Shown: positions 1 through 64,000, numbered from the stretch's first letter. The stretch: DNA of 64,000 nt from Armatimonadota bacterium (GCA_046292385.1 JBKBRF010000020.1:52090-116089); one strand, 5' to 3'. Made by a program: numbers and translations. Notes: generated from the letters alone by a model not told the origin.

Positions 1-1
1 G

Positions 2-151
2 TGGCTGGAGGAGAACTGCCTCCTGACCCAGGCTTCGATCCGCGACCCGAAGAAGCAGGTGGGTGACCTGGTGCAGGACCTCCGCGCCAAGCTGGGTGAG
101 AACGTCCAGGTGCGCCGCTTCGTGCGGTACAAGGTCGGAGAAGAGGCCTGA
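2..151 (+). CDS. tsf: Elongation factor Ts, C-terminal fragment (5' truncated by window)
   Basis: Frame 2 reads [49 protein letters not shown], the EF-Ts C-terminal signature; lies directly upstream of pyrH-frr. Confidence 0.93.
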
Positions 152-155
152 TCCG

Positions 156-914
156 GTGAGCGACGACTCGCAAACTCCGGCTGCGCCCCTGCGCTGGAAG
201 CGAGCGCTGCTGAAACTCAGCGGTGAGGCATTTGCGGGCGGTCAGGGCATCGGGATCGATGCCCCGACCGTCCGTCGCATCGCCGAGGAGGTCAGCGGGG
301 TCGCCGCGCTGGGCGTGGAGCTGGCCGTGGTGGTAGGCGGCGGCAACATCATCCGCGGCGGGCTCGCCAGCGCCGCCGGGATCGAGCGCACCACCGGCGA
401 CCACATGGGCATGCTCGCTACGGTGATCAACTGCCTCGCGCTGCAGGATGCGCTGGAGAGCATGGGGATCCCGGTGCGGACCCAGACCGGCATCTCCATG
501 AGCCAGATCGCGGAGCCGTTCATCCGGCGCCGCGCCATCCGTCACCTGGAGAAGGGCCGGGTGGTGATCTTCGGAGCCGGCACCGGCAACCCGTACTTCA
601 CCACCGATACCGCCGCCGCGCTGCGGGCGCTGGAGATACGCGCCCAGGTGATCCTCAAGGCGACCAACATCGACGGCATCTACGACCGTGACCCTCGCAA
701 GCACCCGGACGCCGTGAAGTTTACGGAGCTCTCCCATGAGGAAGCGTTCCATCGGCGGCTGGCGGTGATGGACCTGACCGCCTTCTCCCTGAGCATGGAG
801 AACGGAATCCCGATTGTCGTATTCGACATGAACGAGAGCGGGAATATCCGGCGCGTGCTGCAGGGCGAGCCGGTCGGAACGGTGGTCGGAACCCGCTCCG
901 GCGACGCCGACTGA
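156..914 (+). CDS. pyrH: UMP kinase
   Basis: [30 protein letters not shown] and [10 protein letters not shown] motifs; GTG start at 156 chosen after the tsf stop. Confidence 0.97.
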
Positions 915-962
915 CCGGAAGCTCCGGCGACCGATTCCTGCCCGGAGACAGGAGACGCAGAA

Positions 963-1535
963 ATGGCAGACGAGAACTTCGGAAAGAACCTGCTGCGCGA
1001 TGCCGACGACCGGATGCGGAAGAGCATTGAGTCGACGCAGCACGACCTGCAGGCGATCCGCACCGGCCGCGCCAACCCGGCGCTGCTGGAGCGGGTAGAG
1101 GTGGAGTATTACGGCAGTAAGATGCCCCTCCCGCAGGTAGCCACCGTCACCGCGCCGGAAGCGCGCATGCTAGTGGTCTCCCCCTGGGACCGCGGTGCCC
1201 TCCCCGCCATCGAGCGTGCGATCATGAAGTCGGACCTCGGTCTCAACCCGAGCAGCGACGGCCAGATGATCCGCCTCATCGTGCCGCAGCTCACCGAGGA
1301 GACGCGCAAGGGCCTGATCAAGCAGGTCCACAAGCGGATCGAGGAGGGGAAGGTCGCCATCCGCAACATCCGCCGCGACGCGATCGAGCAGCTTCGCTCC
1401 GCCAAGAAGAACAGCGAGATCGGCGAGGACGAGGAGAAGCGGCTGGAAGGCGACGTCCAGAAGTCGACCGACAAGTTCGTCGCGGAGCTGGACGCGATCC
1501 AGAAGCACAAGGAAGCGGAATTGATGGAAGTCTGA
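963..1535 (+). CDS. frr: Ribosome recycling factor
   Basis: IRTGRANPALL, VEYYG and NIRRDA motifs; conserved tsf-pyrH-frr order. Confidence 0.97.
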   Translation: MADENFGKNLLRDADDRMRKSIESTQHDLQAIRTGRANPALLERVEVEYYGSKMPLPQVATVTAPEARMLVVSPWDRGALPAIERAIMKSDLGLNPSSDGQMIRLIVPQLTEETRKGLIKQVHKRIEEGKVAIRNIRRDAIEQLRSAKKNSEIGEDEEKRLEGDVQKSTDKFVAELDAIQKHKEAELMEV

Positions 1536-1560
1536 GCCTCGCTCAGCTCCATCCACCTCG

Positions 1561-1592
1561 AGGGGCTCCGGCGGCAACGCCGGGGCCTTTTC
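1561..1592 (+). terminator. Probable intrinsic terminator after frr
   Basis: GGCTCCGGCG-GCAA-CGCCGGGGCC hairpin followed by TTTT. Confidence 0.7.
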
Positions 1593-1715
1593 CGCTTAGC
1601 CTCGCCAGGGCCAGTCGTGAGCCGAGCGCCGGCCACCCCCGAAGGAACGGGTTCGAGGAGCGCGAGCAGGCCGCTTCCGGCAGCCCTTTCGGTGGAGGCA
1701 CCGCTCCCCGAGTTC

Positions 1716-1874
1716 GTCATTCTGAACGCAGTGAAGAATCTCGGCAGCCGTCCTGGTCCGGTGCACGCATCTTCGTGACGAGGACCCAAACAGGCGAGGC
1801 GCTCCCGAACGTGTGGGCCCGGCGTACTCCCGGAGAGCCGAGTGACGTAGATCCTTCACTGCGTTCAGGATGAC
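1716..1874. repeat. 26-bp inverted repeat pair (REP/MITE-like)
   Basis: GTCATTCTGAACGCAGTGAAGAATCT (1716-1741) versus AGATCCTTCACTGCGTTCAGGATGAC (1849-1874), 24/26 complementary. Confidence 0.8.
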
Positions 1875-2065
1875 CTCCGGGGGCGGAGCCGTGCTCAAGC
1901 TGGGCTCACGCCGATCCGATGGGACCGGTTCGCGGCAAAACCCCACGCGACGCCCTTCAGTGCAGCGCCCCATAGAGGGCGGGGAGCGGCCGGGCGCTAA
2001 CGTAGCTGCGGCCGGTATACTCTCCGCGCCGCGCGTGCGGCTCACCCGCTCTACGGAGACCCTCG

Positions 2066-3370
2066 ATGCCTCGACTTCCGCTTCGCTTCTTTTGCCTGCT
2101 GCTGCTTGGCTGGACTGCAGTCGGGCTGGCCGGCACGGCCGGCGCCCATCCAAGCCACGATGACGACCACCTCCGCATAGGGATCCTCGCGCCGGTCACC
2201 GGCAGTGCGGAAGCGACAGGTAGAGAGATGCTCCACGGCGCTGCGCTGGCGGTGGAGCAGATCAATGCCGCCGGTGGGGTGCGGGTCGGCAAGAAGCGGA
2301 TGGAGCTGGAGCTGGTTACCGGCGACACGCAGTCGACCGCCGAGGGGGGAGTCGCGGCGGCGAACGCGCTGATCCAGCAGCAGGTCGTCTCGTTCATTGG
2401 GGCCTACGGCAGCGCGACCACCCTCGCGGCGCAGGTGCCGATCTCCGCCGCGAAGCTGCCGTACCTGGTGAGCGGCGCCAGCACGCCGCGCATCACGCGC
2501 CGCACCGATCTGGACACCAGCCGGATGTTCCACCTGCACGAGCTGGGCCCGTGGGATGGGGCCGCCGCCGCGCGGTTCCTGGCCGAGGCGGCGCGGCCGG
2601 CGCTGGCACCGAAGCGGAACCTCCGCGTGGCGGTGCTGTATCAGGACACCGCGTTCGGGCAGGACTTCCTGAACGGCCTGCCCGGCCTGGGCCTGCAGGG
2701 CTACACGGAGGCGCGAGGGCTGCCGCTGGACCTCGTGGCGGTGGAGCCGTTCGCCAACGGCGCGACCGACTTCGAAGAGCAGCTCCTCCGGGTGCGGGAT
2801 GCGGACCCGGACATCATCGTCCCCGTCGCCCTGGTGGCGGAGGCGATTCCCATGCTGCACCAGGCCGTGAACGAGCTCGGGATGAGCGTTCCCTGGGGGC
2901 CGGTCAACAAGGTTTGCGAGTCCCCCGCGTTCTACGAGGCGATCGACGACCTCCGAGTCCCGATCTTCATCGGAACCTACTTCTCCGTCTGGGACACCCC
3001 GCGCGGCAAAGCCGGACGCCACCTCGATAGCTTCCGCGGCCAGTACGTGGTGCGCTGGGGTGAGCTGCCCGGCCTGGAGGCGGCGCTGCAGTACGAGGCG
3101 ATCTACACCCTCAAGGCGGTCTACGAGCGGGCGCGCACCCTGCGACCTGCGAAGGTGACGCAGGCGTTCCGCAGCCTCAACACGCCGAGCCGGATCTTGC
3201 CGACCGTGAAGCGGAAGATCCGCTTCGATAAGAACCGCGAGGTCCGCTTCGATCTCTTCGTGACGCAGCTCTTCTTCGACGAGGAACTCGGCCGGATGCG
3301 CTCTCGCATCGTCTGGCCCGCGTCCCTCGCTACCGGTCCGCTGGACCTGGAGCCGGAGCCCCGGGGATAG
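2066..3370 (+). CDS. ABC transporter substrate-binding protein, LivJ/branched-chain amino acid-like family
   Basis: Signal peptide, IGILAPVTG...GAALAVEQINAAGG, IGAYGS and QDTAFGQ motifs. Confidence 0.85.
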   Translation: MPRLPLRFFCLLLLGWTAVGLAGTAGAHPSHDDDHLRIGILAPVTGSAEATGREMLHGAALAVEQINAAGGVRVGKKRMELELVTGDTQSTAEGGVAAANALIQQQVVSFIGAYGSATTLAAQVPISAAKLPYLVSGASTPRITRRTDLDTSRMFHLHELGPWDGAAAARFLAEAARPALAPKRNLRVAVLYQDTAFGQDFLNGLPGLGLQGYTEARGLPLDLVAVEPFANGATDFEEQLLRVRDADPDIIVPVALVAEAIPMLHQAVNELGMSVPWGPVNKVCESPAFYEAIDDLRVPIFIGTYFSVWDTPRGKAGRHLDSFRGQYVVRWGELPGLEAALQYEAIYTLKAVYERARTLRPAKVTQAFRSLNTPSRILPTVKRKIRFDKNREVRFDLFVTQLFFDEELGRMRSRIVWPASLATGPLDLEPEPRG

Positions 3371-3475
3371 CCGCTCACGTCCGGCCCGCTGCGCTTGCCG
3401 CCGCGCACGGGCCGGGCGTGAGATAATCGAGACGAAGTAGTCGTTAGTCAAGCCGGGATCGACGGGGGAAGCTCT

Positions 3476-3560
3476 GTTGCAGGTTTGCAAGTTGGCAGGT
3501 TGCAGGTTGGGAACACGGGAGGCGGGGTTTGGAACCTGCAACCTGTTAACCTGCAACCTG
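3476..3560. repeat. Inverted arrays of (GCAGGTT)-like heptamers
   Basis: Left arm GTTGCAGGTTTGCAAGTTGGCAGGTTGCAGGTT; right arm AACCTGCAACCTGTTAACCTGCAACCT. Confidence 0.75.
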
Positions 3561-3686
3561 GAAACAGACGGGGAGCGAGCTGCCCTTTCCCCGCTCTCCC
3601 TTGCTCCCGCTCCCTGCCGAAAGCGGTAGCTTGACACACCCGAAATGTGGCGTCCGGCCGCGATCCGATCCGCGAGAGAGAACCCC

Positions 3687-5210
3687 ATGAGCTCCAGCAT
3701 TGCCCCTGTCCTGATCGCCGGCGAATGGCGGTCGAGCCACTCGACCGGCACCTTCCAGGCCGATAACCCGACCCTGGGGAAGGCGCTTCCGGAGAGCTAT
3801 CCGGTCTCTTCCCGCGAGGAGGTGCTGGAGGCGATCCGCGCCGGCTGCGAGGCGGCGGATGCCCTGCGACGGACGCCGGGTGAGGCGATTGCCCGCTTTC
3901 TGGAAGCGTTCGCGGACGGCATCGAGGCGCGGCGCGCCGACCTGGTGGCGCTGGCGCACGCGGAGAGCGGGCTGCCGGAGAAGCCGCGCCTGAAAGTGGT
4001 GGAGCTGCCGCGCACCACCAACCAGCTGCGCCTGGCGGCGAAGGCGGCGCGAGAGGGCACCTGGCGCGAGCCGATCCGGGACGAGGCGGCCGGCATCTAC
4101 TCGGTGCGCGCGCCGCTCGGCGGCCCGGTGGTGGTGATGGGGCCGAACAACTTCCCGTTCGCGTTCAATTCCGTGGCCGGGGGCGACTTTGCCGCCGCCC
4201 TCGCCGCGCACAACCCCGTCATCGCTAAGGCGAATACCAGCCATCCCGGTACCACCCGGCTGCTCGCTGAGATCGCGCGAGAGGCGGTGGAGAGCGCCGG
4301 CCTCCATCCCGCCACCGTGCAGCTGATCTACCGGACGCCGCGGGAGGTGGGGCTGGAGCTGGTTTCGCACCCGCTGGTCGGCGCGACCGGCTTCACCGGC
4401 AGCAAGGCGGCCGGTCTGCAGCTCAAGGACGCGGCGGACCGCGCCGGCAAGCCGATCTACCTGGAGATGTCGAGCGTCAACCCGGTGGTGGTGCTGGAAG
4501 GCGCGCTCCGCGAGCGGGGCGAGGCGATTGCCGAGGAGTTCTTCGGCTCCTGCACCATGGGCGCCGGCCAGTTCTGCACCAATCCCGGGTTCCTGGTGCT
4601 GCCGGACAGCGAAGCGGGCCGGGCGTTCGTCCAGGCGGCCTGCGCGAAGTTCGCGGCGGGCGCCCCGGGCGTGCTCCTGGGCAAGGGCGGCCGCTCGGCG
4701 CTGGTGGAGGCGGTCGGCACGCTCCGCGCGGCCGGAGCGACGGTGCTGGTCGGCGGCGAGCCGGCGGAAGGTCCCGCCTACCGGTTCCAGAACACGCTGC
4801 TGCAGGTGACCGGGGAGCAGTTCCTGCAGAACCCGCACGACCTCCAGACCGAGGCGTTCGGGCCGGTTTCGCTGCTCGTCATGTCGAGCAGTACGGCGCA
4901 GACGGTCGAGATCCTCCGCCGGCTCGAAGGCAACCTCACCGGCACGATCTATTCCGATACCGCGGGCAGCGACGACGCCGACTATGCCGCGATCGAGCCG
5001 CCGCTCCGCCAGCGCGTGGGCCGGCTGCTCAACGACAAGATGCCGACCGGCGTGGCGGTGAGCCCCGCCATGAACCACGGCGGCCCGTACCCGGCCACCG
5101 GCCACCCCGGCTTCACGGCCGTCGGTCTCCCGACCAGCATAAGCCGCTTCACCGCGCTGCACTGCTACGACAACGTCCGCCCCGAGCGCCTCCCCGAGGA
5201 CCTGCGCTGA
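3687..5210 (+). CDS. Aldehyde dehydrogenase, alpha-ketoglutaric semialdehyde dehydrogenase (NADP+) subfamily
   Basis: GPNNFPFAFNSVAGGD, GFTGS, LEMSSVNP, catalytic GQFCTNPG, EAFGP and HGGPYPAT motifs. Confidence 0.9.
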   Translation: MSSSIAPVLIAGEWRSSHSTGTFQADNPTLGKALPESYPVSSREEVLEAIRAGCEAADALRRTPGEAIARFLEAFADGIEARRADLVALAHAESGLPEKPRLKVVELPRTTNQLRLAAKAAREGTWREPIRDEAAGIYSVRAPLGGPVVVMGPNNFPFAFNSVAGGDFAAALAAHNPVIAKANTSHPGTTRLLAEIAREAVESAGLHPATVQLIYRTPREVGLELVSHPLVGATGFTGSKAAGLQLKDAADRAGKPIYLEMSSVNPVVVLEGALRERGEAIAEEFFGSCTMGAGQFCTNPGFLVLPDSEAGRAFVQAACAKFAAGAPGVLLGKGGRSALVEAVGTLRAAGATVLVGGEPAEGPAYRFQNTLLQVTGEQFLQNPHDLQTEAFGPVSLLVMSSSTAQTVEILRRLEGNLTGTIYSDTAGSDDADYAAIEPPLRQRVGRLLNDKMPTGVAVSPAMNHGGPYPATGHPGFTAVGLPTSISRFTALHCYDNVRPERLPEDLR

Positions 5211-5220
5211 GTCAGGCAGA

Positions 5221-5422
5221 TGTGTAAGAAGGGGGATAAGGGGATAGGGGGGATAAGGGGATGGACATGCTCCAGGCTCGCCTGACGCAGATCCGGTGCG
5301 GCCCCGACGGTGCTGAGAGGTTGGTGGCCATCAGCCTGACGGGTTCGTAGCAGCACCGTTCTTCTGTTTGGTCCGGTTTATCCCCCTATCCCCCTTCATC
5401 TCCACATCTCCTTTCTTACACA
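5221..5422. repeat. Inverted repeat element built from (GGGGATAAG)-like 9-mers
   Basis: TGTGTAAGAAGGGGGATAAGGGGATAGGGGGGATAAGGGGATG at left; TTTATCCCCCTATCCCCCTTCATCTCCACATCTCCTTTCTTACACA at right. Confidence 0.75.
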
Positions 5423-5430
5423 AGCGTCGA

Positions 5431-6600
5431 ATGCCGAAGTCAGCTCCTGTCGTTCAGAGGTTCTTTGCTCCCTGCCCGCGCGGGTTGGAGGAGTCGCTTT
5501 CGGAGGAGCTGGAGGGGCTGGGGGCGCGGGAGGTGGAGCGGGTGCCGGGCGGGGTGCACTTTCGGGGCGACTGGTCGGTCTGCTACCGGGTGAACCTGCA
5601 CAGCCGCATCGCCACCCGCGTCCTCTGGCGCGTGGCGCACGCACCGTACCGCGTCGAGCCGGAGGTCTACCGCGCCGCGTTCGACGCTCCCTGGCGCGAC
5701 TGGTTCGATCCGGCGCAGACGATCCGCGTCTACACGACGGGGGTGCAGTCGCCGCTGCGGAGCCTCGACTACATCACGGTCCACATCAAGGATGCCATCT
5801 GCGCCCGCTTCACCCAGGACTGCGGCGAGCGGCCGAGCGTAAACACCGAGGCACCGGACGTGCGAATCCACGCGTTCCTGGACGCGCGGACGGTGACGCT
5901 CTACCTCGACACCTCCGGCGAGCCGCTCTTCAAGCGCGGCTATCGCCGGACCACCACCGAGGCACCGCTGAAGGAAAACCTGGCGGCCGGCATCCTGCGC
6001 CTCACCGGCTGGCAGCCCGGGACGCCGCTCCTCGACCCGATGTGCGGCAGCGGCACGTTTCTGCTGGAGGCGGCGCAGATCGCGCTGAACATCGCGCCGG
6101 GAAGCGCGCGCCGGTTCGGGTTCGAGAAGCTGAAGTGGCATCAGCCGGCACTCTGGTCGCGCATCCAGGCGGACGCCCGTGCGAAGCAGCTTCCGCCCCG
6201 CCCGCTCCCGATCTACGGCTGCGATCTCCACAACGGGGAGCTGGAGGCGGCGCGCCGCAACCTGGCGGATGCCGGGCTGGGGGAGGTCGTGCGGCTCAAG
6301 CAGGCCGACATCCTGCGCGTCTCCGCGCCCGCCGAGAGCGGCGTGATGGTGACGAACCCGCCGTACGGCGTCCGCCTGGGGGAGCAGGAGGAGCTGGCGC
6401 GCTTCTACCCGCGCCTGGGCGACGCCCTGAAGCAGAACTTCGCGGGGTGGGACTGCTTCATCCTGAGCGCCGATCCGCGCCTGCCCAAGCTGATCCGCCT
6501 CGGCACGAGCCGCCGCATCCCGCTCTTCAACGGCGCGCTGGAGTGCCGCCTGCTGGAGTACCGCATGGTCGCGGGCCCTCGGAAAGGCCCGGCCGACTGA
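5431..6600 (+). CDS. rlmL: THUMP-domain class I SAM-dependent RNA methyltransferase (RlmL-like)
   Basis: CPRGLE, DTSGEPLFKRGYR, APLKENLAA, DPMCGSGT and TNPPYGVR motifs. Confidence 0.85.
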   Translation: MPKSAPVVQRFFAPCPRGLEESLSEELEGLGAREVERVPGGVHFRGDWSVCYRVNLHSRIATRVLWRVAHAPYRVEPEVYRAAFDAPWRDWFDPAQTIRVYTTGVQSPLRSLDYITVHIKDAICARFTQDCGERPSVNTEAPDVRIHAFLDARTVTLYLDTSGEPLFKRGYRRTTTEAPLKENLAAGILRLTGWQPGTPLLDPMCGSGTFLLEAAQIALNIAPGSARRFGFEKLKWHQPALWSRIQADARAKQLPPRPLPIYGCDLHNGELEAARRNLADAGLGEVVRLKQADILRVSAPAESGVMVTNPPYGVRLGEQEELARFYPRLGDALKQNFAGWDCFILSADPRLPKLIRLGTSRRIPLFNGALECRLLEYRMVAGPRKGPAD

Positions 6601-6625
6601 GCCGCCGCGCCGGCGGAGAACCGCC

Positions 6626-7435
6626 ATGCTCCCGATCATCGAGCTCCCGCTCGTCAGCGAGGACTGGGTCTACCCCTGCTCCGCCGACGACCTCCGCGGG
6701 CGGCTGTCGACCGTCCCGGAAGCGGACTTGAACGGCCTGCGCCGCATCCTTCTCGCGCCCTCCACGCGGAAGGACCACACTTCGAACGGGAGCTATCGCT
6801 ACTCCCCAAAGCCGGAGATCCGGATCTACTCCCATCCACGGTCGCTCCGGCATAAGCTGCCCTCCTGGACCGGGACGCGGCACCTCCCGTTGTATGCGGT
6901 CGAGCGGCAGTACGGGATGACGGTGGAGCAGGTGGGGAGCCGCTACTTCTGCTGCTGGGAGCCGGAGGCGCTGCGGCGCTTCATCGTGGAGCACGTGCTG
7001 CTGCACGAGATCGGCCACCACGTCTACCACCAGCAGCGGCGGATCGCCGGCTGCGAACATCGGCCCAACACGCGAGAGTCGGAGCAGTTCGCCGAAGCCT
7101 ACGCGCTTCGGCACTCACGCGAACTGGGTCCACGGTGGGGGAGCGGGAACGAAGTAGAGCCGCAGGTCTCGGAGGTGGCTCGACGCGGAGACCACGTTCG
7201 TCCACACCGCGGCAGTGAGGAGGAGCGACCACCAGCCACGCCGTCGCAGCGTGGACCAGCCCTCCCGCTTCGGGATCCCGAACCACGCGCGTGCCTGGAA
7301 GAAACTCACCGTCAACCAGAGAATGCTCCCGGTGGCGGCGGTCTGACTGACAAAACCCGGAGCGAGCAGCGGCAGTCCCGAGGTGACCACCGAAGTAGCC
7401 AGGCCGGCAGTGGTGACGGCACTCGTCACGAATAG
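6626..7435 (+). CDS. Hypothetical zincin-like protein with HExxH motif (3' end uncertain)
   Basis: VLLHEIGHH followed by ESEQFAEAYA; the last ~105 codons overlap the opposite-strand gene. Confidence 0.6.
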   Translation: MLPIIELPLVSEDWVYPCSADDLRGRLSTVPEADLNGLRRILLAPSTRKDHTSNGSYRYSPKPEIRIYSHPRSLRHKLPSWTGTRHLPLYAVERQYGMTVEQVGSRYFCCWEPEALRRFIVEHVLLHEIGHHVYHQQRRIAGCEHRPNTRESEQFAEAYALRHSRELGPRWGSGNEVEPQVSEVARRGDHVRPHRGSEEERPPATPSQRGPALPLRDPEPRACLEETHRQPENAPGGGGLTDKTRSEQRQSRGDHRSSQAGSGDGTRHE

Positions 7436-7714
7436 GGCGGCCATCAGCGGAGCCCAGGCGCCGGCGTCTCCGGGGATGAGTCCCGGCAGGCAGACCCGCG
7501 CGAGGACGAGGATCCACGTGATGATCACCGTGCCGGCAACTCCAAGCTGATAGTCCACGAGGAACAGCACCGGCAGTGCCGCGACGGCTACGAGCGCCAT
7601 CATCCCCAGGAAGATGAGGCCCACCGCCAGAATCCGAACGCACGCCGGCGGGTCCGTGTGCGGCGAGGTGCTCTTGCTCGCCGGATCCCGATCAACTGGG
7701 CGCTCGGTGGACAT
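7115..7714 (-). CDS. Hypothetical multi-pass membrane protein
   Basis: About five hydrophobic segments; AAGGAG Shine-Dalgarno upstream of the ATG at 7714. Confidence 0.65.
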   Translation of the reverse strand: MSTERPVDRDPASKSTSPHTDPPACVRILAVGLIFLGMMALVAVAALPVLFLVDYQLGVAGTVIITWILVLARVCLPGLIPGDAGAWAPLMAALFVTSAVTTAGLATSVVTSGLPLLAPGFVSQTAATGSILWLTVSFFQARAWFGIPKREGWSTLRRRGWWSLLLTAAVWTNVVSASSHLRDLRLYFVPAPPPWTQFA

Positions 7715-7765
7715 TGACACTCCTTCGCCCGGTCTCTGTTGCTCCCGTGTCCGGGACCCACCCGA

Positions 7766-8647
7766 TCACCGCAGGAAGGCGAGGGTGGCGTCGGTGCCCC
7801 ATTTGCCTTCGACGAAGGCGGTCACAGAGTCGAGTTCCACGCCTTCTCCGCGGAGGTCCTGCAAGACCCCGAACATTCGCTGCAGCATCGCGTCGTTCTC
7901 GCGGTCCTCGCGGATGCCGCCGATCTCGTCGATGCCGAGCGCAAGGGCGGGCCGGCGGAACTCCCGAAAGTAGCGGCGGAGGGAGTCGACAGCGCCGTCG
8001 AAGTCCCGGTCGCGCCCGACGAACCAGGTGCAGGAGACGACGTCCACGTAGTGGTCTCCCGGCCAGTAGTCGCGGATCATCGCGTAGCGGTCGCCGCGGA
8101 TGTCGGAGCGGATGGCGGGGGAGAAGGCGAAGCGGACCTCCGGCGCCCGGAAGCGGAACACCTCGCGGACCATCGGGAAGGTGCGGCGGTAGTCGTCCGG
8201 GCGGCGGCCCCAGACCTGGGACGGGGTGGGAGAGTCGTTGAACTCCGAGGCGTAGCGGATTACGATCTCCAGCCGCTTCCCGGCGGCCCGGGCGAGCTGC
8301 TGATACGCCTCCAGCTCCGCCGCCAGGCCGTGAAGGAGGTCGAGATTCCGCTCCACCCGCCTATACGGATCGGGAAGCTGGTAGGGGAGCAGGGCCAGGT
8401 TGAGCGTCTTGCCGGGTTGCTCGCTCGCGCGGAGGGAGGCGAGGAGCGCGTCGAAGAAGCGCTGGTGGTGCGGCCGCAGCGCGCGGCCGTGCCGGGCGAA
8501 GTAGCCGGCGGCATCCTCGTTGACGCCGTAGTAGAAGTTCGTTCCCTCCGGCTCGAAGCCGTAGCGCGCCCGCGCCGCCTCCTGCGGGAGCACCTCCGCG
8601 CCGTCCTTTCGGAAGAGCAGCAGCCGGCGGATGTTCGTGGGGCGCAT
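7766..8647 (-). CDS. Glycoside hydrolase family 26-like protein
   Basis: IRYASEFND (acid/base-like), FAFSP, YWPGDHYVDVV and GIDEIG (nucleophile-like); this is the 3' part of the 1018-aa ORF. Confidence 0.65.
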   Translation of the reverse strand: MRPTNIRRLLLFRKDGAEVLPQEAARARYGFEPEGTNFYYGVNEDAAGYFARHGRALRPHHQRFFDALLASLRASEQPGKTLNLALLPYQLPDPYRRVERNLDLLHGLAAELEAYQQLARAAGKRLEIVIRYASEFNDSPTPSQVWGRRPDDYRRTFPMVREVFRFRAPEVRFAFSPAIRSDIRGDRYAMIRDYWPGDHYVDVVSCTWFVGRDRDFDGAVDSLRRYFREFRRPALALGIDEIGGIREDRENDAMLQRMFGVLQDLRGEGVELDSVTAFVEGKWGTDATLAFLR

Positions 8648-8657
8648 GGGTTTGCCA

Positions 8658-8956
8658 GGTGTCAGGGGCCAGGGGCCAGGGGCCAGGGGCCAGGGGCCAG
8701 CGACGCCTGCCGTGAGGGAGGCAATGATTTCGGCACCGCACGGCGGGCCGTGAACGACCCGCCTGTCTCTTCGGAAAGCACCCTGAAGGGCGCTACTTTC
8801 CCGAGAACCCTCAGTCACGCCGATGAGCCAGCCTGCTTCAGCAGGCTTACACAAACTCCAGCCGGCTCCTTCAGGGGCCGGCGCGGCGTTAGAGAAGGGA
8901 CGCATCGCACGGGGGAGCCGCCCTGATCCCCGACCCCTGACCCCTGACCCCCGACC
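8658..8956. repeat. Composite element: (CAGGGGC)x5 and (CCCCTGA)-like arms enclosing REP-like palindromes
   Basis: Heptamer arrays at 8658-8700 and 8921-8956 in opposite orientation; internal AGCCTGCTTCAGCAGGCT and GCCGGCTCCTTCAGGGGCCGGC. Confidence 0.75.
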
Positions 8957-8961
8957 GAAAG

Positions 8962-10569
8962 CTACTTCCCGACCAGCACCCGCTCCGGCGGCTCGTTCAG
9001 GAACTGGACCTTCTGGTGCTGCTCGGCCATGTAGTTCAGGCTCCAGTCGCCGTCGAAGAGCCCGGCCGGCTGGCCCTCGACGTCCTCCACGCGGCGGGAG
9101 CCGTGGAACCAGCGCATCGCCTTCAGCTCCGCGGGGTCGGCGTCGAGCCAGCGGACGTGCGAGTAGGGGAGTGGCTCCAGGACGGTCTCCACGCCGTATT
9201 CGCTGCGGAGCCGGAACTGCACCACCTCGAACTGCAGGCGGCCGACCGCCCCCAGGATCGGCTCGCGGCGGGCGGCGTCGACGTCGTAGAAGACCTGCAC
9301 CACGCCTTCTTCGCCGAGCTGGTCGATTCCCTTCTGGAACTGCTTGTACTTGTCGATCCGGGTGTTCCGCAGGATGGCGAAGTGCTCCGGCTGGAATCGC
9401 GGGATGCCGCGGAAGCGGACCGGGGTGCCGGTGTAGAGCGTGTCCCCGATGTTGAAGACGCCGGGATTGGTGAGCCCAATGATGTCTCCGGGATACGCCT
9501 CTTCCATGATCTCGCGGTCTTGCGCGAAAAGCTTCTGGGGCCGCGTCAGGCGGACGGAGCGGCCGAGACGGGCGTTCTGCACGCTCATGTCGCGCTCGAA
9601 GCGGCCGGAGACGACGCGCATGAAGGCGATGCGGTCCCGGTGGTTCGGGTCCATGTTCGCCTGGATCTTGAAGACGAAGCCGCGGAAGTGCGGATCCTCC
9701 GGAGTGACTTCCGCGTCTTCCCCGGCCAGGTACGGGCGCGGCGCCGGGGCCATGCGCACGAACCAGTGCAGGAACGGCTCCACGCCGAAGTTGGTCACCG
9801 CGCTCCCGAAGAAAGCCGGGGTCACCTCGCCGGCGTCGACGCGCTCCTGGTCCAGCTCCTCGCCGGCCACGTCGAGCAGCTCGATCTCCTCGCGGAGCCG
9901 AGTATAGCGGACGTCGCCGAGGTGCTTCGCCAGGACCGGATCGTCCAGGTCGGTCACCTTCAGCGGGGCGCGATAGGCGCCGCGGTCGGTGCGCTCGAAG
10001 AGGTGCACCTCCTTCGAGCGCCGGTCGTAGACGCCGCGGAAGTCGGAGCCGTCCCCGATCGGCCAGTTGATCGGCACGGAGGAGATGCCGAGCACCTCTT
10101 CGATCTCCGCCAGAAGCTCCAGCGGCTCCTGACCGGGCCGGTCCATCTTGTTGATGAAGGTGAAGATCGGGATGCCGCGCTGCCGGCAGACGTGGAAGAG
10201 CTTCCGGGTCTGCGGCTCGACCCCCTTGGCGTTGTCGATCAGCATCACCGCGCTGTCGGCCGCCATCAGGGTGCGGTAGGTGTCCTCGCTGAAGTCCTGG
10301 TGGCCCGGCGTGTCGAGGAGGTTGAGGACGTGCCCCTCGTACTCGAACTGCAGCACGGTGGAGGTGATGGAGATGCCGCGCTGCTGCTCCAGCGCCATCC
10401 AGTCCGAGGTCGCCTTGCGCTGGTTCTTGCGCGCGCTCACGGAGCCGGCCAGCTGAATGGCGCCGCCGTACAGCAGGAGCTTCTCCGTTAGCGTGGTCTT
10501 CCCCGCGTCCGGATGGGAGATGATGGCGAAGGTGCGTCGCCGCTGGATCTGCTCGCGGTGCTGGCTCAT
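8962..10569 (-). CDS. prfC: Peptide chain release factor 3
   Basis: [37 protein letters not shown] and [17 protein letters not shown]. Confidence 0.98.
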
Positions 10570-10710
10570 CGGGTCGCTTCAGGCACAAAAAGGGCCGGCG
10601 CACATCGCCGGACAACGCCGCATCATAACACTGCAGGGCAACCCGGCACAACGAGCGCCCGCGTCTCGCCCCGAGCGGCGACCGCCGGGCCGTAAGCCGC
10701 CGCGAGGCTA

Positions 10711-10740
10711 TTGACGCGCGCGCCGGGCACCTGCTACGAT
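10711..10740 (+). promoter_or_regulatory. Sigma70-type promoter of tRNA-Cys
   Basis: TTGACG-18 nt-TACGAT with an extended -10 TG. Confidence 0.6.
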
Positions 10741-10776
10741 AAGCCACCCCGGTATGCGGCTCCGTCCGCGCCGTGC

Positions 10777-10848
10777 GGCGGCGTAGCCAAGTGGCTAAGG
10801 CAGGAGTCTGCAAAACTCCCATCAGCGGTTCGATTCCGCTCGCCGCCT
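10777..10848 (+). tRNA. tRNA-Cys (GCA); CCA not encoded
   Basis: Acceptor GGCGGCG/CGCCGCC, D arm GCCAAGTGGCTAAGGC, anticodon arm GGAGT-CTGCAAA-ACTCC, T loop GGTTCGATTCC, discriminator U. Confidence 0.96.
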
Positions 10849-10866
10849 TCCCAGCTCTGGAACCGC

Positions 10867-10898
10867 GAAGCCCCAGCCGTCAGGCCGGGGCTTCTTTC
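10867..10898. terminator. Terminator-like hairpin between convergent tRNA-Cys and the pentapeptide gene
   Basis: GAAGCCCC...GGGGCTTC followed by TTT. Confidence 0.65.
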
Positions 10899-10919
10899 GT
10901 AATGGATGTTCACGGCCGG

Positions 10920-11705
10920 TTAGCGGTTCTGGTTTCCGGCGCTGCGGCTCCGGCTGCTGGAGCCGGATTTACTGGGCGTGACCGACGCCGGGACCGGAAT
11001 CGGCCCGCGCGCTTCCGGGTCCAGCGCCGCCAGGATCGCCCCGCTCTCCGCCGGTCGGAAGCCGGCCGGCCATTTCGTGCTCGCGTTGTAGAGCGCGCTC
11101 TCCAGGATCGCGCCGGAAAGGATCGCCTCGGAGAGGTTGGCGCCGCGGAGGTCGGCGCCGGTCAGGTCTGCCTCGCTCAGGTCCGCCCGGGTCAGGGTGG
11201 CGCGCTCCAGGTTCGCGCCCTGCAGCTTCGCGCCGGTCAGGCGGGCGCGGTGCAGGCTCGCGCCGGTCAGCACCGCGTCCTTCAAGTCCGCGTCGGTCAG
11301 GATCGCCTCGCCCAGGATCGCCTGGTAGAGCTTCGCGTCGGTGAGATTGGCGCGGGCGAAGCGGGAGCGGGAGAGATTGGTGCGCTCCAGCACCGCCCGG
11401 GTCAGGTCCGCCTCCGAAAAGTCGGCGTCGGTTGCCAGCGATCCGGTCAGCACCGCCTCGGTCAGGATCGCGCGCGAGAGGTCGACCCGGGGCATCCGGA
11501 CGCTGATCAGAATCGCGCGGGTCAGGTCGGCGCCGGCGAGATTGCGGCCGCGCAGGTCGTCGAACGAGCGGTTCTGCTCCACAAAGCTCGGCAGCGCCGG
11601 CGGCGCCTGCTCCGGGAGCATGCGCTCTCCGGCGGCGGCAGACACCGCCGCTCCGGCGATCAGCAGTCCGCCGGCGAGCGCCGGCAGGGTCCGTCTCCAG
11701 GTCAT
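10920..11705 (-). CDS. Secreted pentapeptide repeat protein
   Basis: Signal peptide followed by many A(D/N)LxX repeats (ADLTR, ANLTD, ADLSE). Confidence 0.92.
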   Translation of the reverse strand: MTWRRTLPALAGGLLIAGAAVSAAAGERMLPEQAPPALPSFVEQNRSFDDLRGRNLAGADLTRAILISVRMPRVDLSRAILTEAVLTGSLATDADFSEADLTRAVLERTNLSRSRFARANLTDAKLYQAILGEAILTDADLKDAVLTGASLHRARLTGAKLQGANLERATLTRADLSEADLTGADLRGANLSEAILSGAILESALYNASTKWPAGFRPAESGAILAALDPEARGPIPVPASVTPSKSGSSSRSRSAGNQNR

Positions 11706-11720
11706 CCTCGTCTCCCGCGG

Positions 11721-11957
11721 CTACTCGCTGCCGCTCTCCGCCTCTTCCACCGCGCGCATGGCGCCCTGGAAGCCGATCCGGCTGTGCGTGCCGTCGCAGA
11801 ACGGCTTCTTGACCGAGGCTCCGCAGCGGCAGAGCGCGATGACCGGCTTCTCCAGCCGAATCGTGTTCCCCTCGTGATCCACCAGCTCCACCGGTCCGCT
11901 CACGATGTAGGGGCCGTTCTCCCGGATGTCGATCCGCACGTCTGCCATCGTCTCCAC
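11721..11957 (-). CDS. CDGSH iron-sulfur domain protein
   Basis: RENGPYIV...ALCRCGASVKKPFCDGTH. Confidence 0.93.
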   Translation of the reverse strand: METMADVRIDIRENGPYIVSGPVELVDHEGNTIRLEKPVIALCRCGASVKKPFCDGTHSRIGFQGAMRAVEEAESGSE

Positions 11958-12060
11958 CTTTCACTACCGTCTGCTCGGCCCTCACGCAAGCGCCGCCAGT
12001 GGAATGTTACTACCTCCCGCGCGCGATTCCCCTCTGCGGCCGCCCTAGGTTGCGGCCGAC

Positions 12061-12424
12061 CCCGGTGGACGGTGCTGTCTACGTACCGCCCAGCCGCCCA
12101 CGTGGACGTCCGGAGGGGCAGCCAAAGGCTGAACCGGAGGGCGGCACTTGTGACCACCCCTTGGCCAAGGGGTGGTTGCTCGAAGGGTCGGGATTCAGCC
12201 CGTGAACCTTGCCTCTGGCGAGATCCGGACTGTGGCGCGGGAAGAGCAAGCCGGAGCGAACTCCCGGAGCGGCCCGTTAGCCCGAAGGGCGTGGGAGGGC
12301 CGCGGAGGGCAGAGTCGCGGGAGGGCTGAATTCCGGCACAAGGGCACGGGGTCGGACCCACGGGATGGTGGCTGCCTTCCGCATGCAGATCAAGCTCACG
12401 CCGAGGGAGACCCGCCCACCAGGA
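12061..12424 (+). ncRNA. Candidate structured RNA, family unassigned
   Basis: Nested long-range helices (12111-12124/12369-12381 and 12187-12201/12323-12337 with G-U pairs), a 24-bp perfect palindrome at 12153-12176 and several 7-bp stems. Confidence 0.45.
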
Positions 12425-12480
12425 AGAACCTGCTCTTCGGCGGAGCGGATCGGCGCGCTCCGCGTGAGAGGAGCACGTCC

Positions 12481-13506
12481 ATGAAGTCCCCCCGGTTTGC
12501 GGTACGGTGCGCGGCGCTCGCTGCCGCATGCTTCGCCTTCGCCGGCTGCACCGTCACCACCCCCGGCGCGGCCCCGCCTCCCGCGAATGCGCCCGCGGCC
12601 TCCGGAGGGGAGGAGACGGTCGTCGTGCCGGAGGCGCCTCCGGTGCCGGAAGAGGTAGTCCCGAGCGGCAAGCCGGACCGCCCGCTGACGGTGGGAGTCT
12701 CCCTGCTCACGCGCACGCACGAGTTCTACAAGGAGATGGAAGCGGCGATGCGGGAGGCGGCCGAGGAGCACGGGATCACGCTGCAGGTCCAGAGCGCCGA
12801 CATGGACCGGAGCCGGCAGCTCGAGCAGGTGCAGACGTTCCTCTCGCAGAAGGTCGACGCCATTATCCTCTGCCCGGTCGATAGCCAGAGCTCCGGCAGC
12901 CTGGTCCAGCTTGCCAACGAGCAGCGGGTGCCGGTCTTCACCGCGGACATCGCCAGCAAGGGCGGGGACGTCGTCTGCCACGTCGCCTCGAACAACGAGC
13001 AGGGCGGAGAGCTGGTGGGGGACTACCTGGCGGAAGCGCTCGGCGGGACGGGGGAGGTGGCGATCATTGACTACCCGGTCGTCACTTCCGTGCAGGACCG
13101 CGTCCGCGGCTTCAAGAAGGCGATCGCCCGCCACCCCGGGATCAAGATCGTCGCGCAGCCCGCGCCGGAGAAGCCGGAGCGTGCGGTCACCTTCCCCGTG
13201 GCGCAGGACCTCCTCCAGTCGCGCGGTCCGAGCCTGAAAGGCGTCTTCGGGATCAACGACGACTGCGCCCTCGCGGTGGTGCAGGCGGCCAGTGCCGCCG
13301 GGCGGGACGACCTGGTCGTGGTCGGCTTCGACGCCACGCCGGAGGCGCAGCAGTACATCCGCCAGGGCAGCGTCCTCAAGGCGGACGCGATGCAGTTCCC
13401 CGGCGTCATCGGCCGCAGCGTGGTCAGCGCCGTCGTGAAGAACGCCGCAGGCGAAGCGGTGCCGAAGACCGTCGCCATCCCTACGGGCCTGCTGCGGAGA
13501 AAGTAG
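12481..13506 (+). CDS. Sugar ABC transporter substrate-binding lipoprotein (RbsB/LacI-type periplasmic fold)
   Basis: Lipobox FAGC, VDAIILCPVD, ASNNEQGG, FGINDDCAL and VVGFDA; GAGGAG SD before the ATG at 12481. Confidence 0.9.
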   Translation: MKSPRFAVRCAALAAACFAFAGCTVTTPGAAPPPANAPAASGGEETVVVPEAPPVPEEVVPSGKPDRPLTVGVSLLTRTHEFYKEMEAAMREAAEEHGITLQVQSADMDRSRQLEQVQTFLSQKVDAIILCPVDSQSSGSLVQLANEQRVPVFTADIASKGGDVVCHVASNNEQGGELVGDYLAEALGGTGEVAIIDYPVVTSVQDRVRGFKKAIARHPGIKIVAQPAPEKPERAVTFPVAQDLLQSRGPSLKGVFGINDDCALAVVQAASAAGRDDLVVVGFDATPEAQQYIRQGSVLKADAMQFPGVIGRSVVSAVVKNAAGEAVPKTVAIPTGLLRRK

Positions 13507-13508
13507 GC

Positions 13509-13699
13509 TTATAAGGGATGAATGATGAGGGATGAGGGATGAATTCCGAACCTCTGGCACGGGGGATCCGAACGCTCGTGGCGTGCAACTGCGGCTCGAT
13601 TGGCCTCTGGAGAAAGAGAAAGAGAACGAGAAGGAGAAGGATCTCCGAAGTGCGGTAGGTTCGGATTCATCCCTCATCCTTCATCCCTCATCCTTTAAG
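13509..13699. repeat. Inverted element of (GATGAGG) heptamers with an internal (GAGAAA)-type hexamer run
   Basis: AAGGGATGAATGATGAGGGATGAGGGATGAATTCCGAACCT...AGGTTCGGATTCATCCCTCATCCTTCATCCCTCATCCTTT. Confidence 0.8.
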
Positions 13700-13701
13700 T
13701 C

Positions 13702-13730
13702 TTGACTTCCACGGGCCTGGCCGCTAGACT
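13702..13730 (+). promoter_or_regulatory. Sigma70-type promoter of rplJL
   Basis: TTGACT-17 nt-TAGACT. Confidence 0.7.
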
Positions 13731-13761
13731 GGGCCCCGACAGCCGAATAACCGCTCGGAAC

Positions 13762-13900
13762 CGCCGAAGACCGCAGGCGCCGCCCCGTGGGTGGCCGAAA
13801 ATCCCAGCCTGCCGAGGTAGAGAAGCCAGCGGACCCGATGGCGCCTCGCCGTCGCGGCCCCCGTTTTGCGTCCCTGCCTGACCCTCAGGCGGGGACGTTC
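13762..13900 (+). promoter_or_regulatory. Ribosomal protein L10 leader (autoregulatory RNA)
   Basis: CCGAAGACCGCAGG...GAAAA...CCTGCCGAGG consensus directly upstream of rplJ, followed by the hairpin CCCTGCCTGA-CCC-TCAGGCGGGG. Confidence 0.8.
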
Positions 13901-13917
13901 AGGTTTTCTGGGGGGAG

Positions 13918-14478
13918 GTGATTCCGATTTCCGAGAAAGAGATTCCGCATCGCGACCCGCGCCCTGACAAGGTGGCGCAGGTAGAGACGATCTCCGAGCT
14001 GCTGGACCGCTCCGCGGGCGTGGTACTGACCGACTACCGCGGCTTCACGGTGGCCGAGAAGGCCGACCTGACCCGGCGCCTGCGGGAGGCCGGGGCCGAG
14101 TACCACGTGGTCAAGAACACGCTGTTCCGGCTGGCCTACGCCGAGCGCGGCGAGAACCCGGAGGAGATGCTTTCCGGTCCGACCGCCGTGGCGTTCGCGC
14201 TGAATGACCCGGTCGGCCCGTCCAAGGTCCTGCTCGACTTCATTCGCGAGAAGAAGAAGGGCACGGTGAAGGGCGGCGTGGTCGACGGCAAGATCTTCAA
14301 CGAGGACGCGATCAAGCGCCTGTCCGAGCTTCCGCCGAAGGACCAGCTCATCGCGCAGGTGGTGGGCGCCGTCCAGGGCCCGCTCGCCGGCCTCGTCTAC
14401 AGCCTGCAGGGCGTGCTGGGCAACTTCGTCCGCACCGTTCAGGCGATCCACGACCAGAAGGCGGAAGGCGGCGCTTAA
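13918..14478 (+). CDS. rplJ: 50S ribosomal protein L10 (true start possibly ATT at 13927)
   Basis: LTDYRGFTV, VVKNTL, LSGPTAVAF and LSELPPKDQL. Confidence 0.96.
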   Translation: MIPISEKEIPHRDPRPDKVAQVETISELLDRSAGVVLTDYRGFTVAEKADLTRRLREAGAEYHVVKNTLFRLAYAERGENPEEMLSGPTAVAFALNDPVGPSKVLLDFIREKKKGTVKGGVVDGKIFNEDAIKRLSELPPKDQLIAQVVGAVQGPLAGLVYSLQGVLGNFVRTVQAIHDQKAEGGA

Positions 14479-14532
14479 GCCGGCCTTTCCACCGATATCC
14501 GCTCGTACTGTTTACTTAAGGGAGAGAGACCG

Positions 14533-14919
14533 ATGGCTCTTAGCAAGGAAGAGATTATCGACGCGATCAGCCAGATGTCCGTGCTGGACCTGGCCGAGCT
14601 CGTGAAGGACCTGCAGGACAAGTTCGGCGTCAGTGCCGCTCCGGTGGCGGTGGCTGCTGGCCCGGCCGCTGGCCCGGCCGCCGCGGCGGTGGAGGAGGCT
14701 CCGACCTCCTTCAACGTGATCCTCACCAGCGCCGGCGCCCAGAAGATCCAGGTGATCAAGGCGGTCCGCGAGGTGACGACCCTGGGTCTGAAGGAAGCGA
14801 AGGACCTGGTGGACGGCGCTCCGAGCCCGGTGAAGGAAGGCGTGGCGAAGGAAGAGGCCGACGCCCTGAAGGCGAAGCTGGAGGAGTCCGGCGCCACCGT
14901 CGAGATCAAGCCGGCTTAA
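14533..14919 (+). CDS. rplL: 50S ribosomal protein L7/L12
   Basis: [21 protein letters not shown] and an Ala-rich hinge. Confidence 0.98.
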
Positions 14920-14947
14920 TCGCCCGCTCGCGTCGACGAAAAGACTC

Positions 14948-14986
14948 GGAAGCCCGCGGCACCCGCCGCGGGCTTCCCGGTTTTCT
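14948..14986 (+). terminator. Intrinsic terminator after rplL
   Basis: GGAAGCCCGCGG-CACCCG-CCGCGGGCTTCC followed by CGGTTTT. Confidence 0.75.
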
Positions 14987-15111
14987 GATGGGGGGGTGGG
15001 TGCTTGCCGGGCGGTTGAAACTACGGCAACTACGGCACGAAGTTTCATCCCCCGGACGGGGGAGCCCCTACGGGCACTCAAATAGACCTGATCCGCGCGT
15101 CCGGCGCCGGC

Positions 15112-16104
15112 CTATCGCACCGCCGCCTGGGTCGCGCTCAGGTCGGTGAAGGTGAACTTCCGCTTCACCGCCTCGTGCTTCTTGCCGCCGATCTCCACGT
15201 GGGGGTAGACGAAGTAGTTGAGCGGGCCGCTCTTCTGGGCGGGAGCGAGGGTCAGGTGACGTCCGCGGCTGAATTCCAGGCGGTTCTCGTCGTGGTGCCC
15301 GAAGAAGTAGTCCTTCTTCTCCCGCTGGCCCAGCGCCACCGCCTTCGCCGCCTCGCTGCTGTCGATCGGGACCCACTCGCCGTCTACGTAGAGCTCGGCC
15401 CAGCAGTGATAGCCGGGGATCTCGCCCTGTCCGCGCTCCTCCGGCAGCGGCACGCCCATGGCGAAGCGGGCCGGGATCCCCTGCGACCGGGCCATGCCGA
15501 TGATGAGCGCGTGGAAGTCGGTGCAGTTGCCGCGTTTGGCGTCGCACGCCCAGATCGCGTCGCCGCGGCCCCAGCCGGTCCCGCTCTTGTCGTACTTCAT
15601 CATCCCGGTGACCTTCTCATAGATCGCCCGGGCTTTCGCCGCCGCCCCCTTCTTGCCGCGGGTCGCCTCTACCGCCAGCGCCTTCACGGGGCCGTCGGTG
15701 GGGACCAGCGGCTCCGCGCTCAGGTACTCCGCCCGCTCCGCCGCGTTCAGCTCTTCCCGCGTGCCGGCGTTCTCCAGGCGGGTCGCCACGATCTCCATCG
15801 TGATCTCCACCGGACCGCTCGGCCGCTCTTGGCGGAAGTAGGCTGCCTGGTTGCCCTGCCGCGGCTCCTGGGAGATGGTGATCGGTCCCGGCGCGGCGAG
15901 CGTGACGCTGTGGATCGCCTGGTGCTCCGTCGACTGCGGGTACGGCAGCCAGACCTCCAGCGCGCCGGAGCCGTGCGGCACGTCGTTTACGACCGTCCTA
16001 TAGTGAAACCGGAAGGTCCGGCTGCGGGTCGGGGTCTGCGCGGCACCGGCCAGCCCGCAGGAGACGGCGAGCAGCGAGGCGACGAGCGAGAGAGTGAGCT
16101 TCAT
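15112..16104 (-). CDS. Secreted transglutaminase-like cysteine protease domain protein
   Basis: GNCTDFHAL, GIPARF, YHCWAE and WVPID giving a Cys-His-Asp triad; signal peptide. Confidence 0.9.
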   Translation of the reverse strand: MKLTLSLVASLLAVSCGLAGAAQTPTRSRTFRFHYRTVVNDVPHGSGALEVWLPYPQSTEHQAIHSVTLAAPGPITISQEPRQGNQAAYFRQERPSGPVEITMEIVATRLENAGTREELNAAERAEYLSAEPLVPTDGPVKALAVEATRGKKGAAAKARAIYEKVTGMMKYDKSGTGWGRGDAIWACDAKRGNCTDFHALIIGMARSQGIPARFAMGVPLPEERGQGEIPGYHCWAELYVDGEWVPIDSSEAAKAVALGQREKKDYFFGHHDENRLEFSRGRHLTLAPAQKSGPLNYFVYPHVEIGGKKHEAVKRKFTFTDLSATQAAVR

Positions 16105-16244
16105 TGCAGGTAATCCCGGGGCGGCCCGGCTGAACGCACCGGCGTGCTCCGTCTGAGGATACGCCGGGGCACGCTGCCGCTCACATCGAAAGCTTGGATG
16201 GCGGCTCGGCCGTCTATCGAACGAAGCAATGGGAGTGTGGGACG

Positions 16245-17060
16245 ATGGAACGGACCGCGATCGTCACCGGGGCCGGACGCGGCGTGGGGAGGTCGATCGC
16301 CCTCGCGCTGGCGCGCGGCGGCTGGCGGGTGGCCCTGCTGGCGCGCACCGCGGAGCAACTCGAGGCCGTGGCCGCAGAGGCGCGCTCGGCGGGTGCCGGG
16401 GCCTCCCTGCCCCTGACGGCAGACGTGACCGATCCCGCCGCGTGGGCCGCTGCGGTCGAAGCCGTCGAGCAGGAGCTCGGTCCGGCCGAGCTGCTGGTGA
16501 ACAATGCGGGGACGTTCAGCGCCATCGGTCCGCTCTGGGAGGCCGACCCGGACGCCTGGTGGGCCGACGTAACGGTAAGCCTGCGCGGCGTGCAGCTCGG
16601 CTGCCGCGCGGTGCTGCCGGGGATGCTCGCGCGGGGCCGCGGCCGCATCGTGAACGTGGTGGGAGGCGGAACGTTCGCGCCGTTCCCGCACGGCAGCGGC
16701 TACGCCGCAGGCAAGGCGGCGGTGATGCGCGTTACCGAAACCCTGGCGGCGGAGCTGGAAGAAGTGGGGAGCGCGGTCGCCGTCTTCGCGATCAGTCCGG
16801 GGCTGGTCCGCACCCGGCTCACGGAGCGCCAGCTCACCACTCCCGAGGGGCAGCGCTGGATGCGCCGGACCCGGGAGATGTTCGAGCGGGGCCGCGACCA
16901 GCCGCCGGAGCGAGCGGGAGAGCTGGTGGTGGCGCTCGCCTCCGGCCGCTTCGATCGCCTGGCGGGGCGCTTCTTCGCCGCGTCGGACGACCTGGAGACG
17001 CTGCTGGCCGATGAGGAGGAGATCCGCCGGAAGGATCGGCGCACGCTGCGGATGCGCTGA
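16245..17060 (+). CDS. Short-chain dehydrogenase/reductase
   Basis: TGAGRGVG, LVNNAG, YAAGK and SPGLVRT. Confidence 0.93.
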   Translation: MERTAIVTGAGRGVGRSIALALARGGWRVALLARTAEQLEAVAAEARSAGAGASLPLTADVTDPAAWAAAVEAVEQELGPAELLVNNAGTFSAIGPLWEADPDAWWADVTVSLRGVQLGCRAVLPGMLARGRGRIVNVVGGGTFAPFPHGSGYAAGKAAVMRVTETLAAELEEVGSAVAVFAISPGLVRTRLTERQLTTPEGQRWMRRTREMFERGRDQPPERAGELVVALASGRFDRLAGRFFAASDDLETLLADEEEIRRKDRRTLRMR

Positions 17061-17572
17061 TCCGTGGTCATTCCGGCTGGACTAGGTCAGTTTTCGCAGC
17101 TCCCGGAAACTCGGGTTTCACGGAGGTAGCGCAGGGGGAACTCTAAGCCATCAAATCCTGGAGCGTTCTCACCCCTCCAGGTGCTGGCCTACGCAGGCAG
17201 TGGAGGTAGCCATCGATGACGCCGCCGGACTCCATATGCAGATGACCCCCACGTGGGGTGTCGCATCCGTTCAGGCCGTGCGACTACGCAGAAGTCCCGT
17301 TCCCGCGAGTGCCACAACAGGCTGCTAACCGCCGTGAAGATGAGGTTTCGGTTAGCCGGCGGGTGAAGGGTGTGCGAGTACGTGCTGCGCCGGGCGGATT
17401 CCAGCCCGGTGGGCCGCGCCGGGAGTCGCGAGGGCGGACGAGAGCCGCGCGACCCGAGAGGCGGAGGGATGGTCCTTCCGCAGCGGACCGCACCAATGAG
17501 GGTGAAAAACTAGCTTGTGAATAGCGATGGGGCGCCGCGGTGCGCCCCATCCGCGCGTACGGCCTTTCGGAG

Positions 17573-17690
17573 ACGGAGAGACGGAGAGACGGAGAGACGG
17601 AGAGACGGAGAGACGGAGAGACGGAGAGACGGAGAGACGGAGAGACGGAGAGACGGAGAGACGGAGAGACGGAGAGACGGAGAGACGGAG
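17573..17690. repeat. Perfect 8-bp tandem repeat (ACGGAGAG), 14 full copies plus a partial copy
   Basis: Read directly from the sequence. Confidence 0.97.
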
Positions 17691-17699
17691 GGCGGCGGG

Positions 17700-18032
17700 C
17701 ATGGCGCCCCGGAGGGGCGCGAGAGGATAGCCGGGGGTCAGCGCAGCGCAGCCCCCGGGATTCGGAGCCGCCACCACGCCCCGCCCTGGAGGGGCGGGAG
17801 GGCTACCCGGAAGTGGTGCGGAGTGAACTCCGCGGGTTGGCTCCGCCGGCAGTCAACTGCCGGCGATCTGGGGCTTTTTGCGCCCTGGAGGGGCGGCGGA
17901 AACCCGTCCTCTCGAGAACGCGCCGGAGCCCGGGGCTCGCCAGCGAGCAGGAGCAAGAGTAGGAGCAAGAGCAGGCCCCCCCATACACGGAGGGTTCGGC
18001 TTTAGCCTTTAGCCTTCTGCCTTTAGCCTTTA
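17700..18032. repeat. Cluster of REP-like palindromes and short tandem repeats
   Basis: CGCCC(C/T)GGAGGGG?CG three times, CGCCGGCAGTCAACTGCCGGCG palindrome, (GAGCAA/GAGCAG) hexamers and (CCTTTAG) heptamers. Confidence 0.75.
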
Positions 18033-18039
18033 GGATCCC

Positions 18040-18948
18040 TCATCCCTCATCATCCCGCTTCCTTATCCTCGAAGACTGCACCACCCCCGCGCCGCCGAGG
18101 ATGACTGCCATCGCGGTCCACTCCCGCCAGCCGAGCGGCTCTCCCAGCAGCGCCCAGCCGAGCACCACCGCCACCACCGGGTTCACGTAGGAGTAGAGGG
18201 AGACGGTGGAGATCGGCAGCTTCTGAAGCGAGTAGATGTAGCAGCCGTAACCGACGATGGAGCCAAAGACCACCAGGTAGGCGATCGAGCCGATCCCGGC
18301 GGGAGTCCAGTGGAGCCGGCTTCCCTCGCCGGCGGCGAGCCCGAGCAGACTCACCACGACGCCGGCCACCAGCATCTGCACCGCCGCGCCCACAAGCGGC
18401 TTCACTTCGGAAGGCTGTCTCCGCGCGTAGATCGAGCCGAGCGACCAGAAGAGACAGGCTCCCTGGAGCGCGAGGATGCCGCGGGCCATGTCGCCGTCGA
18501 AGGTGACCCCGTAGATGCGGGGCCAGACGAGGAAGAGGAGCCCTCCGAACCCCAGCAGCAGGCCGGCGACGTCGCGCGGCTTGATGCGGTCTCCGCCGGG
18601 GAGCGCCGCTTCCATCCCGAGCATCCAGAACGGCGTCATCGCCACCACCAGCGCGCCGACTCCGCTCGGGAGCCATTTCGCCGACCAGACGACGAAGCCG
18701 TTCGCGAAGCCGAGCAGCGCCAGGCCTACGATCGCGAGGCGCAGCCAGTCCCGGCCCCGGGGCAGGGTCTCTCCGCGGAGGGTGAGGAACGCCAGCAGCA
18801 GGGCGCCCGCGATGAGGAACCGGACTCCCGCGAAGAGGAGCGGCGGGACCGACTGTACCCCCACCCGGATCGCCAGGTAGGTGGTGCCCCAGAAGATGCA
18901 GACCGCCACCCAGGCGGCGTAGGCAAGCTGTCTCTCCCGCGCGGTCAC
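18040..18948 (-). CDS. EamA/DMT family transporter
   Basis: WGTTYLAIR, YLVVFGSIVGY, YSYVNPVVAV and LGE; about ten transmembrane helices. Confidence 0.92.
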   Translation of the reverse strand: MTARERQLAYAAWVAVCIFWGTTYLAIRVGVQSVPPLLFAGVRFLIAGALLLAFLTLRGETLPRGRDWLRLAIVGLALLGFANGFVVWSAKWLPSGVGALVVAMTPFWMLGMEAALPGGDRIKPRDVAGLLLGFGGLLFLVWPRIYGVTFDGDMARGILALQGACLFWSLGSIYARRQPSEVKPLVGAAVQMLVAGVVVSLLGLAAGEGSRLHWTPAGIGSIAYLVVFGSIVGYGCYIYSLQKLPISTVSLYSYVNPVVAVVLGWALLGEPLGWREWTAMAVILGGAGVVQSSRIRKRDDEG

Positions 18949-19138
18949 GGCTGCAAACTCCCGGCTCTCACCGCCCCGGCGGGCGCTCGACAGGCTATAT
19001 TACGTGTCCGGCGCGGATCTGTCGCTCCCTCCGCCGCGGAATCGAAATCGCAACGCAACGCAGCCGGCGGCGCCGGGTCAGATACGGGAAGAGTTTTCGA
19101 GTGGCCCCCTCGGCTGCTCGTGGTGACGGAGATCCTTC

Positions 19139-19864
19139 ATGCAGCGAATCCCTTCTCTCGCGGCGGTGCTCGCCGCCGCCCTCTGTGCCGGGAGCCTCTC
19201 CGCGCTCTCCGCGGCGCAGGAGCCCCGGCCGATCCGGCCGTTCAACCGGCAGAACCTGGAAGGCTGGACCACCAAGGCGCCCAAAGAGCGCAGCCATTGG
19301 GTGGTTGGCCGGGCGACCCTCGATCCGGCGGACCCGTCGAAGCTCCAGGTCGAGCAGGCCACCGGCCGCGGCGCGCAGCTGGTCAACGCGACCGGCGGGG
19401 GGGTCGACATCTACTCGAATGAGAAGTGGGGCGACCACACTCTAGAGGTGGAGGTGATGGTGCCGAAGGGCTCCAATTCCGGGATCTACGTGGCGGGCGA
19501 GTACGAGGTGCAGGTGCTCGACAGCTTCGGCAAGGAGCAGGTGGGCCCCGGGGACCTGGGGGGCATCTACGGCGCCAGCGCTCCGAAGGTGAATGCCGCC
19601 AAGGCGCCGGGCGAGTGGCAGAAGTTCGTGATCGACTTCAAGGCTCCGCGCTTCAAGGGCGACCGCAAGGTCTCCAACGCGAAGTTTCTGAAGGTGGTCC
19701 TGAACGACCAGGTGATCCACGAGAACGTGGAGATGAAGGGCCCCACGCCGACCGGCGTGAGCGGCAAGGAAGCTCCGACCGGCCCGGTGATGTTCCAGGG
19801 CGACCACGGGGCCGTCGCCTACCGCAACCTCCGCATCACTCCGCGCAGCTTCGACGGCGCGTAG
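19139..19864 (+). CDS. DUF1080 (3-keto-disaccharide hydrolase-like) secreted protein
   Basis: FNRQNLEGW, NSGIY, YEVQVLDS, PGEWQ, FQGDHG and YRNLRI. Confidence 0.88.
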   Translation: MQRIPSLAAVLAAALCAGSLSALSAAQEPRPIRPFNRQNLEGWTTKAPKERSHWVVGRATLDPADPSKLQVEQATGRGAQLVNATGGGVDIYSNEKWGDHTLEVEVMVPKGSNSGIYVAGEYEVQVLDSFGKEQVGPGDLGGIYGASAPKVNAAKAPGEWQKFVIDFKAPRFKGDRKVSNAKFLKVVLNDQVIHENVEMKGPTPTGVSGKEAPTGPVMFQGDHGAVAYRNLRITPRSFDGA

Positions 19865-19949
19865 CGTGACCGCGCGGCAGCCTCGCCCGGTCGGCTCGCG
19901 CACCGGGCCAGGCTGCCGCGATCGATTCTCTGCGACCCCTTCTGCCAGG

Positions 19950-20594
19950 ATGAGCCGCAGCCACCCCGATCCGCCGCCCCGGCCGGACGCCGAGGGGCCG
20001 CTCCGCCTCTTCATCGCGCTCCCGGCGACGCCGGAAGTCGTGCGCCGTGCGCAGGAGACGATCTCCCGCCTCCGCGGAGCCGGAGACGTGCGCTGGGTCG
20101 CCCCGGACCGCCTCCATCTCACCCTCAAATTCCTGGGGGATACCCCCGCCGGAAAACTTCCGGAAATCATCGCCGGAATCGCCGCGAAAGCAAACACATT
20201 TTCGCGCTTTATGGTAGAATTGGGAGGTGCCGGAGCCTTCCCGAACCTGCGCCGGCCGCAGACCCTGTGGCTGGGGTTCGCGGGCCGGGGAGCGGAGACG
20301 CTGACCGCCCTGGCGGCGGCGGTGGACGAGGCGGCGCACGCCGCCGGCTGGCCCCGGGAGAAGCGCCCGTTTCAGCCGCACCTCACCCTGGGGCGGGTGC
20401 GGAGCTCGCGGGAGCTGAGGGAGCTGGCGGAGCGGCTGCGGCGGGAAGGCGAGGCGGCGACGGCTTCGGTGGAGTGGCCGGTGGAAGAGCTGCACCTGGT
20501 GCGCAGCGTCCTGCGCCCGCAGGGGCCGGAGTATACCGTGCTGGAGCGCTTTCCGCTCCGCGAAGAGGAGTCCCCGGCGCCTCGCTTCGAATGA
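19950..20594 (+). CDS. thpR: RNA 2',3'-cyclic phosphodiesterase (2H family)
   Basis: RLFIAL and two HxT motifs (LHLTLKFLG, PHLTLGR); upstream of recA. Confidence 0.92.
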   Translation: MSRSHPDPPPRPDAEGPLRLFIALPATPEVVRRAQETISRLRGAGDVRWVAPDRLHLTLKFLGDTPAGKLPEIIAGIAAKANTFSRFMVELGGAGAFPNLRRPQTLWLGFAGRGAETLTALAAAVDEAAHAAGWPREKRPFQPHLTLGRVRSSRELRELAERLRREGEAATASVEWPVEELHLVRSVLRPQGPEYTVLERFPLREEESPAPRFE

Positions 20595-20751
20595 GATCTC
20601 GAACGGGAACCGAGCGGTACTTCCTTTACGATAATCTTCCCGCGCGCCGAGCCGGGAAAGAGCCTGTCCGAACAGGCTGCTAGATGTTCGATCGGCGGTT
20701 GGAATGGTGGCACGCCCGAATGACCCGGCAGGGAGGGGGCGTGCGGAGGAT

Positions 20752-21819
20752 ATGACCGTGGATAAGTTGAAGGCACTCGATTTCGCCGTGGGCAGCATCG
20801 AGAAGAAGTACGGCAAGGGCTCCATCATGCGCCTGGGGAGCCGGCCGAACCTCCAGACGGAGGTGATCCCTACCGGGTCGCTGGCGCTCGACCTGGCGCT
20901 GGGAGTGGGCGGCGTGCCGAAGGGCCGGATCATCGAGATCTACGGTCAGGAGTCTTCCGGTAAGACGACGCTCGCCTACCACATCATGGCGGAGGCGCAG
21001 CGCCGCGGCGGGGCGTGTGCCATCGTCGACGCGGAGCACGCGGTCGACCCGATCTACGCCCGCAACCTGGGCGTCGACATCGACAACCTGCTGATCTCCC
21101 AGCCGGACACCGGCGAAGAGGCGCTGGAGATCATGGACGCGCTCGCCCGCAGCGGCGCGCTCGACGTGATCGTGCTCGACTCGGTCGCCGCCCTGGTGCC
21201 GAAGGCGGAAATCGAGGGCGAGATGGGGGACAGCCACGTCGGCATCCAGGCCCGCCTCATGAGCCAGGCGCTCCGGAAGCTGGGCGGTATCGTCGCCAAC
21301 GCCAACACGGTCTGCATCTTCATCAACCAGATCCGGGAGAAGATCGGCGTGATGTTCGGCAACCCGGAGACGACCCCCGGCGGCCGCGCGCTCAAGTTCT
21401 GGTCTTCGGTCCGCCTGGAAGTGCGGCGGGTCGACACCGTCAAGCAGGGCACCGACGCCGTCGGCTCTCGCGTGCGGGTGAAGGTGGTGAAGAACAAGGT
21501 CGCGCCGCCGTTCAAGCAGGCGGAGTTCGACGTGATGTTCGGCAAGGGCATCTCCATCAGCGGCGGCGTGCTCGACCTGGCCGTCGACCACGGTTTCGTG
21601 AACAAGACCGGCGCCTGGTTCACCTGCGGGGATACCCGGCTGGGCCAGGGGCGGGAGAACGCCAAGAGCTTCCTGGAGGACCACCCCGGCCTGCTGGAGG
21701 AGCTGGACGCCAAGATCCGCGCCGCCGCGGCGGAGAAGAACGCCCTACTGCACGGCATGCCGCTGGTCGCCGCCGGAGCGATGAACGGCAACGGCGCGGA
21801 CGGCGACTTCGACGAGTAA
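20752..21819 (+). CDS. recA: Recombinase A (start may be GTG at 20758)
   Basis: [48 protein letters not shown] and KNKVAPPF. Confidence 0.99.
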
Positions 21820-21939
21820 GCCGCCCGCCGGCTCCGCCAGGTTCGTTTGTTAGTGGATGCGCGGCGTCGGGACTACCGGCGCCGCGCATTCCGTTTTCTG
21901 CGCCGGCGCCGCCCGCTCGCGCCGCGGAAGGAGCTGCTG

Positions 21940-23064
21940 ATGACGACCCGGTCCGCTCCACTTCGCGCCGTCGCCCGAGCGGCCCTGCTCGCTGCCGGTG
22001 CGGTCGGGCTTTCCGCCGGTGCGGTTCCGCCCCTCGCCGCGGGCGGGGAGCCGTCTCCGACTGCGACCCCGATCTACGAAGTGATCGATCTCGGCGCCTT
22101 ACCCGAGACGAATACCGTCATCGCTACGGCGGTGAACGACGCCGGATTCGTAGCCGGATACGCCTACATGCACGTGGCGCCCGGACACTTTGCTGAACTG
22201 GGCGCGCGTCCCTTCCTGTGGCGGAACGGGAAGATGACCGAGCTGCCTGCACCTCGCGGAAGGCGCGGGGGAGCGCTTGCCATCAACGCCCGCGGCGATG
22301 TGGGCGGCCACGCCGAGAATGGCAAGACTTCGCTGCCGGTCATCTGGCGGCACGGCCGGGGCTATGCGGTGGAGCCGCTTTCGGAGCTTCACGGAGCGGT
22401 GACCGCCCTGGCGGACGACGGCAGCGCGGCGGGAGACGTGGGGGAGCGAAGCAAGTACCGCGCCTTTCTCTGGGCCGGGGGACAGTTCCGAATCCTTGGC
22501 GCGCCCCAGGATGTCGGGAGCCGGGCGAGCGACTTGAACGAGGCTGGGACCGTCGTCGGCTCTTACGTTCCGGCCGGGCGACTTGGAGGAGGTCTGACGC
22601 CGGAGCCTGAGCCGCGAGCGGCGATGTGGAGCGACGGACGTCGGATCCCGCTGCTTCAGCTCGCCGGTGAAGAGAGTGCGTGCCTGGCAATCAACGACCG
22701 CGGCGTGGCGGTGGGCTGGTACGGCCCCTGGGACCGGCGCCGGGCCTGCGTGTGGGAAGAAGGAAAGGTGACCGCTCTCCCCGGCCCGGACGACTGCGAA
22801 ATTCAGGCACGGGCCATCAACCGTGCGGGCGTCATCGTCGGAGATGTCATGGGTCCGGGGCGGCGATTCGCCTCCCTCTGGCGGGACGGGGAGCTGCAGG
22901 ACCTGAACGACCTGATCCCCGGCAACTCCGGCTGGCTCCTCCTCGCAGCGACCGGCATCAGCGACAGCGGACTGATCGTCGGCTACGGAAGTTACGAGAA
23001 GTACCGCACCCAGTCGCTGGACTCCAGCACGGAAGCCTTCTTGCTGCGGCCGCGGAAACGGTGA
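21940..23064 (+). CDS. Secreted HAF-repeat (beta-propeller-like) protein
   Basis: Signal peptide; repeated A.xIN.xG.VVG...AFLW motifs and DLNDLIP...ATGISDSGLIVG. Confidence 0.85.
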   Translation: MTTRSAPLRAVARAALLAAGAVGLSAGAVPPLAAGGEPSPTATPIYEVIDLGALPETNTVIATAVNDAGFVAGYAYMHVAPGHFAELGARPFLWRNGKMTELPAPRGRRGGALAINARGDVGGHAENGKTSLPVIWRHGRGYAVEPLSELHGAVTALADDGSAAGDVGERSKYRAFLWAGGQFRILGAPQDVGSRASDLNEAGTVVGSYVPAGRLGGGLTPEPEPRAAMWSDGRRIPLLQLAGEESACLAINDRGVAVGWYGPWDRRRACVWEEGKVTALPGPDDCEIQARAINRAGVIVGDVMGPGRRFASLWRDGELQDLNDLIPGNSGWLLLAATGISDSGLIVGYGSYEKYRTQSLDSSTEAFLLRPRKR

Positions 23065-23131
23065 GACGCGCGCGGGAAGAGCGCGCGGACCGCTGCTTTG
23101 GGCGGCGGGCGGCGATGGGGAAGGAGAAGGG

Positions 23132-23779
23132 ATGACGGCTCCCGAACGCAGCGTTGTCACTGCGATCGAGCCTCAGGTGAAGCGGCCGGACCGGGTCTCC
23201 ATTTTTGTGGACGGAGAGTTCGTTCTGGGCGTGCACGTAGAGGTTGCGGCGGCGGTGGGGCTACGCGTGGGGCAGACGGTCGACGTCCAACAGCTCCAGG
23301 CGCTGGCCCTGGCGGAAGAGAAGCGGCGCGCGCGGGATAGCGCGCTCAAGCTGCTTGGCTACCGCGCCCGCAGCCGCACGGAGCTGCGTCAACGCCTCCA
23401 GCGACAGGGCTACGAGCCCGAGTTGGTGGAAGAGACGCTGGAGCTCCTCGCCCGCAGTGGTTACATCGACGACGCAGAGTTCAGCCGGGCATGGGTCCGC
23501 GCGCGAACCGGTCCGCGCCGCCCCCTGGGAGCGCGGCGGATCGCCGCGGAGCTGCGCCAGAAGGGTGTGGAGCAGGATCTGATCCGGGAGGCGCTGGAGC
23601 CTCTCGATTCGGAGACCGAGCTGGAGCTGGCGTTGGCGGTGGGTCGTCGGAAAGTCGAGCAGATGCACGGCGAAGATCCTCGAGTCGTCCGCCGCAAGGT
23701 GGGCGCCGCGCTGATGCGGCGCGGGTTCGGCTGGGAGGTCTGCGCTCGGGTGCTGGATATACTCCTCGCGGCAGAGTAG
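23132..23779 (+). CDS. recX: Regulatory protein RecX
   Basis: ALKLLGYRARSRTEL, GYIDDAEF, ELRQKGV and LMRRGF. Confidence 0.92.
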   Translation: MTAPERSVVTAIEPQVKRPDRVSIFVDGEFVLGVHVEVAAAVGLRVGQTVDVQQLQALALAEEKRRARDSALKLLGYRARSRTELRQRLQRQGYEPELVEETLELLARSGYIDDAEFSRAWVRARTGPRRPLGARRIAAELRQKGVEQDLIREALEPLDSETELELALAVGRRKVEQMHGEDPRVVRRKVGAALMRRGFGWEVCARVLDILLAAE

Positions 23780-23990
23780 TCGCCGCGTCGTCCAATCCAA
23801 CTGTCTCTCGGAAGGGCTCCGGGACAGCGCAGCGGAAGTGCGAGCCGGGTGATCACCACCCGGCTTAAGCCGATTGCCTGCGTGCCCCGGGGTCTTGCCG
23901 CCGATGCTCCCTCCGCCCGGCGCCACGCGGCCGCCGCGCGCGGCCCGCTCCACCTGATCCACGCTCCGCGTGCCCCGGCGGAGTGAAGAT

Positions 23991-25532
23991 ATGGACCCTA
24001 TCAGCATCGCCGCGCTGGTGATTGGCGCGGCCGGCGCCGCGGCCGGCGCGTTCATGGCACACCGCGCCTCTCAGACGCGGACGGGGATCTCACAAACGGA
24101 GCAGGAGCTGGCTCGGGAACGGGAGGCGCTGCAGCGCGACTTCGAGTCCGAAAAGCGGGAAGTGCTGCTCGCCGCGCGGGACGAGGCCCACCTGATCCGC
24201 CAGGTCGCGGAGCAGGAGGCGCGAGAGCTCCGCGCGCAGGCGCAGCGGGCGGAGGAGCGGATCACCCAGCGGGAAGAGGCGCTGGAGCGCCGCTTCGAGA
24301 GCCTGGAGAAGCGCGAGGGCGAGCTGAAGTCGCACGAGCGGGAGATCCAGCGGCTCTACGAAGACGCGACCGAGCTGATCGTGCAGCAGCGCGCGGAGCT
24401 GGAGCGGGTCTGCGGCATGACCTCGGAGGAGGCCCGCGCCTTCATGCTCAAGCAGCTCGACGACGAGCTCCGGCTCGACGCGGCACGCCTGATCAAGCAG
24501 ATCGAGGAAGAGACGCGCGAGGAGGCGACCCGCCGCGCGCGGGAGATTATCGTCGGCTCGATCCAGCGGTGCGCGGTCGACCAGGTCTCGGAGACGACGG
24601 TCTCCGTGGTCCCGCTCCCCAGCGACGAGATGAAGGGGCGGATCATCGGTCGGGAAGGGCGCAACATCCGGGCGTTCGAGACGCTGACCGGGGTCGACCT
24701 GATCATCGACGACACCCCCGAAGCGGTGGTCCTCTCCGCCTTCGACCCGGTGCGCCGGGAGACCGCCCGCGTGGCGCTCTCCAACCTGATTCTGGACGGG
24801 CGCATTCACCCGGGCCGCATCGAGGAGATGGTCCAGCGCGCCCGGGAGGAGATCGACCAGAAGATCCTGGAAGCGGGCGAAGCGGCCGTGATGCGGGCGG
24901 GGGTGAGCGGGATCCACCCGGACATCATCCGGATCCTGGGCAAGCTGCGCTACCGCACCAGCTACGGCCAGAACGTGCTGGATCACTCGGTCGAGGTCGC
25001 CCACCTCGCCGCCTCCCTCGCCGCCGAGCTGAAGGCCGACGTCGACACGGCCCGCCGCGCGGGGCTGCTGCACGACCTGGGGAAGGCGATCGATTACGAG
25101 GTGGAAGGCTCGCACCTGGAGATCTCGGTGGAGCTCTGCCGCAAGTACGGGGAGACCCCCGCGGTGATCCACGCCGTGGAGGCTCACCACGGCGACGTGG
25201 AGTTCGGCACGGTGGAGGCGGTGCTGGTGCAGGTGGCGGACGCCATCTCCGCCAGCCGGCCCGGCGCGCGGCGCGAGATGCTGGAGACCTACCTCAAGCG
25301 GATGCAGCGCCTGGAGAACGTGGTCACCGGGATCCCCGGCGTGGAGAAGGCGTTCGCCGTGCAGGCGGGCCGGGAGCTGCGCATCATCGTGGAGCCCGGC
25401 CAGATCGACGACCTCGGCGCCGCCCGCCTGGCTCGGGACACCGCGCTGAAGATCCAGGAGGAGCACGACTACCCCGGCCAGATCAAGGTAACGGTCATCC
25501 GGGAGAGCCGCGCCACGGAATACGCGCGTTGA
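23991..25532 (+). CDS. rny: Ribonuclease Y
   Basis: N-terminal TM, coiled coil, KH domain ([13 protein letters not shown]), HD domain (LLHDLGK) and SASRPGAR. Confidence 0.98.
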
Positions 25533-25542
25533 GCCGTTTTTA

Positions 25543-26002
25543 ACCACAGAGCACACCGAGGACACAGAGACGAACCGGAACGGGTTTCACCGCAGAGACG
25601 CAGAGGACGCGGAGAGAACCCGAACCTTTTCAACCGCCAAGAACGCAAAGGACGCAAAGAGGGGAACCGGACGAGACAAACCGCGGGGCCGCAGTACGGT
25701 GCTCGTGAGGCGCATCAGGCCCAGAACTCCGTTCCCCTCTCCGTGCCCCCTCGGTGCGCTCTGTGTCTCTGTGGTGAAACCAGGTTCGGACCGGGGCCGC
25801 TGTACGGGACTCGTGAGGGGAACCAGGCCCGTCCGAGTCCTTCCCTGGTTCCCCTCTGCGTTCCCTCTGCGCTCTCCGCGGCCTCTGCGGTGAATCCGGT
25901 TCGGACCGGGGCCGCAGCACGGTGCTCGTGAAACGGATCAGACCCAGAACTCTGGTTCCCTCTCTGTGCCCTCTGTGCGCTCTGTGGTGAGACAGGTTCG
26001 GA
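25543..26002. repeat. Composite dispersed repeat, family B, locus 1
   Basis: Three 9-mer-periodic left arms (e.g. CACCGCAGAGACGCAGAGGACGCGGAGAG), then three ~110-nt units each with a GGGGCCGC(A/T)G(T/C)ACGG..CTCGTGA core and a complementary right arm. Confidence 0.85.
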
Positions 26003-26006
26003 GTGG

Positions 26007-28850
26007 CTACGCCCCCGTAGGGACCGTGCCGTCTTCGATGACGCGGCGGAGGGCGGCGGGGTTGACTGGTTTGGTGAGGTGCAGCTCGAAGCCGGCGGCG
26101 GCGGAGCGCTCCAGGTCTTCCGGGCGGCCGTAACCGGATAGCGCGATGAGGCGGGCAGAGCGGGTGGCCGGGTCGGCTCGGAGCGCGCGAGCGACGGCGT
26201 GGCCGTCCATTCCCGGCAGCCCGATGTCGCAGAGCACCACGTCCGGGCGCAGGCGGCGCGCCGCCTCCACGCCGGCCGTCCCGGAGTGGGACAGGTGCGG
26301 TTCGTAGCCGGCCAGGCTCAGGATGTCCTGCAGCGTCTCGGCGGCGTCCACGTTGTCCTCTACGATCAGCACTCGCAGCGGGGCGTCCGCGGCCATCTCT
26401 CGGGCAGGAGCGTGGCGCCTGGTCCCGTCGGTTCCGTCGTCGGGCACGGCGGAAGCGTCCGGCTGGGCGAGCAGCGGCAGGCGCACCGAGAATTCGGAGC
26501 CGGCGCCCAGCCCGCGGCTGCGGACCGTCACTTCGCCTCCGTGGAGCTGGGTCAGGCCCTGCACCAGCGCCAGCCCCAGGCCCAGGCCGCCCCGGCTGCG
26601 GTCGAGCGACCGGTCGGCCTGGGAGAACGGCTCGAAGACGTGCGGGAGCATCTCGGTCTCGATGCCGATGCCGGTGTCGCGCACGCTGATGATCGCCGCG
26701 GCGGTGGCGGTGTCGTGCCAGACCCGTACCGCCACGCAGCCGCCGCGGTCGGTAAACTTGACGGCGTTGTTCAGCAGGTTGCCGAGCACCTGCGCCAGGC
26801 GCGTGGGGTCGCCCTCGATCCAGAGCGGCTCGGCCGACTCCGGCAGCTCCAGCGTGAGCGAGAGACCGTTCGCCTCCAGCAGCCGGCGGTGGTCTTCCGC
26901 CGTCTCCCGGACCAGCCGCAGCAGGTTCACCGGCTGACGGCGCAGCTCGACCTTGCCGCGGGAGATGCGGGAGACGTCGAGGAGGTCATCGACCAGCCGC
27001 ACCTGGTGCCGGAGCTGGCGCTCTACCACGTCGGAGGCGCGCCGGTGTGCCGGAGAATCGGCGGGCGAGCTGCGCATCACCTCCAGCGCGTTGCTCACCG
27101 CGGCGAGCGGGTTCCGGAGCTCGTGCGCGAGCATCGCCAGGAACTCGTCTTTCGACCGGTCGGCCTGGCGCAGCTCTCCATAGAGGCGCGCGTTGTCGAT
27201 GGCGATCGCCGCGCGCCGCGCCAGGTCTTCCATCTGCGCGAGGTCGTCTGCCTGGCACCGCCGGCTCGCTCCGCTCCAGGCGAAGGTCATGACGCCGAGG
27301 GTGCGGCCGCGCGCCACCAGCGGCACGCTGAAATAGGAGCGGAGGTTCAGCTCTCGGAACGTTTCGGCGTGCTCCGGCGCGGTCGCCAGCGCTTCCAGGA
27401 CCGCGTCCGAGGCATCGAACACGAGCTCCGGGTTTCCGGAGGCGAGCACCCGGCAGACGCCGCAGGCGCTCCCCTCCGGGGCACGATACCGGCCGCGCAG
27501 GGAGGCGGCCAGCTCCGCGCGGTCCGGGTCCGCGTGGGCTACGGCGAGGCGCAGCAGCGCGCCGTCGTGGTCGACCATGTCGACGATGCACCAGTCGGCC
27601 AGCTCCGGCACCGCGAGCTGCGAGACTCGCTCCAGGGTCGACTGGTAGTCGAGCGAGGTCCCGAGGGCGCTGCTCGCCTCCGCGAGGAAGCGGAGGGCGC
27701 CCTCCGCGCGGCGGCGCTTGGTCACGTCGGTCAGCATTCCAAGCGTGCCGAGCCGCTGGCCCGACTCCCCCTCGATGGCACTCATCGAGCCCAGCACCCA
27801 CAGGGCGGTGCCGTCGCGCCGCCGCAGGCGGAAGTCGAACTGCTGGTGGACGCCGAGCGGGAACCGCTCCAGCTTGCGCGGCAGCTCCTCCCGGTCCTCT
27901 TCGTAGAGGAAGTCGGTCATCGGCCGGGTCAGGATCTCCCGGCTGGAGTAGCCGAGCATCTCACAGAGCCGCTGGTTGGCGTAGGCCGTCCGCAAGTCGG
28001 AGTCGAGCAGCCAGATGCCCTCGAAGGCGGTATCGACGATTCGGCGGTACCACTCCTCGCTCTTCCGCAGCGTCTCCTCCGCCTCCACGTGCTCGGTGAC
28101 GTCGACCAGCAGCCCGCGGAGCTGGCACACGGCGCCGGACTCGTCGCGCAGCAGCGTCACGCGGTCGCGCAGCCAGACCCGCCGGCCGGATGGGGCGTCC
28201 GCCCGGTACTCCAGCTCCACGTGGCGGGCGCTGCGGAACGCCTCCAGCAGCTCCTTGCGGACCCGCTCGCGCTCGTCCGGGTGGACGAAGTCGGTGCAGA
28301 GCCGGCGCTCCGCCAGCCACTCGGGAATCGAGATCTCGAGCAGTTCTTCCGCCTGCTCGCTAAGGAAGGTGAGCCCGGTATCCGGCCCCGCCTCCCAGAC
28401 GATGCCGTTGACGCCCTGGACCAGGTCGCGGTAGCGCTGCTCCGCCACGCGCTCCCGGGAGAGCAGCTCCGCGCGAGCGGCGACGAGCTGGCGGGCGTGG
28501 TGGTGGGTCAGCCAACGCCGCCCATGCAGCAGGCTCATCAGCACCGCGAGCAGCCCGTAGACGCTGAGCTGCACCGCGGTTTGCGGCGCCGTGATCTCCA
28601 CCACGGGGTAGGGGGGCAGCACCAGCAGGCTGAAGCCGAGCGCCGCGATGGTGGTGGCGAGCAGCCCCGGCCACAGGCCGCCGTACCAGGCGGAGATGGT
28701 TACTGCCGTCAGCAGGACCGGGCCGGCCAGGTCCGGGAGGAACGGCCGCGCCCAGAGGGCCAGCGCCACGGAGCCGGACGAAGCCCCCAGCGCCACGCCG
28801 TACCGGAGCAGAACGGACCTTGCCAACTCCCAACGGCTCGGTTTCTGCAT
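26007..28850 (-). CDS. Hybrid sensor histidine kinase (DUF4118-like TM, two PAS, GAF, HisKA, HATPase, REC)
   Basis: AHELRNPL, NLLNNAVKF, DTGIG, GGLGLGL, VEDN and CDIGLPGMDG. Confidence 0.95.
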   Translation of the reverse strand: MQKPSRWELARSVLLRYGVALGASSGSVALALWARPFLPDLAGPVLLTAVTISAWYGGLWPGLLATTIAALGFSLLVLPPYPVVEITAPQTAVQLSVYGLLAVLMSLLHGRRWLTHHHARQLVAARAELLSRERVAEQRYRDLVQGVNGIVWEAGPDTGLTFLSEQAEELLEISIPEWLAERRLCTDFVHPDERERVRKELLEAFRSARHVELEYRADAPSGRRVWLRDRVTLLRDESGAVCQLRGLLVDVTEHVEAEETLRKSEEWYRRIVDTAFEGIWLLDSDLRTAYANQRLCEMLGYSSREILTRPMTDFLYEEDREELPRKLERFPLGVHQQFDFRLRRRDGTALWVLGSMSAIEGESGQRLGTLGMLTDVTKRRRAEGALRFLAEASSALGTSLDYQSTLERVSQLAVPELADWCIVDMVDHDGALLRLAVAHADPDRAELAASLRGRYRAPEGSACGVCRVLASGNPELVFDASDAVLEALATAPEHAETFRELNLRSYFSVPLVARGRTLGVMTFAWSGASRRCQADDLAQMEDLARRAAIAIDNARLYGELRQADRSKDEFLAMLAHELRNPLAAVSNALEVMRSSPADSPAHRRASDVVERQLRHQVRLVDDLLDVSRISRGKVELRRQPVNLLRLVRETAEDHRRLLEANGLSLTLELPESAEPLWIEGDPTRLAQVLGNLLNNAVKFTDRGGCVAVRVWHDTATAAAIISVRDTGIGIETEMLPHVFEPFSQADRSLDRSRGGLGLGLALVQGLTQLHGGEVTVRSRGLGAGSEFSVRLPLLAQPDASAVPDDGTDGTRRHAPAREMAADAPLRVLIVEDNVDAAETLQDILSLAGYEPHLSHSGTAGVEAARRLRPDVVLCDIGLPGMDGHAVARALRADPATRSARLIALSGYGRPEDLERSAAAGFELHLTKPVNPAALRRVIEDGTVPTGA

Positions 28851-28995
28851 CAGCCGCCCCCAGAAACTACTCGAGCGGCAGGCCGGGTTCCGGCCAGAAG
28901 CGCCCGCCGCATCCAGGATTGTCGTCTGTCTTCGGGCGCGCCTTCAGGGTGGAACGTCGGGAGAATCCGGCGGAGGCGAACTCTTGACAGGCGCC

Positions 28996-29409
28996 TTAAT
29001 CCACTGACTCCGGGGGCTGGGGGGCGCGGGGGCGGTCCTCGTACGGGCGGGGGCGGTCTTCGGGCGACCGCGGGCGATCGTAGCCTCGGTCCGGGGGGCC
29101 GCCGGGCCCAACCCGGCGGAACTGCGGCGCGTCGCCGGAGCGGCGCGGGCCGGGACGCGGCGGACCGCCCGGGCGGCGGCGGGGCGGGACGGAGATCGAG
29201 ACGACGGCGCTCTTGTAGACCATCTGCGGCGGCGTGCCATCCAGCGGGTCGATCAGGAGCACGTAGGGATCCAGCTCCAGAAGGCGGCCGCGTACCGCCA
29301 TTCGGTTGCGGAGGTAGACCGTGATCGCCTGCGGACCTCCGATAAGGTGCGAGAGCAGGTCGTCCTGAAAATCCCGGGCGCCGTTCGGGCGGTTCTTCAT
29401 CATCGCCAT
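28996..29409 (-). CDS. hfq: Hfq/Sm-like RNA chaperone, divergent, with Arg/Pro-rich tail
   Basis: FQDDLL, ITVYLRNRMAVRGRL, DPYVLL and QMVYKSAVVSI resemble the Hfq Sm1/Sm2 motifs. Confidence 0.75.
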   Translation of the reverse strand: MAMMKNRPNGARDFQDDLLSHLIGGPQAITVYLRNRMAVRGRLLELDPYVLLIDPLDGTPPQMVYKSAVVSISVPPRRRPGGPPRPGPRRSGDAPQFRRVGPGGPPDRGYDRPRSPEDRPRPYEDRPRAPQPPESVD

Positions 29410-29445
29410 CCGTTCTTCGGCCGGCTCAGCAATCCGGTACCGGCA

Positions 29446-29922
29446 CTATGTCCCACGTTCGCCAGGGAGACCGGCGCTTTCCTGTTCCAGAGAGCGCAGC
29501 CGCGTCTCGGCGGCCCGGAGCCGCTCTCGCAGGGGCTCCAGCGAGATCTCCTGCGCCGGCCGCGCTCCGCCTCCACGGCGCTTCAGTGCCGCCAGCGCCG
29601 CGAGCAGGCCGACCAGCCCGACGGCCACCCCGGCGAGTGCCAGCAGCCGCGACTGCTCCGCTTCGCGCCGGAGGCGGGCGGAGCCCTCTTGCATCGCCCG
29701 CTGCCGGGTCTCGGCGCCGGCCGCGGACGCTTCGAGCTGCTCGACCCGCCGGTAGAGCGCCTGGTGCCCTTCCCGCAGACGCCGCACCACGCGGCGCAGC
29801 GTCGCAATCTCCCGGTTCGGCGCCGGCGCGGGGGCTGCCTGGCCCTGCGCGCGTACCGGCATCGCGAGGGCGGAGAGCGCCAGCAGGAGCACCGCCGGCA
29901 GCAGGCCTAGCCGCGCGACCAT
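29446..29922 (-). CDS. Hypothetical protein (signal peptide, coiled coil, TM anchor)
   Basis: Hydrophobic N-terminus ending VRA-Q, heptad region and a second hydrophobic helix; abuts coaB. Confidence 0.65.
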   Translation of the reverse strand: MVARLGLLPAVLLLALSALAMPVRAQGQAAPAPAPNREIATLRRVVRRLREGHQALYRRVEQLEASAAGAETRQRAMQEGSARLRREAEQSRLLALAGVAVGLVGLLAALAALKRRGGGARPAQEISLEPLRERLRAAETRLRSLEQESAGLPGERGT

Positions 29923-30626
29923 TATACCAACCCCCCGTTTGGCGGCAAACCGGCCGTGCCGCGCTGCAGGCGCTGGACCAGCAGCTCCAGCAGCCGCTCG
30001 GCCAGCTCCGCGTTCGTCTCCACGCTGGCCTGCACGCCGTGCTCATCCAGGATCAGCGCCGGGTGGCGATCGGCGGTGAGGCCGGTCAGGTCGTTCGCCA
30101 CGATCAGCTCCGCCCGCGAGCGCTCCCGGCTGCGGGAGGCGATCCGGATCAGCTCGTCCCGGCTCCGGGCGACCTCCAGCTTGAACTTCACCAGGACGAG
30201 CTTCGGATCGAGCCGCTTCACCTCGTCTACGATCTTGGGCGCGGGCACGAGCCGCAGCGTCAGCTCTCCCGCGGAGGGGATCTTTCCCGTCTCGACGTTC
30301 GCCGGGAGGTAGTCCGAAACGGCGGCCGCGTGGATCATCGCGTCGAAACGCCCGCTGCCGGCGAGCTCCCGGACCGCCGTGTGGAGGTCGTCGAAGGTGA
30401 CGTAGCGCCGCACGCAGGCTCCGGCGAGCGAGCTCTCTGCCGGCGGCTCCTGCACCGGACCCAGGAGGAGCGTCACTTCCGCGCCCAGCTCCGCGGCCCG
30501 CCGCGCGATCGTCACTCCCGTTCGCCCGCTCGAAGTGTTCCCCAGGTAGCGCACGGCGTCCAGCGGGACCCAGGTGGGTCCGGCGGTGATCAGGAGACGT
30601 CGGCCGGCGAGCGAAGGCGGGTGCAT
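29922..30626 (-). CDS. coaB: Phosphopantothenate-cysteine ligase domain (stand-alone CoaB/DFP)
   Basis: LITAGPTWVPLDAVRYLGNTSSGRTG, HAAAVSDY, VKFKLE and IVANDL. Confidence 0.85.
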   Translation of the reverse strand: MHPPSLAGRRLLITAGPTWVPLDAVRYLGNTSSGRTGVTIARRAAELGAEVTLLLGPVQEPPAESSLAGACVRRYVTFDDLHTAVRELAGSGRFDAMIHAAAVSDYLPANVETGKIPSAGELTLRLVPAPKIVDEVKRLDPKLVLVKFKLEVARSRDELIRIASRSRERSRAELIVANDLTGLTADRHPALILDEHGVQASVETNAELAERLLELLVQRLQRGTAGLPPNGGLV

Positions 30627-30891
30627 GGGGTAGAGAGGGGAGGCCGGGGCGGCGGAGAAAAAACTGAACCGCTCCTCCGGCGGCCCGTCTATGCCATCGA
30701 TCTGCTTCGTTTCCTTCTCCGGTTCTGGAGAACCCTCGCGGTCCGCCGCGAGGGCTTTTCTTTTTAGTCTCGCTCACCGGCGCGGGCCGGAGTAGGGATC
30801 GCCCGCCCCGGCGGTGAACGATTCAGGACTGTTCGCTCGCGTGGACCGATCCGGCCGCCGGGCCTGAAGCATTCCCGGGAGTAGTACGGCC

Positions 30892-31587
30892 ATGGCGTTT
30901 ACGAATCTTCTCGAACAGATCCCGCTTTTCGAAGACCTGCCCGCTGCGGACCTGGAGATCATCAGCCAGCGGTTCCGGCAGCGCCGCTACAAGGAAGGCG
31001 ACACGATCTTCCACCGGAACGATCCGGGAGTGGCGCTCTACGTCATCCTGAACGGCAAGATCAAGATCCACAACGAGACGCCGGACGGCGCCGACTGTAT
31101 TATAACGATCCTCACCGACGGCGACTTTTTCGGCGAGTTGGCGGTGATCGACGGTGAGGAGCGCAGCGCGGACGCCACCACGCTGGAGTCGACCGAGCTG
31201 CTGATGCTCACCCGCGACGACCTCCACAACATCCTGGAGCGGTACCCCCGCATCGGGCTGCGGCTGCTGGAGACGCTGGCGGGAAGGCTGCGCCGCACCA
31301 CCGAGGTCTACATGGCCTACTCCACGCTCGACGTGAACGGCCGTCTCGCCCTGCAGCTCCTCCGGCTGGCGGAGCAGCACGGCGTGGTGACCCCGCGGGG
31401 CGTGCGGATCGACCTCCGGCTCACCCAGACCGACCTCGGCGCACTGGTCGGCGCGTCGCGGGAGAGCGTGAACAAGGTGCTCGGCTACTTCCGGCGGCAG
31501 GGCTGGGTAACGGTGGACGAGAAGAACCACATCACGCTGCAGTCGCAGGAGCCGCTGTCCCGCCTCTGTGAGCTGAACCTCGGGTAA
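30892..31587 (+). CDS. Crp/Fnr family transcriptional regulator
   Basis: GDFFGELA, RSADA (cNMP pocket) and HTH LTQTDLGALVGASRESVNK. Confidence 0.95.
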   Translation: MAFTNLLEQIPLFEDLPAADLEIISQRFRQRRYKEGDTIFHRNDPGVALYVILNGKIKIHNETPDGADCIITILTDGDFFGELAVIDGEERSADATTLESTELLMLTRDDLHNILERYPRIGLRLLETLAGRLRRTTEVYMAYSTLDVNGRLALQLLRLAEQHGVVTPRGVRIDLRLTQTDLGALVGASRESVNKVLGYFRRQGWVTVDEKNHITLQSQEPLSRLCELNLG

Positions 31588-31646
31588 CGGTTCGATCCGG
31601 CTCCGGGCAGGGCTCGCCTTCACCGGTAGATCTGACCCGCCGGGTG

Positions 31647-32795
31647 TCAGGCCGCGAGGCGGCGCACCTCCACGCCGACCTGCTCGGCGAGCCAGCTCTC
31701 CAACTCCCGGGCCATCTCCCGCGGCTTCCGGTCCTGCGGCACCGGCCAGTAGGCGCCCTGGCGCGTCTTCTGCTTCATCCATGCCGTGATGATCTGGATC
31801 TCGTCCAGGAGCGCGGTGTCGATCCGGGAGCCGGGGGCGGGGTCTTGCGCCTGGCTCCAGCTCTCCAGCAGGCGCGCGGTCCAGCCCCGGCGCGACTTCG
31901 CGGCCCGCAGCTCCGCGAGGGGCGCCTCCGCGTTGAGCACCAGGTGCCCGGAGCGAAAGACGAAGAGGCAGAGCGTCTCCGCCTTGACGGAGGGGCAGGC
32001 GACGATGAGCGAGAGCTCCTGCGTGGCGCTCAGCACCGCCTGCTGGCGGCCGCTTACCGCCTGGATCAGCTTCATCGCGTCGCGCAGGCGGGCGGCGATC
32101 TCGAACTGCATCCGCTCCGCGGCCCGCTCCATCCGCTGGCGCAGCGCGTCGAGCACGCCCTGCTCGCGTCCGTCGAAGACGCCGCACGCCTGGTCGACCG
32201 CCTGGTCGTACTGCGGCGCGCCCGCTTCTCCCAGGCAGGGAGCGGAGCAGGTGCCGAAGTCGTAGCGGTAGCAGGGCCGCTGGCGGCGGATCTGCGTGCC
32301 GGGTCCCTCGCAGCTCCGCAGCTTCAGCGCGTCCGCCAGCGCGCCCACTCCCGCCTCCAGCACCGTCTGGTTGCGGAACGGGCCGAAGTAGGTGGCGCCG
32401 TCGCGCTGCGGCGCGCGGGTGACCTCCAGCATCGGAAACGGATCGGCGAGGTCCACCCGCACGTACGGCAGCGGCGTGAAGTCCTTGAGCAGGACGTTGA
32501 AGCGCGGCTGGTGGAGCTTGACGAGGCGGCTCTCCAACAGGAGCGCCTCCAGCTCGGACCCGGTCTCCTCCCAGTCGAGCGCCGCGATCTCCTGTCGCAT
32601 CCGGCGGAGCTTCTTCGTGGTGGGCTTGCCCGTAAAATAGGAGCGAACCCGGTCTCGCAGGCAGACCGATTTTCCTACGTAGACCAGCTTTCCTGCGGCA
32701 TCATAGAAGCGGTAGATGCCGGGCGCCGTGGGGAGCTGCTTCAGGAGCGCCTGAAGCTCGGCTTTGCGTCGATAGAGGGCGGTACTGCGTGCCAT
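31647..32795 (-). CDS. GIY-YIG endonuclease with UVR domain (UvrC N-terminal/Cho-like)
   Basis: PGIYRF...YVGKSVCLRDRVRSYF, EALLLE, CSAPC and QFEIAARLRD; lacks the UvrC C-terminal HhH region. Confidence 0.85.
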   Translation of the reverse strand: MARSTALYRRKAELQALLKQLPTAPGIYRFYDAAGKLVYVGKSVCLRDRVRSYFTGKPTTKKLRRMRQEIAALDWEETGSELEALLLESRLVKLHQPRFNVLLKDFTPLPYVRVDLADPFPMLEVTRAPQRDGATYFGPFRNQTVLEAGVGALADALKLRSCEGPGTQIRRQRPCYRYDFGTCSAPCLGEAGAPQYDQAVDQACGVFDGREQGVLDALRQRMERAAERMQFEIAARLRDAMKLIQAVSGRQQAVLSATQELSLIVACPSVKAETLCLFVFRSGHLVLNAEAPLAELRAAKSRRGWTARLLESWSQAQDPAPGSRIDTALLDEIQIITAWMKQKTRQGAYWPVPQDRKPREMARELESWLAEQVGVEVRRLAA

Positions 32796-32945
32796 GGCGA
32801 ACGATGCGGGGGAGCTTGCTCGGCGAGCTTCTGAATCGTCGCTTGCGGCGATTCGGTGCAATAGTCGGCTCGGGTGAGCCAGGATCAGTAGTTCGATTCA
32901 AACAGCTATTTGCCAAACAGGCAGCGAGGGAGTAGAGAGGGGCGC

Positions 32946-33767
32946 ATGGAGGTGAGAAAGGCGATGTGGCTGGCGGCCGTGATGGCGGCCGGGCTGGCCT
33001 GCGCGGCGGGCGCGGCGCAGGCGCAGGATCCACCCGCGAACGACATCCAGGACATTCTCGGCGCGCCGCTGGCGCGGCCGGCGACGATCTACCTGGCAGA
33101 GCGTCCGCAGGTGAGCGTGGAGTTCGCCGGCGATTACGGCCCCGTTCGGGTGAGCGGGGCGATCGCCGGCGCGCCGGAGCAGCCGCTCCGGTTGACCGAT
33201 GCCGAGGGCCGCACCCGGGACGCGACCTGGAGCGAGATCCGGTCGCTCTCCGTCGTCCGCTTCGCCTCCGCCGGGCTGCCGGTGGGGAGCTGGCAGGCGA
33301 GCCTGGTGAGCGACCCGGCGGCCGGCTCCACCACGGTGAGCGGCACCTACGCCTCCACCTCGGCGGCGGACCGCGGCGGCTGGCGGCTGCTGGAGCTTCC
33401 GGAGGGAGCGCTGCGCCTCTCCGGCCAGCCCTACGGCACGCTCGCGATCCCGCTGCGGCGGATCGCCAACTTCGAGATGGTGCCGATCCGCAGCTCGATC
33501 GCGGAGATGCCGGAAGGGGAGCTCCGCCTGGAGGTGGTGGAGGGCACTACGGTGGGCCTGCCGCTGCGGAGCGTGCAGGTCTTTCAGCGGGACACCCGCC
33601 GGGGCACCGTACGGGTAGCGCTGGAAGATGGCCAGGCCTTTACCGGGAAGCTGGTCGACCTGCCGAACGTCGTGCTCAACGTCGGCGAGGGGGAGGCGGT
33701 GCAGCGGATCCCGCTGGCGCAGGTCGCCTTCCTGGAGCGGGTGCCGCCGGGCGGACGTCGCCTGTAG
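32946..33767 (+). CDS. Secreted hypothetical protein with internal repeats
   Basis: Signal peptide ending AQA-Q; four similar beta-rich modules. Confidence 0.7.
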   Translation: MEVRKAMWLAAVMAAGLACAAGAAQAQDPPANDIQDILGAPLARPATIYLAERPQVSVEFAGDYGPVRVSGAIAGAPEQPLRLTDAEGRTRDATWSEIRSLSVVRFASAGLPVGSWQASLVSDPAAGSTTVSGTYASTSAADRGGWRLLELPEGALRLSGQPYGTLAIPLRRIANFEMVPIRSSIAEMPEGELRLEVVEGTTVGLPLRSVQVFQRDTRRGTVRVALEDGQAFTGKLVDLPNVVLNVGEGEAVQRIPLAQVAFLERVPPGGRRL

Positions 33768-33784
33768 TCAGGATCGAGATCGAC

Positions 33785-33823
33785 GCGAAGAGGGGGCGCC
33801 TGCCATAGGCGCCCCCTCTTCGC
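33785..33823. terminator. Perfect 17-bp hairpin between convergent genes
   Basis: GCGAAGAGGGGGCGCCT-GCCAT-AGGCGCCCCCTCTTCGC. Confidence 0.75.
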
Positions 33824-33852
33824 ATGGCTCTCTTCGACAGCCTGAAAGCAGA

Positions 33853-34668
33853 TCAGTGGCCGTGCCCGTCGTGGGCTCCGTGGGCCTCCGTCCCCTGCGG
33901 CTGCGCGGCCGGCCCCGCCGCTGCCCCGCCGGCCTTCGCCCGCGCCGCGGCCTTCCGCTCCGCTTCCTTGCGCCGGCGCGCGAACTCCTTGAGGTCCATC
34001 TGCGGGTCGCCATCCATCCACGGCGCCACCGGCCGCCCCTTACGCAGCTCGGCGGGCTTGCCGGGTCGGCCGAACCCCAGCCGCTCCGCCAGGTCGTAGC
34101 CGAACTCCTGCATCGACCGCTGCTCGCGCGGAGACTTGCTGATCCAGGTCACCTTGCGGTCGCCGTCCACCAGGAACATGCGGGGGCAGGGGTGTCCGTC
34201 GTAGATCTGGCCGACCCGCCAGGGCGCCCGCCGGTCCGTCACGGCGGGGTCCTTTTCATCGTAGAGGAGCGTCTGCTCCAGCTCGATCTCCTCCCGGTAG
34301 CGCGGCTCGCCCTCTTTCGGAATCGTGGCGACGGTAATGAGCTCCGGGAACTTGTCCCCCTCCATCCGCTGCAGCCGGCCGAGATAGTGCTGCACCTGGC
34401 GGCAGTCGGCGCACCCGCAGATGAACCCGAGCAGTGTCTCACCCTTCACCATCTGCGAGAGCGTGTGCGGCCGGTCGGAAGCGTCTTTGAGCGTGAAGTC
34501 GGGAGCGGCGTCGCCGACTTTGAACGAGAGCGGGGCCGGTGCCGGGGTGTCCGGAGCCCCCGGGGCGGGTCCGGCCAGGAGGCTCCGTCCCGTCTCGATG
34601 CCCACCACTCCCAGAACGATCACCAGGACCAGCAGTGCCCACGTGTTAGCGGACCAGCGTGCTTTCAT
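33853..34668 (-). CDS. Membrane-anchored redoxin (AhpC/TSA thioredoxin-fold) protein
   Basis: KVGDAAPDFTL, CGCADC and PRMFLVD; N-terminal TM. Confidence 0.75.
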   Translation of the reverse strand: MKARWSANTWALLVLVIVLGVVGIETGRSLLAGPAPGAPDTPAPAPLSFKVGDAAPDFTLKDASDRPHTLSQMVKGETLLGFICGCADCRQVQHYLGRLQRMEGDKFPELITVATIPKEGEPRYREEIELEQTLLYDEKDPAVTDRRAPWRVGQIYDGHPCPRMFLVDGDRKVTWISKSPREQRSMQEFGYDLAERLGFGRPGKPAELRKGRPVAPWMDGDPQMDLKEFARRRKEAERKAAARAKAGGAAAGPAAQPQGTEAHGAHDGHGH

Positions 34669-37600
34669 CGTGCCTTGGCCTCTCCTGCGGCCCCGGGTCC
34701 GGGCAGGGGGGATCTGCCTTTTCCACGCGGACGGCGCAGTACTTGAATTCGGGGATCTTGGCGGTAGGGTCCAGCGCGTCGTTGGTGAGCAGGTTGGCCG
34801 CCGCTTCCCGGAAGTGGAACGCCATGAAGACCGTGCCGCGATCCACCCGGCGGGTGATCCGGGCCGGCGCTACCAGGGCGCCGCGTCGCGACGTGATCCG
34901 GAGCGCCGCGCCTTCCTCGACGCCGAGCTCCCGGGCGTCCTCCGGATGGATCTCCACGAACGGCTCGGGGCAGATCTCATCGAGGGCGCGGGAGCGTCGG
35001 GTCATCGTGCCGGTGTGCCAGTGCTGCAAGACCCGTCCCGTATTGAGTACGTACGGATAGCTCGCGTCCGGCAGTTCCTGCGGTGGCGCGAATTCCGCCG
35101 GAGAGAAGAGCCCTCGTCCTCGCGGAAAGCTCTCCTGGAAAAGCACGGGACTGCCGGGGTCCTCGGGACCGGTGCACGGCCAGATGAGCGGCGCCTGCCG
35201 CAGCCGCTCGTGGCTCAGGCCGCCGTAGTCCGGGGTGAGCGCCGCGATCTCCCGGAAGATCTCTTCCGGGCTGTCGTAGCTCATCGGGTACCCCATCCGG
35301 CCTGCGAGATCAATCAGCACCTGCCAGTCCTCGCGGGCGCCGCCGGGCGGAGGCGTGGCCTGGCGCGCGAGCTGGACCCAGCGGTCGGTGTTCGTGTAGG
35401 TGCCGTCCTTCTCCGCGTGGGTGCTGGCCGGGAGGATGACGTCGGCGAACTCGGCCGTCTCGGTGAGGAAGATGTCCTGTACCGCCAGGAACTCCAGGGA
35501 GCCGAGCGCTTTGCGGACCTTGTTCACGTTCGGGTCGCTCAGGAACGGGTTTTCCCCCATCATCAGCATTCCGCGAACCCGGCCCTCCAACGCCGCCTTC
35601 ATGATCTCCACCACGGTGAGGCCCGGGTTCGGATCGAGCGGCACGCCCCAGGCGCGCTCGAACTTCTCCCGGATCTCCGGATCCGTGACCGGCTGGTACC
35701 CGGTAAAGACCATCGGGATCAGGCCGACGTCGGACGCGCCCTGCACGTTGTTCTGGCCGCGCAGCGGGTGGAGCCCGGTGCCGGGCCGCCCGATGTTGCC
35801 GGTCAGCAGCGCCAGCGAGATCAGGCCCCGGGCGTTGTCGGTGCCGGTGGTGTGCTGGGAGACGCCCATGCCCCAGAAGATGATGCCCTGGCGCGTGCCG
35901 CCGAAGAGACGGGCCACCGTCTCGATCGTCGCCGCCGGGACCCCGGTGATCTTTTCCGCCACCTCCGGCGTATAGTGCCGCACCGTTTCCCGGAGCGCTT
36001 CGAAGTTTTCGGTCCGCGCCGCGATGAAGGCGTCGTCCTGCAGCCCCTCTCGCAGGATCACGTGCATGATCGAGTTGAGGAGCGCCACGTCGGTGCCCGG
36101 CTTGAAGCGGACGTAGTGGTGCGCGAAGCGGGCCATCTCCGGACGCCGGGGATCCATCACGATCAGCGTGGTGCCGCGGCGGACCGCCTGCTTGATGAAG
36201 CTGGAGGCGACCGGGTGGTTCTCCGTGGTGTTGGACCCGATGATGAGGCAGACTTCCGCCAGCGCCACGTCCGCCACCGGGTTGGAGACGGAGCCGGAGC
36301 CGATGCACTCCATCAGCGCCGCGACGGAGGAGGCGTGGCAGAGGCGCGTGCAGTGGTCCACGTTGTTAGTGCCGAAGACGGCGCGGACCAGCTTCTGGAA
36401 GAGGTAGTTGTCCTCGTTGGTGCACTTGGCGCTGCCGAAGCCGGCCAGCGCGCCCGGCCCGTGTTCCCGCTTGATCCGGAGCAGGCGCTCGGCGATGAGG
36501 TCGAGCGCCTCGTCCCAGGTCGCCTCCCGGAACGCCGGGAGAATCTTCGAGTAGTCGACCGGAGGGGAGCCGCGGCGCTTGCGGCGGAAGTCGCCCTGCT
36601 CCCGCACGTCCTCGGAGAGGGGCCCCTTGGGGTAGTACTCCTCCCGCCGGATCAGTGGGGTGGTGAGGCGCTGCGGATGGCTGGAGTAATCGAACCCATA
36701 GCGGCCCTTGACGCAGAGCCGGCCGAAGTTGGCGGGCGCCTCCGGCCGGCCGGTGACGCGAACGACCCGGTCTTCCTGCACGTGCATCGTGACCCCGCAG
36801 CCGACCCCGCAGTAAGGGCAGACGCTCTGGACCGGCCTGAGCGCCTCCACCTGGATCGGGGCGACGAGCGCGCGGTCGACCAGCGCTCCGGTGGGGCAGC
36901 GGGCCATGCACTCGCCGCAGGAGACGCAGGTCGACTCGCCCATCGGGGAGTCGGTGTCGAAGGAGATCCGCGCCTCGAAGCCTTTGCCGGTGCGGCCGAT
37001 CACCTCGTTCACCTGGATCCAGTCGCACCCGCGAATGCAGCGGTCGCAGAGGATGCAGGCGCTGTGATCCACCGCAATCACCGGGCTGCTCGGATCGAAC
37101 GGCAGCCGCGGATGCAGCGGCGGCGAGGGCGCCGGTGCGGCGTGTGAGACGGGGGAGGTCGGCACGTGGACGCGCGGGTCGAGGTGCTGCGGGTCGGGGT
37201 TGAGCGGGGCGGCCCCTCCGGGAGTCGCCGCGGCGCGGCCGCCGCCGTTCGGCAGCGGAGCGCCGGCCTCGTGCCGCTCCGCGCGGGAAGCCGGCGCCGC
37301 CTGCGGCGCGGCATCCTCCGCCGCCCACTGGCGGGTGGCGGGGAAGCGCGGCGCGGAGACGTCGAAGTCGTCGGCCAGGCGCTCCAGCTCGCAGCCGCCG
37401 TTCAGGCGCTGCTTGGCGCACGGCGAAGGGTGGTCCGCCATCAGCAGCTCCACCACCATCTTGCGCGCGTTGTGGACCCGCTCCGTCTCGGTGCGCACCA
37501 CCATGCCCGGCTCGCAGGCGCGGATGCACGACGCCGGGAGCACGCGCGCGCCTTCTACCTCCACCGCGCAGACGCGGCAGACGGCGACCGGGTCCATCCC

Positions 37601-37762
37601 CGGGTCGTGGCACAGCGCCGGGATCTCGATCCCCAGGCTGCGCGCCGCCTCCCAGATCGTCGTGCCGGGAAGCACCTCGACCGGCCGGTCGTCGATCGTC
37701 AGCCGGATCGTCTCGACGGAGGGCGCTGCCGACGTCGGAAGCGTGGTAGGCGAAGCGGACAT
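34646..37762 (-). CDS. fdhF: Formate dehydrogenase alpha subunit (Cys-type, NuoG-like Fe-S N-terminus)
   Basis: 2Fe-2S and 4Fe-4S motifs, SVCPYCGVGC, VDHCTRLCHASS, PLRGQNNVQG and IPEFKYCAV. Confidence 0.92.
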   Translation of the reverse strand: MSASPTTLPTSAAPSVETIRLTIDDRPVEVLPGTTIWEAARSLGIEIPALCHDPGMDPVAVCRVCAVEVEGARVLPASCIRACEPGMVVRTETERVHNARKMVVELLMADHPSPCAKQRLNGGCELERLADDFDVSAPRFPATRQWAAEDAAPQAAPASRAERHEAGAPLPNGGGRAAATPGGAAPLNPDPQHLDPRVHVPTSPVSHAAPAPSPPLHPRLPFDPSSPVIAVDHSACILCDRCIRGCDWIQVNEVIGRTGKGFEARISFDTDSPMGESTCVSCGECMARCPTGALVDRALVAPIQVEALRPVQSVCPYCGVGCGVTMHVQEDRVVRVTGRPEAPANFGRLCVKGRYGFDYSSHPQRLTTPLIRREEYYPKGPLSEDVREQGDFRRKRRGSPPVDYSKILPAFREATWDEALDLIAERLLRIKREHGPGALAGFGSAKCTNEDNYLFQKLVRAVFGTNNVDHCTRLCHASSVAALMECIGSGSVSNPVADVALAEVCLIIGSNTTENHPVASSFIKQAVRRGTTLIVMDPRRPEMARFAHHYVRFKPGTDVALLNSIMHVILREGLQDDAFIAARTENFEALRETVRHYTPEVAEKITGVPAATIETVARLFGGTRQGIIFWGMGVSQHTTGTDNARGLISLALLTGNIGRPGTGLHPLRGQNNVQGASDVGLIPMVFTGYQPVTDPEIREKFERAWGVPLDPNPGLTVVEIMKAALEGRVRGMLMMGENPFLSDPNVNKVRKALGSLEFLAVQDIFLTETAEFADVILPASTHAEKDGTYTNTDRWVQLARQATPPPGGAREDWQVLIDLAGRMGYPMSYDSPEEIFREIAALTPDYGGLSHERLRQAPLIWPCTGPEDPGSPVLFQESFPRGRGLFSPAEFAPPQELPDASYPYVLNTGRVLQHWHTGTMTRRSRALDEICPEPFVEIHPEDARELGVEEGAALRITSRRGALVAPARITRRVDRGTVFMAFHFREAAANLLTNDALDPTAKIPEFKYCAVRVEKADPPCPDPGPQERPRHDESTLVR

Positions 37763-37794
37763 AGACTTCCTCACGGATACTCGAACCGGGAATC

Positions 37795-38087
37795 CACCGC
37801 AGAGACGCAGAGGACGCGGAGAGGAACCGGAACAGAATTGAACCGCGGAGAGCGCAAAGGACGCAGAGGGGGAAACTAGAAGGAGGAACCTCGGGGTCGC
37901 TGTACGGGACTCGAGAGGCGCTAAAGGCCCAAACTCTGGTCCCGCCTCTGCGTTTCCTCTGCGCTCTCCGCGTCCTCTGCGGTGAATCTGGTTCGGACCG
38001 GGGCCGCTGTACGGCACTCGTTCAGCGGAACAAGGCCAGAACTCTGGTTCGGTCTCTCTCTACGCTCTTTGCGCTCTCCGCGGTGAA
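37795..38087. repeat. Composite dispersed repeat, family B, locus 2
   Basis: 29-nt arm at 37795-37823 identical to 25588-25616; two GGGG(T/C)CGCTGTACGG(G/C)ACTCG cores, each with a complementary arm. Confidence 0.85.
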
Positions 38088-38098
38088 ATACCTCGTTC

Positions 38099-39499
38099 CT
38101 ATGATACCCGTGCCGCGCGTGCCACGGTGCCGGTGGGGGTGGGGCGGATCTCTCGCAGCCGGAGGCGCACGCCGTGCTTGGGGCGGAGGGAGAGCTGTGC
38201 GTCGAGCTCCAGCGGGGGCTCGCCGACGGGGAGGCTGACCTCGAACCGCTGCAGCAGGGTGATCAGCACCAGCTGCGCCTCCGCCAGGGCGAACTGGCTG
38301 CCGATGCACTTCCTGGGCCCGCCACCGAACGGAAAATAGGCGAACCGGTGCCGCTCCGGGGCCCGCTCCGGGTCGAAGCGCTCCGGCTGGAACCGGTCCG
38401 GTTCCGGCCAAAGGTCCGGGCGGCGGTGGATCACCCAGGCGCAGGGGGTGGCGTACCCGCCCGCGGGGATGCGGTAGCCGCCGATCTCGTCGTCCTGAAT
38501 CGCCTGCCGGGAGAGCGCCCAGACCGTCGGGTAGAGTCGCAGCGTCTCCTCCACCACCATCCGCGCATACGGGATCCGCGCCAGGTCGTCCCAGGTGGGG
38601 CGCCGGCCGCCCAGCGCACGGTCGATCTCCGCGCGCAGCTTCTCCTGCATGTGCGGGTGCATCGCGAGCAGGTACCAGACCCAGGAGAGGGTGACGGCGG
38701 TCGACTCATGTCCCGCCATCAGCATCGTCATCACCTCGTCGCGCAGCTCGAGGTCGCTCATTCCCTCGCCGGTCTCTTCGTCCCGCGCCTGCAGGAATAG
38801 AGTCAGCACGTCGTGGCGCTCCGCCGCCTCGGCGGGGGCGGCACGCCGCTCCCGGATGATGCCGTAGACCACGTCATCCAGCAGCCGCCGCGCCCGCCAG
38901 AACTTCCGGTTGCGCGGGGTGGGGAGGGAGCGCGGGTAGAACGGCCGGTACATCCGGTGGGTGATGTGATCGCGGGCGACGTCGACCGCCCACTCGATCT
39001 CACCCGGATCGCGTCCTAGCTCGACGCCGAAGAGGGTGCGCGCCGCGATCCGGAGGGTCAGGCGGAGCATCTCCGGCACGACGTCGACCGCTGCCCCGCT
39101 ACGGGCGCGCTCGCTCCACTCCTCGGCCAGGTCGGCGGCGTCCTCCACTATCACGCCGGCCAGCGCGGCGATCCGCTGCCGGTGGAAGGCAGGCTGCGCG
39201 AGCCGCCGCTGCCGCTGCCAGAAGCTCCCCTCGCTGGTGACCAGGCCGTTGCCGTCCAGTACCTCGAACTGGGCGTTGACCAGGCCCTTTCGGTAGCCCT
39301 TATGGTTGTGCGCCAGCACCTGCTCCGCGCCGTCCGGGTGGAAGAGGAGGTAGTAGAGCAGCGGGCCGCCGAGGCCGACCCGCACCACGTCGCCGAACTG
39401 CCGGTGCAGCCGCGGAAAGACCTCCAGGGGCCGCTCCCTCGCCTCGCGCATCAGCCCCATCGCGGCGAAACCGTGGATCCCCGGGGGAAGCTGTGCCAT
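38099..39499 (-). CDS. Cytochrome P450
   Basis: AGHEST I-helix, EETLR (ExxR), PERF and heme motif FGGGPRKCIG. Confidence 0.97.
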   Translation of the reverse strand: MAQLPPGIHGFAAMGLMREARERPLEVFPRLHRQFGDVVRVGLGGPLLYYLLFHPDGAEQVLAHNHKGYRKGLVNAQFEVLDGNGLVTSEGSFWQRQRRLAQPAFHRQRIAALAGVIVEDAADLAEEWSERARSGAAVDVVPEMLRLTLRIAARTLFGVELGRDPGEIEWAVDVARDHITHRMYRPFYPRSLPTPRNRKFWRARRLLDDVVYGIIRERRAAPAEAAERHDVLTLFLQARDEETGEGMSDLELRDEVMTMLMAGHESTAVTLSWVWYLLAMHPHMQEKLRAEIDRALGGRRPTWDDLARIPYARMVVEETLRLYPTVWALSRQAIQDDEIGGYRIPAGGYATPCAWVIHRRPDLWPEPDRFQPERFDPERAPERHRFAYFPFGGGPRKCIGSQFALAEAQLVLITLLQRFEVSLPVGEPPLELDAQLSLRPKHGVRLRLREIRPTPTGTVARAARVS

Positions 39500-39617
39500 T
39501 CCGCTCTCCTGCCGAGTCCGGTGCCCGGCCCGGGCGGCCGAGCGGGTGCTCAGCGCAAGACTATCGCCCGTCTCTCCGGCTCGACAACCGGTTGTGAAAA
39601 AACTCTCAAGCTGCGAG

Positions 39618-41420
39618 TCAGGCGAGGACGGAGGCGGCGAGATTCGGGGGAACGGTGCCGTCGGGGCTCCACTCGCGGAGCGCGTAGTAGGCGTCGAGGA
39701 GACGGTCGAGATCGGCGCGGGTGAGCGCGTCTCCCGCGCGGGGCCCGTCGTGGACCGCCTCCTGCAGGAGGCGGGGTGGAAGCGTGTCGTCGGCGCGGGT
39801 CGCGTCTTCGCGCTGGTTGTAGAGTCGCTTGAGGCTCACGGTGCGGGAGCCAGCGGCGCGCAGCTCCGGTCCGTCCACCGCCCAGCCGGTCACCAGCTCC
39901 AGGAGCCGCGCGCTCTCGCCGTAGAAGTCGTCAAAGCAGCGGCGGAGGAACTTGCAGAGGCCGAGACCGTCCATCACCGCCGCGCGGTCTTCCGCGTCGA
40001 GCGCGCTGCGGGCGAGCGCTTCGGCGTCGGGAAGCTCCTCTCCCAGGCGCGCGAAGTCCGCATCGTAGGCGCTGGAGCGGTTGTGGCAGGCGCCGCGGGC
40101 GCCGACCGCCAGCCCGAGGGCGAGCGACTTCAGCGCCCGCGGCTCGTAACCGGGGAGCTCCAGCCCCTTGACCTGCATCGACCAGCGGTCCGAGCCGCAC
40201 CCCACTCGCGCGGCGGCGCGGAGAGAGCCGTCTGCCAGGAGCTCCCCCAGCGGGCCTTCCCGGTGGCCGATCCGCCGGATCGCCTCCAGCACGGCCCCGC
40301 TGTTCCCGAAGCGGAGGTCGAGGCCGTCGAGCCGCTCCGGTCCGAGCACGCCTCGCTCCACGCTCTCCATCGCCCAGGCGAGCGTGCCGCCGAGACTGAG
40401 GGTGTCGAGCCCGAGCGAATCGGCGAGCCCGGCGGCTTGCAGCACCGTCTCGCGGTCGTCCAGCCCCAGCAGCGGCCCGAGCGCGAAGAGCGACTCGTAC
40501 TCCGCCCGCACGGCGGCGCCCCCGGGAGCCGGCGCGTAGCGGTGCTCGCACCCGATCGTGCAGCCGTAGCAGCCGGAGCGCTCGACCGCGCCTCCCCGGG
40601 CGAGCGCTTCGCCGGTGAGGCGCGCGGCGCCGGGGAAGACCGCCTGCTGGAAGTTGCGGGTGGGGAGGACCCCGACGCGGTCGAAGGTGAGCAGATTGCC
40701 GGAGGTGCCGAGGAGCCGGTACTTCGCCGTCTCCGGTCCCCGGCTGCGCTCCCGGAGTGCGGCAGCAGCTTCGAGAAGTCCCGCCGCGTCGGCGGGCTCC
40801 AGCCGGCGCTCCCCGGCAACGGCAATCGCCTTGAGATTCTTCGCGCCCAGCACCGCGCCGAGCCCGGTGCGGCCCGCGTGCCGGCCGTCGTGGCTGACGG
40901 TGGCGTACCGCACCCGGCGCTCCCCCGCGGGACCGATCGCCGCCACCTGGAAACGGCTGCCGAGCGAGGCGCGGACCGCCTGCTCCGTCTCCGCGGTGCT
41001 CAGCCCGGCCAGCTCCGGGGCGGGGACGATGCGGATCTCACCTTCCTCCACCGCGAGCACGGAGAGGCGGGGCAGCGCGCCGAGGATGACCAGACCGTCC
41101 CAGCCGGTGCGCTTGAGCGCGACGGCGAAGCGGCTGGAGACGAGCGATTCTCCCAGGAACCCGGTCTGCGGGGAGCGGGTCGAGAAACAGGCCCGCGAGC
41201 TGGTGGTGACGCCGGTGTCAACGAGCGGCGAGGTGGCCAGGACGAGCGCGTTCTCCGCGCTGAAAGGGTCGACGCCCGCCGGGGTGTGGCGGTAGAGCCA
41301 GCGCGCGGCGAGGCCGGGGCCGCCGAGAAGCGCCCGCGCTTCTCGTTCTCGCAAGGAACATACCGTGCGGTCTCCGCGGTCGATCTCCAACAATAAGTAG
41401 CGGCCGTGATATCCCGGCAT
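39618..41420 (-). CDS. Aldehyde:ferredoxin oxidoreductase family (W/Mo pterin)
   Basis: IGPAGE, GRTGLGAVLGAKNLKAI, CYGCTIGC, EYES, GLDTLS, VKGLELPGYEPR and RGACH. Confidence 0.92.
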   Translation of the reverse strand: MPGYHGRYLLLEIDRGDRTVCSLREREARALLGGPGLAARWLYRHTPAGVDPFSAENALVLATSPLVDTGVTTSSRACFSTRSPQTGFLGESLVSSRFAVALKRTGWDGLVILGALPRLSVLAVEEGEIRIVPAPELAGLSTAETEQAVRASLGSRFQVAAIGPAGERRVRYATVSHDGRHAGRTGLGAVLGAKNLKAIAVAGERRLEPADAAGLLEAAAALRERSRGPETAKYRLLGTSGNLLTFDRVGVLPTRNFQQAVFPGAARLTGEALARGGAVERSGCYGCTIGCEHRYAPAPGGAAVRAEYESLFALGPLLGLDDRETVLQAAGLADSLGLDTLSLGGTLAWAMESVERGVLGPERLDGLDLRFGNSGAVLEAIRRIGHREGPLGELLADGSLRAAARVGCGSDRWSMQVKGLELPGYEPRALKSLALGLAVGARGACHNRSSAYDADFARLGEELPDAEALARSALDAEDRAAVMDGLGLCKFLRRCFDDFYGESARLLELVTGWAVDGPELRAAGSRTVSLKRLYNQREDATRADDTLPPRLLQEAVHDGPRAGDALTRADLDRLLDAYYALREWSPDGTVPPNLAASVLA

Positions 41421-41603
41421 GGTGGTGGCGGTGAGCCGGAGTCGGCGCAGCGGCGCTGCTGGTCCAGTGAGCGGCTGCCTCACACTCACCTGTACAATCC
41501 GTTCGCCACTATGATACCTGATTCAGGGCTTTTACACGCGGACCGGGCCCTCCACGTCGCCCCCGAGGCGGGGGAAGGGCTCCTCTGTTCGCGCGAGTGT
41601 TTT

Positions 41604-42605
41604 ATGTCGGAACCGCTTCGGATCGGGTTAATCGGCTGTGGACCCCGCGGGCTCCGTGGGCATGTCCCCGGAATCCGGGAGTGTTCCGACGCCTCACTGG
41701 TGGCAATCTGCGACCGCGACGCCGAGCTGGCGAACCGCACCGCCGCGGAGCTGGGCGCCACCGGCTACGCGGACCACCGGGCGATGCTGGCGCATCCGGA
41801 CCTCGAAGCCGTCGTGATCGTCACGGCGACTCCGCACCACTCTGCGCTGGCGATGGCCGCGCTGGAGGCCGGCAAACACGTGCTGCTGGAAAAGCCGATG
41901 GCCACCTCTGTGGACGAGGCGATCGAGCTGCAGCGGCGCGCGCAGAACATGGGGCTGATCGGCGCCATCGGCTACCAGTACCGCTTCTATCCCGGCCTCT
42001 GCTGGCTGGTGGAGCAGGGACGGCGGCTGGAGGCGGTCCAGGCGCTGATCAATCGTCCGCGCGGCATGCTGGCGAGCAAGTACCTGGCGCCGGGACCGGA
42101 CCAGGGCGTTCTCGACTACATCTCGCACGACCTCGACCTCGCCATGTGGCTGATGGGCGGCCCGCCGCTCTACGTCACCGCGGTGCTCCAGCAGGGCCTT
42201 TACAGCGATACCGGCGCGTACGAGAACGCCTCGATCCTGCTCGAGTTCGAAGGGCGCCGCACCGTGACGGTGCAGAGCACCATCTGCGCGGGCGGCCTGG
42301 CGACCCGCTTCGAGGTGATCGGCCGCCACGGTTCCGCCGGCTTCTCCGGGGAGGAGGGAGTCCTGGCGCGACAGGTGCCGGATCCCACGATGTACACCGG
42401 CTACCGCTCCGAGGTGGAGCACTTCGACCTGCCCGGCGACACCGGGCTTGCCGCCACCGCCGCCATGCACGCCGCCTTCGCCCGTGCCGTGCGGACCGGA
42501 CACTTCGGGACGCTGGCAAGCTTCGAGCACGGGGTCCGCGCCATGCGCCTCCACGAGGCGGTGGTCGAGGCCGATCGCCGCGGCGAGAAGCTCTGCTTCG
42601 AATAG
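41604..42605 (+). CDS. Gfo/Idh/MocA family oxidoreductase
   Basis: IGLIGCG, GKHVLLEKPM and DYISHDLD. Confidence 0.9.
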   Translation: MSEPLRIGLIGCGPRGLRGHVPGIRECSDASLVAICDRDAELANRTAAELGATGYADHRAMLAHPDLEAVVIVTATPHHSALAMAALEAGKHVLLEKPMATSVDEAIELQRRAQNMGLIGAIGYQYRFYPGLCWLVEQGRRLEAVQALINRPRGMLASKYLAPGPDQGVLDYISHDLDLAMWLMGGPPLYVTAVLQQGLYSDTGAYENASILLEFEGRRTVTVQSTICAGGLATRFEVIGRHGSAGFSGEEGVLARQVPDPTMYTGYRSEVEHFDLPGDTGLAATAAMHAAFARAVRTGHFGTLASFEHGVRAMRLHEAVVEADRRGEKLCFE

Positions 42606-42683
42606 CCGCGCGTACCCCTACGCGTGCAGCAAACCCGCCGTTCGCCGGCGACTGCTTGTCCTCGGCGCCTTTCCGGCGGAATA

Positions 42684-44486
42684 ATGGTCCAAATGCCGAC
42701 TGAGTGCCGAATCCGTGTCCTCGAAGAGGAAGTCGCGAACAAGATCGCGGCGGGCGAGGTGGTGGAGCGGCCCTTTTCGGTGGTGAAGGAGCTAGTGGAG
42801 AACGCGGTCGACGCCGGCGCCACCCGGATCACGGTAGAGGTGGAGGACGGCGGCAAGCGCCTGATCCGCGTTTCCGACAACGGCTGCGGCATGACGGCGC
42901 AGGAGGCGGTCCTCGCGCTGCAGCGGCACGCCACCAGCAAGATCAGCCGGGCGGAAGACCTTGCCTCCGTGCGCAGCCTCGGATTCCGGGGAGAGGCGCT
43001 CCCCAGCGTCGCCAGCGTCTCCCGCCTCACGCTCGTCACCCGCCCGCGCGGGGGGCTGGAGGGAATCCGCCTCGAGGCGGAGGCGGGCGAGATCCGGGAG
43101 CTGGAGCCGGCGGCGGCGGCGGAAGGCTCCGTCATCACCGTCCGCGACCTCTTCTACAACACCCCCGCCCGCCTGAAGTTCCTCAAGACGACGCGGACCG
43201 AGCTGGCGCAGATCTGCGACGCGCTGAGCCGCCTGGCACTCTCGCAGCCGGGAATCGCGGTGCGGCTCAGCTCGGAAGGGGAGGAGATCCTCCACTCGCC
43301 CGGCTCGCCCGAGCCGCTCAACACCGTGGTGGCGCTCTACGGCGGCGACGTCGCCCGCGAGCTGGTGCCGGTGGCGCACAGCCGGCCCGGGCTGGCGGTA
43401 GAGGGGTACGTCTCCCGGCCGACCTACACGCGGCCCACCCGCAGCGGGCAGGTCTTCTTCGTCAACGGGCGGTGGGTTCGCAACCGCACCCTCACCCACG
43501 CGCTCGACGAGGCGTTCCGCTCCACCATGCCGCCGGGGCGCTTTCCCTTTGCGCTGATCCACGTGGAGATCGACCCGGCGCTGGTCGACGTGAACGTCCA
43601 CCCGACCAAGTCGGAAGTGCGCTTCCTGCGCGACTGGGAGGTCCACCGCGCCGTCTTCGAAGCGATCCGCGAGGCGCTGGGCGCCCCGGGCCCGCTCATC
43701 CCCTCCGAAGGACTGGCGCGGCGCCAGACCCTGACGCCGGAAGAGGTGCAGCATGGTCCGTGGCTGCCGCCGCAGCCGGGAGCGGCCGATCCGTTCGCCG
43801 GGGCCGATCCCGGCGCCAGCGCGGCGGCAGCGCCCGGAACGACGGCTGCCGCGCCGGCCGTGCAGCCCGCGCTGCCGGAGCTGCGGGCACCGGCCCGCAC
43901 CCTGCGCCCGGTCGCGCAGCTCTGGAACAGCTACATCGTGGCGGAGGGTCCGTCCGGGCTGCTGGTGATCGATCAGCACCTGGCCCACGAGCGCGTGCTC
44001 TTCGATCGGATGCGGGCGGAAGCGGCGGAAGGCGCCGGCTCGTCGGGCGGCACGCAGCGCCTGGAGCCGCCCGCCACGCTGCAGCTCGGCCACCGGGAAG
44101 CGCTCGCCGCCTCCGACCTGCTGCCCGAGCTGGCGCGCGCGGGGTTCGAGCTGGAGCCGTTCGGAAAGGACGCCTTCGTGCTCCGTGCCGCGCCCCGGTT
44201 CGTCCCCGCGGCGGGCGCGGCGGCGCTGCTGCGGCAGCTCCTCGATCAACTCATCGAGGACCGGCGCAGCGGCGGCGAGGCGAAGGTCGGCGTCCCGGAG
44301 CGGATCGCCGCCGGCGCCGCCTGCCGCGCCGCGGTGAAGAAAGGCGCTCCGCTGGGCCGGGAAGAGATGGCGCAGCTCCTGCGGGACCTGGAAGCGGCCA
44401 CCGACCCGCACACCTGCCCCCACGGCTGTCCGATTGCCATCGAGATCAGCTATCAGGAGCTTCTCAAGCGGTTCAAACGGATATAA
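42684..44486 (+). CDS. mutL: DNA mismatch repair protein MutL
   Basis: IAAGEVVERP, RHATSK, GFRGEAL, DVNVHPTK, DQHLAHER, ACRAAVK and CPHG. Confidence 0.97.
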   Translation: MVQMPTECRIRVLEEEVANKIAAGEVVERPFSVVKELVENAVDAGATRITVEVEDGGKRLIRVSDNGCGMTAQEAVLALQRHATSKISRAEDLASVRSLGFRGEALPSVASVSRLTLVTRPRGGLEGIRLEAEAGEIRELEPAAAAEGSVITVRDLFYNTPARLKFLKTTRTELAQICDALSRLALSQPGIAVRLSSEGEEILHSPGSPEPLNTVVALYGGDVARELVPVAHSRPGLAVEGYVSRPTYTRPTRSGQVFFVNGRWVRNRTLTHALDEAFRSTMPPGRFPFALIHVEIDPALVDVNVHPTKSEVRFLRDWEVHRAVFEAIREALGAPGPLIPSEGLARRQTLTPEEVQHGPWLPPQPGAADPFAGADPGASAAAAPGTTAAAPAVQPALPELRAPARTLRPVAQLWNSYIVAEGPSGLLVIDQHLAHERVLFDRMRAEAAEGAGSSGGTQRLEPPATLQLGHREALAASDLLPELARAGFELEPFGKDAFVLRAAPRFVPAAGAAALLRQLLDQLIEDRRSGGEAKVGVPERIAAGAACRAAVKKGAPLGREEMAQLLRDLEAATDPHTCPHGCPIAIEISYQELLKRFKRI

Positions 44487-44503
44487 TCGCCCGGGAGGCT
44501 GCG

Positions 44504-44947
44504 ATGAGTATTCCGGACCGGCTGTGGCGTGTAGTAAAGGGGCACTGGTCGATCGCGACCCAGCGCGTGAGCGAGCTCGAGGCGCAGGCGGCGGCCTACC
44601 AGGAGCTTGCCGACGCGCTGAAGCAGTCGCCGCCGGTCCCCGCCTCCACCGCGCCGGACGGCTCCCGCGTGCTGCCGCCCACGCCGCCGCCGACCCCGAT
44701 GACCAACACGCACGACCCGCTGGAAGCCTGCTACACGCTGCTCCAGCTCAACCCCGGCGCGGACCTCGCGACCGTGGAGCGCGCTTACCAGGCCCGCCTG
44801 GCGGAGTGGCAGCCGGACCAGTACCGGCCGGGCACGCCGGAGCGCGCCGCCGTGGAGAGCCGCCGCACCGCCATCCAGGCGGCGTACGACAAGCTCCGCG
44901 ACGCGCTGAATCCGGTCGAGACCCGTTTCGAGCGCCTCGAATTCTGA
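44504..44947 (+). CDS. Small protein with C-terminal J-domain-like region
   Basis: YTLLQLNPGADLATVERAY...WQPD...IQAAYDKL; GGAGG SD before the ATG at 44504. Confidence 0.75.
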   Translation: MSIPDRLWRVVKGHWSIATQRVSELEAQAAAYQELADALKQSPPVPASTAPDGSRVLPPTPPPTPMTNTHDPLEACYTLLQLNPGADLATVERAYQARLAEWQPDQYRPGTPERAAVESRRTAIQAAYDKLRDALNPVETRFERLEF

Positions 44948-44963
44948 TCCGGCCGCCGGCGCG

Positions 44964-45173
44964 CTAGCGCTGGCCGAGCAGCTTTTCCTGGTTGGCCAGG
45001 ATCCGCTCCTGGTTGCCGAGGATGCGGTTCAGCTTTTCCTGGTTCGCCTGGATCGTCGCCTGGTTCTCCAGAATCACCGCCTGATTCTGCTGAATCGCCT
45101 GCTGGTTCTCCTGGATGGTCCGCTGGTTCTCCAGGATCTCTTGCTGATGCGCCAGGGTGGCGTCGCCGGACAT
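44964..45173 (-). CDS. 69-aa coiled-coil microprotein (IxxNQxx heptads)
   Basis: AAGGAGG SD upstream of the ATG at 45173; seven IxxNQxx repeats. Confidence 0.8.
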   Translation of the reverse strand: MSGDATLAHQQEILENQRTIQENQQAIQQNQAVILENQATIQANQEKLNRILGNQERILANQEKLLGQR

Positions 45174-45534
45174 GTCGGTTCCCTCCTTACCTGCTCGTCG
45201 TCGTGGGGGCAAGCAAGGTCCCCTCGGAGATGATGCCGGGAAAGCAGGGTGGGCTACCGTGAAGAGTTGTTAACCCGGGATGTCGGGCGGGCTATATCCG
45301 AAGCAGCGGCATACCTCCCCCGGTGGGGAGGCTGAGATAGGCTGATATGGTTTGGATCGGTGTGGGTCTCGACCCTTGTTCCGGACCACTGCGCCGTAGG
45401 GGCACCGGCGCGGCCGTGAGGTAGAATAGGATTCGCGAGACCGGCCCTACCGGGAACGGCTCCGGAGTGGCCGCGCTGCGGCTGACAAGCGTCGACTCGC
45501 CCCCGGCGCGCGGTACCGGTCTTTACAGGCAAGT

Positions 45535-46488
45535 ATGGATAATCAAGAGCTCCTCCGTCTCTACCGCCAGATGCTGGTGATCCGCCGCTTCGAAGACCGC
45601 TCCGCGGTGGCGTACCGGCAGGACAAGGTGGGCGGTTACCTGCACGTCTACATCGGCCAGGAGGCGGTGGCCTGCGGCCTGATCTCGGTCCTCAAGCCCG
45701 GGGACGTGGTGATCGACTCCTACCGGGACCACGGTCACTTCATCGCCTGCGGCGGCGGCATCCGCGAGGGGATGGCCGAGCTCTACGGCAAAGACACCGG
45801 CTGCTCCCGCGGTAAGGGCGGCTCCATGCACCTCTTCAGCAAGGAGCACGGCTTCTACGGCGGCAGCGGCATCGTCGGCGCCGGTATCGGGATGGGCGCC
45901 GGCCTCGGCTTCGCCATCAAGTACCGGAAGCAGGACAACGTCTGCCTCTGCTTCTTCGGCGACGGCGCCGCGCAGACCGGGCTGTTCCACGAGACGATGA
46001 ACATGGCGTCGCTCTGGAACCTGCCGGTGGTCTTCATTATCGAGAACAATCTCTACGCGATGGGCACCTCCGTGGAGCGCGCCTCGTCCGAGACCGAGCT
46101 CTACAAGCGCGCCGCCGGCTACAAGATGGAAGGCGAGCGGGTGGACGGGATGGACCTCTTCGCGGTCCGCGAGGTGGCGGAGCGGGTGATCCCGCAGGTG
46201 CGCGAGACCCAGCGCCCGGTGCTGCTGGAGGCGATCACCTACCGCTACCGCGGTCATGGCGCCGCCGACCCGGGTACCTACCGCACCAAGGAAGAAGTGG
46301 ACGAGTGGCGGAAGCGCGATCCGATCGGGGTCGTGGAAGCGAAGCTGATCGAGCGCGGCGCCATCACCGAGGCGGACGTGGAGAAGATCCACGCCGAGGT
46401 GCAGGCGGAGGTGGAGGACTGCCTCAAGTTCGCGGACGAGAGTCCGTGGCCTGCGCCGGAGTCCCTGTACGAGCACGTCTACGCATAG
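45535..46488 (+). CDS. pdhA: Pyruvate dehydrogenase E1 alpha
   Basis: GYLHVYIGQEA, GKGGSMH, TPP motif FFGDGA...ENN and YRYRGH. Confidence 0.95.
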   Translation: MDNQELLRLYRQMLVIRRFEDRSAVAYRQDKVGGYLHVYIGQEAVACGLISVLKPGDVVIDSYRDHGHFIACGGGIREGMAELYGKDTGCSRGKGGSMHLFSKEHGFYGGSGIVGAGIGMGAGLGFAIKYRKQDNVCLCFFGDGAAQTGLFHETMNMASLWNLPVVFIIENNLYAMGTSVERASSETELYKRAAGYKMEGERVDGMDLFAVREVAERVIPQVRETQRPVLLEAITYRYRGHGAADPGTYRTKEEVDEWRKRDPIGVVEAKLIERGAITEADVEKIHAEVQAEVEDCLKFADESPWPAPESLYEHVYA

Positions 46489-46581
46489 CCTTTTGGAAGC
46501 GCCCCCGCCGCCAGCGATGGCCGGGGGCGTCGCTCCGGTCCGGGCCGTTCCGGCCGCTGATACAGAGTAGCGAGCAGATAA

Positions 46582-47676
46582 ATGCCGGTCATTACCTATC
46601 GCGAAGCGCTGCGCCTGGCGCTCATCGAGGAGATGGAGCGCGACCCCGAAGTGTTCGTCATCGGGGAGGAAGTGGCGCAGTACCAGGGCACCTTCCGCGT
46701 GACGGAAGGGCTGCTGGACCGCTTCGGTCCGGAGCGCGTCATCGACACGCCGATCTCGGAAGAAGGCTTCACCGCCATCTCCGTCGGCGCGGCGATGATG
46801 GGGCTCAAGCCGGTGGTCGAGTTCATGACCATCAACTTCAGCATCCGCGCGCTCGACGCGATCGTGAACCACGCCGCGAAGAACTACTACATGTCCGGGG
46901 GCCAGTTCCCCTGCAACATGGTGATCCGCGGCCCCAACGGAAAGGGCGAGCAGCTCGCCGCGCAGCACAGCCACGCGCTGGAAGCCTGGTTCATGCACAT
47001 GCCGGGCCTCAAGGTGGTGCTGCCCTCCACCCCGGCCGACGCCCGCGGGCTGCTGAAGGCCGCGATCCGCGACCCGAACCCGGTCGTCTTCCTGGAGCAC
47101 GCCGCCCTTTACAACCTGAAGGGCGAGGTGAGCGACGAGGAGCATGTCGAGCCGCTCGGCAAGGCGGTGGTGCGCCGCAAGGGCGAGCACGTCACGCTGA
47201 TCAGCTATTCCCGCATGGCGCAGGTCTGCGAGAAGGCGGCCGAGGAGCTGGCGAAGGAGGGGATCGAGGCGGAAGTGCTCGACCTCCGGTCGCTGCTCCC
47301 GATCGACGATGAGCGGCTGGCCGAAGCGGTGGCGAAGACGCACCGCGCGGTGGTGGTGACCGAAGCGTCCCGCACCGGCAGCGCCGCCTCCGAGATCACC
47401 GCGCGGATCCAGGGGCTGGTCTTCGACGAGCTGGACGCCCCGGTGGAGCTGGTGAACGGTCCGGACACCCCGCTGCCGTATTCCCGGCCGCTGGAGCGCC
47501 TCTGGGCGCCGGATGAGAATTCGATTATCGAAGCGGCCAAGCGCACCCTGTGGCGCCGGCCTGGCTCCTCGAGTGTAGCGATAGGGAGAGCGATTCATGC
47601 CGCAGCTGTTGATGCCGAAAATGGGCGAGGCGATGGAGGAAGGCACCATCGTCCGCTGGCTCAAGAGCGAAGGTGA
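46582..47676 (+). CDS. pdhB: Pyruvate dehydrogenase E1 beta (3' end suspicious)
   Basis: DTPISE, VEFMT, AAQHS and DLRSL; the ORF runs 80 nt into pdhC. Confidence 0.92.
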   Translation: MPVITYREALRLALIEEMERDPEVFVIGEEVAQYQGTFRVTEGLLDRFGPERVIDTPISEEGFTAISVGAAMMGLKPVVEFMTINFSIRALDAIVNHAAKNYYMSGGQFPCNMVIRGPNGKGEQLAAQHSHALEAWFMHMPGLKVVLPSTPADARGLLKAAIRDPNPVVFLEHAALYNLKGEVSDEEHVEPLGKAVVRRKGEHVTLISYSRMAQVCEKAAEELAKEGIEAEVLDLRSLLPIDDERLAEAVAKTHRAVVVTEASRTGSAASEITARIQGLVFDELDAPVELVNGPDTPLPYSRPLERLWAPDENSIIEAAKRTLWRRPGSSSVAIGRAIHAAAVDAENGRGDGGRHHRPLAQERR

Positions 47677-48874
47677 CGACGTAGCCGAAGAGGAATTCGT
47701 CGCCGAAGTCCGGACCGACAAGATCAACATCGAGATCATGGCGACCGATGCGGGCAAGCTCACCCGCATCCTGGTCCAGGAGGGCGAGACCGTCCCCGTC
47801 AACACGCCGATCGCGCAGATCGGTGAAGACGGCGGTGCGCCCGCCGCGGGGCCGGCCGCCCAGACCGATCGAGAGCAGACGCCGGGCCAGGCCGAGCCGC
47901 AGCGCCAGGCCGAGGCCCCGCGTGAGGAGCCTTCGAACGGCACGCTGCCGCACGGCGGCGCGGCGCCGGCTCCGGAAGCCGCGGCGCCGCAGGCGGGCGG
48001 CCGCGTGAAGGCGAGCCCGCTGGCGCGCAAGATCGCGGCGGAAGCCGGCATCGACCTGCAGGCGGTGGAAGGCACGGGACCGGGAGGCCGGATCGTCGAG
48101 GCGGACGTCCGCGAGGCGATCGAGCGCGGCGTCGCTCCGCAGCGGGCCGCCGCTTCGGGCATCCAGCCCGCCGTTCCGCAGCCGGTGGTGCCGGGCACCG
48201 ACCGCCCGCTCTCGCCGATGCGGAAGATCATCGCGCGGCGGCTGGTGGAGAGCAAGCAGCAGATCCCGCACTTCTACCTGTCGATCGACGTCGACATGCG
48301 GGCGGCGACACGGCTGCGGGCGGAGTTCAACGGCAGCGTGGACGAGGACCGGAAGATCAGCTTCAACGATCTGGTGGTCCGCGCCTGCGCCCTGGCGCTG
48401 GAGAAGATGCCGGAGATGAGCTCGCAGCTCAACGGTGATTCCCTGCGCACGCCGGACAGCGTGAACGTGGGCGTGGCGGTCTCGCTGGATGAAGGCCTGA
48501 TCGTGCCGGTGCTGCGGAACGCGAACCAGAAGAGCCTCTCGGTGCTCGGACAGGAGACGCGGGAGCTGGCGGGGCGCGCCCGGAAGGGTCAGCTCAAGCC
48601 GGAGGAGTACAGCGGCGGCACCTTCACGGTCTCCAACCTGGGGATGTACGAGATCACCCACTTCCAGGCGATCATCAACCCGCCGGAGGCCGCGATCGTG
48701 GCGGTCGGCGCGATCCGGGAGACCCCGATCGTGGAGAACGGGCAGGTGGTGCCGGGCAAGCAGATGTATCTCACGCTCAGCGCGGACCATCGGATCGTCG
48801 ACGGTGCCGTGGGTGCCCGCTTCCTGCAGGAAGTGAAGCGGATGCTCCAGAACCCGCTCAGCCTCTTCGGGTAG
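47597..48874 (+). CDS. pdhC: Dihydrolipoamide acetyltransferase E2
   Basis: Lipoyl domain (TDKINIE), ASPLARK E3-binding domain, SNLGM and DHRIVDGA. Confidence 0.96.
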   Translation: MPQLLMPKMGEAMEEGTIVRWLKSEGDDVAEEEFVAEVRTDKINIEIMATDAGKLTRILVQEGETVPVNTPIAQIGEDGGAPAAGPAAQTDREQTPGQAEPQRQAEAPREEPSNGTLPHGGAAPAPEAAAPQAGGRVKASPLARKIAAEAGIDLQAVEGTGPGGRIVEADVREAIERGVAPQRAAASGIQPAVPQPVVPGTDRPLSPMRKIIARRLVESKQQIPHFYLSIDVDMRAATRLRAEFNGSVDEDRKISFNDLVVRACALALEKMPEMSSQLNGDSLRTPDSVNVGVAVSLDEGLIVPVLRNANQKSLSVLGQETRELAGRARKGQLKPEEYSGGTFTVSNLGMYEITHFQAIINPPEAAIVAVGAIRETPIVENGQVVPGKQMYLTLSADHRIVDGAVGARFLQEVKRMLQNPLSLFG

Positions 48875-48897
48875 GGTTCGGACGCCGGGTTAAAGAA

Positions 48898-48935
48898 CAG
48901 AGAGGGGCGGGCCGCAATTGGCCCGCCCCTCTCTG
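48898..48935 (+). terminator. 16-bp hairpin after pdhC
   Basis: CAGAGAGGGGCGGGCC-GCAATT-GGCCCGCCCCTCTCTG. Confidence 0.7.
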
Positions 48936-48949
48936 GCGTTTCTGTCCAG

Positions 48950-49858
48950 GTGTCTGCCCTTACCACCAACCCCCGCCTGCCGTCCACCTGGGCGCTCTAC
49001 CGCGGAGAGCTGCGCCGCCAGTGGACTGGCAGAGCGGTCCTGGCTCTCTTCCTCGCGGTGATCCTCGCGGCCGGCGTGCAGCTCGCCTTCACGTGGGCGC
49101 TGCGGCCGAGCGTCATCGCGGAGGGATATCGACCCACGCCGCGCCGGAAGATTTCTGACTTACTGGCCGCAGCCGCGTCGCCGCTCTACTCCCGCCCGGT
49201 GGCGCTGTGGTTGAACGAGGTCGAGTTGCGGCAGCACGGCGTGTTCTCCGTCGGCGTGCAGCCGGAGCGACGGCTCATCGCGGCTTATCTGCTCTCGCTT
49301 CCATTAGCAATCTTTCAACTGCTGGCGCCGGCCTACGCAGCCGTCGCATTCTCCAGGTTTCGCCGGGACGACGGGGAGCGCTGGGCCCGGCAGGGGTACT
49401 CCGCGGAGCAGGTACTGCTGGGAATGGGGACGGCGGCCATGACACCGCTAGCCATCGCACTTCTCGGAAGTATCGTCGTCGCCCACTCCCTTGCGACCTC
49501 GCGGGTCTTCACTGAAGGGCTCCATCCTCTTCCGGACACCGAGAGCCAGGTCCGCCTGGTCACCTCTGCCGTGTTGAATGCCGCGTTCCTCGCTTGCGTC
49601 TCCGGGAAGCTGCCGCGGACCTGGAATGCCATGGCAACCTGCTACGCCTTCGCCTGCGTCGGGTGGCCACTCGTGGCGTACTCCTTCTCCCCGGAAGCCT
49701 TCCGTGGATGGCAGGTCCGGTGGGGGTATGCCGAGCGGCTCGAGCCGTGGATCGGTCTTGCGTGCTGTCAGCTCATGGCGTTAGCGATCCTCGCCTTTCC
49801 GAGCGTACTTCACATCCAGTCGCGACTGGAGGCTGCCTGTTCAGCGAGCGTGGAATGA
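48950..49858 (+). CDS. Hypothetical multi-pass membrane protein, paralog 1 (ABC-2 permease-like)
   Basis: STWALYRGELRR N-terminus and about six hydrophobic helices. Confidence 0.65.
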   Translation: MSALTTNPRLPSTWALYRGELRRQWTGRAVLALFLAVILAAGVQLAFTWALRPSVIAEGYRPTPRRKISDLLAAAASPLYSRPVALWLNEVELRQHGVFSVGVQPERRLIAAYLLSLPLAIFQLLAPAYAAVAFSRFRRDDGERWARQGYSAEQVLLGMGTAAMTPLAIALLGSIVVAHSLATSRVFTEGLHPLPDTESQVRLVTSAVLNAAFLACVSGKLPRTWNAMATCYAFACVGWPLVAYSFSPEAFRGWQVRWGYAERLEPWIGLACCQLMALAILAFPSVLHIQSRLEAACSASVE

Positions 49859-50754
49859 CGAACTGCCGCAGGGGAGCCGGGGACTTGTCAGCGGTGAGCG
49901 CGGCCTCCGGCTCGCCGTCGACGTGGGCGTTCTTCCGCCGTGAGTTAGTCCGCGAGCTCAAGCTGGGGCGGCTCCTCGGGCTGGCGTTCGGGATCCTGCT
50001 GGCGGCGGTCGTGCAGGCGCTCTTTACCTGGGCGGTGAACCCCCTGCAGGCTTCGCTCGAGGGCGGCGAGTGGGACCGCCGGTGGTTCGACGTGGTGTCG
50101 GCGGCGGGCCTCTTCTCCTGGCCGCTGGCGGCGTGCCTCTTTACGACCGCCGGTCCGACCGCGGAGCTCGTGAACGCCTACCTTCTCGACCTGCCGGGTG
50201 CCACCTATTCACTGCTCGTACCGATCGCCGCCGCCAGGGCGCTTCCTCCGCTGCTGAGGAGCGGAGCGCTGGAGGATCATCTCCGATCGGGCTTCACGCC
50301 GCTGCAGGTCCTGGCGGGTCGCGGCGCGGCGTCGCTCGCTCCTCTGGCGCTGCTGCTGGTCGGCGTTACGGCGGTGCGCTTCGTCCGGGACGGGAACCTC
50401 ATCGCCCAATTGACCGCCTCGGCCCCGCTCCCTACCGTTTCCTGGGCCATGCTCTGGCTCCCTACGCTCTCCTCGCTGCTCCTGGGACTGACCCTGGTCT
50501 GCCTGGCCGGCCTTACCCCGCGGGTGTGGCGCAGCGTTGCCGCGTGCTACCTTCTCGTCCTGGCCCACTCCGCGCTGCTGACACTTTTTCGGGAGCTGCG
50601 CTGGCAACTCGGGGTCTCGACCCTTCACCTCTACACGTGGCCGCTGATCGCCGGTTATCTCGGCGCCTACGCGTTGGTCGTGGCCCTGGCGGCGCGTGCG
50701 GCGACGCTGAGGATGGGCCGTCTGGTGAAGTCCGCTCACCCGGCGGGTACCTGA
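49855..50754 (+). CDS. Hypothetical multi-pass membrane protein, paralog 2
   Basis: STWAFFRRELVR and SGFTPLQVLAGR; ATGA overlap with the previous stop (alternative GTG start at 49894). Confidence 0.65.
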   Translation: MTNCRRGAGDLSAVSAASGSPSTWAFFRRELVRELKLGRLLGLAFGILLAAVVQALFTWAVNPLQASLEGGEWDRRWFDVVSAAGLFSWPLAACLFTTAGPTAELVNAYLLDLPGATYSLLVPIAAARALPPLLRSGALEDHLRSGFTPLQVLAGRGAASLAPLALLLVGVTAVRFVRDGNLIAQLTASAPLPTVSWAMLWLPTLSSLLLGLTLVCLAGLTPRVWRSVAACYLLVLAHSALLTLFRELRWQLGVSTLHLYTWPLIAGYLGAYALVVALAARAATLRMGRLVKSAHPAGT

Positions 50755-50909
50755 CGCGAGCCGCCTCACACCGCGACGATGGTGCGCGTGTGCCGGATGA
50801 CCGTTCCCCAGAGCGACCGCGGAGGTGCTTGTCAGAGGCGAAACGTTCGAAGATCTCGAACGGTTGGGTACGGAGCTCCTGCCGCTCCGGCTTCGTGGGA
50901 GCCAACCTC

Positions 50910-51794
50910 TTGAGCACCGCCTCTGCCGCACTCGTTTCGTCCCGGGCCTCGATCCTCTCACAGTTCCGCCAGGAAGTGAGGCAGACGTGGACCCGGAGAG
51001 AGATCAAGCGTCTCGCGGCGGGCTCCGTTCTGGTGGTGCTGGCCCAGCTCGCAGCGACCTGGCTGCTCCACCCGCAGCTCCTCTCGGCGGTGCTAAGGCC
51101 CTACCAGACCAATCCGGTCGAGCTCACCCTGGCGAGCGGCTTTGGGCTCGTCTCGTTCCCCCTCGGGAATGTGTTCCGCCAGGGGACGGATCCGATCGTC
51201 GGCTTTCTCTTCTTCGCTCTCGGCTTGCCGGGGACCCTGTTCCGTTTTCTGGTGCCGGCTTATATGGCTCGAGCGATCGCGTCGCTGATCGAACGGAAGG
51301 GCGGTGCCACTCCGGAGATGCGAGAGCGCACCCCGGCGAAGGCGCTCTGGCTCACGACGCTGGCGGTGTTGCTTCCGTTCTTTGTGCTGCACCTGGCTGC
51401 GACGGCCGGGTACCACCTCTTGTGGCTTTTCGATCTATACGTCCTCCCGGGGAGCCGGCCTCGAGTCAACACTCACTGGGGATACTTCTGGATCGTGAGC
51501 GTCGCGCCGATACTTGGGGGCGCGGTTCTGGCCTGTCTCGCGGCACAGGCCCGGACACTGCGGGCAGCGATCGGCATCTGCTATGCAGCGGTGCTCTTCG
51601 CGCTGCCCGCGGCATCCGCCATCACGCTGGCGACACTCAACCTGGCGGGCGGGCATCCGGCATTCCTGGCGAGATATCCCGCGCACCAGATCGCGAGTAT
51701 CGGAGTGCAAGTGGTTGCGCTGCTGATTCTACATCCGGTTGCGACCCGCCTCCTGGCGCGTCGGTGGGGGCTCACGCGGGAGACCGCGCGCTGA
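50910..51794 (+). CDS. Hypothetical multi-pass membrane protein, paralog 3
   Basis: SQFRQEVRQTW and GLPGTLFRFLVPAY; TTG start after GGGAG is inferred. Confidence 0.6.
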   Translation: MSTASAALVSSRASILSQFRQEVRQTWTRREIKRLAAGSVLVVLAQLAATWLLHPQLLSAVLRPYQTNPVELTLASGFGLVSFPLGNVFRQGTDPIVGFLFFALGLPGTLFRFLVPAYMARAIASLIERKGGATPEMRERTPAKALWLTTLAVLLPFFVLHLAATAGYHLLWLFDLYVLPGSRPRVNTHWGYFWIVSVAPILGGAVLACLAAQARTLRAAIGICYAAVLFALPAASAITLATLNLAGGHPAFLARYPAHQIASIGVQVVALLILHPVATRLLARRWGLTRETAR

Positions 51795-51875
51795 ACCGAG
51801 GGAGAAGGGAGGGCTTTCGTGTCGCACTCCCGAACCGGGTGGCGACCAATCGGCCCAGCGGTAAGGGATCAAGCT

Positions 51876-54407
51876 GTGACTCATGTTCCTCTCCGGCGCC
51901 TGGCGGCGTCGCTCGTTCTCCTCGGCTCGTGTGCATGCGCGGGGCTCGCCGCCGCCCCGTCTTCCCCCCGCGCTCGTAAGGACGGCCGCCTTCCGTACCG
52001 TCCCGATACGGTGCTCGTCGCCTTCCATCCCGCTGCGCCCACCGCGCAGCGGACCGGGGTGGTGGAGCGGCTCGGGCTGGCCGTTGAGGGCCGCCTCCCG
52101 AGCCGTCACTTCGCGAGAGTCCGCATCCCGGCGGCGGCACACCGGCGCGGACTCGATCCGGTGCAGGCGGCGGCGGCGCTGCGGGAAGATCCGGCGGTCC
52201 GGGTGGCGGAGCCCGACTATCGCCTGCGGCTCGAGGGCCTGCCGAACGATCCCGCGCTGGGGCAGCAGTGGGGGCTGCACAACACCGGGCAATCGGGCGG
52301 CACCGCGGACGCCGACATCGATGCCGCGGAGGCCTGGGACCTCACCCGCGGCAGTGATGACGTGGTGGTGGCGGTGATCGACAGCGGGATCGACTACGAG
52401 CACCCCGACCTGGCCGAGAACATCCTGCGTAATGAGGCGGGGCAGGTGGTCGGCTACGACTTCGGGGACAAGGACGCGGACCCGATGGATCCGGACGGCC
52501 ACGGGACGGCGGTCGCCGGAGTCATCGGAGCGCGGGGAGACAACGGGATCGGCATCAGCGGGGTGGCCCAGCGGGTGAAGCTGATGCCGGTGAAGCTGTT
52601 CAGCGACGAGGGTGAGGCATTCGTCTCGGACGCGATCGACGCGATCGACTTCGCGGTGGCGCAGGGCGCGCGGGTCTTGAACGCCAGCTACGGCAATTAC
52701 AGCTTCAGCGCGCTGGAGTTGGAGGCGATCCAGCGGGCCGAGGCCGCGGGCGTGCTGATGGTCACCTCCGCCGGGAACGACCGCATCTGCGTCGACGGCT
52801 ACCAGCACTATCCCTCCGGCTATAACGAGCACGCGGAGAACGTGATCGGGGTCGCGGCCTCGACCGATCGGGACCAGCTCTCGCCGTTCTCGAACCGCGG
52901 CCGGGACACCCTCGATCTCGCGGCGCCCGGGGCAGCGATCTACACCACCTTCCCGGCCGCCCAGTATGGAACGGCCGACGGCACCTCGTTCGCGGCCCCG
53001 CATGTGGCCGGGGCCGCCGCCCTGGTGATCTCCCGGTTCCCCGGCCTCTCCGTGCGGGAGCTCAAGGCCCGCCTGCTCGCGAATGCGGACCGTGTGCCCG
53101 GGCTGCTGGGGCGGGTGGCCACGGGGCGGCTTAACGCGGCGGCGGCACTGCGCGAGGACCCCCTCGCGCCCGGCGAGCCGCACGACCTTCGCCTCTCCGG
53201 CGCCGGCGAGACGGCGCTGCGGCTGGAGTGGGTCGCTTCCGGAGAGGACGGCACCGCCGGGCAGGCGTTCCGGTACGAGCTGCGGTACAGCACGTCCCCG
53301 ATCACCGAGGCTGGCTTCGCCGCCGCTGCCCGCGCCCGGTCCCTGCCGGAGCCGTCGCCGTCCGGCGACGCGGAGCAGTACCTGCTGTCCGACCTGGAGC
53401 CGGACACCGCCTATTACGTGGCGGTGCGCGCCCTCGATAGCGTCGGCGCCGTCTCCCCCGTGGTCACCGCCGGCCCGTTCCAGACCCTCGCGCCGGGCGG
53501 GACCGAGCTGCTCCGGGACGGTGCGGAGGGCAAGCCGCTCTTCCGCCGGTCGGGCGGCTGGGCGGTGAGCGGGGAGCAGGTCTTCCGCGGGGCTGCCGCC
53601 TATTCGGACAGCCCCGGCCGCCCCTACGCCAATCGTACGACGGCGACCCTGACACAGGCACAGCCCATCAAGCTGCCAGGAGCGGCGCCGGAGCTCACTT
53701 TCTACGCGCGCACCGACCTGGAAGAGGGGCACGACCTGCTCTACGTGGAAGTCTCGGTCAACAAAGGGCGCAAGTGGCTGCCGAGCCTGGTGCTGACGGG
53801 GGGGCGGGACTGGACCCGGTTCCGCGTGCCGCTCTCCGCCTACGCGGGAAAGAAGGTGCTGGTCCGCTTCCGGATGAAGACCGATGGGAGTAAGGTAGGC
53901 GACGGAGTCTGGCTCGACGAGATCGCCATCGCCGGGGCTCGCGAAGAGGCGACCCTCCTCGCCGACGGGGCGGAGAAGCGGCCGTTCTTCCAGGGTGACG
54001 GCAGTTGGAAGCCGAGCAGCGGGCCTCGCTTCTCCGGACGCCGCTCCTATTCGGACAGCCCCAAGGGCAACTACCGGAACGGGGTGGACCTGGCGCTGAC
54101 GGGCAGGCAGGCGATTGACCTCGAGGGGCAGGCGGCGCGCCTGAGCTTCTGGCTGAAGGCGGACCTGGAGACAGGGTACGACTTCCTGGACGTGGAAGCT
54201 TCTACCGATAACGGGCAGAGCTGGTACTGCCTGCGCGGCTTTACCGGCAAGCACAAGCCGGGGCTCCACACGGTGCCGCTCTACCGCTTCGAGGGCCGGC
54301 CGGTGCTCCTGCGGTTCCGGCTGATGTCGGACGACTCGACCGTGCGCGACGGGGTCTGGCTGGATGACATCCGGGTGCTGGGTGAGCCGGTAGTGAGCCC
54401 ACCCTGA
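51876..54407 (+). CDS. Secreted S8 (subtilisin) serine protease with FN3-like and two C-terminal beta-sandwich repeats
   Basis: Triad VIDSG, GHGTAVAG and GTSFAAPHVAG; duplicated YSDSP...DLE.G.D.L.VE.S...DGVWLD modules. Confidence 0.93.
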   Translation: MTHVPLRRLAASLVLLGSCACAGLAAAPSSPRARKDGRLPYRPDTVLVAFHPAAPTAQRTGVVERLGLAVEGRLPSRHFARVRIPAAAHRRGLDPVQAAAALREDPAVRVAEPDYRLRLEGLPNDPALGQQWGLHNTGQSGGTADADIDAAEAWDLTRGSDDVVVAVIDSGIDYEHPDLAENILRNEAGQVVGYDFGDKDADPMDPDGHGTAVAGVIGARGDNGIGISGVAQRVKLMPVKLFSDEGEAFVSDAIDAIDFAVAQGARVLNASYGNYSFSALELEAIQRAEAAGVLMVTSAGNDRICVDGYQHYPSGYNEHAENVIGVAASTDRDQLSPFSNRGRDTLDLAAPGAAIYTTFPAAQYGTADGTSFAAPHVAGAAALVISRFPGLSVRELKARLLANADRVPGLLGRVATGRLNAAAALREDPLAPGEPHDLRLSGAGETALRLEWVASGEDGTAGQAFRYELRYSTSPITEAGFAAAARARSLPEPSPSGDAEQYLLSDLEPDTAYYVAVRALDSVGAVSPVVTAGPFQTLAPGGTELLRDGAEGKPLFRRSGGWAVSGEQVFRGAAAYSDSPGRPYANRTTATLTQAQPIKLPGAAPELTFYARTDLEEGHDLLYVEVSVNKGRKWLPSLVLTGGRDWTRFRVPLSAYAGKKVLVRFRMKTDGSKVGDGVWLDEIAIAGAREEATLLADGAEKRPFFQGDGSWKPSSGPRFSGRRSYSDSPKGNYRNGVDLALTGRQAIDLEGQAARLSFWLKADLETGYDFLDVEASTDNGQSWYCLRGFTGKHKPGLHTVPLYRFEGRPVLLRFRLMSDDSTVRDGVWLDDIRVLGEPVVSPP

Positions 54408-54447
54408 CGGCCCGGCTTCCGGCTCTTACTGGACGAGGAGGTCCGTG

Positions 54448-55752
54448 ATGAACCGACGCTCAATGCTGGCCGGCGCGGCGACCCTGGCGGTCGCCCGCGC
54501 CGCGCGGGCCCAGGCCGGGGAGAAGGCGCCCCCGAGCGAGCGGCTGCGGGTCGGCTGCGTGGGGGTGGGCGGCCGGGCCGCCTCGCTGATGCACGCGTTC
54601 GCCGCGCAGAAGGACGCGGAGGTGGTGACCGTCTGCGATCTCGACTCCCGCCGCCTGCCGGAAGCGGTGGCGGCGGTGGAGAAGCTGCAGGGCCGCCGCC
54701 CCGGCTCCGTGACCGACTTCCGCCGGATGCTCGACGACCGCGGTATCGACGCGCTGGTGGTCGGCACGCCGGACCACTGGCACGCGATCCCCACGATCAT
54801 GGCGTGCCAGGCCGGCAAGGACGTCTACGTGGAGAAGCCGGACGGCCACAACCTGGTGGAGGGGCAGCGGATGGTCGCCGCCATGCGCCGCCACCAGCGG
54901 ATCGTGCAGCTCGGCACCCAGTCTCGCTCCACGCCCCGCTTCTTCGAGGCGATGGAGTATATCCGCAGCGGCAAGCTGGGCCGCTGCCGCGCCGCGGTGG
55001 CGTGGGAGAGCGCGAAGCAGGGCTCCATCGGCCGCCCGGAGGACTCCGAGCCGCCGGAGGGCGTCGACTACGACATGTGGCTCGGCCCGGCACCCAAGCG
55101 GCCATTTAACGTCCGCCGCTTCCACGGCAACTGGCGCTGGTTCTTCGACTACGGCACCGGCGACCTCGGGAACGACGGCGTCCACCGGCTCGACGTGGCC
55201 CGTTGGGCCCTCAGCACCGCCGCGGAGGCGGCCGGCGAAGCGCCGCTCGGGCTGCCCACGGCGGTCTCCGCGAGCGGCGGGAAGTGGTACTTCGACGACA
55301 TGCAGGAGTGGCCGGACACGCTGCAGGTGACCTGGGAGTACCCCAACCGGCTCCTCACCTACGAGATGCGGATCTGGGCGCCGTATCCCTACTTCGGCGA
55401 CAGCGAGGGCGCCACGCTCTACGGCGACCAGGGCTACCTCGTCATCGGCAACAGCCGCTGGCGCGCCTACACACCGGACGGGAAGGTCGCCGCGGAGCAG
55501 TCGGGCGGCGACGGCACCACGGAGCATGTCCGCAACTTCATCGAGTGCGTGAAGAGCCGCAAGAAGCCGAACGCGGACCTGGAGACGGTGGGCCAGGTCT
55601 CCTCCGCGCTCTGCCACACCGGGAACGTCGCCTGGCGCACCGGCAAGAAGCTGAAGATCGACCCGAAGACGCTCACCTTCGACGACCGGGAGGCGAACCG
55701 CCTGCGCACCCGGCCGGAGTACCGCAAGCCGTGGACGCTTCCGGACGTGTAG
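54448..55752 (+). CDS. Tat-exported Gfo/Idh/MocA family oxidoreductase
   Basis: MNRRSML twin-arginine signal, TPDHWH, DVYVEKP, YDMWLGPAP and WRWFFDYG. Confidence 0.92.
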   Translation: MNRRSMLAGAATLAVARAARAQAGEKAPPSERLRVGCVGVGGRAASLMHAFAAQKDAEVVTVCDLDSRRLPEAVAAVEKLQGRRPGSVTDFRRMLDDRGIDALVVGTPDHWHAIPTIMACQAGKDVYVEKPDGHNLVEGQRMVAAMRRHQRIVQLGTQSRSTPRFFEAMEYIRSGKLGRCRAAVAWESAKQGSIGRPEDSEPPEGVDYDMWLGPAPKRPFNVRRFHGNWRWFFDYGTGDLGNDGVHRLDVARWALSTAAEAAGEAPLGLPTAVSASGGKWYFDDMQEWPDTLQVTWEYPNRLLTYEMRIWAPYPYFGDSEGATLYGDQGYLVIGNSRWRAYTPDGKVAAEQSGGDGTTEHVRNFIECVKSRKKPNADLETVGQVSSALCHTGNVAWRTGKKLKIDPKTLTFDDREANRLRTRPEYRKPWTLPDV

Positions 55753-55827
55753 CGTGGGCGGGTGCGGGGTGCGCCGTTGGAGGACCGTGGTTCGTAACGC
55801 ACATCGGATTGGCTGCCGGTATTCGGA

Positions 55828-56160
55828 GATCGCCGGCAGTTGACTTCCGGCGGACCCGATGCGCGGAGTTTTGAAGGTCTACTAGAAGGCGGGGCAGCTG
55901 GGCGGAGCATCCGCAGGGCCGCGAGGCATTGAAATACCTCGCTGGCAGGCCTGCGGCCAAGCGTCCTCCGGACGCCCGAACCAGGCCCTGCTCAGTCCCC
56001 GCAGGGGGACTTCGTGCCGTGGTTGCCGCGGTTTCAACCGCCCGGTGGCTATCGGTCGCCAGCGAGCAAGAGCAAGAGCAGGACCTCCCGTCCACGGAGG
56101 GCGCAGCTCGACCGGCTAGACCCTAAACCCTAACCCCTGGACCCTGGCGAAGCCAGACCC
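55828..56160. repeat. Cluster of REP-like palindromes and short tandem repeats
   Basis: AGATCGCCGGCAGTTGACTTCCGGCGGA (inverted copy of the 17.84 kb palindrome), AGTCCCCGCAGGGGGACT, CGCCAGCGAGCAAGAGCAAGAGCAGG and (ACCCTAA)-like heptamers. Confidence 0.75.
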
Positions 56161-56631
56161 TCACTCGGAGTCGACGCAGTCCTGGAATAGGATGCAGCAC
56201 GCGTCGATGACTGCCTTCGTCTGCTTCCGGACCTCGGAGTCGTCCAGGGACTCGACCGACTGGAGGGGGATGCGGACGGTGTAGCGGAAGGCGGGGCGCT
56301 CGAAGAAGTGCTCCATCGGGAGCTCCCGGGCGCCGAGGTCGCACAGCTCTTCGCCGAGGAGGTCGTTCAGGTCGCCGCCGCTGCTGAGGATCATCTCCTC
56401 GATCTCTTCGTTGACGTTGCGGTCGGTGGTGGAGAAGCCGGCCTGGACCTCGCTGCGGCCGAGGTGGACCCCCGCCTCGTAGTAGCTGGAGGGGCCGCTC
56501 CAGAGCCGGATCGCCAGCTCGAAGGGGCCGGCGTCGGAGCCCTGTACCGCTTCCACCCGGTCCCACTTGCCGTCTCCGCGGTACTCCCCGAGGAGCCAGT
56601 CCCGGAACGACTCGACCGCTGCCTGTGCCAT
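56161..56631 (-). CDS. Hypothetical acidic protein
   Basis: GGAGG SD, GC3-rich codon usage, no recognised motif. Confidence 0.75.
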   Translation of the reverse strand: MAQAAVESFRDWLLGEYRGDGKWDRVEAVQGSDAGPFELAIRLWSGPSSYYEAGVHLGRSEVQAGFSTTDRNVNEEIEEMILSSGGDLNDLLGEELCDLGARELPMEHFFERPAFRYTVRIPLQSVESLDDSEVRKQTKAVIDACCILFQDCVDSE

Positions 56632-56717
56632 CCTGCCTCCTTCACGCGCCCGGGCGAGCTGCTCCCGGCTAACGATGTTGTAATCTACCCCGGTGTTCGC
56701 GTCCGGCGCGCACCTTC

Positions 56718-57509
56718 TTAACCGGCGCGCTGGCGGGCGGTGAGGGGGGTGCCGGGCGTGAGGCCGTAGCGCTGCGCGGCGCTCCCGCCGTTCACCGCCA
56801 CTTCGTAGCGGTTGAAGCTGCCGAGCAGCACGAGCGGCTCTCCGGCGGGGACGGCGGCGTAGTGGGTGGCGGGGCCGTCGAGCTGCAGCGGACCGATCTC
56901 GAACCGCACCGCTCCGGGCGTCGGCGCGCCGAGGTGCTCCGGTCCCAGGTTCGTGATCGCGTTGCCGTAGTGGTCGATCAGCAGCACCTCGCCGTGGATC
57001 GTTTCACCCTCTCTCCGCGGCTCCGGAAGCGGCAAGGGGACCGGGTCCGCGATCGGCGAGCCAAGCTCCCCCGGCGGAATGCCGCTCGCCAGGGCGGCGG
57101 CCACCGGCGCGAATAGGTCGCGGCCGTGGAAGGAGCATCCGACCCGCGGCAGCCAGTGCTCCGGCCGGTTCAGGTGGAACGCCTCCGGCCGGCCCAGGGC
57201 GGCCGCCGCCGGCCACAGCAGCCCGTTGTCCGGCCCGACGAAGGTCCGTCCGCCGCTGCGGAGGCAGAGGGGCCGCCGCTCGCCGCCGACTCCGGGATCG
57301 ACCACCGCCAGGAAGATCGTGTCCGGGGGGAAGTAGGGCGCGGCGGCCTGGAGGTAGAGCGCGCCGGCCGTGACGTCTTGCGGCGGCACGCCGTGGGTGA
57401 GATCGACCAGGCGCGCCGCCGGACAGCGGGAGAGCAGAACGCCTTTCATCGTGCCCACGTAGGCGTCCCGGTATCCGAAGTCGGTGAGCAGCGCGATGAT
57501 CGGCGGCAT
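56718..57509 (-). CDS. SAM hydrolase / SAM-dependent halogenase family (DUF62)
   Basis: LLTDFG, AVVDPGVG, GPDNGLL, SFHGRDLFAP and IDHYGN. Confidence 0.92.
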   Translation of the reverse strand: MPPIIALLTDFGYRDAYVGTMKGVLLSRCPAARLVDLTHGVPPQDVTAGALYLQAAAPYFPPDTIFLAVVDPGVGGERRPLCLRSGGRTFVGPDNGLLWPAAAALGRPEAFHLNRPEHWLPRVGCSFHGRDLFAPVAAALASGIPPGELGSPIADPVPLPLPEPRREGETIHGEVLLIDHYGNAITNLGPEHLGAPTPGAVRFEIGPLQLDGPATHYAAVPAGEPLVLLGSFNRYEVAVNGGSAAQRYGLTPGTPLTARQRAG

Positions 57510-57519
57510 GAGCGGAGGG

Positions 57520-59121
57520 TCAGTTGTCGACCAGCACCTTCTTCACGAGCGAAACCACCACGCCTCCCATGGCGTCGAGACCGCGGATCGTCACCAGGTG
57601 CTCGCCGTTCGGCACGCCGGTGGTATCCCAGTCCCACTCGTACGGCGGGACGTTGGTGATGGTGGTCTGCACGCCGTTCAGCAGGAACGAGACGAAGGTG
57701 ATGCCTTCTCCCTCTACACTGGCGGCGATGGTGACCTGCCCGCGCTGCGGCTCCGCCTCTAGCGGCGTGGTGGCGAGGGCGATCCGGCGCTCGAACGTGT
57801 CGAGCGGCACCGTGCCGAACGAGAGGCGGAGGTGCGTGATCCCGTCCTTCACTTCCCGGCCTTCGCCCAGCGCCTTGCGGAGTGCCGGAGCCAGCTCTTC
57901 CTCGGTGAGCGCGCCGCGCAAATCCGGCAGCGGCTCCCACTCGCCGCCATCGATGCGGACGTCGACCCGCGTGGGCCGGGTGTCGAGCGGGTCCCCGCTG
58001 GAGAGGAGCGCGGGCAGGGAGAAGAGCGGGGAAATCGCGGGCGCACCCTCGCCTTTCGGCGCCTCCACCAGGATCTGGGAGGCGGGGTTGGTCGTCCCCG
58101 TCAGCTCCGGCTCCGCCGGCTGGATGACGAAGCCGCCGCGCTGCTCCCCGAGCTGTCCGTTCTCGTCCAGCAGCCGCGCGCGACCGGCCGTGGCGACCAT
58201 CACCGCGGTAGGCGACCAGCCGACCACTGCGCCGGAGCCGGCCTGCTCGGTGCCGGTGTACCGTCCGATCCCGCGCAGCGGCTGCTTCACCGTGCCGAGG
58301 CTGCGCGGCATGCCGCCGGCGGCCGTCAGGGTCACCACCCCGCCCTCCCGGTTCTCCAGCGTCACCACCGCCGGATCGCCCGGCTCCGGCCGGGGCACCA
58401 CGATGAGCAAACGGTCCTCACGAGCCGGCTGGTAGTCGGCGGGGAGAGAAATCGCGCCTCCCGGAGATTCCAGGAGGACGCGGCTGCCCGGCGTGGGAGC
58501 GAGCAAGCGGAAGAGGGAGCCGCCCGCCGGAATGGTGGTGGAGATCGCGGCGCGGCTCGGCTCCGTGCCGGCGGCGAGGATGCGCAGCGCCCGGAGCGCG
58601 CCCTTGGCCCCGGGGACCCGGATCAACAGGTGGTCCGCCGCGACTCCTGCCACGGAGCTGGGACGGGCGACGTCGAGCGGCTTCGGAGAGACGAGCACCG
58701 CGTTCGCGGCGCGGGCGACCTTGCCGAGCGGCTGCCAGTGGATCCCGGCGTCGGCGCTCACTTCCACGGCGGCGCCGGGAGAGTTGATGACTCGCACCCG
58801 GTAGAGCTCCGGCTGCGGGCTCTCCGGCTCGGCGAGCTCTTCCTCCGCCGCGGCGGGAGTCTCGGCCTGCTTCTTCTCCGGCGCGGGCGCCGGCTTGGCG
58901 GCGGCGGGCTTGCGCGGAGCGGGACGAGCGGGAGCCGGCCGCCGCTGGGCCTCCGCGGAGAGCGGCAGGCCCAGCGCCAAGCCGAGGAGCGAAAGCGCCG
59001 TCAGGAGCCGTCGCGGAAGGCGCGCAGCACCTTCTTGGTCTGCTGGATTGCTTCGATCAGGCCCGGAACGTCGTGCGGGGCCCGCCGGGGCGCGGTAAAG
59101 ACTTCGTTGAGGATGTTCCAC
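57520..59121 (-). CDS. Secreted hypothetical protein with C-terminal bacterial Ig-like domain (start uncertain)
   Basis: Signal-like LLTALSLLGLALGLPLSAEA-Q; C-terminal PPYEWDWDTTGVPNGEHLVT. Confidence 0.7.
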   Translation of the reverse strand: MEHPQRSLYRAPAGPARRSGPDRSNPADQEGAARLPRRLLTALSLLGLALGLPLSAEAQRRPAPARPAPRKPAAAKPAPAPEKKQAETPAAAEEELAEPESPQPELYRVRVINSPGAAVEVSADAGIHWQPLGKVARAANAVLVSPKPLDVARPSSVAGVAADHLLIRVPGAKGALRALRILAAGTEPSRAAISTTIPAGGSLFRLLAPTPGSRVLLESPGGAISLPADYQPAREDRLLIVVPRPEPGDPAVVTLENREGGVVTLTAAGGMPRSLGTVKQPLRGIGRYTGTEQAGSGAVVGWSPTAVMVATAGRARLLDENGQLGEQRGGFVIQPAEPELTGTTNPASQILVEAPKGEGAPAISPLFSLPALLSSGDPLDTRPTRVDVRIDGGEWEPLPDLRGALTEEELAPALRKALGEGREVKDGITHLRLSFGTVPLDTFERRIALATTPLEAEPQRGQVTIAASVEGEGITFVSFLLNGVQTTITNVPPYEWDWDTTGVPNGEHLVTIRGLDAMGGVVVSLVKKVLVDN

Positions 59122-60755
59122 CAGTTGTATTGCTCGATGTAGACCAGGTCGAAGAGCATCACGCCCTGGCTATGGTTGCGGGCCGCCTCCAGCGCCTTCC
59201 GGAACGCCTCCGGGTTCCCCTGGTAGTCGATCAGGTAGAGCCCGGCGTAGACGAAGCTGGCGTCGTTTACCGCCCGGACGGAGGTCTCCGCCGCCGCCTG
59301 CACCGTCCGGTCTTCCGGCAGTCCCAGCCGCCGGGCTTCTTCTCGGGTGGCGACCGGGTAGTAGCAGCCGGTCGTGATCCAGTTGAGCAGGTTGGCGTAG
59401 CCGGTCTTGTTGAACTCCGGGCTCATCCAGTCCAGGCCGGCGTGGTAATCGGTCGCGCCCCAGTTGACGCCCACGTGGTAGTAGTCCGGGTACCAGGAGC
59501 CGACGTAGACCGCCAGTCCCATGGTCCGTCGCACGCGCTGGACGACCTGCTTCGCCTCTTCCAGGAAGGTGCGGATGTTTTGCGCGCGCCACTCCAGCCA
59601 CTGCTTGTAGTAGGGACCCTGCACCAGCGGACGGCCCGGAACCGGGTCGTAGGCGTAAACGTCGTGCGGGAACCGCTCCAGCTTCTTGCCCAGCCACTCC
59701 TCGAAGAGCTGCCGGGAGAGCGGCGAGAAGTCGGTCCGCAAGCTCGCATACCGCATCCGGTCCAGCACCAGCCCGTCCAGCGCGTACTTGTTCGCCAGCT
59801 CCTCGATGATCCGGAGCATGTACTTCCGCGACTCGGGGTTGGCGGGGTTCACGAACGCGCCGACCAGCTCCGACGGGGAGTCGAGGATCGGCTGGAGGAG
59901 GTCCCGGGCCGTGTACGTTAGAGCATTGCCGACGTGGATATGTTCCAGAAGCCAGCGGGCGCCGTCCCCACGGCCGATCAGGACGTAACCGTTCTCCGGC
60001 GCGGAGACCGGCGTTCCCATCGCCGCGGAGCCGAGGATCACGGAGGAGACCGCCTCGCCGGTCACCACCACGGCGGCCTCGTCGTCCCGCAGCTTCCGCG
60101 GCTCCCGGTAGCGGGCATCGTAGGCCGCGATCTTGCCGTCTTCCGGACCCTGGTTCTCCGCTACGGAGAGGGTAACGGTGGCGCCGTCCGGCGCCGTCAG
60201 GGTCCGCTCCACGTCGTAGGTGATCGCCTGGAGCTCACGCTTCTCGTAGAGCGGCCCCACCTTCAGCAGCTTGTGCGCCTCCGAAAAGACGTTGACGGAG
60301 GCGTAAACGCGGATGCCGCGCCGCCGGCCTTCCAGCATCGCCAAGAAGAGCGGGTCGTGCCCCGCGGGGAAGCTCACGCCTTTCCACTCCGTCAGTCGCG
60401 GCGCGTGCTGGCTGTCGTAGAGCACGTGGCCGCTCAGCGGCTTCACGTCGAGCACCACCGTGTTGATGTTGGCGCGCTTCGACTTCTCGAAGATGTCCGC
60501 GATCCCCTCCCGGGTGGAGATCTTCGCCAGGTTTGCGGTCGCGTCGATCCAGAGGACGCGCGCCTCCAGCTCCGCCTGGCGGCTCACCGCGGTGGTCAGG
60601 GAGCCGTCTTCCTGCAGCGGAGCTCCCGGGAGCGGCTTCGGCGGAGGAGCGGTCGGCACGTCCGGATCCTGCTGCGCGTGGGCTGCAGTGCCGGAGAGCG
60701 AGGCGGCAAGCGCCAGCGACGGAAGCGCGAGGCGGCGAAGGAGAGAGGTCAGCAT
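59001..60755 (-). CDS. Glycosyl hydrolase-like 10 (DUF187) secreted protein
   Basis: EARVLWID, NINTVVLDVK, VNPANPE, YALDGLVLDRMRY, WLEWR and GVMLFD. Confidence 0.85.
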   Translation of the reverse strand: MLTSLLRRLALPSLALAASLSGTAAHAQQDPDVPTAPPPKPLPGAPLQEDGSLTTAVSRQAELEARVLWIDATANLAKISTREGIADIFEKSKRANINTVVLDVKPLSGHVLYDSQHAPRLTEWKGVSFPAGHDPLFLAMLEGRRRGIRVYASVNVFSEAHKLLKVGPLYEKRELQAITYDVERTLTAPDGATVTLSVAENQGPEDGKIAAYDARYREPRKLRDDEAAVVVTGEAVSSVILGSAAMGTPVSAPENGYVLIGRGDGARWLLEHIHVGNALTYTARDLLQPILDSPSELVGAFVNPANPESRKYMLRIIEELANKYALDGLVLDRMRYASLRTDFSPLSRQLFEEWLGKKLERFPHDVYAYDPVPGRPLVQGPYYKQWLEWRAQNIRTFLEEAKQVVQRVRRTMGLAVYVGSWYPDYYHVGVNWGATDYHAGLDWMSPEFNKTGYANLLNWITTGCYYPVATREEARRLGLPEDRTVQAAAETSVRAVNDASFVYAGLYLIDYQGNPEAFRKALEAARNHSQGVMLFDLVYIEQYNWWNILNEVFTAPRRAPHDVPGLIEAIQQTKKVLRAFRDGS

Positions 60756-60798
60756 GGAATAGTAGGACCGGGGCCGTCCGGCGGCCCCGGGGAAAGTG

Positions 60799-62673
60799 TT
60801 AAGAGCGGACGATCAGGGAAACCGGGTAGGCGGAGCCGCTGACCGGAATGCCCTGGATATTGATCTTCTTCCGGGCGCCGGGCGGAAGCTGGATGCTGAT
60901 CAGCTCGCTCTCCGCGGGCGGGGCGATCTGCGGCGCCTCCACCAGTTTCCCGTCGATCATAAAGACCCCGCGCGTCCAGCCCGCCTGGGCGGAGAGAAGC
61001 ACCTTGACCGTGCCCATCTGGTCGGTCGGGTTGGAGAGGTTCAGCGTGATGTCGTAGACGACGCCGTAGTTGCCGAGCAGCTTGCGCCGGGGCGACTTGC
61101 CGGTGATCGGCTCGCGGCCCATCGGGATGAAGGTCCAGTACTTGCTGCCGACCTCGTACTTGTGCTCGAGATACTTGTCCGGCGAGGGATAGGAGTGCGG
61201 CTCGTTGCGGGCGGCCGCCACCAGGTCGCCCCGGAGCGCCGGGCGGGAGGCGTCCGCGGAGACGCTCACCTGCACCACGAGCGGACCGCCCCGGACGATC
61301 CGGATGCCGTAGATACCGGAGACGGTGAGGAGCTTCTCCACCTTGGCCGCGAAGAGGCTCCGGGAGCCGCGCGCCGGCACCCGCGTCACGTAACCGAGGT
61401 CCCGCTTGGCGTTCGCCAGGTAGCGCTCGCCCGCGCGGTGTCCCACCTGGATCGTGTCGATGAACGGCCCGGAGACCCCCTCGATGATCTGCACGTCGAC
61501 CGGCTCGTCGCTCGGGTTGATCACGTGCACCTGGAAGTGGAACGGCCGGCCCATGCGGTTCTGGTGGTGGAAGAGCAGCCGCCCGGGACCGTTCGGCTCG
61601 ATCAGTCCTTCGAAGAGGGTGCCGTACTCCCGCACGCTCTCCGGGTCGTTGGAGTAGAGCAGGAGGTCGGTGCGCTGGTAGGGCAGCGGGGAGTTCTCCA
61701 CGCGGACCTGCGCCTTGGCGGTGACCGGTAGGAAACCTTCGCCCGAGATCGTGACCGGGAAGCTGACCGTGGCCGACTGGCCCGCCGCGAGGGCGCGGAC
61801 CCCCTCCGGCTCGCCGGTGACGCGCACCACCGTGCCCGGCTCGCGCTCCACCGCCTCCAGCACGCGCTCCACGGCCACCTTCTTCACGAAGGAGCCGGGC
61901 GCCAGGTCGCCGGTTACCGCGGCCTGCGGCGGCGCCACGATCCGTCCGGCCCACTTCTTCACCCAGCAGACGAGCTTGGCGCTCTTCCCGCCCACGCTGA
62001 CGGTCACGACCGCCTTGCCGGGGTTCAGGCCGCGGACCTCGAGGGCCTGCTTGCCTTCCACCTGCAGCACGTCGACCACGTCGGCCTGGTCGATGTCGAC
62101 CGTCACCTCGGAGCCGGTCGCCCCGCCGATCTCGACGGTCCGCGACTCTCCGACCGGAACCGTTACCTGGGTAGAGGTCGGGCCGCTCGGCGCCGGCTTG
62201 GGCGCGGCGGCTTTCTTCGACGCGGCGGGCTTCCCGGCCGCCGGCGCGGCCGCCGCGACCTGCTTCGCCGCGCTGCCTGCCGGCAGCGCCGCTTTCAGAT
62301 TGCCGGCCCAGCGCTCGGCGGTCTCCTTCGCGCTGATCTTCCGGGCTTCCGCCTCATCGGCCGTGGCGATCATCAGGAGCTGGTCGCCGGCGTAGACGCC
62401 CCAATCGGCGCCGCGGGCGCGGAGATTGATGGCGGCGGCGGTGAGGCCGTCCGGGATCATGGTTCGCAGGCGCTCCGCCGCGATCTCGGCGCGCCGCTCC
62501 GGCGAGGTGGTGCCGTTCGGGGTGCGGAAGTAGGCGATCAGCTTGCCGCCCACCGTCAGGCGAGTGCCTTCGTCGGTGGTGTTCGTCTCTACGGCAGGGG
62601 CAGCCGCGAGCGACGAGACAAGTAGGGCCGCCGCCGTCAGGCAGCCGGCAAGCGTGGAGATCCAGCTTCGCAT
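60799..62673 (-). CDS. Large secreted hypothetical protein
   Basis: GGAGG SD before the ATG at 62673, signal peptide, Ala/Pro/Lys linker, Ig-like region, LLYSNDPE and GNYGVVYDI motifs. Confidence 0.75.
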   Translation of the reverse strand: MRSWISTLAGCLTAAALLVSSLAAAPAVETNTTDEGTRLTVGGKLIAYFRTPNGTTSPERRAEIAAERLRTMIPDGLTAAAINLRARGADWGVYAGDQLLMIATADEAEARKISAKETAERWAGNLKAALPAGSAAKQVAAAAPAAGKPAASKKAAAPKPAPSGPTSTQVTVPVGESRTVEIGGATGSEVTVDIDQADVVDVLQVEGKQALEVRGLNPGKAVVTVSVGGKSAKLVCWVKKWAGRIVAPPQAAVTGDLAPGSFVKKVAVERVLEAVEREPGTVVRVTGEPEGVRALAAGQSATVSFPVTISGEGFLPVTAKAQVRVENSPLPYQRTDLLLYSNDPESVREYGTLFEGLIEPNGPGRLLFHHQNRMGRPFHFQVHVINPSDEPVDVQIIEGVSGPFIDTIQVGHRAGERYLANAKRDLGYVTRVPARGSRSLFAAKVEKLLTVSGIYGIRIVRGGPLVVQVSVSADASRPALRGDLVAAARNEPHSYPSPDKYLEHKYEVGSKYWTFIPMGREPITGKSPRRKLLGNYGVVYDITLNLSNPTDQMGTVKVLLSAQAGWTRGVFMIDGKLVEAPQIAPPAESELISIQLPPGARKKINIQGIPVSGSAYPVSLIVRS

Positions 62674-62960
62674 GCGGGTAAGTCCTCCGGCACGGTCGGG
62701 CGCGGACATGGTATCAAAGGCTTGCTGAGCGAATCAAGCAACGCCCCGGGCACCCGGCACGTGGGAACGGGAGCGGCGTCGGCGGCCACCGCCGCGGCGG
62801 GCGATGGAGACCACTCCCTTATGGTTTGTCGGCAGGCGCGAGCCCGCCGCCCAACTCGCGGCATGCCGGAGTCGCTCACTCTCTCGCTCACCCACTCAAG
62901 CACTCCAGGCCGGAAGATGTAGTTTATCCCGCCAGGCGGGAACCGCGGAGCAGCAAGCGC

Positions 62961-63710
62961 GTGCCGGACCAGACCCCCAGCCAGTTCACCGAGGTTGCCG
63001 AAGTCTACGACAGCCTGATGTCGGTGGTCCCGTACTCCTGGTGGGTGGAGTACGTCCGCGGCCTCTGGGCCCGCCACGGGGTGGAGCCGCACCGGGTGCT
63101 GGACCTGGCCTGCGGCACCGGAAACGTCACCCTGGAGCTGCTCAAGCGGGGATACAGCGTGGACGGCGTCGACGCCAGCGAGGGGATGCTCCGGATCGCG
63201 CGGCGCAAGCTGGGAGAGCGGGCCCGCCTGTGGCGCCAGGATGCCCGCGAGCTCGACCTCCCGCCGCCCCCGTACGACGCCTGCGTCTGCCTCTTCGACA
63301 GCCTCAACTACCTGCTGGAGCCGGGCGACCTCCGCCGCTGCTTTTCCGGGATCCGGCGTCACCTGCGGCCGGGAGGCATCCTGGTCTTCGACATGAACGC
63401 GATCCGCGCGCTGGAGTCCGGGATGTTCGACCAGCGCGGCACCGGCCGGGACGCGAGCCTGGAGTTCGAGTGGCACAGCGCCTGGGACCCCGCCAGCCGC
63501 CTCTGCACCATCCGGATGGAGTTCCGGGTCCACGAGGCGGAAGGCACCCGTGTCTTCCACGAGACGCACCTGCAGCGCGGTTACACCCGCGGCGAGATCA
63601 CCGGGGCGCTGGAAGAAGCGGGGCTCCGGCTCGTCGGCTTCTACGAGGCGTTCTCCACGCGCGAGCCGACTGCGAAGACGGACCGGTATCACGTAGTGGC
63701 GATGACGTGA
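62961..63710 (+). CDS. Class I SAM-dependent methyltransferase
   Basis: VLDLACGTG, GVDASEGML, FDSLNYL and LRPGGILVFD. Confidence 0.92.
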   Translation: MPDQTPSQFTEVAEVYDSLMSVVPYSWWVEYVRGLWARHGVEPHRVLDLACGTGNVTLELLKRGYSVDGVDASEGMLRIARRKLGERARLWRQDARELDLPPPPYDACVCLFDSLNYLLEPGDLRRCFSGIRRHLRPGGILVFDMNAIRALESGMFDQRGTGRDASLEFEWHSAWDPASRLCTIRMEFRVHEAEGTRVFHETHLQRGYTRGEITGALEEAGLRLVGFYEAFSTREPTAKTDRYHVVAMT

Positions 63711-63838
63711 GAGATTTTTCCGGGGGGCCACGCCGTCTCCGAGGATCCGACCCCGCGCCCCTTGGGCCCAGATACTGTTGGCGGAATCGGGAAGCTGCCC
63801 CGGATGCCCCGCTGGCGCGGGGCGCGAAAGCAAGCATT

Positions 63839-63915
63839 CGCACTCCACAGGCTAGCCCGGAAGAGATTCCCTCTCGTCGAAAGGGAGACTGCCGCGGTGC
63901 AGTCTGTGGAGTGCG
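63839..63915. repeat. 15-bp inverted repeat (REP-like)
   Basis: CGCACTCCACAGGCT versus AGTCTGTGGAGTGCG, 14/15 complementary. Confidence 0.65.
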
Positions 63916-64000
63916 GTGGCTGGTGTCGCACGCTGTAAGGTTGGGGCGCACGGAGCGCAGCGTAGGTTCTGCCGGTGAGGAAGAGCGGCCCTACCGTCCT

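Follow-up and report, generated by a model that had tools for sequence, protein, structure and literature searches.

The element described here lies in a 64,000-nt stretch of Armatimonadota DNA, hereafter the window, within a 523-nt spacer (11958-12480) that has a CDGSH gene on its left and a sugar-binding protein gene on its right. A preliminary description, made by reading the sequence alone, had named these same two neighbours, and profile matches agree with it on both genes and their strands. It had also proposed that positions 12061 to 12424 form a large base-paired RNA, perhaps a riboswitch-like leader of the sugar-binding gene, and every helix string that it listed is indeed found in the sequence. 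The start codon of that gene is located ~100 nt past the last core base (12381), on the same strand. The main features of the locus are:

11721-11957, minus strand: gene for a CDGSH iron-sulfur protein (zf-CDGSH, PF09360, E 1.3e-20), the divergent left neighbour
12064-12072 and 12412-12420, plus strand: the two arms of the closing stem proposed in the preliminary description, lying outside the repeat unit (8 of 9 pairs, one A-C, read from the sequence)
12105-12381, plus strand: copy of the repeat unit, with a core of ~277 nt; similarity by nhmmer and BLAST begins and ends here
12481-13506, plus strand: gene for a periplasmic sugar-binding protein (Peripla_BP_4, PF13407, E 1.3e-53), the right neighbour

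The core at 12105-12381 is one of 134 full-length copies of a dispersed element of ~280 nt in its own genome, G000, a draft of 7.04 Mb in 91 contigs (69% G+C, 98.45% complete). In BLAST of this genome, the central 270 nt matched dozens of copies at 74-84% identity, and the same approach against 40 relatives gave no match. With nhmmer, a single-sequence query yielded 104 matches and a profile query 154, which divide into 134 full-length copies (at least 230 nt) and 20 fragments, while an exact 26-base motif pattern occurs 92 times. Similarity to the other copies sets in at ~12104-12105 and ends at ~12379-12381, a faint family signal reaching out to ~12391, and column conservation climbs at 12105 and dwindles past 12381. 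The conserved unit is therefore narrower than the 12061-12424 first proposed. Given these limits, both the closing stem 12064-12072/12412-12420, which in any case holds one A-C among its nine pairs, and the GCCGCCC arm 12094-12100 fall outside the element; in the family, the pairing partner of 12139-12145 is 12105-12111. Within the unit, conservation is a mosaic in which blocks of 95-100% identity (GCTCGA, CAGCCCGTGA, GCGCGGG, CCCGGAGC, GCTAG, GTGAAA, GGAGGGC, CGCGGGAGGGC and AGGGCNCGGGG) alternate with stems and loops of 30-70%.

The helices and junctions of the element are given below with the coordinates of the window copy:

12105-12145, plus strand: P1, an extended hairpin with outer stem 12105-12111/12139-12145 and inner stem 12115-12123/12127-12135
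12153-12176, plus strand: P2, a perfect 24-nt palindromic hairpin, with at least two pair types at 8 of 10 stem pairs in 134 copies
12177-12181, plus strand: 5' strand of P3, TGCTC, pairing with 12342-12346 and including a conserved U-G wobble of 12180 with 12343
12187-12201, plus strand: 5' strand of P4, a 15-bp helix with partner 12323-12337; 95.8% of cells paired
12202-12237, plus strand: invariant GTGA(A) junction and hypervariable segment 12207-12235, from the conservation profile and the alignment
12238-12266, plus strand: P6, C-GGG/CCC-G closing pairs (12238-12241/12263-12266) around a variable hairpin; 97.4% of cells paired
12269-12303, plus strand: P7, 12269-12275/12297-12303, with changes on both sides at 7 of 7 pairs
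12304-12322, plus strand: G-rich junction GGAGGGC-N5-CGCGGGAG, columns 95-100% identical in 134 copies
12323-12337, plus strand: 3' strand of P4, covarying with 12187-12201
12341-12352, plus strand: conserved AGGGCNCGGGGT block, which contains the 3' strand of P3 (12342-12346)

P1 is built of two stems separated by a symmetric GGA/GGA internal loop and carries an AAA apical loop in the window copy and G-N-A in most others, its apex being C-GNA-G in 74 of 110 copies; one subfamily lacks the helix altogether. It is paired at 79.4% versus 68.6% (sd 0.7) in shuffles (n=108 copies), and its individual pairs vary on both sides, pair 15/51 occurring as CG (50) or AU (46) and pair 28/38 as UA (48), AU (25), GC (7) or CG (5). 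The local CAGCC-AAA-GGCTG hairpin noticed at the outset is part of this family helix. The long-range alternative that had been drawn for the same segment, a 13-bp helix between 12111-12124 and 12369-12381, fared differently: it is paired at 50.4% in the family and at 50.4% in shuffles. Since the long-range helix stays at the shuffle level, the pair of mutually exclusive folds is a peculiarity of the window copy. A duplex-energy comparison of cognate with non-cognate arms was not discriminating for either helix (P1, p 0.06; long-range helix, p 0.32).

The 24-nt palindrome and the 15-bp helix, both singled out in the preliminary description, proved to be genuine features of the family (P2 and P4). 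P4 displays compensatory changes on both sides at 13 of its 15 pairs, its cells in the 134 own copies comprising 1854 Watson–Crick, 76 G-U, 9 A-C and 71 other combinations. In P3, the outermost pair is variable (CG 25, AU 18, UA 9, UG 8, GC 5) and the U-G wobble is kept in 132 of 134 own copies and in 66 of 67 cells of alignment A2. The segment 12207-12235 varies in sequence and in length from copy to copy. P6, being nearly invariant in its pairs, provides little covariation evidence. P7, which corresponds to the GCGGCCC/GGGCCGC stem already recognised by eye, encloses an invariant GCTAG, the P8 hairpin (12280-12290, GAA loop) and a GTGRRA junction. P8 ranges from 10 to 38 nt across copies and always forms a hairpin, with a predicted C-GNA-G apex in 44 of 119 and the pentamer inside the apical segment of most others. 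The G-rich junction GGAGGGC-N5-CGCGGGAG is also invariant in a set of 36 sequences from the own genome and metagenomes. Two further hairpins of the 3' tail, P9 and P10, were drawn by eye and are not claimed here (MFE -14.1 vs -13.5 shuffled, p 0.08).

The strength of the pairing was assessed with a covariance model, R1, of 188 positions covering the P3-P4 domain and built from 18 own and 18 metagenome copies. Its 73 matches, 68 of them distinct, came from metagenomes, G000 and three related genomes; in their alignment, 94.8% of 2061 cells are paired versus 70.6% (sd 0.6) in shuffles, and compensatory changes on both sides occur at 22 of 31 pairs. The covariation score of 0.546 compares with 0.127 when shuffled, was reached by 0 of 500 shuffles, and drops to 0.04-0.093 once partners are slid by 1-3 columns. 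This alignment was fitted to the model and hence leans towards structure; an independent MAFFT/RNAalifold run recovered identical P3 and P4 with 12 compensatory pairs. Since G-U pairs far exceed A-C pairs in the family (126 versus 32), the plus strand is the folding strand, in line with the strand preference originally read from the 15-bp helix. Judged by comparison of the copies, the fold is thus strongly supported and specific to the plus strand. Folding energies of the 364-nt stretch were less telling. The plus strand is slightly more stable than its dinucleotide shuffles (-182.9 kcal/mol vs -171.3, sd 5.6; z -2.08; 3 of 100 shuffles equal), a marginal excess, and the minus strand gives much the same value (z -2.12; 2 of 100 shuffles equal), so that the energies do not tell the two strands apart.

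None of the known families accounts for this fold. In Rfam 15 at gathering score, the only match in the window is a tRNA-Cys at 10777-10848; a scan of 11900-12600 at E up to 10 returned only Ms_IGR-2 at chance level (12.5 bits, E 6.9), and scans of nine diverse copies gave no relevant family. ARAGORN detected no tmRNA, and no covariance-model match to RNase P, tmRNA, SRP, 6S, group I/II introns, OLE, GOLLD, ROOL or raiA was obtained for the window or the nine copies. The early impression of a large structured nucleic acid that belongs to no known family, and in particular fits neither tmRNA, RNase P, SRP nor 6S, is therefore borne out, and the homologues and covariation that had been suggested as its test are present in abundance. 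Full-text searches of the literature (Armatimonadetes, interspersed repeats, multicopy structured RNA) found no description of such an element, and the main text of two preprints from 2026, in which language models are used to mine non-coding elements, contains neither Armatimonad- nor multicopy terms. Among the structured interspersed repeats of bacteria, the element is new, and its size and complexity are unusual.

Copies do not occur only singly. All 27 adjacent pairs are head-to-head, a minus-strand copy being followed by a plus-strand copy, and 80 copies stand alone. The distance from P2 anchor to P2 anchor in these pairs is mostly 142-149 nt, and the spacers between the heads are short and G+C-rich. 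About 12 pairs sit in an 840-nt composite with sharp boundaries, whose ends, formed by tails of ~57 nt on the left and ~120 nt on the right, do not constitute inverted repeats. Judged by eye, 10 of 12 composites have CACAG ahead of their left end, and most close on the right in GTAGTACAG(A); these motifs rest on the alignment of 12 sequences, since a fuzzy regular expression was too loose and produced many false matches. Variants without one core, or without part of one, retain both composite ends and are, from their sequence, internal-deletion derivatives. A search for paralogous empty sites found only such derivatives of the composite. Several composites are flanked by heptamer-like ACAGAGG tracts.

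The family has a narrow distribution. Of 151 phylum genomes surveyed, 4 gave R1 matches, and each of these belongs to f1, the family of G000 (3 of 6 other f1 members, namely G004, G005 and G006, with none in G001, G002 or G003; 0 of 144 genomes outside f1). With 150 candidates scored in each genome, G005 holds 15 copies, G006 8, G004 2, and G001 and G002 none; head-to-head pairs recur in G005, and same-strand tandem arrays are seen in G006. The exact 26-base motif has three loci in 185,579 GTDB species genomes, none of which matches the profile, and 31 loci in JGI metagenomes, 27 of which do. The flanks of these metagenome loci are only 70-88% identical to G000, and the loci are for this reason attributed to related but different organisms. 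Viral contigs gave 0 matches, and plasmids and phages no blastn match. Each copy has its nearest neighbour in its own source (68 of 68), with identities of 0.67-0.82 within a source versus 0.53-0.61 between sources.

Locations are not shared either. Among 18 foreign element loci whose flanks match at 70 bits or above, some of which overlap or represent one place in two samples, 13 have no G000 copy within 4 kb, and in the other five the G000 copy is placed elsewhere relative to the gene. In one case, G000 has two neighbouring genes with no element between them, and the homologues of these genes in G005 enclose a pair. At the window locus itself, metagenome contigs from four other runs in three studies carry the same locus with the element included and yielded neither an informative empty site nor an informative joint. 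The restricted distribution, the clustering by source and the unshared locations together indicate a family that is old and lineage-restricted and that has moved, or has been gained and lost, repeatedly.

The resident copies are mostly not young. Median pairwise identity of the cores is 65.5%, the median to the nearest neighbour is 84.1%, and a neighbour with at least 95% identity exists for no more than 8 of 134. In comparisons of nearest neighbours, differences affect 2.0% of positions in conserved columns (168/8296) and 26.1% in variable columns (2628/10067). As neutral copies should differ equally at all columns, intact resident copies appear to remain constrained. Truncated copies have decayed further: the 20 fragments match the consensus at 506 of 545 conserved positions (92.8%) versus 12033 of 12219 (98.5%) in full-length copies (Fisher p 5e-14), even though the fragments were found by profile, which biases them towards conservation. 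These differences suggest purifying selection on resident copies, which is not predicted for a purely selfish element. Alternatively, the pattern may stem from mutation that depends on position, or from copies turning over rapidly so that intermediates are lost.

What could have spread such a unit was approached through the enzymes that the genome encodes. In G000, neither an RT domain (PF00078) nor a TnpB domain (PF07282) is matched, and RRXRR (IscB, PF14239) is silent in all seven family genomes as well as in control genomes. Five Y1_Tnp matches are present, two canonical (~145-149 aa; C51:25920-26261 and C22:55627-55965) and three weaker and RAYT-like, and strong Y1_Tnp matches occur in 4 of 4 element-bearing f1 genomes versus 1 of 3 without the element. 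The flanks of the five Y1 genes give no match to the element profile and contain other REP-like repeats instead. Two IS110-family genes (on C91 and at C6:74.3-75.1 kb) have no copy near either of them. Neither terminal inverted repeats nor a clear target duplication could be recognised, and no autonomous version and no copy adjoining a transposase gene came to light in a 91-contig draft in which a multi-copy IS could be unassembled.

The placement of the copies bears directly on the idea that the stretch is a riboswitch or another cis-acting leader controlling the sugar-binding lipoprotein gene downstream. The short distance to this gene, its position on the same strand and the highly structured stretch in front of it speak for such a role, but the remainder of the family does not. 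A further 133 full-length copies have unrelated genes as neighbours and are oriented at random: the four classes of orientation towards flanking genes hold 36/33/33/26 copies, solo copies are distributed roughly as spacers are abundant (tandem 42, convergent 18, divergent 14), and those in tandem contexts split equally into 21 sense and 21 antisense. Among 206 neighbour proteins there is no enriched gene family, the largest clusters having 6 and 5 members and belonging to common families (oxidoreductases, ABC ATPases). The sugar-binding gene has three probable orthologues in related genomes (62-67% identity), and the element is absent at the flanks of these and of four more distant homologues when searched with the full covariance model and filters off; across the eight loci scored, with 410-1500 nt of upstream flank, it is found only in G000, the best score elsewhere being 10 bits (E 0.24). 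Rfam has no riboswitch match for the stretch, the alternative pairing on which a switch would depend is at shuffle level, and a simple scan around the window copy revealed no terminator-like site on the plus strand. As far as sequence comparison reaches, the leader reading is refuted, and we consider it very improbable. An even smaller chance is given to the proposal that the unit is a protein-coding segment or an assembly artefact. Stop-free frames exist on the minus strand in 40-47 of 134 copies, which is the chance expectation at 69% G+C, but core lengths are evenly spread modulo 3 (41/44/49 in the 134 copies), the conservation profile lacks 3-base (codon) periodicity and stem substitutions are compensatory; an artefact is contradicted by the recurrence of the locus in contigs of the four other metagenome runs from three studies.

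A more serious competitor, though one that we hold to be rather unlikely, is a multi-copy gene family for a structured RNA acting in trans, in which the heads would be divergent transcription units and the copies would be kept by selection. Such an RNA could be, for example, an unknown ribonucleoprotein scaffold or a guide-like RNA with its specificity in the hypervariable hairpins. The elaborate fold and its unvarying junctions, the near-universal U-G wobble (132/134) and a constant scaffold holding hypervariable segments are what one might expect of it, and the 13-fold smaller difference of conserved than of variable columns between nearest-neighbour copies, the greater decay of truncated copies and the persistence of the fold in three related genomes at low copy number (2-15) all point the same way. 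The history of HEARO offers a possible analogy. Set against this are the features of the copies as transcription units: the unit contains no conserved promoter, the same simple scan counted 0 promoter-like sites around the 12105-12381 copy and a single terminator-like site, on the minus strand (versus 0.3 expected), the spacers between heads are short and G+C-rich, the copies have no linked protein gene, and their locations differ in related genomes. Alternatively, the copies might serve the host as DNA, in roles comparable to those of BIME/REP in E. coli, a folded or extruded strand being bound, at numerous intergenic sites, by a nucleoid, topoisomerase or replication protein. They are strictly intergenic (0 of 134 overlap a called gene, with our own crude G+C-position caller covering 77.5% of the genome), they are oriented independently of transcription, and they combine signs of selection with C-GNA-G loops resembling DNA hairpins. 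A strand-specific fold that tolerates G-T and not A-C would nevertheless be needless for binding of duplex DNA, the element was not found in 3 of 6 other family genomes, and a reliable link of orientation to the replication strand is missing. A raw bias of orientation relative to GC skew (12/45, then 14/43) was rejected, being mainly due to eight clustered copies on one contig, with contig majorities of 14 vs 16; GC skew itself is weak, neighbouring windows having a common sign in 142 of 215 cases. A host function at the DNA level consequently seems improbable.

The element is restricted to one lineage and does not regulate the sugar-binding gene; its plus strand folds into the multi-helix structure P1-P8 with its invariant purine-rich junctions. 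We lean, somewhat more than evenly, towards a very large non-autonomous element of REP/REPIN or MITE type. According to this model, a protein supplied in trans would recognise the folded single strand and would have carried the unit to intergenic sites, in many cases as doublets placed head to head. For this protein, an HUH Y1 transposase that acts on single-stranded DNA is the leading candidate, still unproven. The lack of RT and TnpB matches, the distribution of Y1_Tnp and the C-GNA-G loops are hints in this direction; GNA triloops closed by C-G are unusually stable DNA mini-hairpins. To our knowledge, a multi-branched substrate of 280 nt is unprecedented for HUH enzymes. Besides, the mobile reading has against it the U-G wobble (132/134) and the unvarying purine-rich junctions, which would rather suit an RNA with a function. 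It is conceivable, if distinctly less probable, that the family represents a hitherto undescribed kind of large structured nucleic acid, RNA or single-stranded DNA, of which many copies exist and each is maintained by selection, and which is confined to one family of the phylum. It might act as scaffold or guide of an RNA-guided or structure-guided system, the hypervariable hairpins conferring specificity, or as an RT-less replicator that propagates through a catalytic fold.

Comparison with known systems places the non-autonomous element closest to REP sequences and the transposases associated with them, on a tenfold larger scale. REP/REPIN elements with their RAYT (Y1) transposases (PMC3116915; bioRxiv 10.1101/2021.07.10.451892) are likewise intergenic, high in copy number, folded as a single strand and arranged in inverted doublets and singlets, and they too form a population within a genome that persists in one bacterial lineage encoding Y1 homologues. 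A REP is a palindrome of 20-40 nt, whereas the present element measures ~280 nt with at least seven helices and invariant junctions, flanks no Y1 gene and has far more diverged copies (median pairwise 65.5%). A strand-specific fold, the absence of terminal inverted repeats, inverted doublets and C-GNA-G loops are resemblances to both REPIN/RAYT and IS200/IS605 systems. The motif of ACAG type that tailed composites show on the left flank and at their right end is also reminiscent of IS200/IS605 cleavage-site logic, but the folded cores face outward from the centre of the composite and do not abut one end.

HEARO (Rfam RF02033) was an orphan multi-copy RNA before its recognition as the guide scaffold of IscB. 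With it, with the omega RNA of IscB-IsrB and with other RNAs borne by IS200/IS605, the element shares a length of 200-300 nt, an intricate fold, many copies, many of them without an adjacent ORF, and a lack of terminal inverted repeats. It departs from them in having no Rfam match, in residing in a genome without a TnpB domain and in the absence of RRXRR (IscB) from seven family genomes, where the controls were silent too. A relationship to the bridge RNA of IS110 is not supported either, as no profile match is found at either IS110 gene. The BOX, ERIC, Correia and bcr (Bacillus cereus) repeats are structured interspersed repeats or MITEs. The element resembles such repeats (review PMC3184786) in being dispersed and intergenic with a predicted stable fold, modular variants and deletion derivatives. 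It differs by the lack of terminal inverted repeats, by a stronger and more complex covariation with invariant unpaired blocks, and by its conservation across genera of one family. From MITEs in general it is set apart by a composite without terminal inverted repeats, for which a related autonomous IS with the same ends was not found.

For annotation, the consequence is that a riboswitch label would be wrong for this intergenic fold, and that about 134 intergenic regions of G000 are explained alike. Interspersed repeats of bacteria are as a rule short hairpins; in this case, a multi-helix unit of 280 nt with invariant junctions has persisted across several genera, reaches more than 100 copies in one genome and bears signs of selection on its resident copies. 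It thereby provides a tractable case for asking how non-autonomous elements persist inside lineages, and whether orphan large structured nucleic acids begin as mobile elements or stay so. Copies can also be locally dense: on contig C40, a 26-kb stretch contains eight copies, all on one strand, and six of these are interspersed among prophage-like genes, to which they are antisense.

Small Y1 (RAYT-like) transposase genes lie outside the window in its own genome, at C83:9340-10440, C22:55966-56548 and C40:62030-62940 (contigs of that genome), and both flanks of these genes are formed by other, shorter REP-like repeat families, each of which has tens of occurrences across the genome. Together, these genes and shorter repeats may represent a separate REP/RAYT system. 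Proximity between a Y1 gene and the element was seen only once, on a short contig of the related genome G004, where ~3 kb separate the two:

G004 C207, 3261-3599 and 6371-6561: Y1 transposase gene and element copy

Concerning the 840-nt composites, both ends of several of them border heptamer-like ACAGAGG/GGGACAC tracts, which may be favoured insertion targets. Examples in the window's genome are:

C10:72520-72545: composite-flanking tract
C8:52800-52830: composite-flanking tract

The arrangement of the element also varies between genomes. In contrast to the head-to-head pairs of the window's genome and of its relative G005, the related genome G006 displays same-strand tandem arrays of three units each, spaced by 430-630 nt (~2 kb at maximum on C236):

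G006 C236:9085-11957 and C47:3682-4905: tandem element arrays (loci L065, L068 and L059)

Elsewhere in the window's genome, outside the window, C40:17500-35000 is a prophage-like block whose + strand encodes terminase-, portal- and capsid-like proteins, and six element copies, all on the - strand, are intercalated among its genes.

Within the window itself, the sole Rfam or ARAGORN match is a tRNA gene, which is adjoined by a pentapeptide-repeat gene:

10777-10848: tRNA-Cys (GCA) gene
10920-11705, - strand: pentapeptide-repeat protein gene (PF00805)
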